Shown here piece after piece: positions 1-12,139 of a stretch of 12,139 nucleotides of DNA (positions within the stretch are counted from its first letter, which is position 1; each line of letters begins with the position of its first letter). The notes beneath the pieces were generated by a model. That model made no database searches. It was not told where the DNA came from and worked only from the letters and a program-made list of their open reading frames with translations. The stretch comes from a virus. Taxonomy: Duplodnaviria; Heunggongvirae; Uroviricota; Caudoviricetes. The stretch is taken from IMG/VR virus record IMGVR_UViG_2541047682_000010; one strand, given 5' to 3'. The position numbers and the translations under genes were made by a program.

Positions 1-213
1 TTTCCGGGGCGCATCATGCTGGCTAATACCTGCACCTGGACCTATCGCGGTGATGAGTGCGGTTATCACGGTCCGGCTGTCGCGGATGAATATGACCAGC
101 CGACGTCCGATATCACGAAGGATAAATGCAGCAAATGCCTGAGTGGTTGTAAGTTTCGCAATAACGTCGGCAACTTTGGCGGCTTCCTTTCCATTAACAA
201 ACTTTCGCAGTAA
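1..213 (+). CDS. L: Tail tip protein L, 3' partial (5' end lies upstream of the window)
   Basis: Frame is open from base 1 to TAA at 211-213. The translated C-terminus (CTWTYRGDECGYHGPAVADEYDQPTSDITKDKCSKCLSGC...) matches my recollection of lambda gpL, and the position directly upstream of K-I-J fits lambda gene order. Confidence 0.85.
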   Translation, partial: FPGRIMLANTCTWTYRGDECGYHGPAVADEYDQPTSDITKDKCSKCLSGCKFRNNVGNFGGFLSINKLSQ

Positions 214-217
214 TCCC

Positions 218-961
218 ATGACACAGACAGAATCAGCGATTCTGGCGCACGCCCGGCGATGTGCGCCAGCGGAGTCGTGCGGCTTCGTGGTGAGAACGCC
301 GGAGGGGGAAAGATATTTTCCCTGCGTGAATATCTCCGGTGAGCCGGAGGCGTATTTCCGGATGTCGCCGGAGGACTGGCTGCGGGCAGAGATGCAGGGT
401 GAGATTGTGGCGCTGGTCCACAGCCACCCCGGTGGTCTGCCCTGGCTGAGTGAGGCCGACCGGCGGCTGCAGGTGCAGAGTGATTTGCTGTGGTGGCTGG
501 TCTGCCGGGGTGAGATTCATAAATTCCGCTGTGTGCCGCATCTTACCGGGCGGCGCTTTGAGCACGGGGTGACGGACTGTTACACGCTGTTCCGGGATGC
601 TTATCATCTGGCGGGGATTGAGATGCCGGATTTTCATCGCGGGGATGACTGGTGGCGTCACGGTCAGAATCTCTATCTGGATAATCTGGAGGCCACAGGG
701 CTGTATCAGGTGCCGTTGTCAGCGGCGCAGCCGGGCGATGTGCTGCTGTGCTGTTTTGGTTCATCGGTGCCGAATCATGCCGCCATTTACTGTGGTGACG
801 GCGAGCTGCTGCACCATATTCCTGAACAACTGAGCAAACGAGAGAGGTATACCGACAAATGGCAGCGACGCACACACTCCCTCTGGCGTCACCGGGCATG
901 GCACGCATCTGCCTTTACGGGGATTTGCAACGATTTGGTCGCCGCATCGACCTTCGTGTGA
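218..961 (+). CDS. K: Tail tip assembly protein K, with an N-terminal JAB/MPN (JAMM) domain and a C-terminal NlpC/P60 domain
   Basis: ATG at 218 lies 4 nt after the L stop. A JAMM motif HSHPGGLPWLSEAD (HxHx7SxxD) and an NlpC/P60-like Cys/His pair (GVTDCYTLF ... NHAAIYCGDGELLHH) are visible in the translation. An in-frame ATG at 362, preceded by GGAGG, would give the 199-aa form I recall from the classical lambda annotation, so the start is uncertain. Confidence 0.8.
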   Translation: MTQTESAILAHARRCAPAESCGFVVRTPEGERYFPCVNISGEPEAYFRMSPEDWLRAEMQGEIVALVHSHPGGLPWLSEADRRLQVQSDLLWWLVCRGEIHKFRCVPHLTGRRFEHGVTDCYTLFRDAYHLAGIEMPDFHRGDDWWRHGQNLYLDNLEATGLYQVPLSAAQPGDVLLCCFGSSVPNHAAIYCGDGELLHHIPEQLSKRERYTDKWQRRTHSLWRHRAWHASAFTGICNDLVAASTFV

Positions 962-1506
962 AAACGGGGGCCGAAGCCATCCGGGCGCTGGCCACACAGC
1001 TCCCGGCGTTTCGTCAGAAACTGAATGACGGCTGGTATCAGGTGCGCATTGCCGGGCGTGATGCAGGTGAAACCGAATTATCTGCCCGTCTTAATGAGCC
1101 GCTGGCAAATGGTGCCGTGATCCATATCGTGCCGCGTCTGGCGGGAGCTAAAAGTGGCGGTGTATTTCAGGTGGTGCTGGGGGCGGCGTTGATTGCGGTG
1201 GCATGGTGGAACCCTGTGGGCTGGCTGGGTGCCGCGGCTGTATCGGGCATGTATGCGGCAGGGGCCAGTATGATCCTGGGCGGTGTGGCGCAGATGCTGG
1301 CACCGAAAGCCAGGACGTCCACGGCAGCCAGTACAGATAACGGCAAACAGAACACCTATTTTTCCTCACTGGATAACATGGTTGCTCAGGGCAATGTTCT
1401 GCCTGTTCTGTACGGTGAAATGCGTGTGGGGTCGCGGGTGGTTTCTCAGGAGATCAGCACGGCAGACGAAGGGGATGGTGGTCAGGTTGTGGTGATTGGT
1501 CGCTGA
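859..1506 (+). CDS. I: Tail assembly protein I, ubiquitin-like (beta-grasp) N-terminal domain followed by a Gly/Ala-rich hydrophobic C-terminal region
   Basis: Translation begins MAATHTLPLASPGMARICLYGDLQRFGRRIDLRVKTGAEAIRALATQLPAF, which matches lambda gpI as I recall it. It overlaps the 3' end of K by 103 nt in a different frame. A ubiquitin-like tail IHIVPRLAGAKSGG is present. Confidence 0.9.
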   Translation: MAATHTLPLASPGMARICLYGDLQRFGRRIDLRVKTGAEAIRALATQLPAFRQKLNDGWYQVRIAGRDAGETELSARLNEPLANGAVIHIVPRLAGAKSGGVFQVVLGAALIAVAWWNPVGWLGAAAVSGMYAAGASMILGGVAQMLAPKARTSTAASTDNGKQNTYFSSLDNMVAQGNVLPVLYGEMRVGSRVVSQEISTADEGDGGQVVVIGR

Positions 1507-1525
1507 TGCAAAATGTTTTATGTGA

Positions 1526-1545
1526 AACCGCCTGCGGGCGGTTTT
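1526..1545 (+). other. Intergenic stem-loop between I and J (8-bp stem AAACCGCC/GGCGGTTT, 4-nt loop), followed by a U-rich stretch
   Basis: Perfect inverted repeat read directly from the sequence. It sits 20 nt after the I stop and 22 nt before the J start. Function unknown; possibly an mRNA structural element or a weak terminator. Confidence 0.3.
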
Positions 1546-1566
1546 GTCGTTTATGGAGCATGACGA

Positions 1567-4500
1567 ATGGGTAAAGGCAGCAGTAAGGGGCATACCCCGC
1601 GCGAAGCGAAGGACAACCTGAAATCCACGCAGTTACTGAGTGTGATCGATGCCATCAGCGAAGGACCGATAGAAGGTCCGGTGGATGGATTAAAAAGCGT
1701 GCTGCTGAACAGTACGCCGGTGCTGGACAGTGAAGGGAATACCAACATCGCCGGTGTCACGGTGGTGTTCCGGGCAGGTGAGCAGGAGCAGACACCGCCG
1801 GAGGGATTTGAATCCTCCGGATCCGAGACGGTGCTGGGTACGGAAGTGAAATATGACACGCCGATCACCCGCACCATCACGTCGGCAAACATCGACCGTC
1901 TGCGCTTTACCTTCGGTGTGCAGGCACTGGTGGAAACCACCTCAAAGGGGGACAGGAATCCATCGGAAGTCCGCCTGCTGGTTCAGATACAACGTAACGG
2001 TGGCTGGGTGACGGAAAAAGACATCACCATTAAGGGCAAAACCACGTCGCAGTATCTGGCCTCGGTGGTGGTGGATAACCTGCCGCCGCGCCCGTTTAAT
2101 ATCCGGATGCGCAGGATGACGCCGGACAGCACCACAGACCAGCTGCAGAACAAAACGCTCTGGTCGTCATACACCGAAATCATCGATGTGAAACAGTGCT
2201 ACCCGAACACGGCACTGGTCGGCGTGCAGGTGGACTCGGAACAGTTCGGCAGCCAGCAGGTGAGTCGTAATTATCATCTTCGCGGGCGCATTCTGCAGGT
2301 GCCGTCGAACTATAACCCGCAGAGGCGGCAATACAGCGGTATCTGGGACGGAACGTTTAAACCGGCATACAGCAACAACATGGCATGGTGTCTGTGGGAT
2401 ATGCTGACCCATCCGCGCTACGGCATGGGGAAACGTCTTGGTGCGGCGGATGTGGACAAATGGGCGCTGTATGTCATCGGACAGTATTGCGACCAGTCGG
2501 TGCCGGATGGTTTTGGTGGCACGGAGCCGCGCATCACCTGTAATGCGTACCTGACCACACAGCGCAAGGCGTGGGATGTGCTCAGTGATTTCTGCTCGGC
2601 GATGCGCTGTATGCCGGTATGGAACGGGCAGACGCTGACGTTCGTGCAGGACCGACCGTCGGATAAGGTGTGGACCTATAACCGCAGTAATGTGGTGATG
2701 CCGGATGATGGCGCGCCGTTCCGCTACAGCTTCAGCGCCCTGAAGGACCGCCATAATGCCGTTGAGGTGAACTGGATTGACCCGGATAACGGCTGGGAGA
2801 CGGCGACAGAGCTTGTTGAAGATACGCAGGCCATTCTCCGTTACGGTCGTAACGTCACGAAGATGGATGCCTTTGGCTGTACCAGTCGGGGGCAGGCACA
2901 CCGCGCCGGGCTGTGGCTGATTAAAACGGAGCTGCTGGAAACGCAGACCGTGGACTTCAGCGTGGGTGCTGAAGGGCTTCGCCATGTACCGGGCGATGTC
3001 ATTGAAATCTGCGATGATGACTATGCCGGTATCAGCACCGGCGGGCGAGTGCTGGCGGTGAACAGCCAGACCCGGACGCTGACGCTCGACCGTGAAATCA
3101 CGCTGCCATCCTCCGGTACCACGCTGATAAGCCTGGTTGACGGAAGTGGCAATCCGGTCAGCGTGGAGGTTCAGTCCGTCACCGACGGCGTGAAGGTAAA
3201 AGTGAGCCGTGTTCCTGACGGTGTTGCTGAATACAGCGTATGGGGGCTGAAGCTGCCGACGCTGCGCCAGCGACTGTTCCGCTGCGTGAGTATCCGTGAG
3301 AACGACGACGGCACGTATGCCATCACCGCCGTGCAGCATGTGCCGGAAAAAGAGGCCATCGTGGATAACGGAGCGCACTTTGACGGCGACCAGAGCGGCA
3401 CGGTGAATGGTGTCACGCCGCCAGCGGTGCAGCACCTGACCGCCGAAGTCACCGCAGACAGCGGGGAATATCAGGTGCTGGCGCGCTGGGACACGCCGAA
3501 GGTGGTGAAGGGCGTGAGCTTCCTGCTCCGTCTGACCGTAACAGCGGATGACGGCAGTGAGCGGCTGGTCAGCACGGCCCGGACGGCGGAAACCACTTAC
3601 CGCTTCAGGCAGCTGGCGCTGGGGCGTTACACGCTGACGGTCCGGGCGGTAAATGCCCGGGGACAGCAGGGCGATCCGGCGTCGGTATCGTTCCGGATTG
3701 CCGCACCGGCAGCGCCGTCTCGGATTGAGCTGACACCGGGCTATTTTCAGATAACCGCCACGCCACATCTTGCGGTTTATGACCCGACGGTACAGTTTGA
3801 GTTCTGGTTCTCGGAAAAACGGATTGCGGATATCAGGCAGGTTGAAACCACAGCCCGCTATCTTGGCACGGCGCTGTACTGGATAGCTGCCAGTATCAAT
3901 ATCAGGCCGGGCCATGATTATTATTTTTACGTTCGCAGTGTGAACACCGTTGGCAAATCGGCATTCGTGGAGGCTGTTGGTCGGGCGAGCGATGATGCGG
4001 AAGGTTACCTGGATTTTTTCAAAGGCCAGATAACCGAATCCCATCTTGGCAAGGAGCTGCTGGAAAAAGTCGAGCTGACGGAGGATAACGCCAGCAAACT
4101 GGAGGAGTTTTCGAAAGAGTGGAAGGACGCCAGTGATAAGTGGAATGCCATGTGGGGCGTCAAAATTGAGCAGACCAAAGACGGCAAACATTATGTCGCG
4201 GGTATTGGCCTCAGCATGGAGGACACGGAGGAAGGCAAACTGAGCCAGTTCCTGGTTGCCGCTAACCGTATCGCGTTTATTGATCCGTCTAATGGCAACA
4301 CAAGACCAATGTTTGTTGGTCAGGGCGATCAGATATTCATGAACGACGTGTTCCTGAAACGCCTGACGGCTCCGACCATTACCAGCGGCGGTAATCCTCC
4401 GGCATTTTCCCTGACACCGGATGGGCGGCTGACGGCGAAAAATGCCGATATCAGCGGTAACGTGAATGCGAACTCCGGGACGCTCAACAACGTCACGATT

Positions 4501-4962
4501 AACGAGAACTGTCGGGTTCTGGGAAAACTGTCCGCGAACCAGATTGAAGGCGATCTCGTTAAAACAGTGGGCAAAGCTTTCCCCCGGGACTCCCGTGCAC
4601 CGGAACGGTGGCCATCAGGGACCATTACCGTCAGGGTTTATGACGATCAGCCGTTTGACCGGCAGATTGTTATTCCTGCGGTGGCATTCAGCGGCGCTAA
4701 ACATGAGAGAGAGCATACTGATATTTACTCCTCATGCCGTCTGATAGTGCGGAAAAACGGTGCTGAAATTTATAACCGTACCGCGCTGGATAATACGCTG
4801 ATTTACAGTGGCGTTATTGATATGCCTGCCGGTCACGGTCACATGACGCTGGAGTTTTCGGTGTCAGCATGGCTGGTAAATGACTGGTATCCCACAGCAA
4901 GTATCAGCGATTTGCTGGTTGTGGTGATGAAGAAAGCCACCGCAGGCATCAGTATCAGCTGA
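1567..4962 (+). CDS. J: Central tail fibre / host specificity protein J (1131 aa)
   Basis: Single long ORF with GGAG 8 nt upstream of the ATG. The N-terminus [54 protein letters not shown] matches my recollection of lambda gpJ, and the length is close to lambda J (1132 aa). Confidence 0.95.
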
Positions 4963-4981
4963 ATTTTATAACCCATATACG

Positions 4982-5008
4982 GGCGCCAGAATTGGCGCCT
5001 TTTTTATT
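4982..5008 (+). terminator. Rho-independent terminator after J (7-bp stem GGCGCCA/TGGCGCC, loop GAAT, then TTTTTTATT)
   Basis: Perfect hairpin followed by a T-run, 20 nt after the J stop. Confidence 0.65.
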
Positions 5009-5029
5009 GCAGAAAAGCGAGAGGTAATT

Positions 5030-5629
5030 ATGCGTAAAGTTTGTGCAGCCATTTTGTCCGCAGCCATTTGTCTGGCCGTATCCGGTGCGCCTGCATGGGC
5101 GTCTGAACATCAGTCCACGCTGAGCGCGGGGTATCTTCATGCCTCGACGAACGTCCCCGGCAGTGATGATCTGAACGGGATTAACGTGAAATACCGTTAT
5201 GAGTTTACGGACACACTGGGGCTGGTGACGTCATTCAGCTATGCAGGAGACAAGAATCGCCAGCTGACCCGTTACAGCGATACCCGCTGGCATGAAGATT
5301 CCGTTCGTAACCGCTGGTTCAGCGTAATGGCGGGGCCGTCTGTGCGCGTGAATGAATGGTTCAGCGCGTATGCGATGGCGGGTGTGGCTTACAGCCGTGT
5401 GTCGACTTTCTCCGGGGATTATCTTCGCGTAACTGACAACAAGGGGAAAAAGCACGATGTGCTGACCGGAAGTGATGACGGTCGCCACAGCAACACGTCT
5501 CTGGCGTGGGGGGCTGGCGTGCAGTTTAACCCGACCGAATCCGTGGCCATTGATATTGCTTATGAAGGCTCCGGCAGTGGCGACTGGCGCACTGACGGTT
5601 TCATCGTGGGTGTCGGTTATAAGTTCTGA
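5030..5629 (+). CDS. lom: Lom, Ail/Lom-family outer-membrane beta-barrel protein (lysogenic-conversion moron)
   Basis: 199-aa ORF with an N-terminal signal peptide (MRKVCAAILSAAICLAVSGAPAWA) and a C-terminal aromatic residue (ends GVGYKF), typical of OM beta-barrels. It sits after J as in lambda, with GAGAGG 6 nt upstream of the ATG. Confidence 0.9.
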   Translation: MRKVCAAILSAAICLAVSGAPAWASEHQSTLSAGYLHASTNVPGSDDLNGINVKYRYEFTDTLGLVTSFSYAGDKNRQLTRYSDTRWHEDSVRNRWFSVMAGPSVRVNEWFSAYAMAGVAYSRVSTFSGDYLRVTDNKGKKHDVLTGSDDGRHSNTSLAWGAGVQFNPTESVAIDIAYEGSGSGDWRTDGFIVGVGYKF

Positions 5630-5655
5630 TTAGCCAGGTAACACAGTGTTATGAC

Positions 5656-5682
5656 AGCCCGCCGGTTCAGGCGGGCTTTTTT
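5656..5682 (+). terminator. Rho-independent terminator after lom (8-bp stem AGCCCGCC/GGCGGGCT, loop GGTTCA, then TTTTTT)
   Basis: Perfect hairpin and T6 tract read from the sequence, 27 nt after the lom stop. Confidence 0.7.
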
Positions 5683-6242
5683 GTGGAGTGGATATGGCAG
5701 CAGTAAAAATCTCAGGTGTGCTGAAAGATGGTGCGGGAAAACCAATACAGAACTGCACTATTCAACTGAAGGCAAAGCGTAACAGCACCACGGTACTGGT
5801 GAACACGGTGGCCTCTGAAAATCCGGATGAAGCCGGGCGTTACAGCATGGATGTTGAGTATGGTCAGTACAGCGTCACCCTGCTGGTTGAAGGTTTTCCG
5901 CCTTCACATGCCGGGACCATTACCGTCTATGAAGGTTCCAGACCAGGTACGCTGAATGATTTTCTCGGTGCCATGACGGAAGATGATGTCATGCCGGAGG
6001 CATTGCGTCGTTTTGAGGCAATGGTGGAAGAAGCGGCACGCAACGCCGAAGCCGCCTCTCAGAGCGCAGCAGCGGCAAAGAAATCCGAAACTGCAGCGGC
6101 ATCATCGAAGAACGCGGCGAAAACCTCAGAAACAAATGCAGCTAACAGCGCACAGGCGGCAGCGTCCTCGCAGACTGCATCGGCAAACTCCGCGACAGCA
6201 GCCAAAAAATCAGAAACCAACGCGAAAAATAGCGAGACAGCC

Positions 6243-6382
6243 GCAAAGACGAGCGAAACCAACGCAAAGTCCAGCCAGACGGCAGCGAAAACAAGCGAAA
6301 CGAATGCCAAAGCCAGTGAAACTGCGGCAAAAAACAGCCAGGTTGCAGCAGCCCAAAGCGAGAGCGCGGCAGCCGGTTCTGC
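6243..6382 (+). repeat. Direct repeat copy 1 (about 140 bp) inside the stf shaft coding region
   Basis: Near-identical to 6432-6571, offset 189 bp (63 codons). Encodes AKTSETNAKSSQTAAKTSETNAKASETAAKNSQ.AAAQSESAAAGS. Confidence 0.75.
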
Positions 6383-6431
6383 GACTTCAGCAGCTGGATC
6401 AGCAACTGCTGCGGCTAACAGCCAGAAAGCT

Positions 6432-6571
6432 GCGAAGACGAGTGAAACTAACGCAAAGTCCAGCCAGACGGCAGCGAAGACCAGCGAAACGAATGCCAAA
6501 GCCAGCGAAACTGCGGCGAAAAACAGTCAGGATGCAGCAGCCCAAAGCGAGAGTGCTGCAGCTGGTTCTGC
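6432..6571 (+). repeat. Direct repeat copy 2 (about 140 bp) inside the stf shaft coding region
   Basis: Near-identical to 6243-6382; same reading frame and same peptide repeat. Confidence 0.75.
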
Positions 6572-7227
6572 AAGCGCGGCGGCTGCTTCTGCCACTGCAT
6601 CAGCCAACAGTCAAAAAGCAGCAAAAACCAGTGAAACCAATGCAAAGACAAGCGAGACTGCAGCGGCGAACTCGGCGAAAGCATCCGCTGCAAGCCAGAC
6701 CGCTGCAAAAGCAAGTGAAGACGCAGCCAGAGAGTATGCAAGCCAGGCAGCAGATCCGTATAAATATGTCTTACAGCCGCTGCCTGATGTGTGGATACCG
6801 TTTAACGATTCACTGGATATGATTACGGGCTTTTTGCCATCATATAAAAAGATTGTTATTGGTGACGACGAAATAACGATGCCTGGCGACAAGATTGTTA
6901 AGTTTAAACGTGCATCGAAAGCAACCTATATTAACAAATCTGGTGTGCTGACAGAGGCTGCCATTGATGAGCCACGATTTGAACGTGATGGCCTGCTTAT
7001 TGAGGGGCAAAGAACTAATCTTCTGCTTAATTCAACAAATCCATCTAAATGGAATAAGTCAGGCAATCTGGAACTCACAGAAATATCCACGGATTCTTTT
7101 AATTTTACTTATGGGAGATTTACTGTAAAAGATACTCTTATTGGTCAGACAAGTGCTATTAATATCGTAACGATTTCTGGCAGTAAAGGGTTTGATGTCA
7201 CAGGTGATGAAAAATATGTGACCATTT

Positions 7228-7232
7228 CATGC
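7228..7232. repeat. IS2 target-site duplication, left copy (CATGC)
   Basis: Identical 5-mer immediately flanks both IS2 termini. IS2 is known to make 5-bp duplications. Confidence 0.85.
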
Positions 7233-7243
7233 TGGATTTGCCC

Positions 7244-8149
7244 CTATATTTCCAGACACCTGTTATCACTTAACCCATTACTGGCTTGCTGCCGCAGATA
7301 TTCCCGTGGCGAGCGATAACCCAGTGCACTATGCGGATGCCATTCGTTATAATGCTCGAACGCCTCTGCAAGGTTCTTTGCTGCCGTTAACCCGTCTGGT
7401 TTGGGCATGACACTGATGTAGTCACGCTTTATCGTTTTCACGAAGCTCTCTGCTATGCCGTTACTCTCCGGACTCCGCACCGCCGTGCTCTTCGGTTCAA
7501 GCCCCAACATCCGGGCAAACTGCCGTGTTTCATTAGCCCGGTAGCATGAACCATTATCCGTCAGCCACTCTACTGGAGACGCCGGAAGCTCGTTGCCGAA
7601 GCGGCGTTCCACCGCTCCCAGCATGACGTCCTGTACTGTTTCACTGTTGAAGCCGCCCGTAGTGACCGCCCAGTGCAGTGCCTCACGGTCACAGCAGTCC
7701 AGCGCGAACGTGACTCGCAGTTTTTCTCCGTTATCACAGCGGAACTCGAACCCGTCAGAGCACCATCGCTGATTACTTTCTTTCACAGCCACTCTGCCTG
7801 TATGTGCCCGTTTCGATGGCGGTACAGCAGGTTTTCGCTCAAGCAACAGCGCATTCTGGCGCATGATCCGGTAAACACGTTTGGCATTGATCGCAGGCAT
7901 ACCATCAAGTTCTGCCTGTCTGCGAAGCAGCGCCCATACCCGACGATAACCATACGTGGGCAGCTCTCCGATAACATGGTGTATACGGAGAAGCACATCC
8001 GTATCATCAGTGTGACGACTGCGGCGGCCATCCATCCAGTCATCGGTTCGTCTGAGAATGACGTGCAACTGCGCACGCGACACCCGGAGACAACGGCTGA
8101 CTAAGCTTACTCCCCATCCCCGGGCAATAAGGGCGCGTGCGCTATCCAC
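7244..8149 (-). CDS. insD: IS2 transposase OrfB (InsD; DDE integrase-like catalytic domain), 301 aa
   Basis: Translation [23 protein letters not shown]...[12 protein letters not shown] is recognised as IS2 InsD. It overlaps insC by 43 nt, where an A6G slippery run (CAAAAAAG on the - strand, about 8149-8156) is the known site of programmed -1 frameshifting that produces the OrfAB transposase. Confidence 0.9.
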
Positions 8150-8472
8150 TTTTTTGCCCGTCCATATTCAACGGCTTCTTTGAGGAGTTCATTTTCCATC
8201 GTTTTCTTGCCGAGCAGGCGCTGGAGTTCTTTAATCTGCTTCATGGCGGCAGCAAGTTCAGAGGCAGGAACAACCTGTTCTCCGGCGGCGACAGCAGTAA
8301 GACTTCCTTCCTGGTATTGCTTACGCCAGAGAAATAACTGGCTGGCTGCCACACCGTGTTGCCGGGCAACGAGGGAGACCGTCATCCCTGGTTCAAAGCT
8401 CTGCTGAACAATTGCGATCTTTTCCTGTGTGGTACGCCGTCTGCGTTTCTCCGGTCCTAAGACATCAATCAT
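8107..8472 (-). CDS. insC: IS2 OrfA (InsC; helix-turn-helix regulator and transposase N-terminal part), 121 aa
   Basis: Translation [56 protein letters not shown]... is recognised as IS2 InsC. The ORF track gives an extended 136-aa frame from 8517; the canonical start is the internal Met. Confidence 0.9.
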
Positions 8473-8563
8473 CTGCTCTCCAATGACTAGTCTAAAAACT
8501 AGTATTAAGACTATCACTTAAATAAGTGATATTGGTTGTCTGGAGATTCAGGGGGCCAGTCTA

Positions 8564-8568
8564 CATGC
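8564..8568. repeat. IS2 target-site duplication, right copy (CATGC)
   Basis: Identical to 7228-7232. Confidence 0.85.
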
Positions 8569-9407
8569 CGTGTAAGAAGTGATGTTGAAAATATAAGGTG
8601 TCGTTTAAGATTTGAACACCATGATGGTTATACTTACACTTTTTTGGGAGATGCTTACCTCAATTTATCAACACTTGTAATTGATAAAACTGGTACTGCT
8701 GCAGACCGTATTATTGCAAAGGCTGTAAAAGATGAGGTTACTGGTTGGATTTTCTATCAGGCTACAATTAATGCACTAGATACAGAGAGCATGATTGGTG
8801 CGATGGTTCAATACGCTCCTGTAAAAGGTTCAGGTACAGCATCTGGAGACTATCTGGATATCGCAACTCCACAAGTGGAAGGTGGATCAAGTGCTTCGTC
8901 ATTTATTGTAACTGATATAACTGCAAGCACTCGCGCAAGCGATATGGTGACAGTCCCAATCAAGAATAACCTTTATAATCTTCCTTTTACGGTTCTTTGT
9001 GAGGTACATAAGAACTGGTATAAAACGCCAAATGCAGCACCGCGTGTTTTTGATACCGGCGGTCATCAAACCGGAGCGGCTATTATTCTTGGCTTCGGTC
9101 GTTCAACAGATTACGACGGATTTCCTTATTGTGATATAGGTTTGGCTAACAGACGGGTAAACGAAAACGCATCGCTTGAAAAAATGGTTATGGGGATGCG
9201 TGTAAAGTCAGATCAGTCTACGTGCTCAGTAAGTAACGGGCGTATATCCAGCGAAAAGAAAGCCACATGGTCCTATATTCAGAACTCCGCAATTATCCGT
9301 ATTGGAGGCCAGACTACAGCCGGGTTGCGTCATTTATTTGGTCATGTCAGGAATTTCAGAATATGGCACAAGGCATTGACTGATGCTCAGATGGGGGAGT
9401 CAATCTA

Positions 9408-9689
9408 ATGAAAGATTTAACACTCAAATTTGCAGACAGGGCCGACTTTTCGGCCTTTATGGATAGCATTGGCTATTATGATGACGAGTCGATGCAGGAT
9501 GATATTCTTATTGACGTGATAGGTAACGTGTACAAAGAAACCGGAGAACTGACTGAAGATGGCGAACCGGTATGTGTTAAGGAAGATGGATATTTTGTAA
9601 ACGTGCGCATCATTAATGATGCAAAAAAATCGTTAATATTCGATGAATACGCGGTTGTAGTTGAACATCAACTTCGTGGCTGGATGTGA
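9408..9689 (+). CDS. Hypothetical small acidic protein (93 aa), translationally coupled to stf
   Basis: The ATG overlaps the stf stop (TAATG). GGGGAG lies 9 nt upstream. Low G+C like the distal stf domain. Asp/Glu-rich. No family recognised. Confidence 0.6.
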   Translation: MKDLTLKFADRADFSAFMDSIGYYDDESMQDDILIDVIGNVYKETGELTEDGEPVCVKEDGYFVNVRIINDAKKSLIFDEYAVVVEHQLRGWM

Positions 9690-9698
9690 GGGAGACAA

Positions 9699-10403
9699 AT
9701 GGCTACATCGACAGTAATTCCAGGAGACATCACCACGTTAAAGGGAGATGTCAGTAAAGCCAAGGAAGATATTTCCTCAATTAACGGAAAAGTATCAACG
9801 CTTCAGGCTGATATGACCAGTGCAAAGCAGGATATCAGCACCAGATACACAAAAACTGAAGTTGATAATAAGCTGAAAAACAAACTGGAAGTGAACGCTC
9901 TGGAAAGCGGTCGTTATGGTGGAGATTTTTACCCGTTGACTGGCCGTGAAGCGTTTTATTTGTGGGGATTGGGCACGACTACAGCGGCGGCAAACCTTTA
10001 TCTTAATCCTGACCCCGCAATTTCGTCTGTGCTGCGGTCAACATCGTCTATCCGCTATAAACATTCAGTAGAGACAATAGATTCAGAGCACGCCGATCTC
10101 ATTTTCAGGATGCGCCCTGTGTGGTACAGGTCACAATGCGAAAATGACAGGCGTGACTGGGGATTCTACGGATTGATTGCCGAGGAAGTAGGAGAAATTG
10201 CCCCTCAGTTTGTACACTGGCGACCAGCTAACGAAGATGATGCACCGGAAGCTATTTCCAGCAATGGCCTTGTTGCCGAAGGTGTAATGTACGAACGTCT
10301 GGTTGTTCCACTGATTCACCATATCCAGAAGCTGACTGAAAGAGTTGATGAACTTGAGTCAGAATTAAAGTTGTTATCCGTTTCCCGAAGCGATATCGGA
10401 TAA
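9699..10403 (+). CDS. Tail-fibre-related protein with a coiled-coil N-terminus and a C-terminal peptidase-S74-like intramolecular-chaperone domain (234 aa)
   Basis: GGGAG lies 6 nt before the ATG. The C-terminal 120 residues carry the characteristic S74 pattern: SSIRYKHSVETID (compare SDxRxKxNI), then RPVWYR, then GLIAEEVGEIAPQFV, then MYERLVVPLIHHIQKLTERVDELESEL. The N-terminus has heptad-like repeats (DITTLKGDVSKAKEDISSINGKVSTLQADMTSAKQDIS). Confidence 0.75.
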   Translation: MATSTVIPGDITTLKGDVSKAKEDISSINGKVSTLQADMTSAKQDISTRYTKTEVDNKLKNKLEVNALESGRYGGDFYPLTGREAFYLWGLGTTTAAANLYLNPDPAISSVLRSTSSIRYKHSVETIDSEHADLIFRMRPVWYRSQCENDRRDWGFYGLIAEEVGEIAPQFVHWRPANEDDAPEAISSNGLVAEGVMYERLVVPLIHHIQKLTERVDELESELKLLSVSRSDIG

Positions 10404-10413
10404 AGGAGGAGTA

Positions 10414-10707
10414 ATGGATATAACACCTTTCCTTCATGCGCTTTGTGCTGTGGCTGCGCAGCTACTGATTGGTCTTTTTACCGGGAACTGGGCTTACGGG
10501 GCGATAGCTGGTTGTACGTTCTTCATTGCGCGTGAACACACCCAGGCAGAATATCGCTGGATTGAAATGTTCGGGCATGGCAAGCGAATGAATATGCCGT
10601 GGTGGGGCGGTTTTGATCCGCGCGCGTGGGATGTGGCAAGCCTGATGGATTTTGCTGTGCCGGTGGTGGCGTGTCTGCTGGTCTGGCTGTTGGTTAATCG
10701 TGGGTGA
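10414..10707 (+). CDS. Hypothetical small membrane protein (97 aa, two to three predicted transmembrane segments)
   Basis: Strong RBS AAGGAGG 7 nt before the ATG. Hydrophobic stretches FLHALCAVAAQLLIGLF, AYGAIAGCTFFIA and FAVPVVACLLVWLLV. G+C is similar to the phage backbone, not the low-GC cassette. Confidence 0.55.
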   Translation: MDITPFLHALCAVAAQLLIGLFTGNWAYGAIAGCTFFIAREHTQAEYRWIEMFGHGKRMNMPWWGGFDPRAWDVASLMDFAVPVVACLLVWLLVNRG

Positions 10708-10717
10708 AAAAAGGTGA

Positions 10718-10837
10718 GCTGTATATGCAACGGAGGAAGAAACCTCGTTGCTGGAAGCCTGGAAGAAGTATCGGGTGTTGCTGAACCGTGTTGATACGTC
10801 AACTGCACAGGATATTGAATGGCCAGCACTGCCGTAG
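10718..10837 (+). pseudogene. tfa: 3' remnant (39 codons) of the tail fibre assembly gene tfa
   Basis: The frame opens right after a TGA at 10715-10717 and reads [39 protein letters not shown]-stop. This matches the conserved C-terminus of lambda-type Tfa as I recall it (..[30 protein letters not shown]..). There is no start codon and no N-terminal Tfa domain. Confidence 0.7.
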
Positions 10838-10934
10838 GGTAAAACATATAAATTCTATAATTAGATGTATCTTTCCATTTACGGCAAGGAAGGGGGCTTG
10901 GAAGACGTAAAGCATCTCACACCGAGATTATTTT

Positions 10935-11525
10935 TTATATGTCAGGTGTCTGAAGTTTTGCTTTGGCTCTTAAAATGGTTTGCCGCGAGGTTTTGAATTC
11001 CCGGGCAATGGCACTTATACTTACACCTGACTTAATTCGTTCGAATACCACCTGTTTCTGTTCTTCATTTAACACAGGTGGTCGACCAAAACGTTTCCCT
11101 GCGCCCCGGGCTCTTACTATCCCGGAATGAGTGCGTTCAAGTAAAAGGTCTCGTTCAAATTCAGCGACTGCTGAAATTACTTGCATCATCATTTTCCCTG
11201 TTGGACTGGTCAGGTCAATGCCCCCCAATGCTAAGCAATGCACTCTGATACCTGTTTCGGTCAGTTGTTCCACTGTTTTCCTGATATCCATTGCATTACA
11301 ACCAAGGCGATCCAGTTTTGTCACAATCAATTGATCACCACATTTCAGACGAGCAAGCAACCGGTTAAAACCAGGACGCTCACTGGTTGCTGCTGAGCCG
11401 CTAATGTGTTCTTCGATTATTTGCTGAGGTTTGATTTTAAAACCTGCACTTTCGATTTCCCGGCGTTGATTTTCGGTGGTCTGATCCAGCGTTGATATCC
11501 GACAGTAAGCAAAAATTCGAGACAT
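10935..11525 (-). CDS. pin: Serine recombinase (resolvase/invertase family, PinR/PinQ-like), 196 aa
   Basis: N-terminal catalytic motif YCRISTLDQ with the nucleophilic Ser, and a C-terminal helix-turn-helix ([20 protein letters not shown]). The sequence matches my recollection of the E. coli prophage PinR/PinQ proteins. Position next to tfa is as in Rac and Qin. Confidence 0.9.
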
Positions 11526-11905
11526 AGTGAGACTCTATACGAAATTGGTGTACATATCATAATGCATATCCAAAAATTATTTCGCTTATTATTGTACATA
11601 TTTGTATGTATACGTTCGAAAATAAACGAATTCGGATGCAGTCCCGTAATTTTGGTGTAACCAAAAATCGATTTTTTGAAAAATGGCTTTAACTCGGTTT
11701 GTTTTTCGAACTCCGGGCGGACTCGAGGAAGACGAATAATAGTGTTGTATGTTATTTCAACCAGATTTTAAGTTGTTTGGTCGTGGAAAAGTGGAGCAAA
11801 ATGTTGTTAAAGTGGAAAAATGGTAAAAAAAGTAGGTTGTTGCGGAATAACGTAGTTGTTGATATTTTTTTAATGCATTGAAAAATTATTTTTCAGGGGG
11901 GGGTA
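11526..11905. promoter_or_regulatory. AT-rich intergenic region upstream of pin: presumed pin promoter, with short direct repeats (TGTACATAT at about 11548 and 11595) and a G8 homopolymer at 11896-11903
   Basis: No convincing ORF. Very AT-rich. Lies 5' of pin on the - strand and 3' of the small - strand ORF. I could not place -35/-10 elements with confidence. Confidence 0.3.
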
Positions 11906-12139
11906 TTACACTTTACCATTTAAATTTTGGTTGTCTTTAAGAACTGATATCGCTGTTTGTAATAATTCTTTGTTATCCAGCCATGACTTTTTCTTTATGT
12001 TTCCTTCAATGTAATCAAGCAATGTTCTGGTATTGATAGGTCTTCCCTGTTTTGCTACTTCCACGACAGCATCTCCCAGGATAATTCTGACTTCAGGAAG
12101 CTGCGCAGGGAACCACTTTAGGGTGTCTTTTGATTTCAT
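11906..12139 (-). CDS. Small prophage protein (77 aa if the ATG at the window edge is the true start), YnaE/YdfK-like by synteny
   Basis: Complete ORF on the - strand whose ATG is the last three bases of the window. Its RBS and any upstream extension cannot be seen. The position next to pin matches pinR-ynaE and pinQ-ydfK in E. coli K-12. The synteny assignment is from memory and was not verified. Confidence 0.5.
   Translation of the reverse strand: MKSKDTLKWFPAQLPEVRIILGDAVVEVAKQGRPINTRTLLDYIEGNIKKKSWLDNKELLQTAISVLKDNQNLNGKV

What the first reader, a model, noticed from the sequence alone, without database searches (positions are those of the whole stretch)
218..1506. K and I form a phage ubiquitin-like pair; K start codon and K/I overlap
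K carries a complete JAMM motif (HSHPGGLPWLSEAD) plus an NlpC/P60 Cys/His pair, and I has a ubiquitin-like C-terminal tail ending in GG (IHIVPRLAGAKSGG). This is consistent with the published proposal that lambda K and I are a JAB/ubiquitin-like system. Two further points. The ATG at 218, 4 nt after the L stop, adds 48 residues upstream of the GGAGG-preceded ATG at 362; those residues may supply the conserved upstream Glu of the JAB fold, so the short 199-aa form may be truncated. And I begins 103 nt inside K in another frame.
Basis: partly seen in the sequence, partly recalled or inferred. Interest (0 to 1): 0.45.

Follow-up and report, generated by a model that had tools for sequence, protein, structure and literature searches.

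The report
Lambda-type tail genes K and I
These are the ordinary tail-tip assembly genes K and I of a lambda-like prophage: K is a 247-residue two-domain protease that removes the ubiquitin-like head of I, which is already published, and the 199-residue K of the lambda reference most likely comes from one missing G in that 1982 sequence.

Summary
In detail: every coordinate, motif and overlap is as stated. K (218-961) is a 247-aa protein with a JAB/JAMM metalloprotease domain and an NlpC/P60 domain. I (859-1506) has an N-terminal MoaD/SAMP-like ubiquitin-like domain ending at an invariant Gly101, then hydrophobic helices and the tail-tip plug domain.

The long K start is correct. Residues 1-48 carry four of the family's most conserved positions (Glu19 in 55 of 56, Cys21, Gly22, Asn38). 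They complete the Pfam JAB match (53.6 against 23.9 bits). They vary mainly at third codon positions, and they fold confidently (pLDDT 97). Met49 is Ile in most distant relatives. RefSeq already annotates 247 aa in close relatives.

The 199-aa lambda K most likely arises from one G missing at position 14266 of J02459/NC_001416. Four independent lambda-type records aligned here and a published lambda gt10 variant table all have that G.

The mechanism is already known. It was predicted in 2006. [quoted passage not shown] A homologue's N-terminal domain is removed in F-pyocin.

One refinement: the start of I conserved across the family corresponds to ATG 898. ATG 859 is a lambda-clade extension with its own Shine-Dalgarno sequence.

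Verdict: already known, low interest.

The parts
1..213 (+). 3' end of gene L (minor tail protein); stop TAA at 211-213
   Evidence: Pfam Phage_tail_L, E = 5.8e-27, profile positions 140-206 of 206. Sequence read.
218..961 (+). Gene K, full-length CDS (247 aa, about 28.3 kDa). ATG lies 4 nt after the L stop and has no Shine-Dalgarno sequence, so translational coupling to L is inferred.
   Evidence: ORF. Annotated at the same length in RefSeq for mEp460, in 434 and in E. coli ESC818. Anti-SD duplex energy +0.7 kcal/mol. The gap from L stop to K start is mostly -4 to +12 nt across relatives. Molecular weight.
224..532 (+). JAB/JAMM (MPN+) metalloprotease domain of K, residues 3-105
   Evidence: Pfam Prok-JAB, 53.6 bits, profile positions 3-113 of 114. 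AF2 pLDDT 97. Foldseek top hit is P. furiosus JAMM1 (5ld9/5lda), TM 0.67, rmsd 2.5 A over 107-109 columns.
272..274 (+). Codon of Glu19 (in the motif P-A-E-S-C-G), the upstream catalytic Glu of the E-x(n)-H-x-H-x7-S-x2-D JAMM motif. It is present only in the long form.
   Evidence: E in 55 of 56 diverged homologues; G22 and N38 invariant; C21 in 53 of 56. It aligns with the P-N-E-A-C-G motif of PDB 2kks.
419..460 (+). JAMM zinc-binding motif H68-S-H70-x7-S78-x2-D81
   Evidence: H68, H70 and D81 invariant; S78 is S or T in all 56 sequences.
346..364 (+). Internal GGAGG (346-350) and ATG 362 (Met49), which is the start of the 199-aa 'short K' of the lambda reference. It is not a conserved start.
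   Evidence: Anti-SD duplex -9.5 kcal/mol. Met49 is Ile in 71, Val in 5, Leu in 2 and Met in 2 of the 80 loci below 90% identity, and Ile in 37 of 56 sequences of alignment A3. A few close alleles lack the SD or the ATG.
548..889 (+). NlpC/P60 (C40) cysteine peptidase domain of K, residues 111-224. Catalytic Cys121 (578-580), His187, His199.
   Evidence: Pfam NLPC_P60, 47.7 bits, full profile 1-105. C121 in 55 of 56, H187 in 55 of 56, H199 in 56 of 56. Foldseek hits to MepS/Spr and C. difficile Acd33800.
859..1506 (+). Gene I as annotated (215 aa). ATG 859 has a Shine-Dalgarno sequence. ATG 898 (Met14) is the start position conserved across the family.
   Evidence: SD energy -9.3 at 859 against -1.5 at 898. 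In relatives with about 50% K identity the I frame opens only 61-88 nt before the K stop, and the start 3-4 residues before strand 1 carries the SD.
859..961 (+). K/I overlap (103 nt; 64 nt if I starts at 898). I is in the -1 frame relative to K.
   Evidence: In 898-958, 7 of 10 variable sites fall at I codon position 3. No X_XXY_YYZ slippery heptamer is present.
898..1161 (+). Ubiquitin-like (MoaD/ThiS/SAMP-type beta-grasp) domain of I, residues 14-101, ending ...AGAKSG-G101. The predicted scissile bond is G101|V102 (nt 1161|1162).
   Evidence: Pfam Lambda_tail_I, residues 14-97, 86.9 bits. AF2 pLDDT 70-82 for this domain. Foldseek hits to SAMP1 3po0, MoaD 6jbz_B/1fm0_D, CysO 3dwg_C, Urm1 and ubiquitin. 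P92, G96 and G101 invariant.
1162..1503 (+). Structural part of I, residues 102-215: two hydrophobic helices and the C-terminal plug domain that sits in the tail-tip lumen
   Evidence: Matches lambda gpI in PDB 8iyk/8iyl/8k35/8xcg/9e7m. In lambda virions only residues from about 101 or from 134-135 are resolved (PMC11101478, PMC10721106, PMC12617516).
1523..1550 (+). GC-rich hairpin followed by T-rich tail between I and J
   Evidence: Sequence. The equivalent site is annotated as a terminator in phage 434 record OL657226. The simple terminator scan did not pick it up.

Best explanation
The region holds the tail-tip assembly genes K and I of a lambdoid prophage.

K:
- It is translated from ATG 218, most likely by coupling to termination of L 4 nt upstream.
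- The product is a 247-aa, non-virion, two-peptidase assembly factor: an N-terminal JAB/JAMM zinc metalloprotease (E19, H68, H70, S78, D81) and a C-terminal NlpC/P60 cysteine peptidase (C121, H187, H199).

I:
- It is made as a precursor with three parts: a ubiquitin-like beta-grasp domain (residues 14-101), two hydrophobic helices and a plug domain.

Proposed sequence of events:
- The precursor joins the J/L tip complex.
- The JAB domain of K then cuts after the invariant Gly101 and releases the ubiquitin-like domain.
- The C-terminal part stays in the virion as the trimeric plug that holds the tape-measure C-terminus.

Shown here:
- the domain architecture, the conserved catalytic residues, the folds, the correct K start and the gene organisation across relatives.

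Shown by others:
- gpK is absent from virions.
- Only the C-terminal part of gpI is resolved in virions.
- gpK cleaves the gpI ubiquitin-like domain (conference summary only).

Inferred:
- the exact scissile bond, coupling of K translation to L, and any role of the NlpC/P60 domain.

The 199-aa K of the lambda reference most likely results from one missing G at 14266 in J02459.
For: Long K:
- Pfam JAB covers profile 3-113 of 114 at 53.6 bits for the long form. The short form gives 23.9 bits, below the cut-off of 25.
- Among the 150 best representatives listed (2,738 hits in all), the full-length relatives at 35-59% identity align from their own N-termini to K residues 1-15.
- Conservation: E19 in 55 of 56, G22 and N38 in 56 of 56, C21 in 53 of 56.
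- Variable sites in codons 1-48 fall 9:4:25 by codon position. The rest of the gene gives 28:10:74.
- AF2 gives pLDDT 97.1 and pTM 0.91, with residues 3-36 forming helix 1 and strands 1-2.
- The model matches PfJAMM1 over 107-109 columns.
- K starts within a few nt of the L stop in relatives from 26% to 99% identity.
- Met49 is Ile in most relatives.
- RefSeq and other records already annotate 247 aa.

Reference error:
- J02459/NC_001416 lacks a G that is present in OM418626, PV340536, KT232076, LC730321, 434, mEp460 and the window.
- MutaMouse lambda gt10 lists 14266 C>CG (PMC6760142).
- In the reference, the ATG at 14133 opens a 76-codon ORF that leaves the K frame at that point.

K/I mechanism:
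- The prediction comes from PMC1779556.
- I's ubiquitin-like fold is supported, and the invariant G101.
- gpK is not found in virions, and gpI is resolved only from about residue 101 or 134.
- The PA0640 N-terminal domain is absent from mature F-pyocin particles and present in assembly-stalled precursors.
- Its neighbour PA0639 has an intact JAB domain plus NlpC/P60.
Against: - There are no direct protein data for this prophage.
- ATG 218 has no Shine-Dalgarno sequence (+0.7 kcal/mol), whereas ATG 362 has a good one (-9.5). Internal initiation therefore cannot be excluded, and about a fifth of automated gene calls in public data use the short start.
- The experimental proof of gpK-dependent cleavage is available to me only as a conference summary.
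- The cleavage site is not stated there.
- One paper says lambda gpI is resolved 'from position 101', which is the last Gly itself. If taken literally, this would not fit a cut exactly after G101.
- The F-pyocin authors saw removal of the PA0640 N-terminal domain by unknown E. coli proteases when the protein was expressed alone.
- I could not model the K-I complex or measure the E19-to-zinc-site geometry.
Confidence: 0.9

Rival explanations
1. K is the 199-aa protein starting at ATG 362, as in the lambda reference. Region 218-361 would then be untranslated or a separate small ORF.
For: - GGAGG lies 11 nt upstream of ATG 362, with duplex energy -9.5 kcal/mol, whereas ATG 218 has no SD.
- NC_001416, J02459 and OM418626 annotate 199 aa.
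- Large 199-aa clusters exist in public gene calls.
Against: - The short form loses half of the JAB domain and the catalytic Glu. Its Pfam score is 23.9 bits, below the cut-off.
- Residues 1-48 are among the most conserved in the family and show a coding-type substitution pattern.
- Met49 is Ile, Val or Leu in 78 of the 80 loci below 90% identity.
- The lambda annotation rests on a missing base.
Confidence: 0.03
2. Both forms are made in the lambda-like clade. Full-length K arises by coupling to L. A 199-aa isoform, consisting of NlpC/P60 plus a crippled JAB domain, arises by internal initiation at ATG 362.
For: The internal SD plus ATG is present in nearly all of the 75 close alleles, and Met49 is confined to this clade.
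Against: - GGAGG is largely a by-product of the codons for E-P-E-A.
- A few close alleles have lost either the SD or the ATG.
- There is no conservation outside the clade.
- There is no evidence of function for a half JAB domain.
Confidence: 0.1
3. I starts at ATG 898 (Met14), so that the overlap with K is 64 nt, rather than at ATG 859.
For: - The only start position conserved across relatives lies 3-4 residues before strand 1.
- In many relatives the I frame is closed further upstream.
- The Pfam model starts at residue 14.
- Residues 1-8 have pLDDT below 50.
- Many RefSeq records annotate 200-202 aa.
Against: - In this clade the SD sits before ATG 859 (-9.3), and ATG 898 has none (-1.5).
- The groups at 76% and 57% K identity show the same arrangement.
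- The lambda and ESC818 annotations use 859.
Confidence: 0.25
4. The JAB domain of K also, or mainly, acts as an anti-defence deubiquitinase. It would strip bacterial Bil-type ubiquitin-like conjugates from the central tail fibre J.
For: The authors of the Bil study put this forward as a speculation (bioRxiv 10.1101/2023.09.04.556158). K acts at the J-containing tip complex.
Against: - K is always paired with a ubiquitin-like domain encoded in I that carries an invariant terminal Gly.
- The pairing also holds in tailocins.
- Cleavage of gpI by gpK is reported.
- No test of this idea exists.
Confidence: 0.07

Closest known systems
Bacteriophage lambda gpK and gpI (tail tip assembly proteins K and I)
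   Same: Orthologues with the same gene order L-K-I-J and the same 103-nt overlap. K DNA is about 97% identical in the compared stretch. I aligns end to end with PDB 8iyk chain I, E = 1e-106.
   Different: - The lambda reference records K as 199 aa because of a missing G at 14266.
- I here is 215 aa rather than 223 aa, with a shorter and diverged hydrophobic-helix segment.
Archaeal JAMM1/desampylase with SAMP ubiquitin-like proteins (P. furiosus JAMM1-SAMP2, PDB 5ld9/5lda; H. volcanii SAMP1, PDB 3po0)
   Same: These are the best structural matches for K's JAB domain and for I's ubiquitin-like domain. Both systems pair a minimal JAMM enzyme with a MoaD-like beta-grasp domain that ends in Gly.
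   Different: - There is no E1-dependent conjugation here. The ubiquitin-like domain is made as a fusion and is cut off once.
- K carries an extra NlpC/P60 domain.
- The NCBIfam desampylase score is 30 bits against a cut-off of 130.
F-type pyocin PA0639 and PA0640 of Pseudomonas
   Same: PA0639 has JAB plus NlpC/P60 with E-C-C-G and HSHx7SxxD motifs. PA0640 has the ubiquitin-like, helices and plug layout with the conserved Gly. Its N-terminal domain is removed in mature particles.
   Different: It is a tailocin, not a phage. K and I do not overlap (54-nt gap). The protease had not been assigned in that preprint.
Prokaryotic JAB proteins next to ThiS/MoaD-like proteins (Iyer, Burroughs and Aravind 2006)
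   Same: The same clade of JAB domains, and the same logic of cutting after the C-terminal Gly of a ubiquitin-like domain.
   Different: Those systems free a C-terminus for sulfur transfer or conjugation. Here the released ubiquitin-like domain is, as far as is known, discarded, and the other fragment is the functional product.

Membership tests
JAMM/MPN+ metalloprotease (Pfam Prok-JAB PF14464) | Profile match above the curated threshold over the whole domain | tested here: met
   53.6 bits against a cut-off of 25, profile positions 3-113 of 114, for the 247-aa form. The 199-aa form gives 23.9 bits and fails.
JAMM/MPN+ metalloprotease (Pfam Prok-JAB PF14464) | E-x(n)-H-S/T-H-x7-S-x2-D catalytic and zinc-binding motif, as defined in PMC300881 | tested here: met
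   E19, H68, S69, H70, S78 and D81 are present in the window and are conserved in 53-56 of 56 relatives.
JAMM/MPN+ metalloprotease (Pfam Prok-JAB PF14464) | MPN fold | tested here: met
   AF2 model with pLDDT 97. Foldseek matches to PfJAMM1, AMSH, Rpn11 and CSN5, probability 1.00. This is a predicted structure, not a solved one.
JAMM/MPN+ metalloprotease (Pfam Prok-JAB PF14464) | Zinc binding and peptidase activity on the ubiquitin-like C-terminus | not testable with these tools
   Available only as a literature report: a conference summary that gpK cleaves the gpI ubiquitin-like domain (PMC12908700).
NlpC/P60 (C40) cysteine peptidase | Profile match above threshold, the Cys-His-His/polar triad, and a papain-like fold | tested here: met
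   47.7 bits against a cut-off of 23, full profile. C121 in 55 of 56, H187 in 55 of 56, H199 in 56 of 56. Foldseek matches to MepS/Spr and Acd33800. The substrate is unknown.
Lambda_tail_I / ThiS-MoaD-type ubiquitin-like beta-grasp domain | Profile match, beta-grasp fold, and a conserved Gly at the C-terminal end of the domain | tested here: met
   PF06805, 86.9 bits against a cut-off of 23.8. The model of residues 11-95 has pLDDT 70-82 and matches SAMP1, MoaD, CysO, Urm1 and ubiquitin. G101 is invariant in 32 and in 36 sequences. The penultimate Gly is not conserved.
Ubiquitin-like conjugation system (E1/E2-dependent tagging) | An E1-like adenylating enzyme (and an E2) encoded alongside, and a free ubiquitin-like C-terminus that is conjugated to targets | tested here: not met
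   The large ORFs of the 12-kb window are L, K, I, J, Lom, tail-fibre genes, an IS element and an invertase. No E1 or E2 domain was found among the ORFs scanned. The ubiquitin-like domain is made fused upstream of the structural domain. This is therefore a processing pair, not a conjugation system.
Desampylase (NCBIfam NF041370) | Score above the equivalog cut-off | tested here: not met
   30 bits against a cut-off of 130. K is a homologue, not a member.

The most novel reading that the evidence does not exclude
Two readings are not excluded. First, lambda-clade phages may deliberately make two K isoforms: the full 247-aa JAB plus NlpC/P60 enzyme, and a 199-aa JAB-defective form from the clade-specific internal GGAGG/ATG. 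Second, the unexplained NlpC/P60 domain may carry out a second, still unassigned processing event in tail assembly. One candidate is the gpH to gpH* cleavage, whose protease is stated to be unknown (PMC12617516).
Probability: 0.1. Interest if true: 0.45.

Novelty: already known. Interest (0 to 1): 0.15.

Why it matters
There is little new biology here. The JAB/ubiquitin-like pairing was predicted in 2006 and gpK-dependent cleavage of gpI has now been reported. The long K start is already standard in RefSeq for relatives.

The practical value lies in curation. The most-used lambda records (J02459/NC_001416, and any database entry derived from them) still give a 199-aa K that lacks the catalytic Glu, most likely because one G is missing at 14266. 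Anyone who designs K constructs, mutants or structure predictions from that record would work with a truncated enzyme.

A second curation point concerns I. Several records start I at a GTG overlapping the K stop, which removes the first strand of the ubiquitin-like domain.

Tried and rejected
- Programmed -1 frameshift making a K-I fusion in the overlap: no X_XXY_YYZ heptamer occurs in 850-961. The K-I fusion proteins in databases (for example P0015 and P0087) look like read-through or frameshift artefacts.
- The search for related loci with the diverged K alignment failed because it had no conserved stretch. Single proteins were used instead.
It was repeated with database homologues.
- Modelling a K-I complex, or measuring the distance from E19 to the zinc site, was not possible.
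- The lambda ribosome-profiling paper (Liu et al. 2013, PMC3718152) is not held, so there is no direct translation evidence.
- The full text of the start-codon note in the phage 434 record is cut off by the tool.
- LfgB/YfjY, a prophage JAMM protease found in the literature search, is a RadC-like protein unrelated to K.
- OR974322 and OR474059 match the lambda reference at 14266. They also share its extra G at 138, so they look reference-derived rather than independent.
Full report
**What the window is**

The 12,139-nt window is the tail-tip and tail-fibre end of a lambdoid E. coli prophage. In order it holds:
- the 3' end of L
- K, I and J
- lom
- an stf-like tail-fibre gene interrupted by an IS3-family element
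- further fibre genes
- a Pin-type invertase

Window positions 1-1600 are 99.3% identical to phage PhiR47_1 and 97.6% identical to mEp460. The whole window matches an E. coli ESC818 prophage at 98.3%.

**Checking the observation**

All coordinates in the finding are correct.
- The L stop is at 211-213.
- ATG 218 opens a 247-codon ORF that ends at 961.
- ATG 362 is in frame, and GGAGG lies at 346-350.
- I runs 859-1506 in the -1 frame, so the overlap is 103 nt.
- K contains H68-S-H70-x7-S78-x2-D81 together with C121, H187 and H199.
- I contains ...IHIVPRLAGAKSG100-G101.

Pfam confirms the domain assignments well above threshold: Prok-JAB at 2.5e-14, NLPC_P60 at 1.7e-12 and Lambda_tail_I at 1.3e-24.

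One point of wording needs correcting. The GG ends the ubiquitin-like domain, not the protein, because 114 residues follow it.

**Which K start is real**

Six independent lines of evidence favour ATG 218.

1. Domain completeness. The long form matches positions 3-113 of the 114-position JAB profile at 53.6 bits. The short form matches only positions 63-113 at 23.9 bits, which is below Pfam's cut-off.

2. Conservation in distant relatives. A full scan of 1.84 billion representative proteins gave 2,738 hits. Among the 150 best listed, the full-length relatives at 35-59% identity (228-271 aa) align from K residues 1-15 to residues 1-31 of their own sequences. In a 56-sequence alignment:
   - G22 and N38 are invariant.
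   - E19 is present in 55 of 56 sequences, C21 in 53, P17 in 51 and F47 in 55.
   - This matches the conservation of the zinc ligands H68, H70 and D81.
   - E19 lies in a P-x-E-x-C-G motif that aligns with the same motif in the solved JAB protein 2kks.

3. Substitution pattern. Among 75 distinct close alleles, the variable sites in codons 1-48 fall 9:4:25 at codon positions 1:2:3. The rest of the gene gives 28:10:74.

4. Gene organisation. In 160 related loci, K at 26-99% identity begins with ATG, is mostly 234-251 aa long and mostly starts -4 to +12 nt from the L stop.

5. The internal start is not conserved. Met49 is Ile in 71, Val in 5 and Leu in 2 of the 80 loci below 90% identity. It is Ile in 37 of the 56 aligned homologues.

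6. Predicted structure. AlphaFold2 gives pLDDT 97.1 and pTM 0.91. Residues 3-36 form the first helix and two strands of the JAB domain. The best PDB match is Pyrococcus JAMM1, including its complex with the ubiquitin-like SAMP2, over 107-109 columns at 2.5 A.

The one point in favour of ATG 362 is its Shine-Dalgarno sequence (-9.5 kcal/mol against +0.7 for ATG 218). That is why roughly a fifth of automated gene calls choose it. Translational coupling to L is the likely way ATG 218 is used, but this is an inference.

**Where the 199-aa form comes from**

Aligning the window with lambda showed that NC_001416/J02459 lacks one G in GGAGGC[G]TATTTCC, just upstream of the annotated K start. Four independent lambda-type records carry the G:
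- lambda imm434, OM418626
- lambda, PV340536
- lambda, KT232076
- lambda, LC730321, which is 48,503 bp

Phage 434, mEp460 and the window also carry it. additionally lists DE3, HK629 and HK630 as matching the 201-base reference stretch over 202 bases at 99.5% identity, which fits the same extra base, but I did not align them.

A published variant table for the lambda gt10 transgene of MutaMouse lists exactly '14266 C>CG', together with '137 AG>A' (PMC6760142).

Only two records share the reference state at 14266. Both also share the reference's extra G at 138, so they look reference-derived.

In the reference, the ATG at 14133 opens a 76-codon ORF that runs out of the K frame at the missing base. 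The lambda K ORF is therefore almost certainly 247 codons as well. PV340536 already annotates lambda K that way, as do RefSeq mEp460, phage 434 and E. coli ESC818.

**Gene I and the overlap**

The N-terminal domain of I is predicted at moderate confidence (pLDDT 70-82 for residues 11-95). Its best PDB matches are SAMP1, MoaD, CysO, Urm1 and ubiquitin.

Across 32 and 36 diverse homologues, P92, G96 and G101 are invariant, while G100 varies. G101 is followed directly by the hydrophobic helices.

The C-terminal part matches lambda gpI in the solved tail-tip structures.

The overlap with K is conserved in frame but not in length:
- 103 nt in the lambda clade
- 58-64 nt in relatives at about 50% K identity
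- 11 nt in the most distant viral relatives
- none in the F-pyocin locus

The start position shared by all relatives corresponds to ATG 898 (Met14), 3-4 residues before the first strand. In distant relatives that start carries the Shine-Dalgarno sequence (-6 to -10 kcal/mol). In the lambda clade the Shine-Dalgarno sequence sits before ATG 859 (-9.3) and ATG 898 has none (-1.5). The 13-residue extension is therefore probably real here but specific to this lineage.

Within 898-958, variation follows the I frame: 7 of 10 variable sites fall at I codon position 3. There is no slippery heptamer in the overlap.

**Mechanism and prior knowledge**

- Iyer, Burroughs and Aravind (2006) identified the ubiquitin-like domain of tail assembly protein I. 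They predicted that the JAB domain of K releases it by cutting at the C-terminal Gly.
- Ambroggio et al. (2003) had already listed lambda K among JAMM proteins.
- Cryo-EM and mass spectrometry of lambda show that gpK is absent from virions. They also show gpI resolved only from about residue 101, or from 134-135, as a trimeric plug holding the tape-measure C-terminus.
[quoted passage not shown] The gpK homologue PA0639 is essential for tip assembly, and the protease was left open.
- I found that PA0639 has a complete JAB domain plus NlpC/P60.
- The idea that such phage deubiquitinase-like domains might also counter the bacterial Bil system has been published as a speculation.

**Verdict**

This check adds three things:
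- the explanation for the short lambda K, which is a single-base gap in the reference sequence
- the family-wide picture of the I start
- the point that this is a one-time processing pair, not a conjugation system, because no E1 or E2 is encoded in the window

Still open are the role of the NlpC/P60 domain and whether the clade-specific internal start at 362 is ever used.

Noticed in passing
L003 (NC_001416) about position 867 of the locus, which is lambda 14266; also lambda 138 (L185): The lambda reference J02459/NC_001416 lacks a G at 14266 and has an extra G at 138, relative to independent lambda-derived sequences and to a published lambda gt10 variant table. The first difference truncates the annotated K to 199 aa.
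   Followed up: yes
L001 (mEp460) 1259-1807; L005 (PV340536) from 1575; L006 (KT232076) from 1575; equivalent to window GTG 958: Several public records start gene I at a GTG overlapping the K stop (GTGA). That start would remove the first beta-strand of the ubiquitin-like domain (MARICLYGDL...), so it is probably a mis-called start.
   Followed up: partly
window 7244-8517 (- strand), between ORFs 5688-7319 and 8536-9408: An IS3-family element (HTH_Tnp_1 orfA and rve orfB, IS2-like) interrupts the stf-like tail-fibre gene. That gene is one intact 2,379-nt ORF in E. coli ESC818, so the side tail fibre of this prophage is probably inactivated.
   Followed up: partly
window 10935-11525 (- strand) and 11906-12139 (- strand): A Pin/Hin-type serine invertase (Resolvase plus HTH_7 domains) sits next to the tail-fibre genes, and a ydfK-like cold-shock gene lies at the right edge. 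I did not look for an invertible fibre segment.
   Followed up: no
window 6000-6850 (within ORF 5688-7319): The stf-like protein contains long Ala/Ser/Thr/Lys-rich repeats (..AAKTSETNAKSSQTAAKTSETNAKASETAAKNSQ..). These also generate long spurious ORFs in other frames and on the opposite strand.
   Followed up: no
window 2167-4191 (- strand): A 674-codon open frame runs antisense to J. It has no family match that I looked for and is most likely a by-product of J's codon composition.
   Followed up: no
window 218-958 and 859-1503 against PHROGs: phrog_35166 (322 positions) matches K residues 3-83 and then I residues 13-202. This is an architecture with JAB fused directly to I and no NlpC/P60 domain, the variant mentioned by Iyer et al. 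Databases also hold K-I and L-K fusion proteins (P0015, P0026, P0034, P0087) that look like frameshift or read-through artefacts.
   Followed up: partly
L170 (Pseudomonas paraeruginosa) 1658-3088: In the F-pyocin locus, the K homologue's ATG falls at the L homologue's stop codon. The I homologue starts 54 nt after the K stop, so the K/I overlap is not universal.
   Followed up: partly

Follow-up and report, generated by a model that had tools for sequence, protein, structure and literature searches.

The window (the whole 12,139-nt stretch analysed, virus record IMGVR_UViG_2541047682_000010) is the tail end of a lambdoid prophage, in which Pfam matches give the gene order tail-tip, gpJ, Ail/Lom, fibre. 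The fibre gene lies in two pieces separated by an insertion sequence.

143-1506: ORFs for tail-tip proteins
1567-4962: gpJ, with every J-specific Pfam domain present
5030-5629: Ail/Lom outer-membrane protein
5694-7232, plus strand: lambda Stf-type side tail fibre gene, 5' part with codons 1-513, assigned from PF08400 and identity to E. coli S88
5700-5978, plus strand: collar (tail-attachment) domain, residues 3-95, matching the lambda Stf N-terminal domain 9e7m/9mgh
7228-7232 and 8564-8568: left and right copies of a 5-bp target duplication, CATGC
7233-8563, minus strand: IS2 (IS3 family), 1331 bp, within the fibre gene, seen as an insertion relative to S88 and bounded by inverted terminal repeats
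8107-8517 and 7244-8149, minus strand: IS2 transposase ORFs with HTH_Tnp_1 and rve/rve_3 domains
8564-9408, plus strand: 3' part of the fibre gene, collinear with positions 7541-8385 of the S88 locus (L001)

Judged by its sequence, the interrupted gene is a lambda Stf-type side tail fibre gene of the PF08400 family. In its product the PF08400 'prophage tail fibre N-terminal' domain scores 224 bits (cutoff 26.6; E = 5.4e-67), and residues 3-95 align with the solved lambda Stf collar 9e7m at E = 7.7e-49 with 82 of 93 residues identical, as counted on the alignment. Beta-strands are predicted by AF2 over residues 4-78, and the full-length protein matches phrog_1419 end to end. The gene sits after J and lom, an order that is the same in S88 (L-K-I-J-lom-fibre), in lambda and in related phages. 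Of the characters of an Stf-type fibre we find the PF08400 collar, the J-lom-fibre position and a heptad rod directly after collar and linker; a gp37-like distal domain with a Tfa chaperone and an intact reading frame are absent. Positions 5688-7232 are 100 % identical to an intact 792-codon gene present in E. coli S88, APEC O1 and many other complete genomes, annotated as 'prophage tail fiber N-terminal domain-containing protein'. The start codon is ATG 5694 and not GTG 5688: the S88 gene is annotated from the position equivalent to 5694, and a look-up of the product found many assemblies for the ATG start and no record for the GTG start.

Two further observations concern the region upstream. 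Between lom and the start codon of the fibre gene (5656-5677, plus strand) there is a strong terminator-like hairpin of 8 pairs, 7 of them G-C, with a T run behind it. A 674-codon ORF runs antisense to gpJ (2167-4191, minus strand); stops in that frame would need sense TTA, CTA or TCA codons in J, and the ORF is most likely a codon-usage artefact and not a gene.

We identified the insertion as IS2 because of its length of 1331 bp, its inverted repeats (ends TGGATTTGCCCC... and TAGACTGGCCCCC...), the CATGC duplication, the two ORFs carrying HTH and rve domains, and the 99.8 % identity that links it to IS3-family copies annotated in many genomes. The break in the fibre gene falls behind codon 513 of its 792, and the reading frame continues into the element to a stop at 7319; 3' of the element, the comparison with S88 shows no mismatch before window position 11106. 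With its gene split in this way the fibre cannot be made, and the repeat described below is thus without present function and its length variation without phenotype in this prophage. In the complete RefSeq E. coli set no genome contains the IS2-fibre junction in one piece. Many assemblies, on the other hand, have the truncated product of 541 residues in exactly this form; for 32 index blocks among them, the longest contig carrying it is over 1 Mb in length. The prophage with this product adjoins prfC in four of the five places shown. The recurrence of the exact truncated product in many public assemblies indicates that the insertion is inherited within a lineage. The interruption does not figure in the preliminary description of this DNA.

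The rod has a G+C content of about 0.56, compared with 0.38-0.41 for the distal half of the gene (6750-7232 and 8564-9408), and a Pfam search of this distal half found no domain. Similarity to other fibres ends in or just after the rod, at 6046, 6085, 6223, 6320, 6584-6658 and 7018-7061. The scattered end points and the drop in G+C after the rod are consistent with the rod serving as a junction for the exchange of distal modules, and the gene has the appearance of a mosaic whose parts meet where the rod ends.

Downstream of the fibre, 9408-10707 contains three small genes, with products of 93 residues (phrog_1361), 234 residues and 97 residues (phrog_1443). The 234-residue product corresponds to only the C-terminal end of phrog_3299, a fibre family of 1385 residues, and contains a Peptidase_S74 chaperone domain. 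This set stands in place of the usual tfa chaperone gene and is also found in the isolated phage IdasGreatGrand; 2G7b and HannyBb have a longer middle gene, and ev207 has no middle gene. Beyond it, a truncated tail-fibre-assembly (tfa) remnant at about 10727-10837 adjoins a Pin/Gin-type DNA invertase gene (10935-11525, minus strand; Resolvase and HTH_7 domains; phrog_125). No AAACCNNGGTTT crossover core was found anywhere in the window, and remnant and invertase look like a decayed invertible-segment system comparable to pinR at the end of Rac. At the right end (11906-12139, minus strand) the invertase is followed by a ydfK/ynaE-type cold-shock gene and, in relatives, then by ynaM and dinI. 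This gene order is that of the right end of the K-12 Rac prophage (L010); the prophage of the window adjoins prfC.

A heptad rod and its tandem repeat

The segment following collar and linker is Ala/Ser/Thr-rich, and its organization at the DNA and protein level is as follows.

6021-6755, plus strand: rod, 245 residues long, with 35 heptads that keep a single register throughout; predicted to form a trimeric alpha-helical coiled coil
6243-6431, plus strand: repeat unit 1, nine heptads long (189 nt, 63 residues), its boundary set at an arbitrary phase
6432-6620, plus strand: repeat unit 2, which agrees with unit 1 at 91.4 % of its first 140 nt
6621-6665, plus strand: partial third unit, motif start only, AKTSETNAKTSETAA; array end at 6665 from Tandem Repeats Finder and alignment

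The rod reads S-x-x-x-A-x-x from MVEEAAR (6021) to ...YASQAAD (6755). Serine occupies position 1 in 32 of the 35 heptads and alanine position 5 in equally many (32/35) and position 4 in 25, with positions 2, 3, 6 and 7 being mostly E/Q/A, T, K/A and variable respectively; alanine periodicity is strongest at 7.02 residues. The preliminary description had placed a repeat-rich shaft built from AAKTSETNAK-like units at 6060-6720. The segment is real and made of such short units, the motif occurring five times, but it is slightly larger than described.

The same description reported two almost identical copies of about 140 bp lying 189 bp apart, at 6243-6382 and 6432-6571. We scanned the rod DNA (6021-6755) without bias for its best 140-nt self-match at any offset and recovered precisely these positions: the top match starts at 6243 with an offset of 189 and agrees at 128 of 140 bases (91.4 %), while the next offsets reach only 60-66 %. 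Tandem Repeats Finder gives a period of 189 with 2.3 copies over 6231-6665, 83 % matches, no indels and a score of 597, with periods of 21 and 42 nested within it, and a separate repeat search also finds the 189-nt copies at 83 %. The 140-nt stretches are thus the well-conserved 5' parts of two tandem 189-nt units, of which the 3' 49 nt are much more diverged. The term 'almost identical' accordingly means 91 % over the 5' 140 nt of each unit. Translated, the two units share 58 of 63 residues, and their codon differences comprise 22 synonymous and 5 non-synonymous changes.

One could ask whether such a match arises from low complexity, chance or assembly rather than from a true duplication, the entire rod being of low complexity with a background identity of 45-52 % at in-phase offsets and of 25 % at out-of-phase ones. 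With the 21-nt heptad blocks shuffled, the best self-match averaged 64.5 % (sd 2.4, maximum 71.4 % in 200 shuffles), and with codons shuffled 51 % (maximum 56 %). The 189-nt offset match therefore lies about 11 sd above the heptad-block shuffles, so that the self-alignment proposed as a check returns a repeat far above background (91.4 % against at most 71 %). Furthermore, the two-unit structure is shared by 48 independent loci as well as by complete genomes and isolated phages. Shuffle controls and loci together refute a chance or artefactual origin, which we regard as having practically no probability.

The rod is most likely a three-stranded alpha-helical coiled coil joining the tail collar to the distal receptor-binding part. 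Ur-lambda gpStf is a trimeric fibre with a collar at residues 1-91, a linker at 92-101 and a proximal coiled-coil domain at 102-393 (PMC12617516). It is to this proximal trimeric coiled coil that the repeat region corresponds, in agreement with its earlier designation as a fibre shaft (PMC12617516). We infer the trimeric helical structure of the window's own rod by homology with Ur-lambda gpStf, the solved Stf structure covering residues 1-94 only (9e7m/9mgh). AF2 modelling of residues 1-400 as a monomer predicted a beta-rich N-domain and helices at 100-228 and 247-351 (mean pLDDT 57.5, pTM 0.25); this low-confidence model folds the rod back on itself, with a break at residues 229-246 in Gly-containing heptads.

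Alternatively the Ala/Ser/Thr segment may be a flexible or disordered linker or another fibrous fold, with the number of units setting a spacer length free of any register constraint. The low AF2 confidence and the break at 229-246 point this way, as do a few relatives with length differences that are not whole heptads; serine and alanine at the periodic positions are small polar residues atypical for a coiled-coil core, which counts against the coiled-coil reading. Against a linker, the 7-residue periodicity is strict over 245 residues, and lambda orf-401 (about 38 heptads) and StfR (about 53) keep the same register. In complete genomes the indels are whole heptads, and the equivalent Ur-lambda segment is a rigid trimeric bundle by cryo-EM and cryo-ET (PMC12617516). 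Taken together, these results make the linker improbable and argue for a coiled-coil rod.

A coiled coil rises by about 0.15 nm per residue, so that one unit would add about 9 nm to a whole rod of about 36 nm. A promoter and terminator scan of the rod found none above shuffled expectation.

Other reading frames of the rod

Several long ORFs overlap the rod in other frames.

5983-6822, plus strand: spurious ORF of 279 codons in the rod's +1 frame, no Pfam match, 0-2 stops in relatives
6059-6892, minus strand: four spurious antisense ORFs of 87-146 codons (6059-6499, 6142-6405, 6448-6741 and 6611-6892)

These ORFs had been attributed to the repeats. They are present and spurious as described, but their cause is composition and not repetition: the rod DNA contains 9 % T with an AT skew of about +0.6, and long ORFs open in several frames on both strands because every stop or reverse-complemented stop needs a T on the fibre strand. 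It is conceivable that one or more of them is a real overlapping gene whose constraint the repeat reflects, given the 279 open codons of the +1 frame, the antisense ORFs of 87-146 codons and an antisense orf206b listed at the equivalent place in the lambda reference annotation. We addressed this by comparing 41 distinct orthologous rods and found that 73 % of pairwise differences fall at third positions of the fibre frame, while in relatives the number of stops in the other frames varies. A Pfam search of the other-frame and antisense rod ORFs found no match, and 9 % T by itself removes stops on both strands. The third-position bias, the variable stops and the lack of Pfam matches rule out these ORFs as genes, and an overlapping gene is extremely improbable. 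The lambda orf206b itself (NC_001416; L009 1248-1868, minus strand), annotated as a 'hypothetical protein' on the strand opposite the rod-coding part of orf-401, is probably a T-poor spurious ORF like those of the window.

Rod length and repeat age among relatives

To place the repeat among relatives, we measured rod lengths between common flanking motifs, with the following outcome.

140 residues, 20 heptads: 23 viral-contig loci
182 residues, 26 heptads, exactly one unit fewer: six protein clusters, one fetched locus and phage IdasGreatGrand
217 residues, 31 heptads: one complete genome and one protein cluster
231 residues, 33 heptads: two protein clusters
238 residues, 34 heptads: one protein cluster, two fetched complete genomes, and further complete genomes in which the match spans the corresponding 819 nt
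245 residues, 35 heptads: 47 protein clusters and 48 fetched loci

The 182-residue rod also appears as single-piece matches in five complete E. coli records, representing four distinct genomes; in E. coli CB209 (L099) it belongs to an intact 728-codon fibre gene. The comparison of copy number suggested earlier thus yields alleles lacking exactly one unit in IdasGreatGrand, in at least four complete E. coli genomes and in six clusters. Five singleton protein clusters have rods off heptad multiples (241, 233, 215, 204 and 177 residues), either as tolerated register breaks or as draft-assembly errors. The region is covered in 1,039 E. coli records. Among the 40 best matches of complete E. coli genomes to a synthetic three-unit query we found no three-unit allele; all were two-piece matches of 841 nt (two units) except one of 820 nt and one of 840 nt for query positions 1-1029, and three-unit alleles of lower identity may rank below these.

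In E. coli EFF60 (NZ_CP086678.1, L096) the 31-heptad fibre gene is annotated as several fragments, with one minus-strand 'hypothetical protein' inside the rod, and IS200 and IS3-family elements lie nearby, making it another case of decay and mis-annotation.

Close relatives are the fibres of IdasGreatGrand (XNS38299.1, 731 aa), 2G7b, HannyBb, ev207 and PhiR46_1, which match end to end with 88.6-95 % DNA identity over the aligned parts and have flanks and downstream genes as in the window. Their fibre genes are intact, in contrast to the IS2-disrupted copy of the window; IdasGreatGrand has 26 heptads and the other four have 35, as here. Ur-lambda gpStf (stf; orf-401 plus orf-314 in lambda PaPa) is similar in its J-lom-stf position, its collar (82/93 identical) and its S-x-x-x-A-x-x heptads in unbroken register after the collar. 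However, DNA similarity to lambda stops at window position 6046, just inside the rod; the lambda rod is without the 9-heptad tandem duplication, and the window's distal half is unrelated to the gp37-like distal domain of lambda and has no intact tfa downstream. K-12 Rac StfR (1120 aa) likewise combines a PF08400-type N-terminus, a heptad rod, a right-hand tfa, a pin-type invertase and ynaE/ydfK, but its rod is much longer, with 377 residues up to the first proline, its distal domain is different and its tfaR is intact.

A weak low-complexity match (E about 1e-3) links the rod to similar Ser/Ala/Lys/Glu heptads in the N-terminal part (residues 130-172) of DpK2, the depolymerase of Klebsiella phage RAD2 (PDB 7LZJ), a tailspike with a beta-helix that is otherwise unrelated. 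The DpK2 trimer has an extended N-terminal triple-helical bundle of low resolution, and only residues 191-906 were built (PDB 7LZJ).

In the wider family, sampled with the collar domain and taken as representatives at 50 % identity, rods are between about 60 and 380 residues long. Strong internal repeats occur in 13 of these representatives, in every case at offsets divisible by 7 (14, 35, 42, 56, 63, 70, 84 and 140 residues), and representatives of StfR-like rod length (379 residues) have their own internal repeats at 84-residue offsets. On the evidence of these protein sequences, multi-heptad duplication is a general habit of the Stf-type fibre family.

We then considered the age of the duplication. 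In 48 two-unit loci, identity between the two units of a locus is 82-88 % over the 189 nt, while a given unit compared between loci is 92-100 % identical. Paralogues being more diverged than orthologues, the duplication predates the spread of this allele class and whole units have not been homogenised; concerted evolution over the whole unit is ruled out on the same ground. Twelve fixed differences separate unit 1 from unit 2, all in the 3' third of the unit, and the 5' 130 nt carry no fixed differences and have polymorphisms common to both units. One-unit alleles carry the unit-2 state at 12 of the 12 fixed diagnostic sites, a pattern that suits an ancestral single unit just as much as unequal crossover within the 5' parts, where the units are similar.

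Tandem repeats in surface-recognition genes, with copy number differing among strains, are characteristic of bacterial contingency loci. Tandem in-frame repeats in a host-recognition gene, with length variants among relatives, could suggest that the present repeat is such a hypermutable locus, in which frequent gain and loss of units switches fibre length or expression in the population. Near-identical units whose number differs among very close relatives are not what we observe. The units are long and diverged, 83 % identical overall with the 12 fixed differences in their 3' thirds, and differ more from each other than from their orthologues; a unit length that is a multiple of 3 would give no frameshift switching. 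The region is 100 % identical in 18 complete genomes from different hosts. These identical genomes and the recurrent exact truncated product indicate a repeat that is stable on the scale of lineages and not a contingency-type switch, which we consider very improbable.

A link between the repeat and the downstream Pin-type invertase is ruled out, the repeats being direct and not inverted and the window having no AAACCNNGGTTT core.

The best explanation, to which we assign a probability of roughly 0.85, is a proximal Stf-type rod that underwent a 9-heptad duplication in the past, with in-register recombination or slippage giving rise to the length variants. A block of nine heptads (63 residues, 189 nt) was duplicated in tandem; as the unit is a whole number of heptads, the coiled-coil register would have been kept and the rod would simply have become about 9 nm longer. 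The repetitive DNA may then have allowed unequal recombination or slippage, in frame and in register, yielding 20, 26, 31, 34 and 35 heptads between identical flanks, and the low-complexity homology of the rod may have provided the junction for joining different distal fibre modules. The preliminary proposal that in-frame repeats permit recombination-driven changes in fibre length holds in that whole-unit and whole-heptad variants exist, while we infer the mechanism (recombination or slippage), its direction and any effect of rod length on adsorption.

Significance for side tail fibres

The repeat is an ordinary feature of an already known kind, a segmental nine-heptad duplication with whole-heptad length polymorphism. 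A literature search on tandem repeats in side tail fibres returned nothing relevant. For annotation, Stf-type rods yield long false ORFs in several frames and break short-read assemblies; many database entries for the fibre protein are labelled 'partial'.

A more speculative and, in our estimation, unlikely interpretation is that rod length is an adaptive, quantised trait, in which whole-heptad steps, with the 9-heptad unit as the largest, tune the reach of the receptor-binding tip. If so, reach would match the depth of the O-antigen or capsule layer of the host, and the classes of 20, 26, 31, 34 and 35 heptads would be selected variants and not neutral ones. Isolated phages and prophages together provide a natural series of rods, from 20 to 35 heptads between identical flanks, which may be used to probe side-fibre reach against adsorption or to pick in-register junctions for chimeric fibres.

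Follow-up and report, generated by a model that had tools for sequence, protein, structure and literature searches.

A lambdoid side-tail-fibre locus with a probable recombined lateral-fibre cassette, broken by IS2

The window, a 12,139-nucleotide stretch of a tailed-phage genome (IMG/VR record IMGVR_UViG_2541047682_000010), contains a side-tail-fibre locus of lambdoid type (Table 1). As in lambda, Rac and Qin, stf stands in a J-lom-stf context and encodes a PF08400 N-terminal anchor (Stf residues 3–132, E = 1e-66, Pfam) followed by an Ala-rich shaft, and the last 36 codons of tfa lie downstream together with pin, ydfK and ynaM-like genes. Unlike those loci, it lacks the distal two thirds of their stf, tfa codons 1–155 and the Tfa-dependent C-terminal tip. 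A different distal Stf region and three small genes, ORF93, ORF234 and ORF97, are found instead, with no terminator detected inside this cassette operon.

Table 1 Features of the side-tail-fibre locus in the window
Feature	Position	Strand	Description or basis
stf 5' part, codons 1–513	5694..7232	+	PF08400 anchor, repeat shaft, start of low-GC distal region
IS2 insertion	7233..8563	-	1331 bp, GC 0.53, terminal inverted repeats found
IS2 orfB	7244–8149		Inside minus-strand IS2
IS2 orfA	8107–8517		Inside minus-strand IS2
stf 3' part, codons 514–792 + stop	8569..9408	+	Rest of jelly-roll, conserved C-terminal domain
ORF93, small alpha+beta protein, 93 aa	9408..9689	+	Start overlaps stf stop (TAATG)
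ORF234, probable second (distal) fibre, 234 aa	9699..10403	+	PF13884, N-terminal motif, dN/dS
ORF97, small membrane protein, 97 aa	10414..10707	+	phrog_1443
tfa 3' remnant, last 36 codons + stop	10727..10837	+	Marks right recombination junction at 10726
pin-type serine DNA invertase, intact	10935..11525	-	Pfam Resolvase + HTH_7

The stf gene is split by a copy of IS2 that is 98.0% identical to K-12 IS2A over 1238 nt without gaps. Its ends were read from the sequence and are flanked by a 5-bp target duplication, CATGC, at 7228–7232 and 8564–8568. In-silico excision joined 5694–7232 to 8569–9408 and yielded an intact Stf of 792 residues, identical to WP_000741761.1 of APEC E19035 and present in many E. 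coli genomes. The open reading frame called ‘stf’ (5688–7319) thus ends in IS sequence, and the remainder of the gene lies beyond the element. The original prediction overlooked the inactivating insertion, which its ends, the duplication and the excision demonstrate. IS2 landed after codon 513, and the fibre system of this window is dead.

The shaft, built of Ala/Ser/Thr-rich ‘TSETNAK’ repeats (GC 0.55), reaches about residue 352 of Stf. Beyond it, NCBIfam NF048003 ‘GTA_spike_fiber’ matches residues 435–636 (58.6 bits, cut-off 36), and this jelly-roll region also matches PDB 6tb9, the head spike fibre of RcGTA (E = 2.5e-4); a conserved C-terminal domain (residues 637–792) follows. The AF2 model of the distal part was poor (mean pLDDT 51, below 50 over the last 170 residues), and the sole confident domain was a beta-sandwich with Foldseek neighbours among phage fibre and baseplate proteins and CBM4, CBM6 and CBM22 modules. 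The jelly-roll is the variable piece of the protein: compared with Tritos it is 54% identical, while its flanks are 98% and 94% identical. This hypervariable CBM- or lectin-like domain probably binds glycans. Its homology to the RcGTA protein, Rcc01080, is at the sequence level and of low identity, and the settings differ, since Rcc01080 is attached by its N-terminal Leu-Gly repeat to the pentons of the capsid, whereas the Stf domain is borne by the trimeric shaft of a tail fibre. In RcGTA, capsular polysaccharide is bound by a head spike fibre consisting of a single subunit (PMC7296036, PMC10218006). A Pfam search found no intramolecular chaperone domain in Stf, and no Tfa partner is present at the locus.

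The change in composition falls within stf, where the maximum-likelihood GC change point at 6759 marks where the low-GC distal region begins (0.548 on the 5' side versus 0.384 on the 3' side), in agreement with the drop originally placed at about 6760 (peptide DPYKY). In 300-nt windows, GC over positions 1–5600 averages 0.569 (sd 0.041, minimum 0.48) and cassette windows lie at 0.38–0.43; GC3 of the cassette genes is 0.32–0.43 compared with 0.62–0.67 for J and lom. The original prediction also had low GC run from 6760 to 10400, and here the drop stands but the continuity does not, as IS2 interrupts the stretch (profile 0.50–0.58 over 7201–8400) and ORF234 is only mildly low at 0.46. On the right the composition shifts gradually, and the change point near 9885 is weak. 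Odd composition is frequent at the receptor-binding ends of fibres, and this, together with the gradual right-hand edge, could suit a tip that had always belonged to the lambdoid lineage and owed its low GC to a local compositional or codon constraint. We regard such a non-horizontal origin as highly improbable: the left change point is sharp and sits at a domain boundary, nucleotide homology to lambda and Rac ends (about 6046–6085) and restarts (10726) at discrete points, and fibres of T5-like, T1-like, Queuovirinae and P2 type carry the same module after N-terminal anchors that are unrelated. Nucleotide identity of the stf distal end is up to 92% with the T5-like phage FGS017 and 73–75% with swan01 and KurtStettler.

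As homology to lambda and Rac returns only at 10726, just the last 36 tfa codons are left, and ORF97 counts as inside the replaced segment. Positions 10727–10834 match residues 156–191 of lambda Tfa at 92% and of TfaR at 97% (tblastn) and positions 95–130 of 131 in Pfam Caudo_TAP (E = 9.5e-17); PGAP calls the remnant a pseudogene without its N-terminus. A remnant of 39 codons had been predicted; its existence holds, and by tblastn and Pfam the homologous part is 36 codons long. The stub lies 320 nt downstream of ORF234. Right of the junction, pin belongs to a conserved Rac/Qin-type backbone, which is 92% identical in nucleotides to the Rac tfaR-pinR-ynaE region, and no inverted repeats able to bound an invertible segment were found. 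The cassette GC of 0.38–0.46 matches the 0.40–0.45 of the homologous modules of the virulent siphophages IrisVonRoten, swan01 and ESCO3. These compositions and the lambda/Rac breakpoints bear out the earlier proposal that an exchanged receptor-binding module replaced distal stf and nearly all of tfa.

The cassette is widespread. Its gene set occurs at a coverage of at least 80% in 174 complete E. coli genomes, matches that are at least partial occur in 1786 of 5426, and the number of public contigs that carry the exact proteins ranges from 586 to over 1000. Plaque-forming lambdoid phages with the cassette include Tritos, 2G7b, PhiR49_1 and PhiR55_1. Lambda forms plaques without Stf, so the viability of these phages is no proof that the fibre functions without Tfa. 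Homologous three-gene sets are present in swan01, ESCO3 and mar004NP2, and in the T5-like phage IrisVonRoten (Bas32) the genes gp22-gp23-gp24 occur in the same order, all three homologous to those described here; the IrisVonRoten relatives mar004NP2, AKFV33 and Baret have this module too. The original prediction did not recognise this architecture, a judgement overturned by the 174 genomes, the Tritos-type phages and the IrisVonRoten homologues, and by sequence comparison the cassette belongs to an already known type of multi-protein lateral fibre and is common in E. coli. The original prediction had also allowed that relatives might carry the set with a full-length tfa elsewhere; the common set was found and such a tfa was not, the complete PhiR55_1 genome carrying the cassette and no tfa at all.

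Residues 361–796 of IrisVonRoten gp22 align with Stf residues 358–792 at about 66% identity (hand count from the final alignment blocks), and ‘TSETNAK’ repeats form part of both shafts, whereas the proximal anchor is of lambda type (PF08400) here and a T5 Ltf N-terminus there. The lambdoid version adds ORF97 and adjoins the tfa stub and pin, and in this window its stf is broken by IS2. Its third gene is minimal (234 aa), without the Gp12-like RBD1 and T5-like RBD2 of the ‘T-shaped’ gp24. In the published model, gp24 is a T-shaped distal fibre joined to gp22, the proximal fibre, from which a galectin-like C-terminal domain projects; gp24 orthologues show high conservation at their N-termini (10.1101/2024.09.12.612763).

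ORF234 opens with a conserved N-terminal anchor of about 23 residues, continues with a coiled coil and a short tip, and carries a Peptidase_S74 domain (PF13884, residues 116–172, 27.3 bits, cut-off 22). Ser116, encoded at 10044, is the first residue of this chaperone domain and, like K121, is invariant across the alignment; the region matches 8hqz_d, the C-terminus of DT57C LtfA (E = 5.5e-7). A motif, MxTxTVIPxDIxxLK, is common to ORF234 and to gene-3 variants of 224 to 589 aa; this N-terminus is kept while the middle is swapped, and its first 15–23 residues also head variants of 346, 351, 574 and 589 aa with large receptor-binding regions. The most likely role of ORF234 is that of a second, distal fibre with its own intramolecular chaperone, not that of a mere assembly factor. 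Against this stand the length of the predicted mature protein, only about 115 residues and without a recognisable receptor-binding domain, and the poor AF2 model of the Stf distal part, the putative docking platform.

The short mature product, the S74 domain and the absence from Stf of both a chaperone domain and Tfa could also fit a non-structural ORF234 that folds and trimerises the Stf end in trans, with ORF93 as co-chaperone and the two jointly replacing Tfa; homologues are indeed labelled ‘endosialidase chaperone’ (ESCO3) or ‘putative lateral tail fiber chaperone’ (VogelGryff, HMD-P4). This is essentially the ‘own assembly factors’ of the original prediction. We consider it unlikely. In the passages cited, S74 domains, with T5 and K1F as examples, act in cis on their own polypeptide and then self-cleave (PMC4728585), the same N-terminus heads the receptor-binding variants of 346–589 aa, one of which is modelled as the T-shaped distal fibre (10.1101/2024.09.12.612763), and the entire ORF234 sequence equals the C-terminal end (positions 1147–1384) of phrog_3299, a 1385-aa fibre family. 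That alignment, the genuine scar left by tfa downstream and the high mosaicism of lambdoid fibre regions would also be expected if ORF234 were an old stf 3' end with a chance start, as inert as the stub, leaving only Stf, and perhaps ORF93, functional. Such an origin is very hard to reconcile with a dN/dS of 0.15–0.18 (against copies at dS 0.13–0.17), a Shine–Dalgarno sequence (GGGAG) and ATG of its own, retention in compact virulent genomes (swan01, ESCO3, T5-like phages) and an N-terminal motif kept across very different gene-3 bodies, unexpected of a scar.

With ORF234 taken as a second fibre, ‘own assembly factors’ is too simple a description, and ORF93 is the only cassette protein that is a candidate free-standing assembly factor. 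It is translationally coupled to stf through the TAATG overlap, shares 38% identity with IrisVonRoten gp23 and may be a fibre assembly or adaptor protein. In the sequences compared, its identity level does not follow that of the C-terminal domain of Stf (90% versus 46% in PhiR49_1), which we count against our preferred explanation. ORF97 has two hydrophobic segments (residues 1–38 and 73–94), a GC of 0.54, an AAGGAGG Shine–Dalgarno sequence 5' of its start and a dN/dS of about 0.2. It is present in Tritos, PhiR49_1 and PhiR55_1, accompanies the cassette in lambdoid phages only, and gave no match in Pfam and PADLOC searches. ORF93, ORF234 and ORF97 are all under purifying selection.

Two-protein branched fibres have precedents. 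LtfA and LtfB of DT57C and DT571/2 and gp14/gp15 of phiEco32 form branched L-shaped fibres, and the cited passages describe, as here, S74 domains and a second protein with a conserved N-terminus and a proposed attachment to the first (PMC4728585, PMC10713586). In DT57C both fibre proteins carry intramolecular chaperone domains, and the passages on it mention no ORF93-like gene. When 66 aa of mar004NP2 gene 3 served as a probe, DT57C was matched solely inside ltfA, over residues 27–66.

We propose that recombination kept the lambda/Rac-type stf anchor and shaft and the tfa-3'-end/pin backbone and replaced everything between, the likely crossover substrates being the repetitive shaft on the left and, on the right, the final ~100 nt of tfa, which are conserved. 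The incoming Stf distal end comprises a conserved neck, the hypervariable jelly-roll and the conserved C-terminal domain, and the shaft trimer would present lectin-like domains to a glycan of the cell surface, for instance O-antigen or capsule. ORF234 may trimerise through its chaperone domain, which would then self-cleave at Ser116, and the mature protein of ~115 residues could dock N-terminus-first on the Stf distal end, giving a two-part fibre like that of the gp22/gp24 model. Tfa may be dispensable because folding help would be built in through the intramolecular chaperone of ORF234 and perhaps ORF93. The locus is thus probably a lambdoid side-tail-fibre locus, broken here by IS2, into which a mobile lateral-fibre cassette has recombined to form a two-part fibre without Tfa, and judged from its homologues the cassette appears to be mobile and common to virulent T5-like, T1-like and 9g-like siphophages.

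The window covers the tail end of a lambdoid prophage, in which tail assembly genes, J and lom are followed by stf, with a Pin-type invertase on the far side. A near-identical locus (99.7%) adjoins prfC and osmY in APEC E19035, where the annotated order is J, Lom, a 792-aa 'prophage tail fiber N-terminal domain-containing protein', a 93-aa hypothetical protein, a 234-aa 'tail fiber domain-containing protein', a 97-aa hypothetical protein, a tfa pseudogene 'missing N-terminus' and a recombinase. A strong terminator-like hairpin (eight pairs, seven of them G-C, then a T-run) separates lom from stf. It is the only one within 5600-11000, which implies that late-operon transcription reaches the genes from stf through ORF97, the 97-aa ORF, by read-through or antitermination.

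Features of the fibre locus and their positions in the window
Feature	Position	Strand	Remarks
J	1567-4962
lom	5030-5629
Terminator-like hairpin	5656-5677
stf	starts 5694		PF08400 anchor, aa 3-132, E 1e-66
IS2	7233-8563
ORF93	9408-9689
ORF234 (gene 3)	9699-10403
ORF97	10414-10707
tfa remnant	10727-10834
Pin-type invertase	10935-11525	minus	intact; ydfK-like genes beyond

Nucleotide homology to lambda and K-12 Rac runs through J, lom and the first ~350-390 nt of stf, stops at ~6046-6085 and restarts at exactly 10726, from where Rac matches at 92% through pinR and ynaE up to the window end. The left end of this homology lies within an Ala/Ser/Thr-rich 'TSETNAK' repeat shaft common to lambda-type and T5-type fibres. 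A likelihood analysis placed a GC change point inside stf at 6759, with a GC of 0.548 upstream and 0.384 downstream (upstream 300-nt windows have a mean of 0.569, sd 0.041), and GC3 is 0.62-0.67 in J and lom versus 0.32-0.43 in the genes of the cassette, which comprises distal stf, ORF93 and ORF234. The break marks the end of the shaft and the start of the unique distal region. Homologous modules of virulent phages have a GC of 0.40-0.45, the same 'foreign' composition as the window cassette; together with the loss and recovery of homology, this supports the original prediction of a horizontally acquired module swapped into a lambda-like fibre, and an account of the low-GC stretch without horizontal transfer is unlikely. 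The predicted low-GC block is real and sharply bounded on its left, but it is not continuous, since it is interrupted by the IS2 segment with a GC of 0.53. ORF97 (GC 0.54), previously placed among the GC-rich flanking genes, falls within the replaced segment.

The IS2 insertion had been overlooked. The element is 1331 bp long, with orfA and orfB on the minus strand (136 and 301 aa), imperfect terminal inverted repeats and a 5-bp target duplication, CATGC, read directly at 7228-7232 and 8564-8568. It is 98.0% identical to K-12 IS2A over 1238 gapless nt, and in length, ends, duplication, ORFs and near-identity to the reference it agrees in full with IS2 of the IS3 family. The stf ORF first read as 5688-7319 therefore ends in IS2 sequence, and stf is inactivated in the window genome. 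Removing the element and one copy of the duplication in silico gives a 792-aa Stf in which every residue is identical to WP_000741761.1.

IS3-family elements have entered the cassette independently at least three times: in the window, where IS2 sits after stf codon 513, and in two compared loci (L013, 7986-9213, and L002, 6130-7358), those of strain 2-1, with an oppositely oriented IS at about stf codon 463, after which it is inserted, and of ECOCN22, with an IS within the 234-aa gene. Several further matched genomes (H23-H30) likewise have an IS under the cassette match. These repeated hits may reflect a target preference for AT-rich DNA or selection disarming the prophage fibre. Purifying selection is seen in ORF93 (dN/dS 0.20-0.38), ORF234 (0.15-0.18) and ORF97 (0.19-0.24), the latter two also having good Shine-Dalgarno sequences, and it is unlikely that ORF234 is an inert scar.

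As in lambda-type Stf/Tfa systems, a PF08400 domain is found downstream of J and lom. Those systems have a full-length Tfa (Caudo_TAP, ~190 aa) right after stf, whereas the window keeps only residues 156-191 of lambda Tfa/TfaR, the last 36 Caudo_TAP positions in Pfam, in agreement with the tfa stub originally described. Nucleotide homology to the stf of lambda and Rac does not extend into the distal region, which instead matches gp22-type fibres. The cassette proteins are homologous to gp22, gp23 and gp24 (bas32_0022, 0023 and 0024), the lateral-fibre module of the T5-like phage IrisVonRoten (Bas32). The window Stf aligns to gp22 with 691 bits overall (BLASTP), its residues 358-792 being ~66% identical to gp22 361-796 as counted from the alignment, and both are proximal fibres ending in a neck, a jelly-roll and a C-terminal domain. 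ORF93 and gp23 share 38% identity (E 2e-24), each being a gene of the ~92-aa type that overlaps the end of the fibre gene. ORF234 resembles gp24 at its N-terminus (12/28 identical), in a motif common to six phages, and in its intramolecular chaperone (IMC; 27% over 118 aa). It does not align to the middle of gp24, and the dual receptor-binding domains of that protein (Gp12-like RBD1 and T5-like RBD2) are absent from it.

The expanded BASEL study models gp24 as an IMC-bearing, 'T-shaped' distal fibre attached to a proximal fibre, gp22, and this link between proteins 3 and 1 rests on an AlphaFold-Multimer model; gp24 orthologues have a highly conserved N-terminus, and gp22 has a protruding, galectin-like C-terminal domain that may serve as an additional receptor-binding domain (10.1101/2024.09.12.612763). 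Lateral fibres of T5-like phages and small siphoviruses consist of one polypeptide or of two or more proteins (PMC8594841), and for DT57C there is genetic evidence for a branched LtfA/LtfB fibre, with the second protein hanging on the first (PMC4728585). Given these precedents, the architecture is a known kind of multi-protein lateral fibre, and the view that it was unrecognised is not supported: the IrisVonRoten homologues are published and the same genes are common in E. coli. In the literature compared, no discussion was found of the lambdoid version, with its minimal 234-aa gene 3 and added 97-aa membrane protein.

Stf residues 435-636 match NCBIfam NF048003 'GTA_spike_fiber' (58.6 bits, cut-off 36) and, in sequence, the RcGTA head spike fibre Rcc01080 (PDB 6tb9; E 2.5e-4), which binds capsular polysaccharide as one flexible subunit (PMC7296036, PMC10218006). 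AF2 modelled the distal 503 residues poorly overall (pLDDT 51), with one confident beta-sandwich at residues ~449-619, whose Foldseek neighbours are Pseudomonas phage fibre and baseplate proteins and CBM4, CBM6 and CBM22 modules. The earlier 'LamG-like' label is therefore roughly right, in the sense of a jelly-roll, lectin-type fold. Between the window and Tritos, a lambdoid phage, the neck is 98% and the C-terminal 156 residues are 94% identical, and the jelly-roll (aa 435-636) is 54% identical. The two alleles were compared in loci L001 (6095-8473) and L003. Judged from sequence, a variable jelly-roll in a conserved frame is the pattern expected for a specificity determinant, and the divergence suggests either domain-level cassette exchange or diversifying selection at a presumed glycan-binding site. 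At 90% identity, the distal-domain family falls into more than 2500 clusters, carried on N-termini of the PF08400 or P2 fibre type (PF03406, PF12571) or on none with a recognised anchor. An intact Stf trimer would present three such lectin-like jelly-rolls, which could bind surface polysaccharide.

Sequence analysis of ORF234 revealed an N-terminal motif, MxTxTVIPxDIxxLK, a heptad-rich coiled coil and, only ~50 residues further on, a Peptidase_S74 chaperone domain (PF13884; 27.3 bits, cut-off 22) at aa 116-172, covering model positions 1-57 of 58. In alignment A1, all gene-3 variants of 227 to 351 aa have S116 and K121; this Ser-Lys pair, five residues apart at the domain start, we take to be the catalytic Ser/Lys dyad of phage endosialidase chaperone domains. 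Autocleavage and release after trimerisation are predicted for such a domain. The IMC region also matches the C-terminus of DT57C LtfA (8hqz_d), and ORF234 as a whole corresponds to the last 238 positions of the 1385-aa fibre family phrog_3299. The N-terminal motif recurs in gene-3 proteins of swan01 (224 aa), PhiR55_1 and PhiR49_1 (227 and 234 aa), Tritos and ESCO3 (346 and 351 aa) and IrisVonRoten and mar004NP2 (574 and 589 aa), the middles of which are unrelated. The gene-3 product would trimerise via its IMC and cleave at Ser116, and its N-terminus would dock with Stf at the conserved distal end. The main alternative, that gene 3 encodes a trans-acting chaperone, the name it bears in some GenBank records, seems to us improbable.

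The start of ORF93 overlaps the stf stop codon (TAATG). It belongs to phrog_1361, listed in the database as of unknown function, and has tblastn matches in 181 phage records, each abutting a fibre gene, among lambdoid, Drexlerviridae, Dhillonvirus, Queuovirinae, T5-like and rV5-like phages. Among 1.84 billion proteins clustered at 50%, the family has only 48 representatives; it spans siphoviruses and myoviruses and is always joined to the 3' end of fibre genes with the jelly-roll/C-terminal domain. Its AF2 model is good (pLDDT 84), with a five-strand sheet and two helices, and a search for structural relatives gave no informative match. In the rV5-like myovirus EmilHeitz, a 110-aa homologue (5001-5333 of the compared locus, L008) follows a 1478-aa lateral fibre, and the next gene lacks the MxTxTVIP anchor, indicating that ORF93 tracks the distal domain of the first fibre and not gene 3. 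ORF93 would aid assembly or coupling. We propose only tentatively that phrog_1361 is an undescribed class of fibre accessory, either a Tfa-independent chaperone of the lectin tip or an adaptor coupling a swappable second fibre.

ORF97 encodes a membrane protein with hydrophobic segments at aa 1-38 and 73-94 ('Ybl63' in UniRef; phrog_1443) and gave no Pfam or PADLOC match. It accompanies the cassette in lambdoid phages only and occupies the classic moron position after the fibre genes, making it a possible lysogenic-conversion or exclusion gene. Next to it only the tfa remnant is left, and Tfa may be dispensable for this fibre. No tfa homologue is found in the complete 42.9-kb genome of PhiR55_1, a plaque-forming carrier of the cassette. 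This is consistent with a dispensable Tfa but is not proof, because side fibres are not essential for plaque formation by lambda.

Of 5426 complete E. coli genomes, 1786 contain a match to the 2.3-kb core of the cassette (distal stf, ORF93 and ORF234), with ≥80% coverage in 174, and the exact window proteins occur on 586 to more than 1000 public contigs. The four-gene set, with ORF97, is present in the lambdoid phages Tritos, 2G7b, PhiR49_1 and PhiR55_1, and the three-gene set in Nonagvirus ESCO3, Warwickvirus swan01 and the T5-like mar004NP2 and IrisVonRoten. Within the cassette, too, there is mosaicism at the borders of genes and domains. Tritos matches the window in stf, in ORF93 and over the initial 44 nt of gene 3, continues with a different gene 3 and matches again from ORF97 through pin; PhiR55_1 shares the shaft, ORF234 and ORF97, with a divergent distal Stf and ORF93. 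In the invertible segments of Mu (G), P1 (C) and e14 (P), inverted crossover sites flank alternative fibre 3' ends and tfa. The window has an intact pin, but these sites and ends are absent: no credible inverted repeats other than the IS2 ends were found in 5600-12139, nor a second fibre end in opposite orientation in the window. Like those of Rac and Qin, the invertase beside the fibre locus appears to be an orphan.

The result is mostly a clarification. Mosaics of this ordinary kind are very common in the lambdoid fibre region of E. coli, and the one in the window genome is inactivated by IS2. Of modest value is the evidence that a multi-protein lateral-fibre cassette known from virulent T5-, T1- and 9g-like phages also circulates into temperate lambdoid phages, its joints being the repetitive shaft and the final ~100 nt of tfa. 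As natural splice points, these joints could help in designing lambda-based delivery particles that have new specificities and do without Tfa. The remaining novelty lies in two uncharacterised, widespread families, the fibre-linked ORF93 and the membrane protein ORF97. If ORF93 does represent a fibre accessory class, it would provide a portable 'plug-and-socket' for fibres of two specificities on lambda-, T5-, T1- and rV5-type tails.

Follow-up and report, generated by a model that had tools for sequence, protein, structure and literature searches.

The stretch of phage DNA analysed here (12,139 nucleotides, referred to as the window) contains tail genes of a lambda-like prophage, in which the gene for the side tail fibre, stf, is split by an insertion sequence. 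This raises the question of how and when the gene was interrupted and what the interruption means for the phage. An earlier note on this DNA had described a recent IS2 insertion in the distal domain of the fibre and had taken it as a sign that the prophage was decaying or being domesticated. According to the evidence presented below, it is very probable that IS2 entered stf a single time, in the ancestor of a clonal E. coli lineage, and that the insertion has been inherited vertically since then.

The segment between positions 7233 and 8563 was found to be a complete IS2 of 1331 bp on the minus strand, with its transposase genes antisense to stf. Its gap-free alignment with IS2A of strain K-12 showed 31 substitutions (97.67% identity). 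The ISfinder rule for isoforms is roughly 95% nucleotide identity, and the window copy was treated as an isoform of IS2. Its IRR end, at 7233, adjoins the 5' fragment of stf, and its IRL end lies at 8563. The terminal inverted repeats are imperfect, and their arms were found at both ends. The right repeat occupies 41 bp (7233-7273, minus strand) and carries one substitution relative to K-12 IS2A, at IS position 1305; the left repeat occupies 42 bp (8522-8563, minus strand), and its first 41 nucleotides are the same as in K-12 IS2A. Two further substitutions relative to K-12 IS2A lie just inside IRL. The lengths of 41 bp for IRR and 42 bp for IRL are those reported for IS2, an element that transposes by copy-and-paste through a minicircle (PMC3299598).

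Both genes of the element are open. The insC gene (orfA; 8107-8472, minus strand) encodes 121 amino acids followed by a stop codon; its product is identical to K-12 InsC, contains the Pfam domain HTH_Tnp_1 and matched the NCBIfam model NF006928, 'IS2 repressor TnpA', over its full length (276 bits, cut-off 229). The insD gene (orfB; 7244-8149, minus strand) encodes 301 amino acids and a stop codon, with the Pfam domains rve and rve_3, and its product gave a full-length match to NF006918, 'IS2 transposase TnpB' (713 bits, cut-off 597). InsD differs from its K-12 counterpart by eight amino acid substitutions, none of which affects a DDE residue. The overlap of insC and insD contains the A6G slippery motif AAAAAAG (8149-8155, minus strand; IS positions 409-415). 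In IS2, this slippery window causes a programmed -1 frameshift between orfA and orfB that leads to the OrfAB transposase, and D306 and E342 have been named as residues of its DDE triad (PMC3219604). When the -1 shift was simulated in silico at the A6G motif, an open OrfAB frame of 409 amino acids was obtained, with an intact triad consisting of D240 (WCSD), D306 (LTDNG) and E342 (IAESF). Because full-length copies with 100% identity were found in further E. coli genomes, in different genomic contexts, it may be concluded that this isoform is mobile within E. coli; it is common in strains other than K-12 (678 records at 99% identity or more). Judging from its sequence, the window copy is a full-length and apparently competent element, which agrees with the earlier description of a full-length IS2 with intact insC and insD.

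The element is bordered on both sides by the pentanucleotide CATGC (7228-7232 on the left and 8564-8568 on the right, with no strand assigned), and 1331 bp lie between the two copies. Because the sixth base outward differs between them (T vs A), the duplication is exactly 5 bp long. Target-site duplications of IS2 are 5 bp in length. A matching pentamer at the fixed ends of an element is expected by chance with a frequency of 1/1024, and the reality of the duplication was settled by the natural empty allele, which carries a single CATGC. A 5-bp spacing of the catalytic centres of IS2 has also been mentioned (PMC3299598). Apparently, an active IS2 isoform transposed once, in a copy-out/paste-in event, into stf of a lambda-like prophage; it would have landed after codon 513 of the gene and generated the 5-bp duplication.

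Deletion of positions 7233-8568 in silico resulted in a single uninterrupted reading frame with no internal stop codon, encoding 794 amino acids from GTG 5688 or 792 amino acids from ATG 5694, the latter being the start used in the RefSeq annotation of relatives. The reconstructed gene matched the undamaged stf of strain ESC818 (WP_000741761.1) at 2379 of 2379 nucleotides, and between 5387 and 11105 the window and ESC818 differ solely by IS2 and one copy of CATGC. At least 20 complete E. coli genomes, among them those of S88 and APEC O1, contain the reconstructed empty site, taken as 800 bp with a single CATGC, at 100% identity. The earlier claims of a perfect CATGC duplication and of the restoration of one in-frame gene by excision were thus confirmed, both by translation of the reconstructed gene, in which no additional frameshift or stop was found, and by comparison with relatives lacking the insertion.

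The window matches a scaffold-level assembly from 2013, and IS copies often break short-read assemblies (the contigs of loci L018 and L019 stop at the border of the element); an IS2 copy might, then, have been misplaced into stf by the assembler. However, the same junctions were found in independent assemblies from different projects, including contigs of chromosome length (~5 Mb), and an exact duplication of 5 bp is what genuine transposition leaves behind. Misassembly is so improbable that it may be disregarded.

The interrupted gene follows K, I, J and lom in the window and in its relatives, which is the gene order of lambda. Its 5' part, codons 1-513 (5694-7232, plus strand), comprises the N-terminal domain, the shaft and the beginning of the distal domain. 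The N-terminus matched Pfam PF08400, the 'prophage tail fibre N-terminal' domain found in Stf, at amino acids 5-134 in the numbering from GTG (E 5e-67), and 61% identity over 285 amino acids (E 2e-83) was found to lambda orf-401, the N-terminal part of lambda Stf. The shaft consists of repeats rich in Ala, Ser and Thr. Within its coding sequence there is a direct repeat, in which 6228-6476 and 6417-6665 are 83% identical at an offset of 189 bp; this part of the shaft (6228-6665) encodes 'SETNAK' repeats, and it is a place where several short-read contigs from relatives end.

The distal part of the protein has a different affiliation. Residues 435-636 of the intact Stf matched NCBIfam NF048003, 'phage head spike fiber domain' (58.6 bits, cut-off 36), and the distal part aligned weakly (E 2.5e-4) with PDB entry 6TB9, the head-spike fibre Rcc01080 of the gene transfer agent of R. 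capsulatus. In the window, the NF048003 domain is encoded in two pieces on the plus strand, residues 435-513 at 6996-7232 and residues 514-636 at 8569-8937. The break point after residue 513, between VTISC and RVRSD, lies in the middle of the 6TB9 alignment, and the statement that stf was split inside its distal domain was therefore correct. A C-terminal tip of the T4 gp37 type, accompanied by a downstream Tfa, was not found in this Stf, the distal part of which matches NF048003 and 6TB9. On the basis of these similarities, the gene is a homologue of lambda stf in its N-terminal part and shaft only, and its distal part is a different module.

The 3' part of stf, codons 514-792 and the stop codon (8569-9408, plus strand), contains the remainder of the distal domain and the C-terminus and is severed from the start codon. 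Full-length counterparts of its 279 residues, with 74-90% identity, form the ends of fibre proteins in 196 sequenced phages. Because the lateral or side tail fibre proteins of these 196 phages carry it, the intact distal module is used by working virions. The only in-frame starts available to the 3' fragment are TTG 8536, which lies inside IRL, TTG 8644 and ATG 8791; no evidence was found for the use of any of these three codons, and the fragment would have no proper start codon. The 5' part continues into IS2, where 28 codons and a stop (7233-7319, plus strand) end the product. The resulting chimeric frame (5694-7319) encodes Stf residues 1-513 and 28 IS2-derived residues, 541 amino acids in all. 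Such a product would consist of the tail-attachment N-terminus and the shaft, cut inside the domain resembling a head-spike fibre and followed by 28 junk residues. These features strongly suggest that the fibre function of Stf was lost by the insertion. The allele would be null or severely crippled, with the tail-attachment N-terminus and shaft kept and the 279 distal residues gone.

The distribution of the filled site was studied in several sets of genomes. The filled junction was found in none of 5426 RefSeq complete E. coli genomes, the exact junction pattern in none of the GTDB species representatives, and the filled site was absent from all 1208 RefSeq complete genomes retrieved with the empty-site query. 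The zero among the 5426 genomes and that in GTDB suggested an insertion private to one strain; this was ruled out by 53 contigs encoding exactly the chimeric protein. These contigs were obtained by a cluster look-up with the 541-amino-acid product (accessions such as EQN15122.1), and the exact look-up returned 58 index blocks; the chimeric protein is already present in public protein databases. The identical intact protein of 792 amino acids occurs on 586 contigs and is approximately 11 times more common than the chimera. The carrier accessions are not among the RefSeq complete genomes, and the zero obtained with RefSeq reflects the composition of that set. This may serve as a methodological warning, since complete RefSeq genomes alone hinted at a private and very recent event and wider assemblies revealed a shared and older one.

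Six carrier loci (L004-L009) were compared with the window, and both junctions were present in each of them. The IS2 and stf of these loci were identical to those of the window. The exception was L008, which deviated at two single bases; in one of these cases the slip-site homopolymer is one base shorter. Nine further loci, retrieved via the exact J protein of the window, either contained the junction or were on short-read contigs ending in stf (window position 7002) or at the IS2 edge (7230 and 7251). The junction is shared by every one of the 15 carrier loci that extend to the site, and the empty site was found in none of them. The window itself is contained exactly in scaffold KE698841.1 of assembly GCA_000456085.1. 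An apparent disruption of J in the carrier L007 was traced to a scaffold gap of 630 N, and J has no lesion there.

Over 4 kb of chromosomal flank, from prfC onward, pairs of carriers are 0-2 SNPs apart, whereas 67-68 SNPs separate them from ESC818, which has the empty site. The shared junctions and the small number of SNPs in the flank are consistent with one insertion in one clonal ancestor. A search for a complete genome of this lineage in which the site is empty was negative; S88 came nearest, at 99.0%. The event would have taken place once, in the ancestor of this E. coli lineage, and have been passed on vertically since then.

The carriers differ at up to ~150 positions in K-I-J, and this might indicate that the site in stf is a hot spot hit by IS2 independently in several strains. 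The K-I-J differences, however, form clustered blocks typical of recombination, and outside these blocks L006 and L009 are near-identical to the empty-site phage. Moreover, the IS2 sequence, its orientation and the junctions are the same in all carriers, the chromosomal flank is clonal, and no filled site appeared among the 1208 complete genomes mentioned above. Repeated insertion at this site is therefore extremely unlikely.

With a single ancestral insertion as the preferred explanation, the later history of the lineage can be followed. Where carriers differ, the differences are concentrated in K, I and J and in the tail genes upstream of them. In this region (window 143-4962), at least three haplotypes, separated by blocks of 80-250 substitutions, were observed among carriers with the same flank. 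Over ~14 kb of tail genes, only ~8 positions distinguish L006 and L009 from the phage of ESC818, which has the empty site; the haplotype of the window and L004 and that of L005 show blocks of 150-250 differences. Because these blocks lie within the IS2-bearing lineage, at least two recombination replacements took place after the insertion. The blocks represent recombination with other lambdoid prophages, and the window haplotype is a derived one.

In L008 (CP163971.1), a second insertion was observed, an ISEc52 element (IS3 family, 1.25 kb) with the ends TGAAGTGG...CCACTTCA. It is located at 14638-15884 of that locus, inside orf234, at a place equivalent to window ~10326-10331. The IS2 insertion is older than the gain of ISEc52 in L008 and older than the K-I-J replacements.

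In the earlier note, the insertion was called recent. This holds in the sense that no substitutions have accumulated in 3.7 kb of IS2 and stf, but the insertion is present on at least 53 contigs and predates the diversification of the lineage. The carrier assemblies span accessions from GCA_0004... to GCA_0439.... Substitution rates in E. coli are ~1e-7 to 1e-6 per site per year. By rough, not rigorously computed, inference, the insertion is decades to centuries old.

The prophage lies between yjjG and prfC. A near-identical tail module (~8 differences per 14 kb) was observed at the same site in ESC818, where the flanks differ by 1.7%. Because the tail modules are near-identical and the flanks are 1.7% apart, a recent independent lysogenisation or transfer of the phage may be assumed.

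These observations bear on the possibility that IS2 is only one symptom of a prophage that was already defective and eroding, a neutral hit in dead DNA. Several features are consistent with erosion: a tfa pseudogene fragment adjoins the invertase gene in all relatives, the carrier L008 has ISEc52 in orf234 as a second IS, the early region of the ESC818 prophage contains ISEc31 (L010 22743-23956, between the KilA-N and RusA genes), and in L015 (JACWXE010000445.1) the gene calls around gpM at 4763-5939 are altered, with products of 53 and 302 amino acids in place of one of 109. However, none of the remaining genes of the window differs in length from its counterpart in relatives, and the ESC818 prophage has a full gene set comprising integrase, repressor, Q, lysis, terminase, portal, capsid and tail genes. 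In addition, stf has no lesion other than IS2, and the occurrence of a near-identical tail module in chromosomes 1.7% apart points to recent horizontal spread of a working phage. An insertion into an already dead prophage is therefore unlikely, though it deserves to be kept in mind.

The lengths of K, I, J, lom, orf93, orf234, orf97, the serine recombinase and ydfK were all equal to those in the annotated empty-site relative. With the other window genes full-length as in relatives, and since stf is dispensable in lambda, it does not follow from the insertion that the prophage is decaying or being domesticated; decay is possible, and nothing suggests domestication. Different members of the prophage family bear different IS hits, such as ISEc31 in ESC818. 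In L015, the gene calls around gpM (53 and 302 amino acids, with no Pfam match) differ from those of all other loci, which suggests a further rearrangement or insertion.

The region downstream of the chimeric gene was also considered. It contains three intact genes on the plus strand: orf93 (9408-9689), whose start codon overlaps the stf stop codon as TAATG, orf234 (9699-10403), encoding a protein with a Peptidase_S74 chaperone domain, and orf97 (10414-10707). Expression of orf93, orf234 and orf97 (9408-10707) may be reduced by polarity from IS2. Because the stf stop overlaps the orf93 start, translational coupling between the two genes was probably lost. Late transcription in lambdoid phages is Q-antiterminated, and this could soften any transcriptional polarity of IS2. 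A consensus scan around IS2 revealed no terminator-like sites, and promoter-like sites did not exceed the shuffled expectation; this result supports neither the presence nor the absence of polarity or of outward promoters. A scan of the window with Rfam gave no match.

The orf234 product is a short, separate fibre protein, whose C-terminal Peptidase_S74 domain is of the intramolecular-chaperone type; its similarity is to the C-termini of very long fibre proteins of phages (phrog_3299 and phrog_454). Further downstream, a serine recombinase of the DNA-invertase type (196 amino acids; 10935-11525, minus strand; Resolvase and HTH_7 domains; phrog_125, 'DNA invertase') is adjoined by a tail-fibre-assembly (tfa) pseudogene fragment at ~10727-10837 on the plus strand, annotated in relatives. 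Together, the recombinase gene and the tfa fragment look like the remnant of an invertible fibre-switching segment of the Pin/Gin type. A search of the window for inverted repeats delimiting such a segment beside the recombinase gene gave weak pairs only and no convincing crossover sites. Between the recombinase gene and ydfK, the sequence at 11552-11903 is highly divergent from that of ESC818, with many substitutions and an indel of ~64 bp, and the DNA on either side is nearly identical to that of ESC818.

Selection for the insertion was considered as a further explanation. In this case, the lineage would have gained from losing the fibre, from a change in how IS2 lets neighbouring genes be expressed or from a reversible IS switch, and the insertion would be an adaptive or a domestication step. 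The allele is fixed in every member of the lineage examined, and the perfect duplication would in principle permit precise excision. However, clonal fixation is expected for any neutral ancestral mutation, and no parallel independent insertions were seen. In addition, IS2 is antisense to stf, the scan gave no promoter-like or terminator-like signal above the shuffled expectation, and the intact allele is the commoner one by the factor given above (586 contigs vs 53). An adaptive origin is thus very unlikely.

It is equally doubtful, to the point of being barely plausible, that the insertion represents a selected or reversible state instead of a neutral knock-out, with the truncated Stf still forming a collar and shaft or with IS2 excision acting as a switch. 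If this were true, a phage with truncated Stf would rely on J or on the separate orf234 fibre, or precise excision of IS2 via the 5-bp repeat (e.g., by an IS-excision enhancer) would restore the side fibre in a subpopulation, so that the switch would amount to bet-hedging of host range for the prophage of this lineage. Under the favoured explanation, a single ancestral insertion inherited clonally, the allele would be neutral or hitch-hiking and not selected.

The practical significance of the finding is limited. The IS2 insertion can serve as a clean marker of one clonal E. coli lineage, with little importance beyond bookkeeping, and it explains the 541-amino-acid 'prophage tail fiber N-terminal domain-containing protein' that annotation pipelines report at this locus. 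If the prophage were induced, the particles would probably be devoid of working side fibres. A literature search on IS2 in side tail fibre genes did not reveal a description of this insertion, the sole match being an unrelated Salmonella paper.

Comparison with known systems indicates how far the case is an ordinary one. The element resembles K-12 IS2A (NC_000913 381260-382590) in its length of 1331 bp, the identical InsC, the orfA/orfB overlap with the A6G motif, the DDE residues, the 41/42-bp ends and the 5-bp duplication; unlike IS2A, it has the 31 substitutions, including one in IRR and two inside IRL, and the eight changes in the InsD protein. The closest parallel for the damaged gene is lambda PaPa (orf-401/orf-314), in which the homologous gene after J and lom was hit and the fibre truncated with its N-terminal part left, but the lesion there is a 1-bp frameshift and in the window it is an IS insertion. 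Laboratory lambda carries this stf frameshift and plaques normally, and the side fibres speed adsorption 10-30 fold without changing plaque numbers (PMC12617516). By analogy, the phage need not be dead from the lesion in stf, and particles missing the fibres could have narrower or slower adsorption, as in laboratory lambda.

The gene also differs from lambda stf in that its distal part resembles the head-spike fibre of a gene transfer agent and not T4 gp37, and in that no intact tfa follows it. Its 279 C-terminal amino acids are shared, at 74-90% identity, with the Escherichia phages KurtStettler, 2G7b and PhiR63_1 and with T5-like Salmonella phages; in those siphophages, however, the fibre genes are intact and lie in unrelated, mostly virulent genomes, and the distal module alone is common to them and the window. 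Finally, the insertion is similar to other IS hits in E. coli prophages, namely ISEc31 in ESC818 and ISEc52 in L008, which also belong to the IS3 family and are inherited as lineage markers. Those cases involve other elements and other sites, but the IS2 case is not mechanistically distinct from them. It is an insertion of a fully known kind, a textbook IS2 with its target duplication, and genes of this class are frequent targets of IS elements.

What the first reader, a model, noticed from the sequence alone, without database searches (positions are those of the whole stretch)
9408..9689. Acidic 93-aa ORF translationally coupled to the fibre gene
Its start codon overlaps the stf stop (TAATG) and it has its own Shine-Dalgarno, suggesting stoichiometric co-expression with the fibre. 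It is strongly acidic and I recognise no family. Small acidic proteins encoded next to receptor-binding proteins can be chaperones or tip adaptors.
Basis: inference. Interest (0 to 1): 0.5.

Follow-up and report, generated by a model that had tools for sequence, protein, structure and literature searches.

The report
Small partner gene of lectin-tipped fibres
This 93-codon gene is real and conserved, and across many unrelated phages it always sits directly behind a tail-fibre end that carries a sugar-binding (lectin-like) domain, so it is most likely an uncharacterised helper protein for that fibre tip.

Summary
ORF 9408-9689 encodes a 93-aa acidic protein (pI 4.2, net charge -12). Its ATG overlaps the stop of the stf reading frame (TAATG), and a GGGGGAG Shine-Dalgarno lies 8 nt upstream. 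One caveat: in this window stf is split by an IS2 element (7233-8563), so the ORF follows only a 3' remnant.

The protein does belong to a family, phrog_1361, whose function is unknown. It evolves under purifying selection.

In every locus where the flanks could be read, it directly follows an ORF ending in the same distal module. That module is a GTA-head-spike-fibre domain plus a LamG/CBM-like lectin domain. The hosts are lambdoid, T1-like, Dhillonvirus, Queuovirinae, T5-like, rV5-like, P2-like and Mu-like phages.

The module and the small ORF move together as a cassette. In rV5-like phages the cassette replaces a fibre end that carries its own S74 intramolecular chaperone.

A second fibre often starts 9-12 nt downstream. 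The small ORF is also kept, under selection, where no second fibre exists.

Best reading: a dedicated, stoichiometric accessory protein (chaperone or bound subunit) of the lectin-type fibre tip. The function is inferred, not shown. I found no solved structural relative and no paper describing it.

The parts
5694..7232 (+). 5' part of stf (side tail fibre): lambda-type N-terminal domain, Ala-rich repeat shaft, start of the distal module. Cut off by IS2 at about codon 513.
   Evidence: Pfam phage_tail_N E 5e-67. Collinear with the intact 792-aa Stf of E. coli S88 up to window 7232.
7233..8563 (-). IS2-type insertion sequence (IS3 family), 1331 bp, with a 5-bp target duplication. orfA is 8107-8517 and orfB is 7244-8149, both on the minus strand.
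   Evidence: The blastn break against S88 shows 5 duplicated bases. Terminal inverted repeats lie at 7241-7272 and 8523-8554. Pfam HTH_Tnp_1 and rve match.
8564..9408 (+). 3' part of stf: the rest of the GTA-head-spike-fibre-like domain plus the C-terminal LamG/CBM-like lectin domain. This is the distal receptor-binding module. There is no S74 domain and no Tfa partner.
9393..9399 (+). Shine-Dalgarno GGGGGAG of the small ORF, embedded in the last codons of stf (..M-G-E-S-I*).
   Evidence: Read from the sequence. A GGAG or GGGGGA core is kept at the same place in Tritos, ESCO3, tinuso, VSe12, SelmaRatti, 2G7a and EmilHeitz.
9408..9689 (+). The finding: 93-aa acidic alpha/beta protein, a member of phrog_1361. 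It is the proposed accessory protein of the lectin-type fibre tip.
   Evidence: phrog_1361 E 3.6e-46 over the full length. dN/dS 0.28. AF2 pLDDT 85.9 with order b1-a1-a2-b2-b3-b4-b5-a3. Synteny with the distal module in every readable locus.
9699..10403 (+). Second, short fibre (234 aa). It has a conserved N-terminal anchor motif (MATSTVIPGDITTLK), a coiled coil and a C-terminal S74 intramolecular chaperone domain (aa 116-172). It starts 9 nt after the small ORF.
   Evidence: Pfam Peptidase_S74 scores 27.3 bits, above its cut-off of 22. phrog_3299 and phrog_4563 match. The N-terminal motif is shared with T1-like, Queuovirinae, T5-like and Dhillonvirus second fibres.
10414..10707 (+). 97-aa predicted membrane protein (phrog_1443). 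It is the last gene of the unit in lambdoid phages. Context only.
   Evidence: phrog_1443 E 5.8e-59. It follows either the second fibre or the small ORF directly in lambdoid phages.
10727..10837 (+). Remnant of a tail-fibre-assembly (tfa) gene. Context only.
   Evidence: Annotated as a partial pseudogene at the corresponding place in S88. Coordinates were transferred using the blastn offset.
10935..11525 (-). Pin/Hin-type serine invertase. Context only.
   Evidence: Pfam Resolvase E 2.5e-36 and HTH_7.

Best explanation
The ORF encodes a small acidic alpha/beta protein. I propose it is the dedicated accessory partner of one mobile receptor-binding cassette.

**The cassette.** It is the distal end of a tail fibre, built from a GTA-head-spike-fibre-like domain followed by a LamG/CBM-type lectin domain.

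**Proposed mechanism.**
- The protein is made in roughly equimolar amounts with the fibre, by translational coupling plus a strong embedded Shine-Dalgarno.
- It binds the conserved framework of the distal module, probably near the invariant C-terminal strands (..RIGGQT..G.RHLFGH.RN.RIW..LTD.Q), and not the variable sugar-binding loops.
- It is needed for the fibre tip to fold, stay soluble or assemble correctly.
- It may or may not stay bound in the virion.
- It fills the genetic slot that Tfa, or a C-terminal S74 intramolecular chaperone, fills in other fibre alleles.

**What is shown:** that it is a coding gene, its family membership, its fold class, its strict synteny and cassette behaviour, and its independence from the second fibre.

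**What is inferred:** physical binding to the module, and the chaperone or assembly role.

In this particular prophage the partner gene is broken by IS2, so this copy is probably idle.
For: 1. **Coding gene under selection.** dN/dS is 0.28 in frame against 0.7-1.0 out of frame. It is 0.07-0.15 in rV5-like phages.

2. **Strict synteny in phage records.** 181 records hold the ORF by tblastn. About 20 more hold a divergent T5-like form. That total matches the 201 records holding at least 80% of the distal module.

3. **Constant partner upstream, variable gene downstream.** In the nine phage loci compared in detail, the upstream gene's last ~430 aa are homologous while its N-terminus and the downstream gene vary.

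4. **Coupled arrangement.** The start overlaps the fibre stop (TAATG or ATGA) in 87 of 90 loci; in the other three no upstream ORF could be read.

5. **Cassette behaviour.** EmilHeitz bas49_0026 and rV5 gp41 are 90% identical over aa 1-1049 and then diverge. rV5 ends in a Peptidase_S74 chaperone domain and has no small ORF. EmilHeitz ends in the LamG module and has the small ORF. The missing S74 domain was also noted for phage LL12 in PMC7229145.

6. **Same pairing in very distant relatives.** These are 25-55% identical small proteins from environmental phage contigs and from Buttiauxella and Cupriavidus prophages. The small ORF again sits within 13 nt of the end of an ORF with GTA_spike_fiber domain(s) and the LamG terminal motif (16 of 18 readable loci; about 27 nt in the other two), in P2-like and Mu-like contexts.

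7. **Each fibre has its own helper.** In the P2-like contig L105 the LamG-ended H fibre is followed by the small ORF. The next, gp37-type fibre is followed by its own Caudo_TAP/Tfa.

8. **Independence from the second fibre.** The small ORF is kept where there is no second fibre: 2G7a, ev243, mEp460, rV5-likes, L104 and L128.

9. **It does not read the variable loops.** Small proteins at least 90% identical pair with 11 or more clusters of the LamG body. Its divergence tracks the fibre's last ~28 residues best (Spearman 0.74, against 0.37-0.60 elsewhere).

10. **One transcription unit.** No terminator-like site lies between stf, the ORF, fibre 2 and ORF97.
Against: - **The module may not need a trimerisation chaperone.** It looks like globular, probably monomeric beta-sandwich domains: it models well as a monomer, and the RcGTA head fibre is a single subunit (PMC7296036).
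- **A related fibre works alone.** The RcGTA head fibre was expressed functionally in E. coli on its own, and its downstream gene is a capsule-synthesis gene (PMC10218006).
- **Loose co-evolution.** FGS017 has a 93% identical module but a 41% identical small protein. PhiR49_1 has a 56% identical module but a 90% identical small protein.
- **Confounded correlation.** The correlation with the fibre's last residues is confounded by physical adjacency on the DNA.
- **No virion proteomics resolves a 10-kDa protein in these phages.** The AKFV33 study analysed four gel bands only.
Confidence: 0.5

Rival explanations
1. Branch-point adaptor. The small protein stays on the tip or side of fibre 1 and provides, or completes, the docking site for the N-terminal anchor of the second fibre encoded 9-12 nt downstream. 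The result would be a branched fibre with two receptor-binding ends.
For: - A second fibre lacking any virion-attachment domain follows immediately in lambdoid, T1-like, Queuovirinae, T5-like and Dhillonvirus phages. Its N-terminal motif M-x-T-x-T-x-IP-x-DI-x-x-L[KQ] is conserved while the rest is unrelated.
- DNA identity blocks between the window and Tritos or ESCO3 run from the fibre-1 end, through the small ORF, into the first ~20 codons of fibre 2.
- A short second fibre also follows in the distant P2-like contig L105.
- Branched LtfA/LtfB fibres are established in T5-like phages (PMC4728585).
Against: - The small ORF is kept, with normal sequence and under purifying selection, where no second fibre exists. 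These cases are the rV5-likes (a terminator follows, no anchor motif in 49 kb of structural genes), the lambdoids 2G7a, ev243 and mEp460, the Mu-like L104 and E. coli L128.
- In DT57C and phiEco32, branching needs no separate small protein.
- The most conserved part of fibre 1 (first ~120 residues of the module, 72-76% mean identity) is an equally good docking site.
Confidence: 0.2
2. Lectin-site mask or regulator. The acidic protein occupies or shields the carbohydrate-binding face of the LamG domain, acting as a polyanionic glycan mimic. It would keep new fibres from sticking to host glycans or debris until it is released.
For: - Strong net negative charge.
- The partner domain has a lectin/CBM40/pentraxin fold.
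- The arrangement implies stoichiometric synthesis.
- The low-confidence C-terminal tail (P-x-R-x-W, pLDDT 63) could order on binding.
Against: - The sugar-binding loops are the hypervariable part of the module, yet nearly identical small proteins serve 11 or more LamG variants. A site-specific mask should co-vary with those loops.
- I know of no precedent among phage fibres.
- The idea rests on inference only.
Confidence: 0.1
3. Unrelated passenger ('moron'). The protein could be, for example, an acidic DNA-mimic anti-defence protein or another host-directed factor. On this view it merely travels with the fibre cassette because of tight linkage.
For: - Small acidic phage proteins are often anti-restriction or anti-defence factors (general knowledge).
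- There is no functional annotation anywhere.
- The end of lambdoid tail operons is a known moron site; Lom and ORF97 are here.
Against: - Linkage to the same protein domain persists across lambdoid, T1-, T5-, rV5-, P2- and Mu-like phages and down to about 25-30% identity, always with overlapping or abutting start. This is hard to explain without functional coupling.
- It is expressed late from within a structural operon, with no promoter of its own. That timing is wrong for most anti-defence proteins.
- There is no PADLOC match, although that library covers defence systems, not counter-defence.
Confidence: 0.07

Closest known systems
Tail fibre assembly proteins of the Tfa / P2 G / Mu U type (Pfam Caudo_TAP, PF02413)
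   Same: - The gene lies immediately downstream of the fibre gene.
- It is exchanged together with the fibre's C-terminal receptor-binding part as a cassette.
- It is expected to act on the distal end of the fibre.
- In contig L105 the small ORF and a true Caudo_TAP gene occupy equivalent positions behind two successive fibre genes.
   Different: - No sequence similarity: no Pfam hit at E 0.1.
- About half the size (93 aa; lambda Tfa is 194 aa from my own knowledge, and the L105 Caudo_TAP ORF is 139 aa).
- The client is a globular lectin-type module, not an intertwined trimeric tip.
- No experimental evidence of chaperone activity.
C-terminal intramolecular chaperone of fibres and spikes (Peptidase_S74, PF13884; K1F endosialidase, T5 pb1, DT57C LtfA/LtfB)
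   Same: It appears to be a functional alternative at the same locus. rV5 gp41 ends in S74. The otherwise 90% identical EmilHeitz protein ends in the LamG module plus the separate small ORF.
   Different: - It is a separate polypeptide, not a cleavable domain.
- There is no S74 match in the small ORF or in fibre 1.
- S74 is present in the neighbouring second fibre instead.
Branched lateral fibres of T5-like phages (DT57C LtfA/LtfB; phiEco32 gp14/gp15)
   Same: - Two successive fibre genes.
- The second has only a short conserved N-terminal anchor and its own S74 domain.
- T5-like phages such as AKFV33, FFH1 and SelmaRatti carry exactly the fibre-small ORF-fibre arrangement.
   Different: - In DT57C both fibres carry S74, and the paper describes only the two ltf genes at that locus; no third gene is mentioned.
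- 'LtfC' of DT57C is the collar protein upstream of ltfA, not this family.
RcGTA head spike fibre GhsB / Rcc01080 (NCBIfam NF048003 GTA_spike_fiber)
   Same: The partner fibre's distal module contains this domain above the curated cut-off: 58.6 against 36 bits in S88 Stf, and 74-245 bits in the distant partners L104, L123 and L109. It is a flexible, glycan-binding appendage.
   Different: - In R. capsulatus the gene downstream of rcc01080 is a capsule-synthesis gene.
- The fibre was expressed alone and was functional.
- So a small partner is not universal for this domain. It seems tied to the version that ends in the LamG-type domain.

Membership tests
phrog_1361 (PHROGs, unknown function) | Full-length match to the family profile | tested here: met
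   E 3.6e-46, 156 bits, residues 1-93 on profile positions 1-92 of 92.
phrog_1361 (PHROGs, unknown function) | Conserved core motifs seen here's alignments: L-x-F near the N-terminus, D-x-I-G, G-[YWF]-x-V-N-x-R and P-x-R-x-W at the C-terminus | tested here: met
   The window protein has LKF (6-8), DVIG (36-39), GYFVNVR (61-67) and LRGWM (89-93). In the last motif the usual P is replaced by Q.
Tfa / Caudo_TAP tail fibre assembly proteins (PF02413) | Sequence match to the Caudo_TAP profile | tested here: not met
   No Pfam family at E <= 0.1. No NCBIfam family.
Tfa / Caudo_TAP tail fibre assembly proteins (PF02413) | Gene immediately downstream of the fibre gene and co-inherited with its C-terminal part | tested here: met
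Tfa / Caudo_TAP tail fibre assembly proteins (PF02413) | Required for fibre folding or assembly, and binds the fibre tip | not testable with these tools
   Needs genetics or biochemistry, or a multimer structure prediction. The structure tool here accepts single chains only.
Peptidase_S74 intramolecular chaperone (PF13884) | S74 domain present in the protein or in its client fibre | tested here: not met
   Absent from the small ORF and from fibre 1 of S88, EmilHeitz, VSe12, tinuso and SelmaRatti. Present in rV5 gp41 and in the second fibres.
Solved-structure relatives (any PDB family) | Significant sequence or fold match to a solved chain | tested here: not met
Anti-phage defence proteins (PADLOC) | Match to a defence-system profile | tested here: not met
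   0 families at E <= 0.1.
LamG / ConA-like lectin superfamily (for the partner fibre's last domain) | LamG-type beta-sandwich fold and C-terminal sequence signature | tested here: met
NF048003 GTA_spike_fiber domain (for the partner fibre) | Score above the curated cut-off of 36 bits | tested here: met
   58.6 bits on intact S88 Stf residues 435-636. The IS-truncated window fragment alone reaches 29.6 bits.

The most novel reading that the evidence does not exclude
The small protein is a previously unrecognised structural subunit of lectin-tipped fibres, a universal 'socket'. On this reading it stays bound to the LamG/GTA-spike-fibre module. In the phages that have a second fibre, it captures that fibre's short N-terminal anchor (M-x-T-x-T-x-IP-x-DI-x-x-LK). 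Unrelated phages could then bolt a second receptor-binding fibre onto the first. The cassette of fibre tip, socket and anchor would be a portable branching device that spreads between sipho- and myoviruses.
Probability: 0.15. Interest if true: 0.65.

Novelty: new variant of a known kind. Interest (0 to 1): 0.45.

Why it matters
Side and lateral fibres with this lectin-type tip are common. The small gene is in about 18% of complete E. coli genomes. The fibre tip is in about 200 sequenced phages, including BASEL collection members and T5-, T1- and rV5-like therapeutic candidates. These fibres are thought to decide which surface glycans a phage can use.

If the small protein is required for a working tip, three things follow:
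- Any attempt to transplant these receptor-binding modules into lambda-based or other delivery particles must carry the small gene along.
- Annotation pipelines could name several hundred 'hypothetical proteins'.
- It would add a third solution to how phages mature fibre ends, beside Tfa-type chaperones and S74 intramolecular chaperones. This one serves a globular lectin module and not an intertwined trimer.

Tried and rejected
**Searches that found nothing**
- Pfam, NCBIfam and PADLOC scans of the small protein found nothing.
- BFVD returned only uncharacterised phage proteins.

- The afdb50 fold library was not available.
P0166 found nothing.
- The look-up of encoding contigs had no record for P0171.

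**Spurious protein hits**
- Three long repeat proteins in the representative search (P0148, P0161, P0162) are multi-repeat chance matches.

**Literature dead ends**
- The two BASEL papers discuss the fibre loci but not this ORF.
- The base-editor preprint on engineered lambda particles concerns lambda-P2 chimeras only.
- 'LtfC' of DT57C is the collar protein.
- Bas63 in the PhageMaP study is a Felixounavirus without this gene.
- AKFV33 proteomics covered four gel bands.
- The SIA3lw and Hf4s papers say nothing on it.
- rcc01081, next to the RcGTA head fibre gene, is a capsule-synthesis gene.
- 'Putative lateral tail fiber chaperone' in phage VogelGryff is the S74-bearing second fibre, not the small ORF.

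**Ideas considered and dropped**
- *Stop-codon read-through fusing the small ORF to fibre 2.* They are in frame here, separated by TGA plus 9 nt. The spacing is 9 to 12 nt in other phages (10-11 in some), so the frame is not conserved.
- *A second copy of the arrangement in rV5-likes (bas49_0038-0040).* The 88-aa ORF there is an unrelated membrane protein.
- *Testing a complex by structure prediction.* The tool takes single window-encoded chains and returns no coordinates, so it could not be used for this.

Full report
**Setting.** The window is the tail end of an E. coli lambdoid prophage.
- The genes are K (JAB + NlpC/P60), I, J (1131 aa), Lom, stf, the 93-codon ORF, a 234-aa fibre with an S74 domain, a 97-aa membrane protein, a tfa remnant and a Pin-type invertase.
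- The region is about 99% identical to a prophage next to prfC in E. coli S88 and APEC O1.
- Compared with S88, stf here is interrupted by a 1331-bp IS2-type element at 7233-8563 with a 5-bp target duplication. The reading frame that ends at 9408 is therefore only the last 281 codons of a 792-codon gene.

**Check of the observation.**
- ATG 9408 shares one base with the TAA of the stf frame (TAATG). GGGGGAG lies 8 nt upstream. The product has 93 aa, pI 4.17 and net charge about -12.
- It is not a chance ORF. Pairwise dN/dS among 39 distinct alleles has a median of 0.28 in frame, against 1.0 and 0.71 in the shifted frames.
- It occurs in 990 of 5426 complete E. coli genomes.
- Relatives down to about 30% identity keep its length.
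- No terminator-like site separates stf, the ORF, the second fibre and ORF97, and promoter-like sites are fewer than expected by chance. It is one late transcription unit.

**Family and fold.**
- The protein matches phrog_1361 ('unknown function') end to end (E 3.6e-46). It matches nothing in Pfam, NCBIfam or PADLOC.
- A scan of 1.84 billion cluster representatives found only 48 hits. All were small proteins except three spurious repeat proteins, so the family is narrow and never fused to another domain.
- AlphaFold2 with a 19-sequence alignment gives a confident model (pLDDT 85.9, pTM 0.72). The order is beta1-alpha1-alpha2-beta2-beta3-beta4-beta5-alpha3, followed by a less confident C-terminal tail.

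**The constant neighbour.**
- tblastn finds the ORF in 181 phage records: lambdoid phages, Drexlerviridae, Dhillonvirus, Queuovirinae, T5-like Markadamsvirinae and rV5-like myoviruses.
- A divergent T5-like subgroup (SelmaRatti, FFH1, AKFV33) adds about 20 more.
- The last ~430 residues of S88 Stf are found at 80% coverage or more in 201 phage records, so the two counts agree.
- In the nine loci compared in detail, the fibre upstream has unrelated N-terminal parts: the lambda Stf N-domain, the T5 Ltf N-terminus or the rV5 gp41 body. All share this distal module at 34-93% identity.
- In 87 of 90 loci the small ORF's start overlaps the fibre's stop as TAATG or ATGA. In the other three no upstream ORF could be read.

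**Cassette behaviour.**
- EmilHeitz bas49_0026 and rV5 gp41 are 90% identical for 1049 residues and then diverge. rV5 ends in a Peptidase_S74 intramolecular chaperone domain and has no small ORF. EmilHeitz ends in the distal module, lacks S74 and has the small ORF. The missing S74 domain in this allele was noted for phage LL12 in PMC7229145.
- In E. coli contig L128 the module is a stand-alone 416-aa protein, again followed by an 88-aa family member (E 2e-22) and nothing else.

**What the partner module is.**
- Intact S88 Stf matches NCBIfam NF048003 'GTA_spike_fiber' above the cut-off (58.6 against 36 bits, residues 435-636).
- Its end carries the Laminin_G_3 signature (..RHLFGH.RN.RIW..LTD.Q..). 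This is weak in the window copy and above threshold in relatives.
- An AlphaFold2 model of the window-encoded 275 residues (pLDDT 80) shows two beta-sandwich domains joined by a disordered linker.
- The RcGTA head fibre that defines NF048003 is a single, flexible, capsule-binding subunit (PMC7296036).
- The fibre tip is therefore most likely a globular lectin module, not an intertwined trimer.

**Distant relatives.**
- A 94-aa member only 31% identical to the window protein (P0167) led to 24 environmental phage contigs and to prophages of Buttiauxella and Cupriavidus.
- Wherever the flank is present, the small ORF again sits within 13 nt of the end of a 347-974-aa ORF with the LamG-type terminal motif (16 of 18 readable loci; about 27 nt in L118 and L126). 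Several of these ORFs have strong GTA_spike_fiber matches, up to 245 bits.
- The contexts are new.
  - Contig L105 is P2-like: W-J-I-H(LamG end)-small ORF-short gp37-type fibre-Tfa(Caudo_TAP)-sheath-tube.
  - Contig L104 is Mu-like, with the pair inserted between the DNA-circulation protein and the baseplate hub.
- In L105 each of two successive fibres is followed by its own accessory gene. This is the clearest positional argument that the small ORF is the accessory gene of the LamG-type end.

**The second fibre.**
- In lambdoid, T1-like, Queuovirinae, T5-like and Dhillonvirus phages a second fibre starts 9-12 nt after the small ORF. Its N-terminus (M-x-T-x-T-x-IP-x-DI-x-x-L[KQ]) is conserved, its body is variable and it has its own S74 domain.
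- In the VSe12 and Ioannina records this gene is frameshifted.
- DNA identity blocks with Tritos and ESCO3 run from the fibre-1 end into the first ~20 codons of fibre 2. This fits an anchor that docks on something encoded upstream, as in the branched LtfA/LtfB fibres (PMC4728585).
- But the small ORF is retained without any second fibre in several lineages:
  - the lambdoids 2G7a, ev243 and mEp460;
  - L104 and L128;
  - all rV5-likes examined, where a terminator follows, no anchor motif exists in 49 kb of structural genes and dN/dS is 0.07-0.15.
- Its primary role therefore cannot be to hold fibre 2.

**Limits of co-variation.**
- Within E. coli prophages, small proteins at least 90% identical are combined with 11 or more clusters of the LamG body and at least three kinds of second fibre.
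- FGS017 has a 93% identical module with a 41% identical small protein. PhiR49_1 shows the reverse pattern.
- The small protein's divergence tracks the last ~28 fibre residues best (Spearman 0.74, against 0.37-0.60 for other segments). This may only reflect adjacency on the DNA.
- The protein thus reads conserved framework, not the specificity loops.

**Conclusion.**
- The best-supported reading is a dedicated, stoichiometrically produced accessory protein of the lectin-type fibre tip. It would be a folding or assembly helper that may remain bound, occupying the slot filled elsewhere by Tfa or by an S74 domain (confidence about 0.5).
- The rivals are a branch-point adaptor for the second fibre (0.2), a mask of the lectin site (0.1) and an unrelated passenger (0.07).
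- None of the papers I could search characterises the protein. Public annotations call it hypothetical throughout.
- In this window the copy is probably idle, because IS2 has broken its partner gene.

Noticed in passing
window 7233-8563: An IS2-type element (1331 bp, 5-bp target duplication, orfA/orfB on the minus strand) splits stf at about codon 513. Flanking DNA is ~99% identical to the intact S88 prophage (the small ORF itself is 100% identical), so the insertion looks recent and probably silences the whole distal fibre unit by polarity.
   Followed up: yes
window 10727-10837 and 10935-11525: A tfa (tail fibre assembly) remnant lies next to a Pin/Hin-type invertase. This looks like the relic of an older invertible stf-tfa segment that the lectin-tip cassette displaced. 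I did not search for invertase crossover sites.
   Followed up: partly
window 10414-10707: The 97-aa predicted membrane protein (phrog_1443) closes the unit in lambdoid phages. It follows the small ORF directly when the second fibre is absent (2G7a, ev243, mEp460). Function unknown; possibly a moron or an exclusion protein.
   Followed up: partly
window 9699-9770; L085 5290-5420; L088 4270-4350: The second fibres share an N-terminal anchor motif M-x-T-x-T-x-IP-x-DI-x-x-L[KQ] across five phage groups. In the GenBank records of VSe12 and Ioannina this gene is frameshifted and annotated from an internal start. In phage 'rolling' it is not annotated at all.
   Followed up: partly
window 9390-9408: The last codons of fibre 1 (Q-M-G-E-S-I; elsewhere K-E, R-E or M-E) always spell a GGAG or GGGGGA core. 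The fibre's C-terminal residues therefore seem constrained by the Shine-Dalgarno of the small ORF.
   Followed up: partly
window 9408-10403: The small ORF and the second fibre are in the same frame, separated by TGA plus 9 nt, so read-through would fuse them. The spacing is 9 to 12 nt in other phages (10-11 in some), so this is probably coincidental.
   Followed up: yes
L128 5464-7528 (E. coli GCA_013425175.1): The distal module exists as a stand-alone 416-aa protein, preceded by a 119-aa ORF and followed by an 88-aa family member, downstream of a 1649-aa J-like protein. This suggests the module can be a separate, non-covalently attached subunit.
   Followed up: partly
L129 3267-4433 (phage VogelGryff bas25_0024): This gene is annotated 'putative lateral tail fiber chaperone', but it occupies the second-fibre position directly after the small ORF. 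The name probably comes from an S74 'chaperone of endosialidase' domain like those found in other second fibres (not checked for this gene). The real candidate accessory gene next to it is annotated as hypothetical.
   Followed up: partly
window 6228-6665: The Ala/Ser/Thr-rich shaft of Stf contains an internal ~249-bp direct duplication at 83% identity (KTSETNAK.. repeats). This is a likely source of length variation between Stf alleles.
   Followed up: no
L104 2592-4282 (IMG/VR Mu-like contig): A 469-aa GTA-spike-fibre/LamG protein plus the small ORF sit between the DNA-circulation protein and the baseplate hub gene of a Mu-like tail cluster. This is an unusual place for a receptor-binding appendage.
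   Followed up: partly

Follow-up and report, generated by a model that had tools for sequence, protein, structure and literature searches.

A short S74-terminated gene of a lambdoid Escherichia coli prophage as a candidate for the most reduced distal subunit of a two-part lateral tail fibre

The window analysed here, a stretch of 12,139 nucleotides of caudoviral DNA (IMG/VR record IMGVR_UViG_2541047682_000010), carries at positions 9,699 to 10,403 of its plus strand an open reading frame (ORF) of 234 codons plus a stop codon. We consider it probable, with moderate confidence, that the encoded protein is the second, distal component of a lateral (side) tail fibre built from two proteins, and that it represents the most reduced natural form of such a component. 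The protein ends in a peptidase S74-type intramolecular chaperone domain that opens with a conserved Ser-Lys dyad, it is homologous to the ends of long side tail fibres (Stf), its gene is under purifying selection, and the presence of the gene is independent of the type of Stf head encoded upstream. Because its N-terminus and gene slot are those of distal fibres of the Gp24 type, we regard the gene as the shortest allele of the distal-fibre slot.

Results

Genomic setting of the short S74 gene

The window comes from the tail end of a lambdoid E. coli prophage. Positions 9,300 to 10,800, which surround the short gene, are 100% identical to the prophage that adjoins prfC in the genomes of S88 and APEC O1, and the entire window is 98-99.6% identical to the S88 locus. 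Behind J (1,567-4,962) and lom (5,030-5,629) lies the 5′ part of stf, the gene for the proximal side tail fibre (5,694-7,232, plus strand). This part, in which a phage_tail_N domain and a coiled coil rich in Ala are encoded, breaks off at an IS2 element of 1,331 bp (7,233-8,563, minus strand), whose InsC/InsD ORFs lie on the minus strand (7,244-8,149 and 8,107-8,517). The 3′ part of stf (8,564-9,408, plus strand) encodes the head, whose C-terminal end is of the type HLFGHVRNFRIWHKALTD, and has no S74 domain. The insertion sits at approximately codon 513 of the 792-residue Stf of S88, and the coordinates of the S88 stf gene overlap by 5 bp across the IS2 junction, indicating a target-site duplication. 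As read from the sequence, IS2 has inactivated the prophage's gene for the side tail fibre. The cassette genes downstream of the interruption are intact; given the broken stf, the fibre cassette is probably disabled in this window. Within the part of stf that encodes the Ala-rich shaft, with its SETNAK-type repeats, we also observed an internal direct duplication of approximately 250 bp at 83% identity (6,228-6,665).

An ORF of 93 codons (phrog_1361; 9,408-9,689, plus strand), the start of which overlaps the stf stop codon, separates stf from the short S74 gene. The original prediction, made from the DNA letters without database searches, had described the short gene as following directly after a fibre gene that itself lacks an S74 domain. 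The second half of this description holds, in that the intact S88 Stf yields no match to the S74 domain; the first half needs amending, since the conserved 93-residue ORF intervenes and the fibre gene is interrupted by IS2.

Downstream of the short gene lie an ORF for a 97-residue membrane protein (phrog_1443; 10,414-10,707), a tfa remnant (10,718-10,837) and a Pin-type recombinase gene (10,935-11,525, minus strand). The 97-residue protein has hydrophobic segments at both ends (approximately residues 1-27 and 71-97), and among the loci examined its ORF occurs only in lambdoid phages and prophages, right behind the fibre cassette, whether or not an S74 gene is present; the protein may be a moron or an exclusion protein. 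The tfa remnant corresponds to the C-terminal part of a Tfa-type assembly protein and adjoins the recombinase gene, which is intact and of the Pin/Gin serine type. No inverted repeats of at least 16 nt were found between stf and this gene, and the remnant and the recombinase together look like the relic of an invertible tail-fibre segment that was displaced by the present cassette.

Start site, S74 domain and catalytic dyad

The ATG of the short gene at position 9,699 is preceded, at a distance of 4 nt, by a GGGAG Shine-Dalgarno sequence that can be read directly from the DNA (9,690-9,694, plus strand), and 9 nt separate the TGA of the 93-residue ORF from this start. The reading frame is intact, its coordinates are those given in the original prediction, and the product is identical to that of strain S88; its RefSeq entry is WP_000235978.1, "tail fiber domain-containing protein".

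Residues 116-172 match the Pfam profile Peptidase_S74 (PF13884) with 27.3 bits (E = 4.4e-6), which exceeds the curated cut-off of 22 bits and bears out the S74 assignment that had been made from the letters alone. Taken together, the Pfam match, the profile search, the AF2 model and a fold match delimit an intramolecular chaperone domain of residues 116-234 (10,044-10,400, plus strand), which in the AF2 monomer ends with a long helix (residues 198-233). The domain opens with SSIRYK (residues 116-121; 10,044-10,061, plus strand), located by the Pfam match and by alignment with homologues, exactly where the candidate cleavage site had been placed. This hexapeptide holds a Ser and a Lys in S-x4-K spacing (S116/K121); S116, Y120 and K121 are invariant across an alignment of 25 homologues, some of which are just 31% identical to the protein studied here. 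Ser116 is thus the predicted nucleophile and the predicted first residue of the released domain, and Lys121 the predicted general base, roles that we take to correspond to those of Ser911 and Lys916 in K1F endoNF.

A profile built from the alignment of 25 homologues retrieves the chaperone domain of DT57C LtfA among PDB sequences (8hqz, E = 3.4e-4). In the AF2 monomer, residues 131-230 are predicted with moderate confidence (block-mean pLDDT 66-90), and residues 41-127 have pLDDT values below 50, such that the model is unreliable there and uninformative on the distal tip described below. The best fold match in the PDB to the C-terminal half, obtained with Foldseek, is the ICA domain of MyRF (7dc3, E = 5e-5, TM-score 0.57 on the query), followed by the intramolecular chaperones of GA-1 (3gud, probability 0.69) and then K1F (3gw6). 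No match to Tfa-type families was found with the profiles of Pfam or NCBIfam.

Anatomy of the predicted mature part

The protein begins with the motif MATSTVIPGDITTLK (residues 1-15; 9,699-9,743, plus strand), which is common to distal fibre proteins of 346, 351, 574 and 581 residues and is likely to serve as an attachment adaptor. It runs into an alpha-helical coiled-coil stalk (residues 11-65; 9,729-9,893, plus strand), recognised from its heptads and the AF2 model. Five clean heptads span residues 11-46, in which all a and d positions are occupied by I, L, V, A or M, and the shaft motif YTKTEVDNKL comes after them. The distal tip (residues 66-115; 9,894-10,043, plus strand), defined by alignment, is homologous to the last residues ahead of the chaperone domain in long Stf proteins. 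Between its N-terminus and its chaperone domain, the short protein has a coiled coil and a 41-residue tip and no receptor-binding body, in keeping with the mature part of about 115 residues that had been anticipated.

The two segments behave differently among homologues. All of the sequences measured (76/76) have the cleavage Ser at a distance of 41 residues from the G.FYPLT motif, whereas the distance from Met1 to G.FYPLT is 57, 60, 63, 64, 67, 71, 74, 78 or 99 residues. Within lineages, stalk length differs in steps of 7, 11 and 14 residues while the tip remains constant. In some short alleles (P0015 and P0009/P0010), the N-terminal unit IPxDITxLKxxVS... occurs twice, so the putative docking motif is itself a repeat built on heptads, and tandem copying of it can lengthen the stalk.

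A recurrent three-gene cassette with alternative distal genes

The original prediction had treated the short gene as a stand-alone S74 gene. It is instead the third gene of a recurrent cassette, in which a proximal lateral fibre gene with a phrog_1419-type head and no S74 domain is followed by a 92- to 93-residue ORF (phrog_1361), which begins in overlap with the stop codon of the fibre gene, and then by a distal gene that ends in S74. This order is present in lambdoid phages (Tritos and PhiR49_1, as well as the S88 prophage), in Drexlerviridae (swan01, PeterMerian and KarlJaspers), in Nonagvirus (ESCO3) and in Tequintavirus (FGS017, T5_ev219 and IrisVonRoten). The distal gene of the cassette always starts with MxTxTVIPxDITxLK, and the MxTxTVIP N-terminus is present in approximately 60 records of E. 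coli and Salmonella phages. Three size forms are observed, of 221-234, 346-351 and 573-581 residues, the first and shortest being the form found in the window. The intermediate form has a globular body (Tritos, ESCO3), and the body of the longest is 44% identical to residues 185-764 of LtfB from DT571/2.

At every IMG/VR locus with a 93-residue ORF of the window's type and with downstream sequence present (77/77), a gene of the MATSTVIP type starts 9 nt later; the complete distal genes at these loci comprise 46 of 227-234 residues, 23 of 346 residues and one of 299 residues. Loci with the 92-residue ORF of the ev243 type, on the other hand, lead straight to the 97-residue membrane ORF and have no S74 gene (45/45), and the phage isolates ev243, mEp460_4F5 and Lambda_2G7a show this same arrangement, likewise lacking a distal S74 gene. 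Within lambdoid prophages, the type of the 93-residue ORF and the presence of the distal gene are perfectly linked (77/77 versus 0/45). Across phage groups, the types of this ORF that occur with and without a distal gene form no clades, and the association within lambdoid prophages may represent plain genetic linkage as opposed to proof of an interaction. The 92- to 93-residue ORF is a member of a family in its own right, which is represented in 181 phage records and accompanies this type of fibre with or without a distal gene.

Sequence comparison revealed no feature of Stf or of the 93-residue protein whose occurrence follows that of the distal gene. One candidate docking marker, the Stf block 366-430, seemed better conserved where a distal gene is present but was rejected, as Lambda_2G7a, which has no distal gene, carries the conserved version over most of its length. 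We also note that the 93-residue ORF and the distal gene share a reading frame, one stop codon and 9-12 nt apart, in most loci (9,408-10,403 in the window; also L002, L003, L007, L008, L010, L140 and L142). In KarlJaspers (L009), the two lie in different frames, and a read-through fusion of the 93-residue ORF with the short protein was rejected on this ground; the same-frame layout elsewhere probably reflects spacing that was inherited, as opposed to a programmed read-through.

Relatives, distribution and selection

Searched exhaustively, a set of 1.8 billion representative proteins yielded 3633 relatives of the short protein. The best of these include long tail fibres of E. coli (539-1243 residues), one of which (P0065) starts with phage_tail_N, as Stf does. 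The last 190-200 residues of the long Stf fibres align with the short protein from approximately residue 25-50 to its C-terminus, at 50-59% identity. The short protein therefore corresponds, as far as the alignments tell, to the end-module of a single-chain Stf (coil, tip and chaperone domain) encoded as a gene of its own and provided with a putative docking N-terminus. A partial tail fibre of 588 residues (P0066) shares its C-terminal residues (...IHHIQKLTERVDELESELKLLSVSRSDIG) with the short protein and is approximately 58% identical to it over the rest, which suggests recent recombination within the chaperone domain between a single-chain Stf gene and the short gene. Other S74 proteins of fewer than 250 residues (P0090, P0091, P0135 and P0171) have unrelated N-terminal parts.

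The gene is under purifying selection over its whole length. In a set of 28 unique short alleles, the dN/dS ratio of the whole gene comes to 0.165; taken separately, the chaperone domain has a ratio of 0.12, the tip one of 0.15 and the mature part one of 0.21, and across these alleles there was no sign of diversifying selection. The short architecture is kept in approximately 40 lytic Drexlerviridae genomes, in which the whole protein is 55-61% identical to that of the window, and the tip aligns without gaps between the proteins of lambdoid prophages and those of T1-like lytic phages. A region that spans the gene is present, at a query coverage of at least 80%, in 720 of the 5426 complete E. 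coli genomes. This combination of purifying selection, retention in lytic phages and prevalence speaks against a decaying remnant.

The gene is thus widespread and already annotated, under names that are vague or misleading. A literature search found no study of the short protein, and no proteomic or genetic data on it; the virion proteomics of phage SH6 concerns another fibre, of the single-chain kind.

Discussion

A probable minimal distal fibre subunit

Members of the S74 family, such as K1F endoNF and T5 pb1, use their C-terminal domain to trimerise and to template the upstream chain, after which the domain cleaves itself off. By analogy, three chains of the short protein would be registered from the C-terminus by the intramolecular chaperone (residues 116-234), which would fold the 41-residue distal tip and zip a trimeric coiled coil of approximately 55 residues. 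Ser116 and Lys121 would then release the chaperone by cleavage after residue 115, leaving a trimeric stub of residues 1-115 with approximately 12 kDa per chain. The N-terminal motif MxTxTVIPxDITxLK would plug this stub into Stf, the proximal fibre, alone or together with the 93-residue protein, a mode of docking suggested by the shared N-terminus and by the published model of Gp22 and Gp24.

The short allele most likely serves to complete or cap the fibre as a generic end-piece, which would touch a conserved surface structure at most. The tip is short, conserved and non-diversifying, and a variable receptor-binding body is lacking, features that favour such an end-piece over a determinant of specificity; the short allele probably does not determine strain specificity. 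Two functions had originally been put forward for the gene. That of a miniature accessory fibre is in agreement with the gene slot, the N-terminal motif and the homology to the Stf end-module; that of a trans-acting chaperone in place of Tfa is at odds with the occurrence of Stf heads with a short, a long or no distal gene.

Alternative explanations

A related possibility, which we judge rather unlikely, is that the coil and the 41-residue tip form a receptor-binding accessory fibre that recognises a receptor of its own, for example a conserved structure of the LPS core or another glycan, and so confers a second specificity as LtfB does in DT57C. The short protein occupies a slot in which other alleles carry clear receptor-binding bodies, and its tip is also the most distal part of the long Stf proteins. 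In T5 pb1, the part just ahead of the chaperone domain binds the receptor. The constraint on the tip (dN/dS of 0.15) can be read in the same direction, in that a conserved tip could bind a conserved receptor. However, the tip amounts to merely about 45 residues per chain and is well conserved between lambdoid and T1-like phages, unlike the variable receptor-binding blocks at this locus, and neither diversifying selection nor, in the BASEL papers, any phenotype linked to the short protein was found. A more speculative proposal, to which we give rather little weight, is that the miniature fibre acts as an assembly clamp: trimerisation driven by the chaperone would be required, by way of the coiled coil and the docking motif, to lock the proximal fibre at its trimeric end or to stabilise that end, the short allele would be a "blank" free of specificity, and MxTxTVIP would be a universal plug for the exchange of distal fibres among four groups of siphoviruses. 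A distal subunit may stabilise the proximal one in much the way suggested by phage DT571/2, which lost all of its lateral fibres, and with them LtfA, when LtfB was knocked out (PMC4728585).

The same observation on DT571/2, where the distal subunit can matter for the stability of the proximal fibre, can also be cited for a trans-acting folding chaperone that serves the neighbouring Stf in place of Tfa, the function implied by the name given to the gene in GenBank records of BASEL phages, "putative lateral tail fiber chaperone". Although Stf has no S74 domain and the sole tfa of this locus is a remnant, we find this function improbable. When 107 Stf heads were clustered at 85% identity, one class of head occurred with the short allele at 5 loci, with a long allele at 6 and with no distal gene at 5, and another paired with long (9) as well as short (4) alleles; that the same head classes are found with short, long and no distal gene argues against a chaperone acting on Stf in trans. 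The heads encoded at the 45 ev243-type loci and in the three isolates, all of which have no distal gene, are mosaics of the same blocks as heads that occur with one, the middle block of mEp460_4F5 aligning closely with that of Tritos and that of 2G7a with that of KarlJaspers. The constant companion of this fibre type is the 93-residue ORF and not the short gene. Moreover, the self-cleavage dyad and the tip that precedes it are both conserved, as expected of a chaperone that acts on its own chain, and Tfa-type families gave no match. The short gene is still less credible as the functionless remainder, carried along in prophages, of a longer distal fibre gene that suffered a deletion, despite its lack of the body seen in the alleles of 346 and approximately 580 residues and the damage that IS2 has already done to the cassette in this window: selection acts across the entire gene, dozens of lytic Drexlerviridae keep the same architecture, and stalk length changes in discrete steps with a tip of invariant length. 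Finally, there is hardly any case for the view that a frameshift or a stop codon broke a longer fibre gene and left its 3′ end as the short gene; a frameshifted fragment was among the outcomes that the original prediction had named as ones to guard against. The best-matching PHROG profile is 1385 columns long, and the short protein aligns to columns 1147-1384 only, but the single-chain Stf proteins that carry the same C-terminal module explain the long profile. The frame shared by the 93-residue ORF and the short gene, with TGA and 9 nt between them, would fit a split gene too; it is countered by the different frames in KarlJaspers, by the short gene's own ribosome-binding site and ATG, by a start that is conserved in dozens of phage records, and by the independence of the upstream family, members of which also stand alone.

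Implications

If the short protein is indeed the distal subunit of a two-part fibre, its mature part of approximately 115 residues would be the smallest natural client of an S74 intramolecular chaperone, and the protein would be a handy subject for studying how S74 domains nucleate trimer folding and cut themselves off. The N-terminal motif, which lambdoid, T1-like, 9g-like and T5-like phages have in common, could then be used to graft receptor-binding domains onto side tail fibres in the engineering of host range. Annotations such as "chaperone of endosialidase" and "lateral tail fiber chaperone" are probably misleading for this common gene.

Comparison with known fibre systems

The short protein is best filed as a reduced form of a known kind, the S74-terminated distal subunit of a two-part lateral fibre. 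With the S74 chaperones of the K1F endosialidase, T5 pb1, GA-1 gp12 and the MyRF ICA domain it has in common the C-terminal position of the S74 domain, the Ser-x4-Lys dyad and the long C-terminal helix. Its client, however, comprises approximately 115 residues of coil and 41-residue tip, whereas theirs range from several hundred to more than a thousand residues, and its cleavage is a prediction. Single-chain Stf proteins of E. coli prophages, such as P0065 (735 residues), have a YTKTEV coil, a tip and a chaperone domain like those of the short protein, at the identity noted above; in these, the module is fused to a shaft and receptor-binding repeats in one chain, whereas in the present case a gene of its own encodes it, together with a putative docking N-terminus.

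Small genes downstream of a side tail fibre gene are also known from the Stf-Tfa pair of lambda, S-U of Mu and H-G of P2, in each of which the fibre is accompanied by a separate assembly chaperone, and in the present locus a tfa remnant and a Pin-type invertase gene lie just downstream. The short protein nevertheless has no sequence or family match to Tfa-type proteins, and the evidence points to a structural subunit and not to a chaperone.

Closer parallels are found among fibres composed of two gene products. T5-like phages DT57C and DT571/2 have a branched lateral tail fibre made of LtfA and LtfB (PMC4728585, PMC10713586), in which LtfB is a second receptor-binding subunit carried by LtfA, with genetic evidence of O-antigen binding in DT571/2 (PMC4728585). 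This fibre likewise consists of the products of two genes, the second of which ends in S74 and is borne by the first. There are differences, however: the N-terminus of LtfB (MSRNLMPK...) is unlike that of the short protein, LtfA carries an S74 domain of its own, no 93-residue ORF lies between ltfA and ltfB, and the short protein has no LtfB-like body. When LtfB of the DT57C type (phrog_6921) is compared with the short protein, the chaperone domain alone aligns, at 26% identity, and the phiEco32 gp15-like N-terminal region and the body are absent. The closest counterpart is the Gp22-Gp23-Gp24 set of phage IrisVonRoten, which represents the same cassette. Gp22 is 56% identical to residues 113-792 of the S88 Stf, Gp23 is 38% identical to the 93-residue ORF product, and Gp24 starts with MVTKTVIPTDITKLK, an N-terminus like that of the short protein's family, and ends in S74. 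Gp24 has been modelled, though not demonstrated, as a distal fibre attached to the proximal Gp22, the latter having a galectin-like domain (PMC11990801, BASEL 2025). Whereas Gp24 is a T-shaped fibre of 574 residues with two receptor-binding domains, the short protein has none and would provide the same slot with a stalk and a tip only.

What the first reader, a model, noticed from the sequence alone, without database searches (positions are those of the whole stretch)
10414..10707. Small membrane protein beside the receptor-binding genes: candidate superinfection-exclusion or conversion factor
A 97-aa protein with two or three hydrophobic helices and a strong RBS sits between the fibre cassette and the tfa remnant. 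Phages often place receptor-masking or exclusion genes next to their receptor-binding protein genes (Cor in phi80/HK022/N15, Llp in T5). That is an analogy by position only; I see no sequence similarity to those proteins.
Basis: inference. Interest (0 to 1): 0.5.

Follow-up and report, generated by a model that had tools for sequence, protein, structure and literature searches.

The report
Conserved phage membrane protein trailing receptor-binding genes
This is a real, intact gene for a small three-helix membrane protein of unknown function that sits just after the host-recognition genes in many unrelated phages and occurs in about a third of complete E. coli genomes, so it is a good but untested candidate for a factor that protects infected or lysogenic cells from further phage attack.

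Summary
Window 10414-10707 (+) is an intact 97-codon gene with an AAGGAGG ribosome-binding site. It lies 10 nt after an S74-type tail-fibre gene and 19 nt before a 36-codon tfa remnant.

- **Selection:** it is under purifying selection (dN/dS 0.15-0.2).
- **Distribution:** it is found in 1906 of 5426 complete E. coli genomes. Functional phages HannyBb, Tritos and 2G7b carry an identical protein, and phage 21 a 96% identical one.
- **Structure:** AlphaFold2 gives a confident three-helix membrane bundle (pLDDT 92).
- **Family:** it belongs to PHROG 1443 (unknown function). It has no match in Pfam, NCBIfam, PADLOC or PDB.
- **Conservation:** the transmembrane helices vary, but a membrane-interface motif (H8, R40-E41, Q44-A45-E46, W72, P83) is nearly invariant from E. 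coli to Sphingomonas.
- **Position:** it directly follows receptor-binding genes of at least four unrelated types, in lambda-, P22-, P2- and T1-like phages and in a DGR cassette. In P22-like coliphages it fills the tailspike-integrase slot where eps34 carries gtrABC.
- **Dispensability:** it has decayed to a pseudogene in virulent HC6-like phages.
- **Non-phage copies:** chromosomal copies exist in Sphingomonadales.

This fits an accessory exclusion or conversion factor acting at the inner membrane. It does not fit a receptor-specific mask like Cor or Llp. The function remains untested.

The parts
10403..10409 (+). Ribosome-binding site AAGGAGG, 4 nt before the ATG; it overlaps the last base of the stop codon of the upstream fibre gene (10401-10403)
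   Evidence: Read directly from the sequence
10414..10707 (+). Coding sequence of the 97-aa membrane protein (PHROG 1443 family; identical to WP_000355601.1 of E. coli S88); stop TGA at 10705-10707
10423..10482 (+). Helix 1 / transmembrane segment 1 (residues 4-23), with near-invariant His8 and the frequently conserved Gln16
   Evidence: Hydropathy, AF2 model, conservation
10489..10572 (+). Helix 2 (residues 26-53): a hydrophobic, Gly-rich membrane part (26-39) continuing into the polar conserved stretch R40-E41-x-x-Q44-A45-E46-Y47-R48-W49
   Evidence: AF2 model, alignments A1 and A2
10531..10632 (+). Conserved hydrophilic region (residues 40-73), including the Trp/Gly-rich MPWWGGFD loop and invariant Trp72. 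This is the functional core of the family. No non-synonymous change against phage 21 despite 3 synonymous changes
10633..10701 (+). Helix 3 / transmembrane segment 3 (residues 74-96), with Asp79 (37 of 47 distant members) and Pro83 (46 of 47)
9699..10403 (+). Context: 234-aa distal tail-fibre protein with a C-terminal Peptidase_S74 intramolecular chaperone domain, immediately upstream (10-nt gap)
9408..9689 (+). Context: 93-aa acidic protein (phrog_1361). In phage 21 its homologue lies directly upstream of the membrane-protein gene
8564..9408 (+). Context: 3' part of the side-tail-fibre gene (phrog_1419, with a weak ConA-like/Laminin_G_3 C-terminal match, E=0.043), cut off from its 5' part by the IS
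7233..8563 (-). Context: 1331-bp IS3-family (IS2-like) insertion with a 5-bp target duplication, interrupting the side-tail-fibre gene upstream of the finding
   Evidence: Comparison with E. coli S88; transposase domains HTH_Tnp_1 and rve
10727..10837 (+). Context: 36-codon 3' remnant of a tail-fibre-assembly (tfa) gene
   Evidence: RefSeq annotation of the collinear S88 locus; sequence read
10935..11525 (-). Context: Pin-like serine DNA invertase (Resolvase + HTH_7), convergent with the tfa remnant

Best explanation
**What is shown.** This is an intact, selected gene for an ~11-kDa integral membrane protein made of three helices. It belongs to the uncharacterised family PHROG 1443. It is non-structural and dispensable for virion formation. 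It moves through phage genomes as the gene that trails the receptor-binding module.

**What is inferred.** In this prophage it is most likely co-transcribed and co-translated with the late tail-fibre genes and inserts into the cytoplasmic membrane. The variable helices would serve as the anchor. A near-invariant cluster of polar residues sits at one membrane interface: His8, Arg40-Glu41, Gln44, Glu46, Trp72 and Asp79, together with the Trp/Gly-rich loop. This cluster would bind or modify an envelope component that is conserved across Proteobacteria.

**Proposed role.** My best reading is that this makes the infected or lysogenic cell a poor target for further phage. It could do so by blocking genome entry at the inner membrane, or by lowering the display of surface glycans. 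That is superinfection exclusion or self-protection acting at the inner membrane, not the masking of one specific outer-membrane receptor.

The confidence given applies to this functional reading. The identity of the gene as a conserved, non-structural membrane protein of PHROG 1443 is close to certain.
For: - **Real, selected gene.** phrog_1443 match E=5.8e-59. dN/dS 0.15-0.2 with third-position bias. Present in 1906 of 5426 E. coli genomes. Identical protein in functional phages HannyBb, Tritos and 2G7b; 96% identical in phage 21.
- **Membrane protein.** Hydropathy. AF2 three-helix bundle, pLDDT 92.4.
- **Invariant interface motif with variable helices.**. No non-synonymous change in codons 40-74 against phage 21.
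- **Trails RBP genes of unrelated kinds:**
  - S74 fibres in E. coli lambdoids, in HC6 and in a Desulfovibrio prophage.
  - ConA-like fibres in phage 21, Comamonas and Chelativorans.
  - P22-type tailspikes without S74 in Gally and JEP4.
  - Fibres followed by a tfa-annotated or DUF4376 gene in phiHAP-1 and Halomonas.
  - A Leclercia fibre.
  - A putative DGR variable protein, just before Avd and the reverse transcriptase.
- **Conversion slot.** In P22-like coliphages the gene lies between tailspike and int, where eps34 has gtrCBA (PMC2629481). In Gally a terminator and a promoter-like site separate it from the tailspike gene.
- **Precedent.** Exclusion factors are encoded at RBP loci (PMC11990801).
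- **Not morphogenetic.** It is a frameshifted pseudogene in HC6-like phages that keep the fibre intact.
- **Useful beyond lysogeny.** An intact copy is present in the 237-kb Aeromonas phage PS1.
Against: - The loop is far more conserved than is usual for exclusion proteins that co-evolve with phages or receptors.
- The same allele follows different fibres.
- Chromosomal, non-prophage homologues in Sphingomonadales, and probably in Leclercia, suggest a cellular function that need not concern phages.
- In two lineages the gene follows a terminase-like gene rather than an RBP gene.
- No consensus promoter or terminator of its own in this window. The slot after the RBP is also a general cargo site, as sitABCD in phage 21 shows.
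- Membrane orientation is unresolved, because Lys/Arg counts conflict between subfamilies.
Confidence: 0.35

Rival explanations
1. It is an envelope-glycan conversion factor. The protein would be a small enzyme, or an inhibitor or regulator of an inner-membrane step in the assembly of undecaprenyl-linked surface polysaccharide or LPS (ligase, polymerase, flippase or carrier lipid). This would change or reduce the glycans that fibres and tailspikes bind. It would be analogous in purpose to gtrABC/oac or to small inhibitors of O-antigen polymerase.
For: It occupies the tailspike-int slot of P22-like coliphages, where eps34 carries gtrCBA. It follows glycan-directed RBPs: tailspikes, a pectate-lyase-like S74 spike in Desulfovibrio, and ConA-like lectin/glucanase-type fibres. 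The near-invariant His/Glu/Gln/Glu/Asp cluster at a membrane interface looks like a catalytic or ligand-binding site. A generic target would explain why the loop does not vary with RBP type. Some Sphingomonadales neighbours are envelope- or lipid-related: a PhyH-like dioxygenase in at least five loci, cyclopropane-fatty-acid synthase, OMP beta-barrels and a Wza-like exporter.
Against: There is no similarity to any glycosyltransferase, acyltransferase, GtrA-like flippase or phosphatase family. At 97 aa it is very small for an enzyme unless it oligomerises. Which side of the membrane the motif faces is unknown. The neighbour associations in Sphingomonadales may be simple synteny.
Confidence: 0.2
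2. It is a cargo gene that benefits the host and has nothing to do with phage resistance. It would be a small membrane protein with a cellular role, such as ion or metal handling, membrane stress tolerance or regulation of a membrane complex. Phages would have picked it up and carry it in the variable slot at the end of the tail operon.
For: Stand-alone chromosomal copies in Sphingomonadales lie among housekeeping genes (LigA, FtsZ, NadA, ThiC, PNPase), with no phage families nearby. Five Leclercia genomes share a conserved locus, in one case next to a GNAT acetyltransferase. Loop conservation is very strong and host-independent. The slot after the fibre genes is a known cargo site, for example sitABCD in phage 21.
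Against: The gene is tightly linked to RBP genes even inside structural operons, not only at operon ends (phiHAP-1, Halomonas L146, the DGR cassette). Intact copies occur in a 237-kb jumbo phage. The family is rare overall, with 438 clusters among 1.84 billion representatives. Its context varies among related Sphingomonadales, which is typical of accessory genes rather than core genes.
Confidence: 0.2
3. It has a morphogenetic or virion-associated role. The membrane protein would help assemble, mature or attach the tail fibre or spike encoded just upstream, or would itself be packaged in the virion.
For: It follows fibre, spike or fibre-chaperone genes immediately, and is often translationally coupled (10-nt gap here, overlap in JEP4). 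A fibre / 93-aa protein / membrane-protein module recurs from E. coli to Comamonas.
Against: It follows RBPs of at least four unrelated architectures, including ones with their own chaperone (the S74 domain, tfa-annotated or DUF4376 genes). It is a decayed pseudogene in plaque-forming HC6-like phages whose fibre gene is intact. Lambda-type phages without it make side fibres using Tfa (established knowledge). Chromosomal copies have no phage genes nearby. Fibres fold in the cytoplasm, so a polytopic membrane protein is an unlikely chaperone.
Confidence: 0.08
4. It is a holin-like or lysis-timing protein. A small three-transmembrane protein with a short, often basic C-terminal tail has the build of a class I holin or antiholin.
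For: It has 97 aa and three predicted transmembrane helices. Many homologues have Arg-rich C-terminal tails. It is probably expressed late.
Against: It was not next to an endolysin in any context examined. Phage 21 has its own lysis genes elsewhere (established knowledge). The 34-residue, highly conserved loop is unlike holins. Chromosomal copies lie among housekeeping genes. Foldseek matches to holins are insignificant (E about 7).
Confidence: 0.04

Closest known systems
PHROG 1443 (uncharacterised phage protein family; includes phage 21 CPT_21_24, annotated 'putative membrane protein', and E. coli WP_000355601.1, annotated 'hypothetical protein')
   Same: The window protein matches the profile over its full length (residues 1-96 of 97, E=5.8e-59) and is 96-100% identical to members in functional lambdoid phages. 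The gene position is the same.
   Different: Nothing differs; this is a member. The family has no assigned function and no literature was found.
Cor (T1, phi80, N15, HK022) and Llp (T5): superinfection-exclusion lipoproteins encoded beside RBP genes
   Same: They are small accessory proteins encoded at the RBP locus and dispensable for virion assembly. The logic is to keep progeny or competitors from adsorbing to the producing cell (PMC11990801).
   Different: Cor and Llp are outer-membrane lipoproteins that each block one cognate receptor. This protein is a three-helix inner-membrane protein with no detectable homology to them. Its conserved part does not vary with RBP type. The 'IAGC' at residues 31-34 resembles a lipobox, but it lies 33 residues in, has no basic n-region, and the Cys is absent from most distant members.
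Inner-membrane exclusion proteins that block phage genome entry (T4 Imm, P22 SieA, HK97 gp15)
   Same: They are small integral cytoplasmic-membrane proteins encoded by phages. They act independently of the outer-membrane receptor, which would fit a conserved, RBP-independent loop. P22 SieA is described as necessary and sufficient for exclusion in PMC10883804 (abstract seen).
   Different: No sequence similarity was found: no Pfam or PHROG hit to any such family. The genomic position differs. No functional data exist for this family.
O-antigen conversion cassettes next to tailspike genes (gtrABC of P22 and eps34; oac of Sf6)
   Same: The locus is the same in P22-like phages, between tailspike and integrase. 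They also encode integral inner-membrane proteins, and they too have been exchanged between phage types and occur in chromosomes (PMC2629481).
   Different: This is a single 97-aa protein with no similarity to GtrA, GtrB, GtrC or acyltransferases. In most lineages it has the same orientation as the RBP gene and abuts it.

Membership tests
PHROG 1443 | Full-length match to the family profile | tested here: met
   E=5.8e-59, residues 1-96 against profile positions 1-96 of 97
PHROG 1443 | Family-wide conserved residues (H8, R40, E41, Q44, A45, E46, W72, P83) and three hydrophobic helices | tested here: met
   All are present in the window protein. Frequencies were counted in 47 distant members. 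AF2 gives helices 4-23, 26-53 and 74-96
Cor / Llp exclusion lipoproteins | Sequence homology to Cor or Llp families | tested here: not met
   The only PHROG hits are phrog_1443, phrog_34165 and an insignificant phrog_9191 (all 'unknown function'). There is no significant Pfam hit
Cor / Llp exclusion lipoproteins | Lipoprotein signal peptide with a lipobox Cys, giving outer-membrane lipoprotein localisation | tested here: not met
   IAGC(31-34) is lipobox-like, but the preceding 33 residues lack Lys/Arg and form a predicted helical hairpin. The Cys is present in 32 of 33 close members but is not the majority residue among 47 distant members. No dedicated lipoprotein predictor was available
Cor / Llp exclusion lipoproteins | Encoded adjacent to the RBP gene | tested here: met
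   Directly downstream of fibre or spike genes in many lineages
Cor / Llp exclusion lipoproteins | Inactivates the cognate receptor and blocks adsorption | not testable with these tools
   Needs expression and adsorption assays
Inner-membrane exclusion proteins (T4 Imm, P22 SieA, HK97 gp15) | Sequence homology | tested here: not met
   No Pfam, PHROG, NCBIfam or PADLOC match to any exclusion or defence family
Inner-membrane exclusion proteins (T4 Imm, P22 SieA, HK97 gp15) | Small integral cytoplasmic-membrane protein | tested here: met
   By prediction only: hydropathy and AF2 model
Inner-membrane exclusion proteins (T4 Imm, P22 SieA, HK97 gp15) | Blocks genome entry of superinfecting phage | not testable with these tools
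   Needs infection, DNA-entry or ion-efflux assays
O-antigen conversion modules (gtrABC, oac) | Homology to GtrA-like flippase, GtrB/GtrC glycosyltransferases or an O-acetyltransferase | tested here: not met
   No Pfam or NCBIfam hit
O-antigen conversion modules (gtrABC, oac) | Location between tailspike and integrase in P22-like phages | tested here: met
   Gally and JEP4; the gene order of eps34 (tailspike 19, gtrCBA 20-22, int 23) is taken from PMC2629481
Moron (independently transcribed insert in a phage operon) | Own promoter and terminator | tested here: inconclusive
   No consensus promoter or terminator around the gene in the window. In phage Gally a terminator (L159 3789-3809) and a promoter-like site (3826-3855) precede it. 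The scans are consensus matches only
Tail-fibre assembly chaperones (Tfa / Caudo_TAP / DUF4376) | Homology to the family, or a requirement for fibre assembly | tested here: not met
   No Pfam hit. The gene co-occurs with separate tfa-annotated or DUF4376 genes. It is a pseudogene in HC6-like phages that keep an intact fibre
Class I holins | Small three-TM protein encoded next to an endolysin | tested here: not met
   The architecture is compatible, but no endolysin neighbour was seen in any examined context

The most novel reading that the evidence does not exclude
PHROG 1443 is a previously unrecognised, widely distributed class of RBP-linked inner-membrane 'immunity' proteins. Its near-invariant His/Glu/Gln/Glu/Asp interface site would act catalytically or by tight binding on a universal envelope component, for example the undecaprenyl-linked glycan pathway or the inner-membrane route of genome entry. 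The cell would then become refractory to phages whatever receptor-binding protein they carry. The same module would have been domesticated as a chromosomal gene in Sphingomonadales and Leclercia, and recruited into a DGR tropism-switching cassette.
Probability: 0.25. Interest if true: 0.7.

Novelty: new variant of a known kind. Interest (0 to 1): 0.5.

Why it matters
About a third of complete E. coli genomes carry this gene, typically in two copies. It travels with the modules that set phage host range. If it does protect cells against phage, it would be a common, unannotated determinant of phage susceptibility. That would matter for phage-therapy host-range prediction and for engineering fibre-swapped phages, because fibre cassettes are usually moved together with the gene that follows them. 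The very strongly conserved interface motif points to a conserved envelope target that could be found with simple genetics. If it has no such effect, the family still marks a well-defined small membrane-protein fold with chromosomal relatives and no known function.

Tried and rejected
- **Remote homology.** Pfam gave only an insignificant PhoR N-terminal hit (E=0.059). NCBIfam and PADLOC gave none. A PDB sequence-profile search gave 0 hits.
- **Exhaustive profile search.** It found only stand-alone proteins of about 58-146 aa and no informative fusions.
- **Literature.** No paper mentions WP_000355601, phrog_1443 or FIG00639861. The phage 21 genome paper and the phage 21 coevolution preprint say nothing about the gene. 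A prophage sRNA paper that looked relevant concerns the cI region.
- **Specific partnership with S74 chaperone fibres.** Rejected. The gene also follows ConA-like fibres, P22-type tailspikes without S74, fibres followed by a tfa-annotated or DUF4376 gene, and a DGR variable protein.
- **Lipoprotein.** Rejected as a family trait.
- **Allele matched to RBP type.** Rejected. The identical protein follows a 234-aa fibre here and in S88, and 343-346-aa fibres in HannyBb and E. ruysiae.
- **Topology by the positive-inside rule.** Inconclusive. The conserved loop carries about 5.4 Lys/Arg against 0.6 in the turn plus C-tail in gamma and beta members. The alphaproteobacterial members have Arg-rich C-tails and basic turns.
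- **Technical limits.** The search for related loci with the divergent alignment A2 failed for lack of a conserved stretch. The viral-contig scan returned only near-identical E. coli loci. My ORF-based neighbour calling in high-GC loci is noisy, so only neighbours confirmed by profile hits are used.
Full report
**1. The observation.**
- The window is the tail end of an E. coli lambdoid prophage. In order it holds K/I/J-like genes, lom, a side-tail-fibre gene, further fibre genes, the finding, a tfa remnant, a Pin-like invertase and ydfK.
- It is collinear at about 98-99% identity with a prophage of E. coli S88. The one large difference is a 1331-bp insertion (annotation).
- The ORF at 10414-10707 (+) encodes 97 aa. 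AAGGAGG lies at 10403-10409. The upstream fibre gene ends at 10403, so the two genes are 10 nt apart.
- Hydropathy shows two strong hydrophobic segments (3-23 and 74-96) and one weaker segment (26-39), with a hydrophilic stretch at 40-73.
- The upstream 234-aa protein has a Peptidase_S74 intramolecular chaperone domain and tail-fibre PHROG matches.
- Downstream, 10727-10837 is the last 36 codons of a tail-fibre-assembly gene. RefSeq annotates it in S88 as a partial pseudogene.

**2. It is a real gene.**
- The protein matches phrog_1443 end to end (E=5.8e-59).
- The DNA is present in 1906 of 5426 complete E. coli genomes, with a median of two places per genome and up to seven.
- The identical protein is encoded by the isolated phages HannyBb, Tritos and 2G7b. 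Phage 21 has a 96% identical one (CPT_21_24, annotated 'putative membrane protein').
- Against diverged alleles (phage 21, Gally, JEP4, E. ruysiae) dN/dS is 0.15-0.20.
- Among 28 distinct DNA alleles, differences fall 177/43/11 on codon positions 3/1/2. The + frame is therefore the selected one, not the overlapping antisense ORF 10494-10847.

**3. Structure and conservation.**
- AlphaFold2 on 33 homologues gives a confident model (mean pLDDT 92.4, pTM 0.78). It has three helices, 4-23, 26-53 and 74-96, and a loop at 54-73.
- Among close relatives (57-96% identity to the window protein; Enterobacteriaceae, Aeromonas, Comamonas) the stretch AREHTQAEYRWI...R.NMPWWGGFD..W is almost invariant, while the helices vary.
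- Among 47 distant representatives (29-55% identity) E41 and W72 are invariant. H8, R40, Q44, A45, E46 and P83 are at 90% or more. D79 is in 37 of 47.
- From the up-down-up helix register I infer that H8, R40/E41 and D79 lie at the same depth, at one membrane interface. I could not check this against coordinates.
- Which side of the membrane that interface faces is unresolved. The conserved loop carries about 5.4 Lys/Arg against 0.6 in the turn plus C-tail in the sampled gamma and beta members. That would put the loop inside the cell. The alphaproteobacterial and Leclercia members, however, have Arg-rich C-tails and basic residues in the helix 1-2 turn, which argues the opposite.

**4. What it is not related to.**
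- Pfam, NCBIfam and PADLOC give no significant match.
- A PDB sequence-profile search gives none.
- BFVD gives nothing significant.
- An exhaustive HMM search of 1.84 billion representatives finds 438 clusters. The best 150 are all stand-alone proteins of about 58-146 aa, so no domain fusion offers a clue.
- I found no literature on the protein.

**5. Genomic context across phages: the main new evidence.** A family member lies directly after the receptor-binding module in many unrelated settings.
- **Lambdoid coliphages and prophages.** It follows S74 fibres, or the 92-93-aa phrog_1361 protein that follows a ConA-like fibre.
- **P22-like coliphages Gally and JEP4.** It follows a tailspike that lacks S74 and precedes the integrase.
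- **P2-like Halomonas phage phiHAP-1.** It lies between the gene annotated as tail-fibre assembly and the sheath gene.
- **A Halomonas prophage.** It follows a fibre, a 106-aa protein and a DUF4376 protein, and precedes an internal virion protein.
- **Comamonas and Chelativorans prophages.** It follows ConA-like fibres.
- **A Leclercia prophage.** It lies 21 nt after a 720-aa fibre.
- **A Desulfovibrio prophage.** It follows a 935-aa pectate-lyase-like spike with an S74 domain.
- **Comamonas nitrativorans and Pigmentiphaga.** It lies between a 383-aa tail-related protein and the Avd and reverse-transcriptase genes of a diversity-generating retroelement.
- **Virulent HC6-like siphoviruses.** An unannotated remnant sits right after an 859-aa S74 fibre.
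- **Exceptions.**
  - In the 237-kb Aeromonas phage PS1 and in one Desulfovibrio locus the gene follows a terminase-like gene.
  - In Aeromonas phage 4_4512 it lies among head and tail genes, after an unidentified 698-aa protein.

**6. What the context implies.**
- The gene follows receptor-binding proteins of at least four unrelated architectures, some with their own chaperones. It is therefore not a fold-specific assembly factor.
- In HC6-like phages the copy is frameshifted, carries a stop and has lost the RE..QAEYRWI core, while the fibre is intact. This indicates that the gene came in together with a fibre module and is dispensable for making infectious particles.
- In P22-like coliphages it fills the slot between tailspike and integrase. 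That is where eps34 carries its O-antigen conversion genes: tailspike is gene 19, gtrCBA are genes 20-22 and int is gene 23 (PMC2629481).
- In Gally an intrinsic terminator and a promoter-like site separate it from the tailspike gene. This is the layout of an independently expressed insert, though the scan matches are only consensus hits.
- In this window I find no promoter or terminator of its own. The 10-nt spacing suggests expression with the late fibre genes.
- The IS2-like element upstream could be polar on late transcription here (inference).
- Exclusion factors encoded at RBP loci are an established pattern: Cor of T1 and Llp of T5 disable the receptor so that progeny are not lost on debris (PMC11990801).

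**7. Evidence that complicates the exclusion reading.**
- The conserved loop does not vary with RBP type or host.
- The identical allele follows different distal fibres: 234 aa here and in S88, 343-346 aa in HannyBb and E. ruysiae. The protein therefore cannot be a receptor-specific mask of the Cor or Llp kind.
- Its target, if any, must be common to alpha-, beta- and gamma-proteobacteria and Desulfovibrio.
- In Sphingomonadales the homologues are stand-alone chromosomal genes. They lie next to LigA, PNPase, DAHP synthase, AMP nucleosidase, an aspartate-oxidase-like flavoprotein or a HerA-like ATPase.
- The wider flanks there include FtsZ, NadA, ThiC and COX1, with no phage families among the top hits.
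- At least five Sphingomicrobium or Sphingomonas loci have a divergently oriented PhyH-like dioxygenase.
- Five Leclercia genomes share one conserved locus, in one case next to a GNAT acetyltransferase.
- These copies could be domesticated phage genes. Their varying context among related genomes is typical of accessory genes. They could equally point to a cellular function that phages borrowed.

**8. Best explanation and rivals.** Confidence is high only for the identity of the gene: it encodes a conserved, non-structural inner-membrane protein of family PHROG 1443 that trails RBP modules. My ranking of the functional readings is:
- **Exclusion or self-protection factor (about 0.35).** It would act at the cytoplasmic membrane on a conserved envelope component, by blocking genome entry or by generally reducing what phages can bind.
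- **Envelope-glycan conversion enzyme or inhibitor (0.2).**
- **Host-benefit cargo unrelated to phage (0.2).**
- **Morphogenetic role (0.08).**
- **Holin-like role (0.04).**
All of these are inferences from position, architecture and conservation. None is shown.

**9. Novelty and interest.**
- The sequence family is already catalogued (PHROG 1443; 'hypothetical protein' in RefSeq), but it has no function and no literature.
- If it is an exclusion or conversion factor, it is a new family within a known functional kind, with an unusual property: strong conservation that is independent of the receptor-binding protein.
- It is common, short and cheap to test. I score interest at 0.5.

Noticed in passing
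window 7233-8563: A 1331-bp IS3-family (IS2-like) element on the minus strand, with a 5-bp target duplication, interrupts the side-tail-fibre gene. That gene is intact (792 aa) in E. coli S88. The prophage in this window therefore has a broken stf, and late transcription into the downstream fibre genes and the finding may be affected.
   Followed up: yes
window 6228-6665: The side-tail-fibre gene contains internal direct repeats: 249-bp stretches offset by 189 bp, 83% identical. They encode Ala/Ser/Thr/Lys-rich units of the SETNAK/TAAKTSE type.
   Followed up: partly
window 9408-9689; L001 5710-5988; L109 7432-7995: The 93-aa acidic protein (phrog_1361) recurs with the finding. In phage 21 its homologue is the gene directly upstream. 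In Comamonas a relative (phrog_18574) forms the N-terminal half of the 188-aa protein directly upstream. Together with a ConA-like fibre (phrog_1419/5939) this makes a three-gene module conserved from E. coli to Comamonas. Its role is unknown.
   Followed up: partly
window 10727-10837 and 10935-11525: A 36-codon tfa 3' remnant lies convergent with an intact Pin-like invertase gene, but there is no invertible fibre segment. This looks like the relic of an older Rac/e14-type invertible fibre cassette that was displaced by the present fibre module.
   Followed up: partly
L116 and L117, 6785-10054: In Comamonas nitrativorans and Pigmentiphaga humi a family member sits inside a diversity-generating retroelement cassette. 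It lies between a 383-aa tail-related (probably variable) protein and the Avd and reverse-transcriptase genes.
   Followed up: partly
L006 (phage HC6) 2940-3160: An unannotated, frameshifted pseudogene of the family lies right after the 859-aa S74 tail-fibre gene. The same partial match (query residues 41-93) is seen in related phages HC8A, ZCEC08, PBM-3 and Salmonella phage ST1UNAM.
   Followed up: yes
window 10494-10847 (minus strand): A 117-aa antisense ORF overlaps most of the finding. The substitution pattern (third-position bias in the + frame) indicates it is not the selected frame.
   Followed up: yes
L123, L127, L128, L131, L135, L140 (Sphingomicrobium/Sphingomonas): The chromosomal homologue is divergently adjacent to a ~385-aa protein. 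Five of the six give weak PhyH (Fe/2-oxoglutarate dioxygenase) matches. This may be mere synteny or a functional pairing.
   Followed up: partly
L096, L100, L102, L103, L106 (Leclercia): Five Leclercia genomes carry a family member at one conserved locus, followed by the same three genes of roughly 300-400, 426-471 and 498-524 aa. In L106 a GNAT acetyltransferase precedes it. This does not look like a prophage tail region. The neighbours were not identified.
   Followed up: partly
window 11839-11903: A segment of about 65 bp between the invertase region and ydfK does not align with the otherwise collinear E. coli S88 locus, which has only 5 bp here.
   Followed up: no
L001 6386-9835 (phage 21): In phage 21 the gene is followed on the opposite strand by the sitABCD iron/manganese transporter operon. 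This shows that the position after the fibre module is also a general cargo site.
   Followed up: no

Follow-up and report, generated by a model that had tools for sequence, protein, structure and literature searches.

PinR/PinQ, the small serine recombinase encoded beside the tail-fibre genes of the phage DNA analyzed here, is quite probably the tnpR resolvase of a decayed non-autonomous mini-Tn3 element, a crippled relic that was never a fibre invertase. On this reading, the gene, pin, has nothing to flip, as it was left over as the resolvase of a tiny, decayed Tn3-type transposon, and it would have no part in the switching of the adjacent tail fibres. The analysis covered a stretch of 12,139 nucleotides (IMG/VR record IMGVR_UViG_2541047682_000010), which is referred to as the window and to which all coordinates apply.

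Sequence comparisons place Pin among the Tn3-type resolvases

The pin gene runs uninterrupted on the minus strand from 10935 to 11525 and encodes a pinR/pinQ-type small serine recombinase of 196 aa; its Pfam domains, identities and relatives mark it as a tnpR resolvase gene by descent. A Resolvase domain (residues 1–144, E 2.5e-36) and an HTH_7 domain (147–190) were identified with Pfam, and the nucleophile Ser11 is located in the motif YCRIST. A preliminary description of this DNA had stated that the gene looks intact, which was borne out for the open reading frame, the serine motif and the helix-turn-helix, but not for the catalytic arginine, as the equivalent of R71 is Cys76 (see below).

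The protein is 100% identical to PinR of the Rac prophage (b1374) and 99% identical to PinQ of the Qin prophage (b1545) of E. coli K-12. As in the window, stf and tfa are followed in both K-12 prophages by pin and ydfK/ynaE on the opposite strand, and Cys76, the relics of inverted repeats (IRs) and an AGGAA duplication, all described below, are shared with the window copy. The gene itself is no different in K-12, but the host prophage differs. The window prophage is related to the one beside prfC in S88 and APEC O1 and, unlike K-12 Rac and Qin, it has an IS2-bearing stf and a tfa that is reduced to a stub. An Rfam scan of the window gave no matches.

The preliminary description had classified the gene as Pin-type, i.e., as an invertase of the Mu/P1/e14 type (Din family) that is expected to own an invertible segment, and this assignment could not be upheld. 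PinR belongs to the same superfamily and has the same two-domain layout as the Din invertases (PinE of e14, Gin of Mu, Cin of P1 and Hin of Salmonella), and like these it adjoins phage tail-fibre genes and bears the name 'Pin'. However, Din invertases are roughly 60–80% identical to each other, and PinR is only 36–39% identical to them (39% to PinE and 36% to Gin for the window protein). The comparison of PinR with Gin yielded 105 bits, compared to 312 bits for PinE with Gin and 112 bits for PinE with gamma-delta resolvase. With 96 bits to Gin and 92 bits to gamma-delta resolvase, a bona fide transposon TnpR of the PinR family lies at equal distance from the two, and Tn3/gamma-delta resolvase itself is only 33% identical to the window Pin. 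The recognition helix of the window Pin, TSRQTILR, fits the family pattern T[TS]RQTI[LM]R, and that of PinQ (SRQTILRA) is unlike the (S/V)STLY(K/R) of the Din family. At the nucleotide level, no similarity was found between pinE and the window pin. The 5' part of pinE carries a recombinational enhancer; a crude scan for pairs of Fis sites, as expected for a Fis-dependent enhancer, had no yield on the window's pin, nor on pinE, which served as positive control. Din invertases are associated with inverted 26-bp sites and opposed fibre gene ends, neither of which is present in the window, and a Din invertase gene abuts its segment by its 5' end, whereas pin converges on tfa and directs its 3' end, not its 5' end, towards the fibre genes.

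The relatives of PinR at 64–85% identity are TnpR resolvases, many of which are arranged as tnpA<-res->tnpR in Tn3-family transposons, and at 77–81% identity the genes are divergent from Tn3-type transposases. A full Tn3-type transposase (DDE_Tnp_Tn3 plus DUF4158) was identified ∼160 bp upstream in divergent orientation, together with 38-bp IRs, at 22 of 70 diverged loci that were retrieved, and the transposon family is represented in 2268 plasmid records. The closest relatives are a ∼3.8-kb passenger-less transposon (pUTME-13) and an 852-bp IR-tnpR-res-IR mini-element of ColV-type plasmids, e.g., pPKF11. The tnpR of the full transposon in pUTME-13 has 96.8% nucleotide identity to the pPKF11 copy, and the TnpRs of this pair are 77–85% identical to the window Pin (84% for pPKF11). 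Judged by these comparisons, PinR/PinQ is outside the Din invertase family and is a member of the Tn3-type transposon resolvase family. A 'pinR' described in Salmonella Senftenberg (bioRxiv 10.1101/2025.10.27.684867) was set aside, as it is apparently hin-like, judged by its fljAB context, and shares the name alone.

The pin gene is located inside a decayed miniature element

The pin gene lies inside a decayed miniature element of 834 bp (10892–11725). The element is enclosed by a target-site duplication, AGGAA, of which the left copy (10887–10891) and the right copy (11726–11730) are positioned directly outside the IR relics. Transposition of Tn3-family elements duplicates 5 bp of the target. 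The AGGAA duplication is identical in K-12 Rac and Qin, S88, 2H10, mEp460 and APEC17.

The left IR relic (IR-L, 10892–10926, plus strand) was identified by local alignment to the 38-bp Tn3-family terminal IR GGGGTCCGCTTGGAAAACGGAAAATATCCTACGCTAAG. Its outer GGGG is directed towards tfa, and its inner end lies 8 bp from the stop codon of pin; the IR is also found 8 bp past the stop codon in the pPKF11 mini-element and in the full transposon of pUTME-13. The alignment, which includes a 3-bp deletion, scored 32.5, compared to 23.5 ± 2.6 for shuffled sequences with a maximum of 34.5. The IR-L region is 69% identical to pPKF11 and the flank outside it 46%. The right IR relic (IR-R, 11687–11725, minus strand), with its outer end towards ydfK, was recognized by its match to the right IR of pPKF11 GGGGTCAGTTTGGAATTCGGAAAATAAACCATGTTAAG, to which about 27 of the 38 positions correspond in a base-by-base comparison by eye; the computed identity was 67% for the IR-R region and 36% for the outside flank. 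When IR-R alone was aligned with the canonical IR, its score of 23.5 equalled the shuffle mean and was not significant. Both IRs of the window are relics, below the quality of functional ends. The homology between the window and the plasmid mini-element ends at the outer ends of the IRs, and the boundaries on the plasmid side do likewise.

A tblastn search with the TnpA of the family gave no match, neither in the window nor at any of the prophage loci, and the window element is non-autonomous, without a transposase. An empty target site would have the form of the unoccupied junction ...CATTTACGGCAAGGAAGACGAATA..., and a search through 5426 E. coli genomes, 50,697 phage records and contigs of viral and metagenomic origin did not reveal one. 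Two seeming matches to the right flank only, obtained in this search, were truncated pin genes. The evidence for the insertion is therefore confined to the IRs, the duplication and the limits of homology. A clean 5-bp duplication is absent at the elements of pPKF11 and pUTME-13, and therefore the mobility of the mini-element as a unit rests on the duplication in the prophages.

With its Tn3-family relatives the window element shares a 38-bp IR of the GGGG...TAAG type 8 bp past the stop codon, a 5-bp target duplication and, recognizable by position and homology, the relic of a three-site res array before the gene, which in pUTME-13 and pPKF11 has half-sites TGTMCGAAA; the half-site of Tn3 is TGTCYNNTA. 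It differs from these relatives in lacking a transposase, in the decay of its IRs and of res sites I and II and in having Cys for the catalytic Arg, and it is located in a phage genome whereas the relatives are on plasmids. The parent transposon may have been Tn5403-like. Database records of the PinR-family transposon name just 'Tn3 family transposase'. As described in the available part of PMC4133298, TIMEs and other non-autonomous Tn3-family derivatives are, like the window element, short and flanked by Tn3-family IRs, without tnpA, and both would presumably be mobilized in trans by a related transposase. Unlike the TIMEs of that source, the window element has for its cargo a resolvase gene together with res, and its prophage copy is immobile.

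The putative res array is eroded and its promoter-proximal half-site is kept

Six half-sites at fixed positions upstream of the ATG were identified at 59 of 67 family loci. The family array comprises a 26-bp dyad, a 32-bp site and a proximal site, which by analogy with Tn3 may be assigned as res sites I, II and III. In the window the array is recognizable by position and homology; sites I and II are below the family range, and the proximal half-site alone is of family grade.

The relic of res site III (11536–11560, minus strand) adjoins the start codon. Its proximal half-site TATACGAAATTG (11536–11547) scored 12.9 bits, compared to a family mean of 14.2 and a minimum of 7.3, and has kept family quality. 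Outside the coding sequence, the two prophage lineages are most alike at 11526–11562, where they differ at a single one of 37 positions. Between res II and III, the hexamer TATGAT (11556–11561, minus strand; family consensus TATAAT) is the probable -10 hexamer of the pin promoter, and a TATaAT column is conserved at the -10 position in an alignment of 69 loci.

The relic of res site II (11567–11598, minus strand) belongs to the 32-bp spacing class and is eroded. Its half-sites scored 5.3 and 4.5 bits (family means 12.9 and 13.9, 5th percentiles 8.7 and 9.2), and 7 mismatches in 32 positions separate the two prophage lineages, which is about the synonymous rate. The relic of res site I (11613–11638, minus strand), at the position of the 26-bp crossover site, has the consensus TGtCCGAAAcCG-gt-CGGTTTCGtACA in the family and reads CGTTCGAAAATAAACGAATTCGGATG in the window. 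With 6.3 and 3.9 bits its half-sites fall under the family minima of 7.9 and 9.3, and the dimer, with 10.2 bits compared to ∼32 in the family, is no better than the best dimers in shuffled windows (7.9 ± 3.5). Family means of the half-sites at sites I and II are 13–18 bits. In a PWM dimer scan of the 12-kb window, no further res-like sites scored better than shuffles, save the relics upstream of pin.

The catalytic arginine is replaced by cysteine and selection is relaxed

Alignments identified Cys76 at the position of the catalytic arginine (R71 of Tn3/gamma-delta resolvase, motif KLDRLG-R); its codon is TGT at 11298–11300 (minus strand). Among diverged family members, 70 of 70 have Arg at position 76, as do 114 of 120 database matches. 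Cys76 is present in all examined prophage and phage copies, with the exception of one gene-conversion mosaic (L091) in which Arg76 has been restored. For Tn3 resolvase, the essential catalytic set consists of Y6, R8, S10, D36, R68 and R71; recombination was abolished in R71A and R71K, and cleavage by R71 mutants was at least 1000-fold down (PMC2794168). In the window Pin the corresponding Y7, R9, S11 and R73 are kept and R71 is changed to Cys76, which leaves the set incomplete. The equivalent of D36 is Glu39 in the window Pin and in the whole PinR family. Extrapolating from R71A and R71K of Tn3, the exchange of Arg for Cys would result in loss of catalysis, and by this analogy PinR/PinQ is probably catalytically crippled.

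Both Cys76 lineages keep Y7, R9, S11, Q15, Q20, R50, D72, R73, R125 and R131. The dN/dS inside the Cys76 clade is 0.38, compared to 0.03–0.05 among transposon TnpRs; it is below 1 (Fisher p = 0.001), so that selection is relaxed and still purifying, and the nonsynonymous branch of the prophage gene is ∼3 times that of the plasmid copy. Since the remaining catalytic residues are intact and selection is purifying, some activity-dependent function of PinR possibly remains.

Origin and fate of the element

In the proposed model, the ancestral element would have been a non-autonomous Tn3-family element of 834 bp with the order IR-tnpR-res-IR. It would have transposed a single time, with AGGAA as its target, into the tfa-ydfK interval of a lambdoid phage ancestor, and would afterwards have been inherited along with that lambdoid phage module. 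In the transposon relatives, the enzyme is predicted to bind three dyads with the half-site TGTMCGAAA within the ∼100 bp that precede its gene and to resolve cointegrates at the 26-bp site I, between directly repeated copies of res; by analogy with Tn3 it may also be a repressor of the promoter from which it is transcribed. For the prophage lineage, the degenerate IRs, the drifted res sites I and II and the change of Arg to Cys suggest that the element is dead with regard to transposition and resolution alike. From the retained ORF, recognition helix, promoter-proximal half-site and -10 region, together with a dN/dS below 1, we infer a DNA-binding relic. The protein would survive mainly as such a DNA-binding, self-regulating relic, with strand exchange being at most residual.

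A further reading, which is put forward tentatively, is that PinR/PinQ might have been domesticated from a Tn3-family resolvase, with its catalysis disabled, and might now act purely by sequence-specific DNA binding and repress its own promoter. A protein of this kind could possibly also repress in trans, either the tnpA/tnpR promoters at res of incoming related transposons and plasmids or some host genes. If it is a DNA-binding protein only, the 'recombinase-activated' anti-T2 defence would need PinE as the catalyst, and PinQ would act indirectly. In the available part of a preprint (10.1101/2022.03.29.486199), PinR is said to repress antioxidant genes, a regulatory hint that is given little weight here.

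It is unlikely, in our estimation, that PinR/PinQ is an active trans-acting invertase, with the 1.8-kb P segment of e14 as its target and chimeric StfE2/StfP2 blocking the adsorption of T2. In the available part of the study that bears on this (Kirigo et al., 2025, PMC12529663), T2 survivors among PinQ-overproducing cells have an inverted P segment, inversion determined by qPCR was about 30% in the wild type and 88% with pCA24N-pinQ, and deletion of pinQ is reported to reduce inversion and survival; purifying selection on the ORF and the intact state of most catalytic residues would fit an invertase acting in trans as well. However, according to the same part of that study, a pinE single mutant, in which pinQ and pinR are still present, is locked in one orientation, and PinQ was overproduced in a pinE+ host. 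Among the strains of its Table S4 there is no pinE deletion with pCA24N-pinQ, and an in-vitro assay was not found in the available text (PMC12529663). In PinQ itself the place of the catalytic R71 is taken by Cys, the identity to PinE is no more than 39%, and the recognition helix is SRQTILRA in place of the Din-type helix. The pix sites of e14 are off the inferred binding motif of the PinR family, and none is among the top dimers of the e14 region. Moreover, free-living lambdoid phages carry pin and their hosts need not have e14, and the skew to 88% possibly arose by selection or indirectly through PinE. Judged from the protein and its predicted sites, direct catalysis of the inversion of the e14 P segment by PinQ is doubtful; if PinQ were the direct catalyst, the term 'catalytically crippled' would be wrong.

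That Pin is a still-functional resolvase, which acts on its own res relic to resolve prophage or phage-plasmid multimers or the cointegrates of related Tn3-family elements, is very improbable. The three-site array is still recognizable with its sites at the right positions, purifying selection acts on a gene that is still intact, close plasmid relatives retain good res sites, and in the prophage copy L091 Arg76 was restored through gene conversion. Nevertheless, both half-sites of site I score under the minimum of 59 family loci with a dimer at chance level, site II has drifted in a nearly neutral manner, and the enzyme is without its catalytic Arg. In addition, resolution requires two directly repeated copies of res per molecule, and a single prophage is without a second one.

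The fibre region contains no invertible segment

All ORFs of the fibre region, i.e., J, lom, stf, a 93-aa ORF, a 234-aa S74 fibre ORF and a 97-aa ORF, are on the plus strand, as the preliminary description had stated for the fibre-related ORFs between stf and the recombinase. The region is rearranged, with IS2 within stf and a rare fibre module that leaves tfa as a stub. The 3' remnant of tfa (10718–10837, plus strand), identified by translation, comprises the last 39 codons and the stop codon; it lies outside the element and marks the old end of tfa. It is 94–99% identical to the tfa 3' end of lambda and many further phages, and its counterpart in S88 is annotated as a tfa fragment without N-terminus.

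No inverted pair of crossover sites was found in the window by three consensus searches and a general search for inverted repeats. The full 26-bp Din consensus (TTnnCnnAAACC-NN-GGTTTnnGnnAA) and the e14 pix half-site each gave no matches in the window with up to 3 mismatches, and the core AAACCNNGGTTT matched once in the window with 2 mismatches, inside gene J, compared to 5.5 matches expected. The ends of IS2 are the sole pair of long inverted repeats in the window, and no hix-, gix- or pix-like sites were found in the 12 kb. The half-site-like 8-mer AAACCTCG had been reported as occurring only at 10740–10747, inside the tfa remnant. This location is correct, but a second, inverted copy is present at 10986–10993 inside pin. 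The suggestion that such a match can arise by chance agrees with the shuffled sequences, 13 of 200 of which contained two copies. The pair was rejected as crossover sites, being within chance, with no dyad at either copy and an interval of 238 bp that would cut pin.

With neither opposed fibre ends nor crossover sites in the window, the absence of an invertible fibre segment that had been described earlier was confirmed. The proposal that the recombinase may be an orphan also holds relative to the fibre genes. It belongs to a resolvase family and lies in a mini-transposon with its own res relic. Action on a site outside the window, the other option raised in the preliminary description, has been claimed from experiments for PinQ on e14 (PMC12529663). 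The pin module is present in 2876 of 5426 complete E. coli genomes and also in viable lambdoid phages, e.g., 2H10, mEp460 and Tritos. In K-12 Rac and Qin, 2H10 and mEp460 the gene order is stf>tfa><pin<ydfK, with a single fibre set and no invertible segment, and therefore nothing was lost from the window. S88, which has the same insertion, is likewise without an invertible segment. The missing segment is the expected state and indicates neither a loss nor an assembly problem. It is hardly credible that Pin is a former fibre invertase whose segment was deleted here when the S74-type fibre module or IS2 replaced the stf-tfa end, since the traces of such an event, IS2 in stf and the rare module leaving a tfa stub, are opposed by the unrearranged relatives K-12 Rac, Qin, 2H10, mEp460 and APEC17, all of which have one stf-tfa pair, the same pin junction, an identical 97-bp spacing between tfa and pin and an identical AGGAA duplication, as well as by the 3' end of pin facing the fibre genes and by a protein that is not of the Din family.

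Implications for the annotation of pinR and pinQ

The routine annotation of the pinR/pinQ genes, which are found in K-12 and, more widely, in ∼53% of the complete genomes of E. coli, is 'DNA invertase'. With an origin as a mini-Tn3 resolvase, a decayed res and a catalytic arginine that is missing in all prophage copies examined but L091, this annotation changes. In the available part of a 2025 paper, a new class of phage defence is founded on the presumed invertase activity of PinR/PinQ (PMC12529663), and the mini-Tn3 origin, the decayed res and the missing arginine also alter how the PinQ defence experiments in that part of the paper are to be read.

Gene content of the window and its closest relatives

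The 12,139-bp window covers the tail end of an E. coli lambdoid prophage. Tail genes K and I are followed by J (1567-4962), lom (5030-5629), stf (from 5688), a fibre ORF with an S74 chaperone (9699-10403), a membrane ORF, a tfa stub (10718-10837) and, on the minus strand, the recombinase gene pin (10935-11525) and ydfK (11906-12139). The closest complete genomes, S88, APEC O1 and about 20 others, match the window at 98.9% and have an equivalent arrangement in a prophage adjoining prfC. Relative to these, stf of the window is split by an extra 1331-bp IS2 (7233-8563), with an InsC-like orfA product and a 5-bp target duplication (7228-7232 and 8564-8568). In the Ala/Ser/Thr-rich centre of stf (6228-6665), BLAST comparison with S88 gave off-diagonal matches that reveal internal direct repeats of ~250 bp with 83% identity. 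The usual stf C-terminus and most of tfa have given way to a rare tail-fibre end module (8564-10707), and of tfa only the 39-codon stub remains. This module consists of the C-terminal portion of stf, in which a GTA head-spike-fibre domain is weakly matched, a 93-aa ORF, the 234-aa ORF with the Peptidase_S74 intramolecular-chaperone domain and the 97-aa membrane ORF, which has no family; most of this module is present in only 24 of 5426 E. coli genomes.

Identity of the recombinase gene

The pin ORF was uninterrupted and encodes Resolvase and HTH_7 domains, the tfa remnant corresponds to the last 39 residues of Tfa, and all fibre-related ORFs in the window are on the plus strand. Searches of the window for the Din 26-bp crossover consensus, its AAACC-NN-GGTTT core and the pix half-site of e14 gave nothing above chance, and no paired inverted crossover-like sites were found; the only long inverted repeats were the IS2 end pair. 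The half-site-like 8-mer AAACCTCG was located at 10740-10747 as reported, but it is not the sole copy, as pin contains a second, inverted one within its 3' end (10986-10993, minus strand). That the 8-mer may arise by chance was borne out, with 13 of 200 shuffles likewise yielding two copies and no dyad at either site. The descriptive part of the preliminary description is therefore confirmed.

Its assignment of pin to the Mu/P1/e14-type invertases did not hold. PinR scored only 105 bits against Gin and 82 bits against γδ resolvase, whereas the e14 invertase PinE scored 312 and 112 bits; PinR is thus about as distant from Gin as PinE is from transposon resolvases. Window Pin is 39% identical to PinE, 36% to Gin and 33% to γδ resolvase (the Gin and γδ resolvase sequences used agree with PDB alignments). 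A Din-invertase identity is ruled out by these bit scores and the 36-39% identity to Gin and PinE.

Window Pin has 100% identity to PinR of K-12 and 99% to PinQ. Of 5426 complete E. coli genomes, 2876 carry the gene with ~310 bp upstream, as do 11 Escherichia phage records, including 2H10, mEp460_ev081 and Tritos. In 2H10, mEp460 and the K-12 prophages Rac and Qin, stf and tfa are followed by opposite-strand pin and ydfK; each has just one fibre set and lacks an inverted segment. No segment was lost from the window in particular, as pinR never has one, and the missing fibre segment is a real but ordinary observation, since the gene is pinR. Similarity between the window and most pin loci (K-12, mEp460, APEC17) ends at ~11838, and only 2H10/A3/S88-type copies share the next 67 bp (11839-11905), which reach the ydfK stop codon; this boundary marks a joint formed by recombination immediately downstream of ydfK.

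Relation to Tn3-family transposons

A database search returned thousands of pin relatives with 64-85% identity, some named 'resolvase'; they lie on both plasmids and chromosomes, and their hosts include Enterobacterales, Vibrio, Shewanella and Methylomonas. Eighty family loci were fetched, 70 of them diverged. In 22 of these 70, a full-length Tn3-type transposase (DDE_Tnp_Tn3, E 3e-148, and DUF4158) lies ~160 bp upstream of and divergent from the recombinase gene, which is the classical tnpA<-res->tnpR layout, and many of the 22 are bounded by the 38-bp inverted repeat (IR) GGGGTCCGCTTGGAAAACGGAAAATATCCTACGCTAAG. This transposon family was found in 2268 plasmid records.

Alignment of the upstream 330 bp from 69 loci revealed a conserved array directly before the ATG, comprising a 26-bp dyad (TGtCCGAAAcCG-gt-CGGTTTCGtACA), a 32-bp site (TGTCCGAAAGTnAGTGAaaTtaaTTTCGtACA), a TATAAT box and a proximal site. 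It has six fixed half-site positions (consensus TGTMCGAAA), averaging 13-18 bits in 59 of 67 family loci; by analogy with Tn3, the three sites would be res site I, at which crossover takes place, and res sites II and III. The window keeps eroded yet recognisable copies at the equivalent positions: site I (11613-11638), whose half-sites of 6.3 and 3.9 bits each fall short of the lowest family score, site II (11567-11598), whose half-sites of 5.3 and 4.5 bits lie under the 5th percentile of the family, and site III (11536-11560), of which the proximal half-site still scores 12.9 bits. An imperfect palindrome, ATTTTGGTGTAACCAAAAAT (11649-11668), between the site I and right IR relics is partly retained in the K-12/APEC17 lineage (ATTTTGGTGAGACCCAAAAT) and could be a remnant of a lost tnpA-proximal region.

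A left IR relic (10892-10926) lies 8 bp past the pin stop codon and scored 32.5 versus 23.5 ± 2.6 for shuffles. The same spacing occurs in the 852-bp IR-tnpR-res-IR mini-element of plasmid pPKF11 and in a ~3.8-kb passenger-less transposon of pUTME-13. The right IR relic (11687-11725) lies beyond res. In a computed alignment, identity between the window and the pPKF11 element was 69% for the left IR, 84% for the gene, 73% for res and 67% for the right IR, and 36-46% outside both IRs. AGGAA stands directly outside both relics (10887-10891 and 11726-11730) and is the 5-bp target duplication that Tn3-family transposition would leave. Flanks and duplication are identical in K-12 Rac, Qin, S88, 2H10, mEp460 and the 85%-identical APEC17 lineage. 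This arrangement points to one ancestral event in which a non-autonomous element of 834 bp inserted between tfa and ydfK. No unoccupied target was found in 5426 E. coli genomes, phage records, or viral or metagenome contigs, which leaves the insertion an inference rather than a demonstrated event. The pPKF11-144kb mini-element (5994-6845 of the fetched locus) has good res sites and Arg76. Elements of this type occupy ~200 plasmid places in E. coli and adjoin a RelE/ParE toxin-antitoxin pair on ColV-type plasmids; the right boundary is the start of backbone sequence common to >5000 plasmids.

Loss of the catalytic arginine and selection on pin

The final Arg of the motif KLDRLG-R, R71 of Tn3/γδ resolvase, is Cys76 in window Pin (TGT versus CGT in the family); the remaining catalytic residues are present. 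All 70 diverged family members have Arg at position 76, as do 114 of the best 120 database hits. In Tn3 resolvase, R71 is among six residues classed as crucial, and R71A and R71K gave no recombination and cleavage at least 1000-fold slower (PMC2794168). All lambdoid copies examined have Cys76, including the diverged APEC17 lineage, with the sole exception of a mosaic pin in a prophage adjoining prfC (E. coli GCA_910593615.1, 4001-4591 of the fetched locus). This copy is plasmid-type from mid res site II to ~codon 180, including Arg76, and prophage-type in its flanks, site I and C-terminus, a pattern showing that plasmid mini-elements and prophage copies have undergone gene conversion with each other.

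Between the two Cys76 lineages, dN/dS was 0.38 (23 synonymous, 31 nonsynonymous differences), below neutrality (Fisher p = 0.001) and ~ten-fold relaxed compared with transposon TnpRs (0.03-0.05). The nonsynonymous branch of the prophage copy, derived from pairwise distances, is ~3x that of the plasmid copy. The two prophage lineages differ at 7 of 32 positions of site II, about the synonymous rate, and at 1 of 37 positions of the promoter and site III stretch, and the recognition helix is unchanged. These small numbers are suggestive of a Pin protein that may still matter, plausibly via DNA binding at its own promoter, and whose resolution function would be gone.

A proposed activity in trans and the place of pinR/pinQ

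The preliminary description also considered a site outside the window, and PinQ might invert the P segment of e14 in trans. Kirigo et al. (Nucleic Acids Res 2025, PMC12529663) report that PinQ overproduction raised P-segment inversion from ~30% to 88% that the shift protects cells from phage T2, and that inversions in databases were confined to e14. However, their pinE mutant, which is pinQ+ pinR+, was locked in one orientation, no PinQ-producing pinE deletion is among the strains listed for their inversion table, Cys76 goes unmentioned, and the pix sites do not fit the binding motif predicted for the PinR family. Given these four limits, inversion in trans is retained as a rival of modest probability.

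No published account of pinR/pinQ as a decayed mini-Tn3 resolvase was found in the literature searched. It is concluded that pinR/pinQ encodes the resolvase of a miniature Tn3-family element now in decay, with eroded res and IRs and a Cys for the catalytic Arg, and that it belongs with non-autonomous Tn3 derivatives and orphan resolvases. This origin is relevant to a gene that is widely annotated and to a mechanistic claim made recently.
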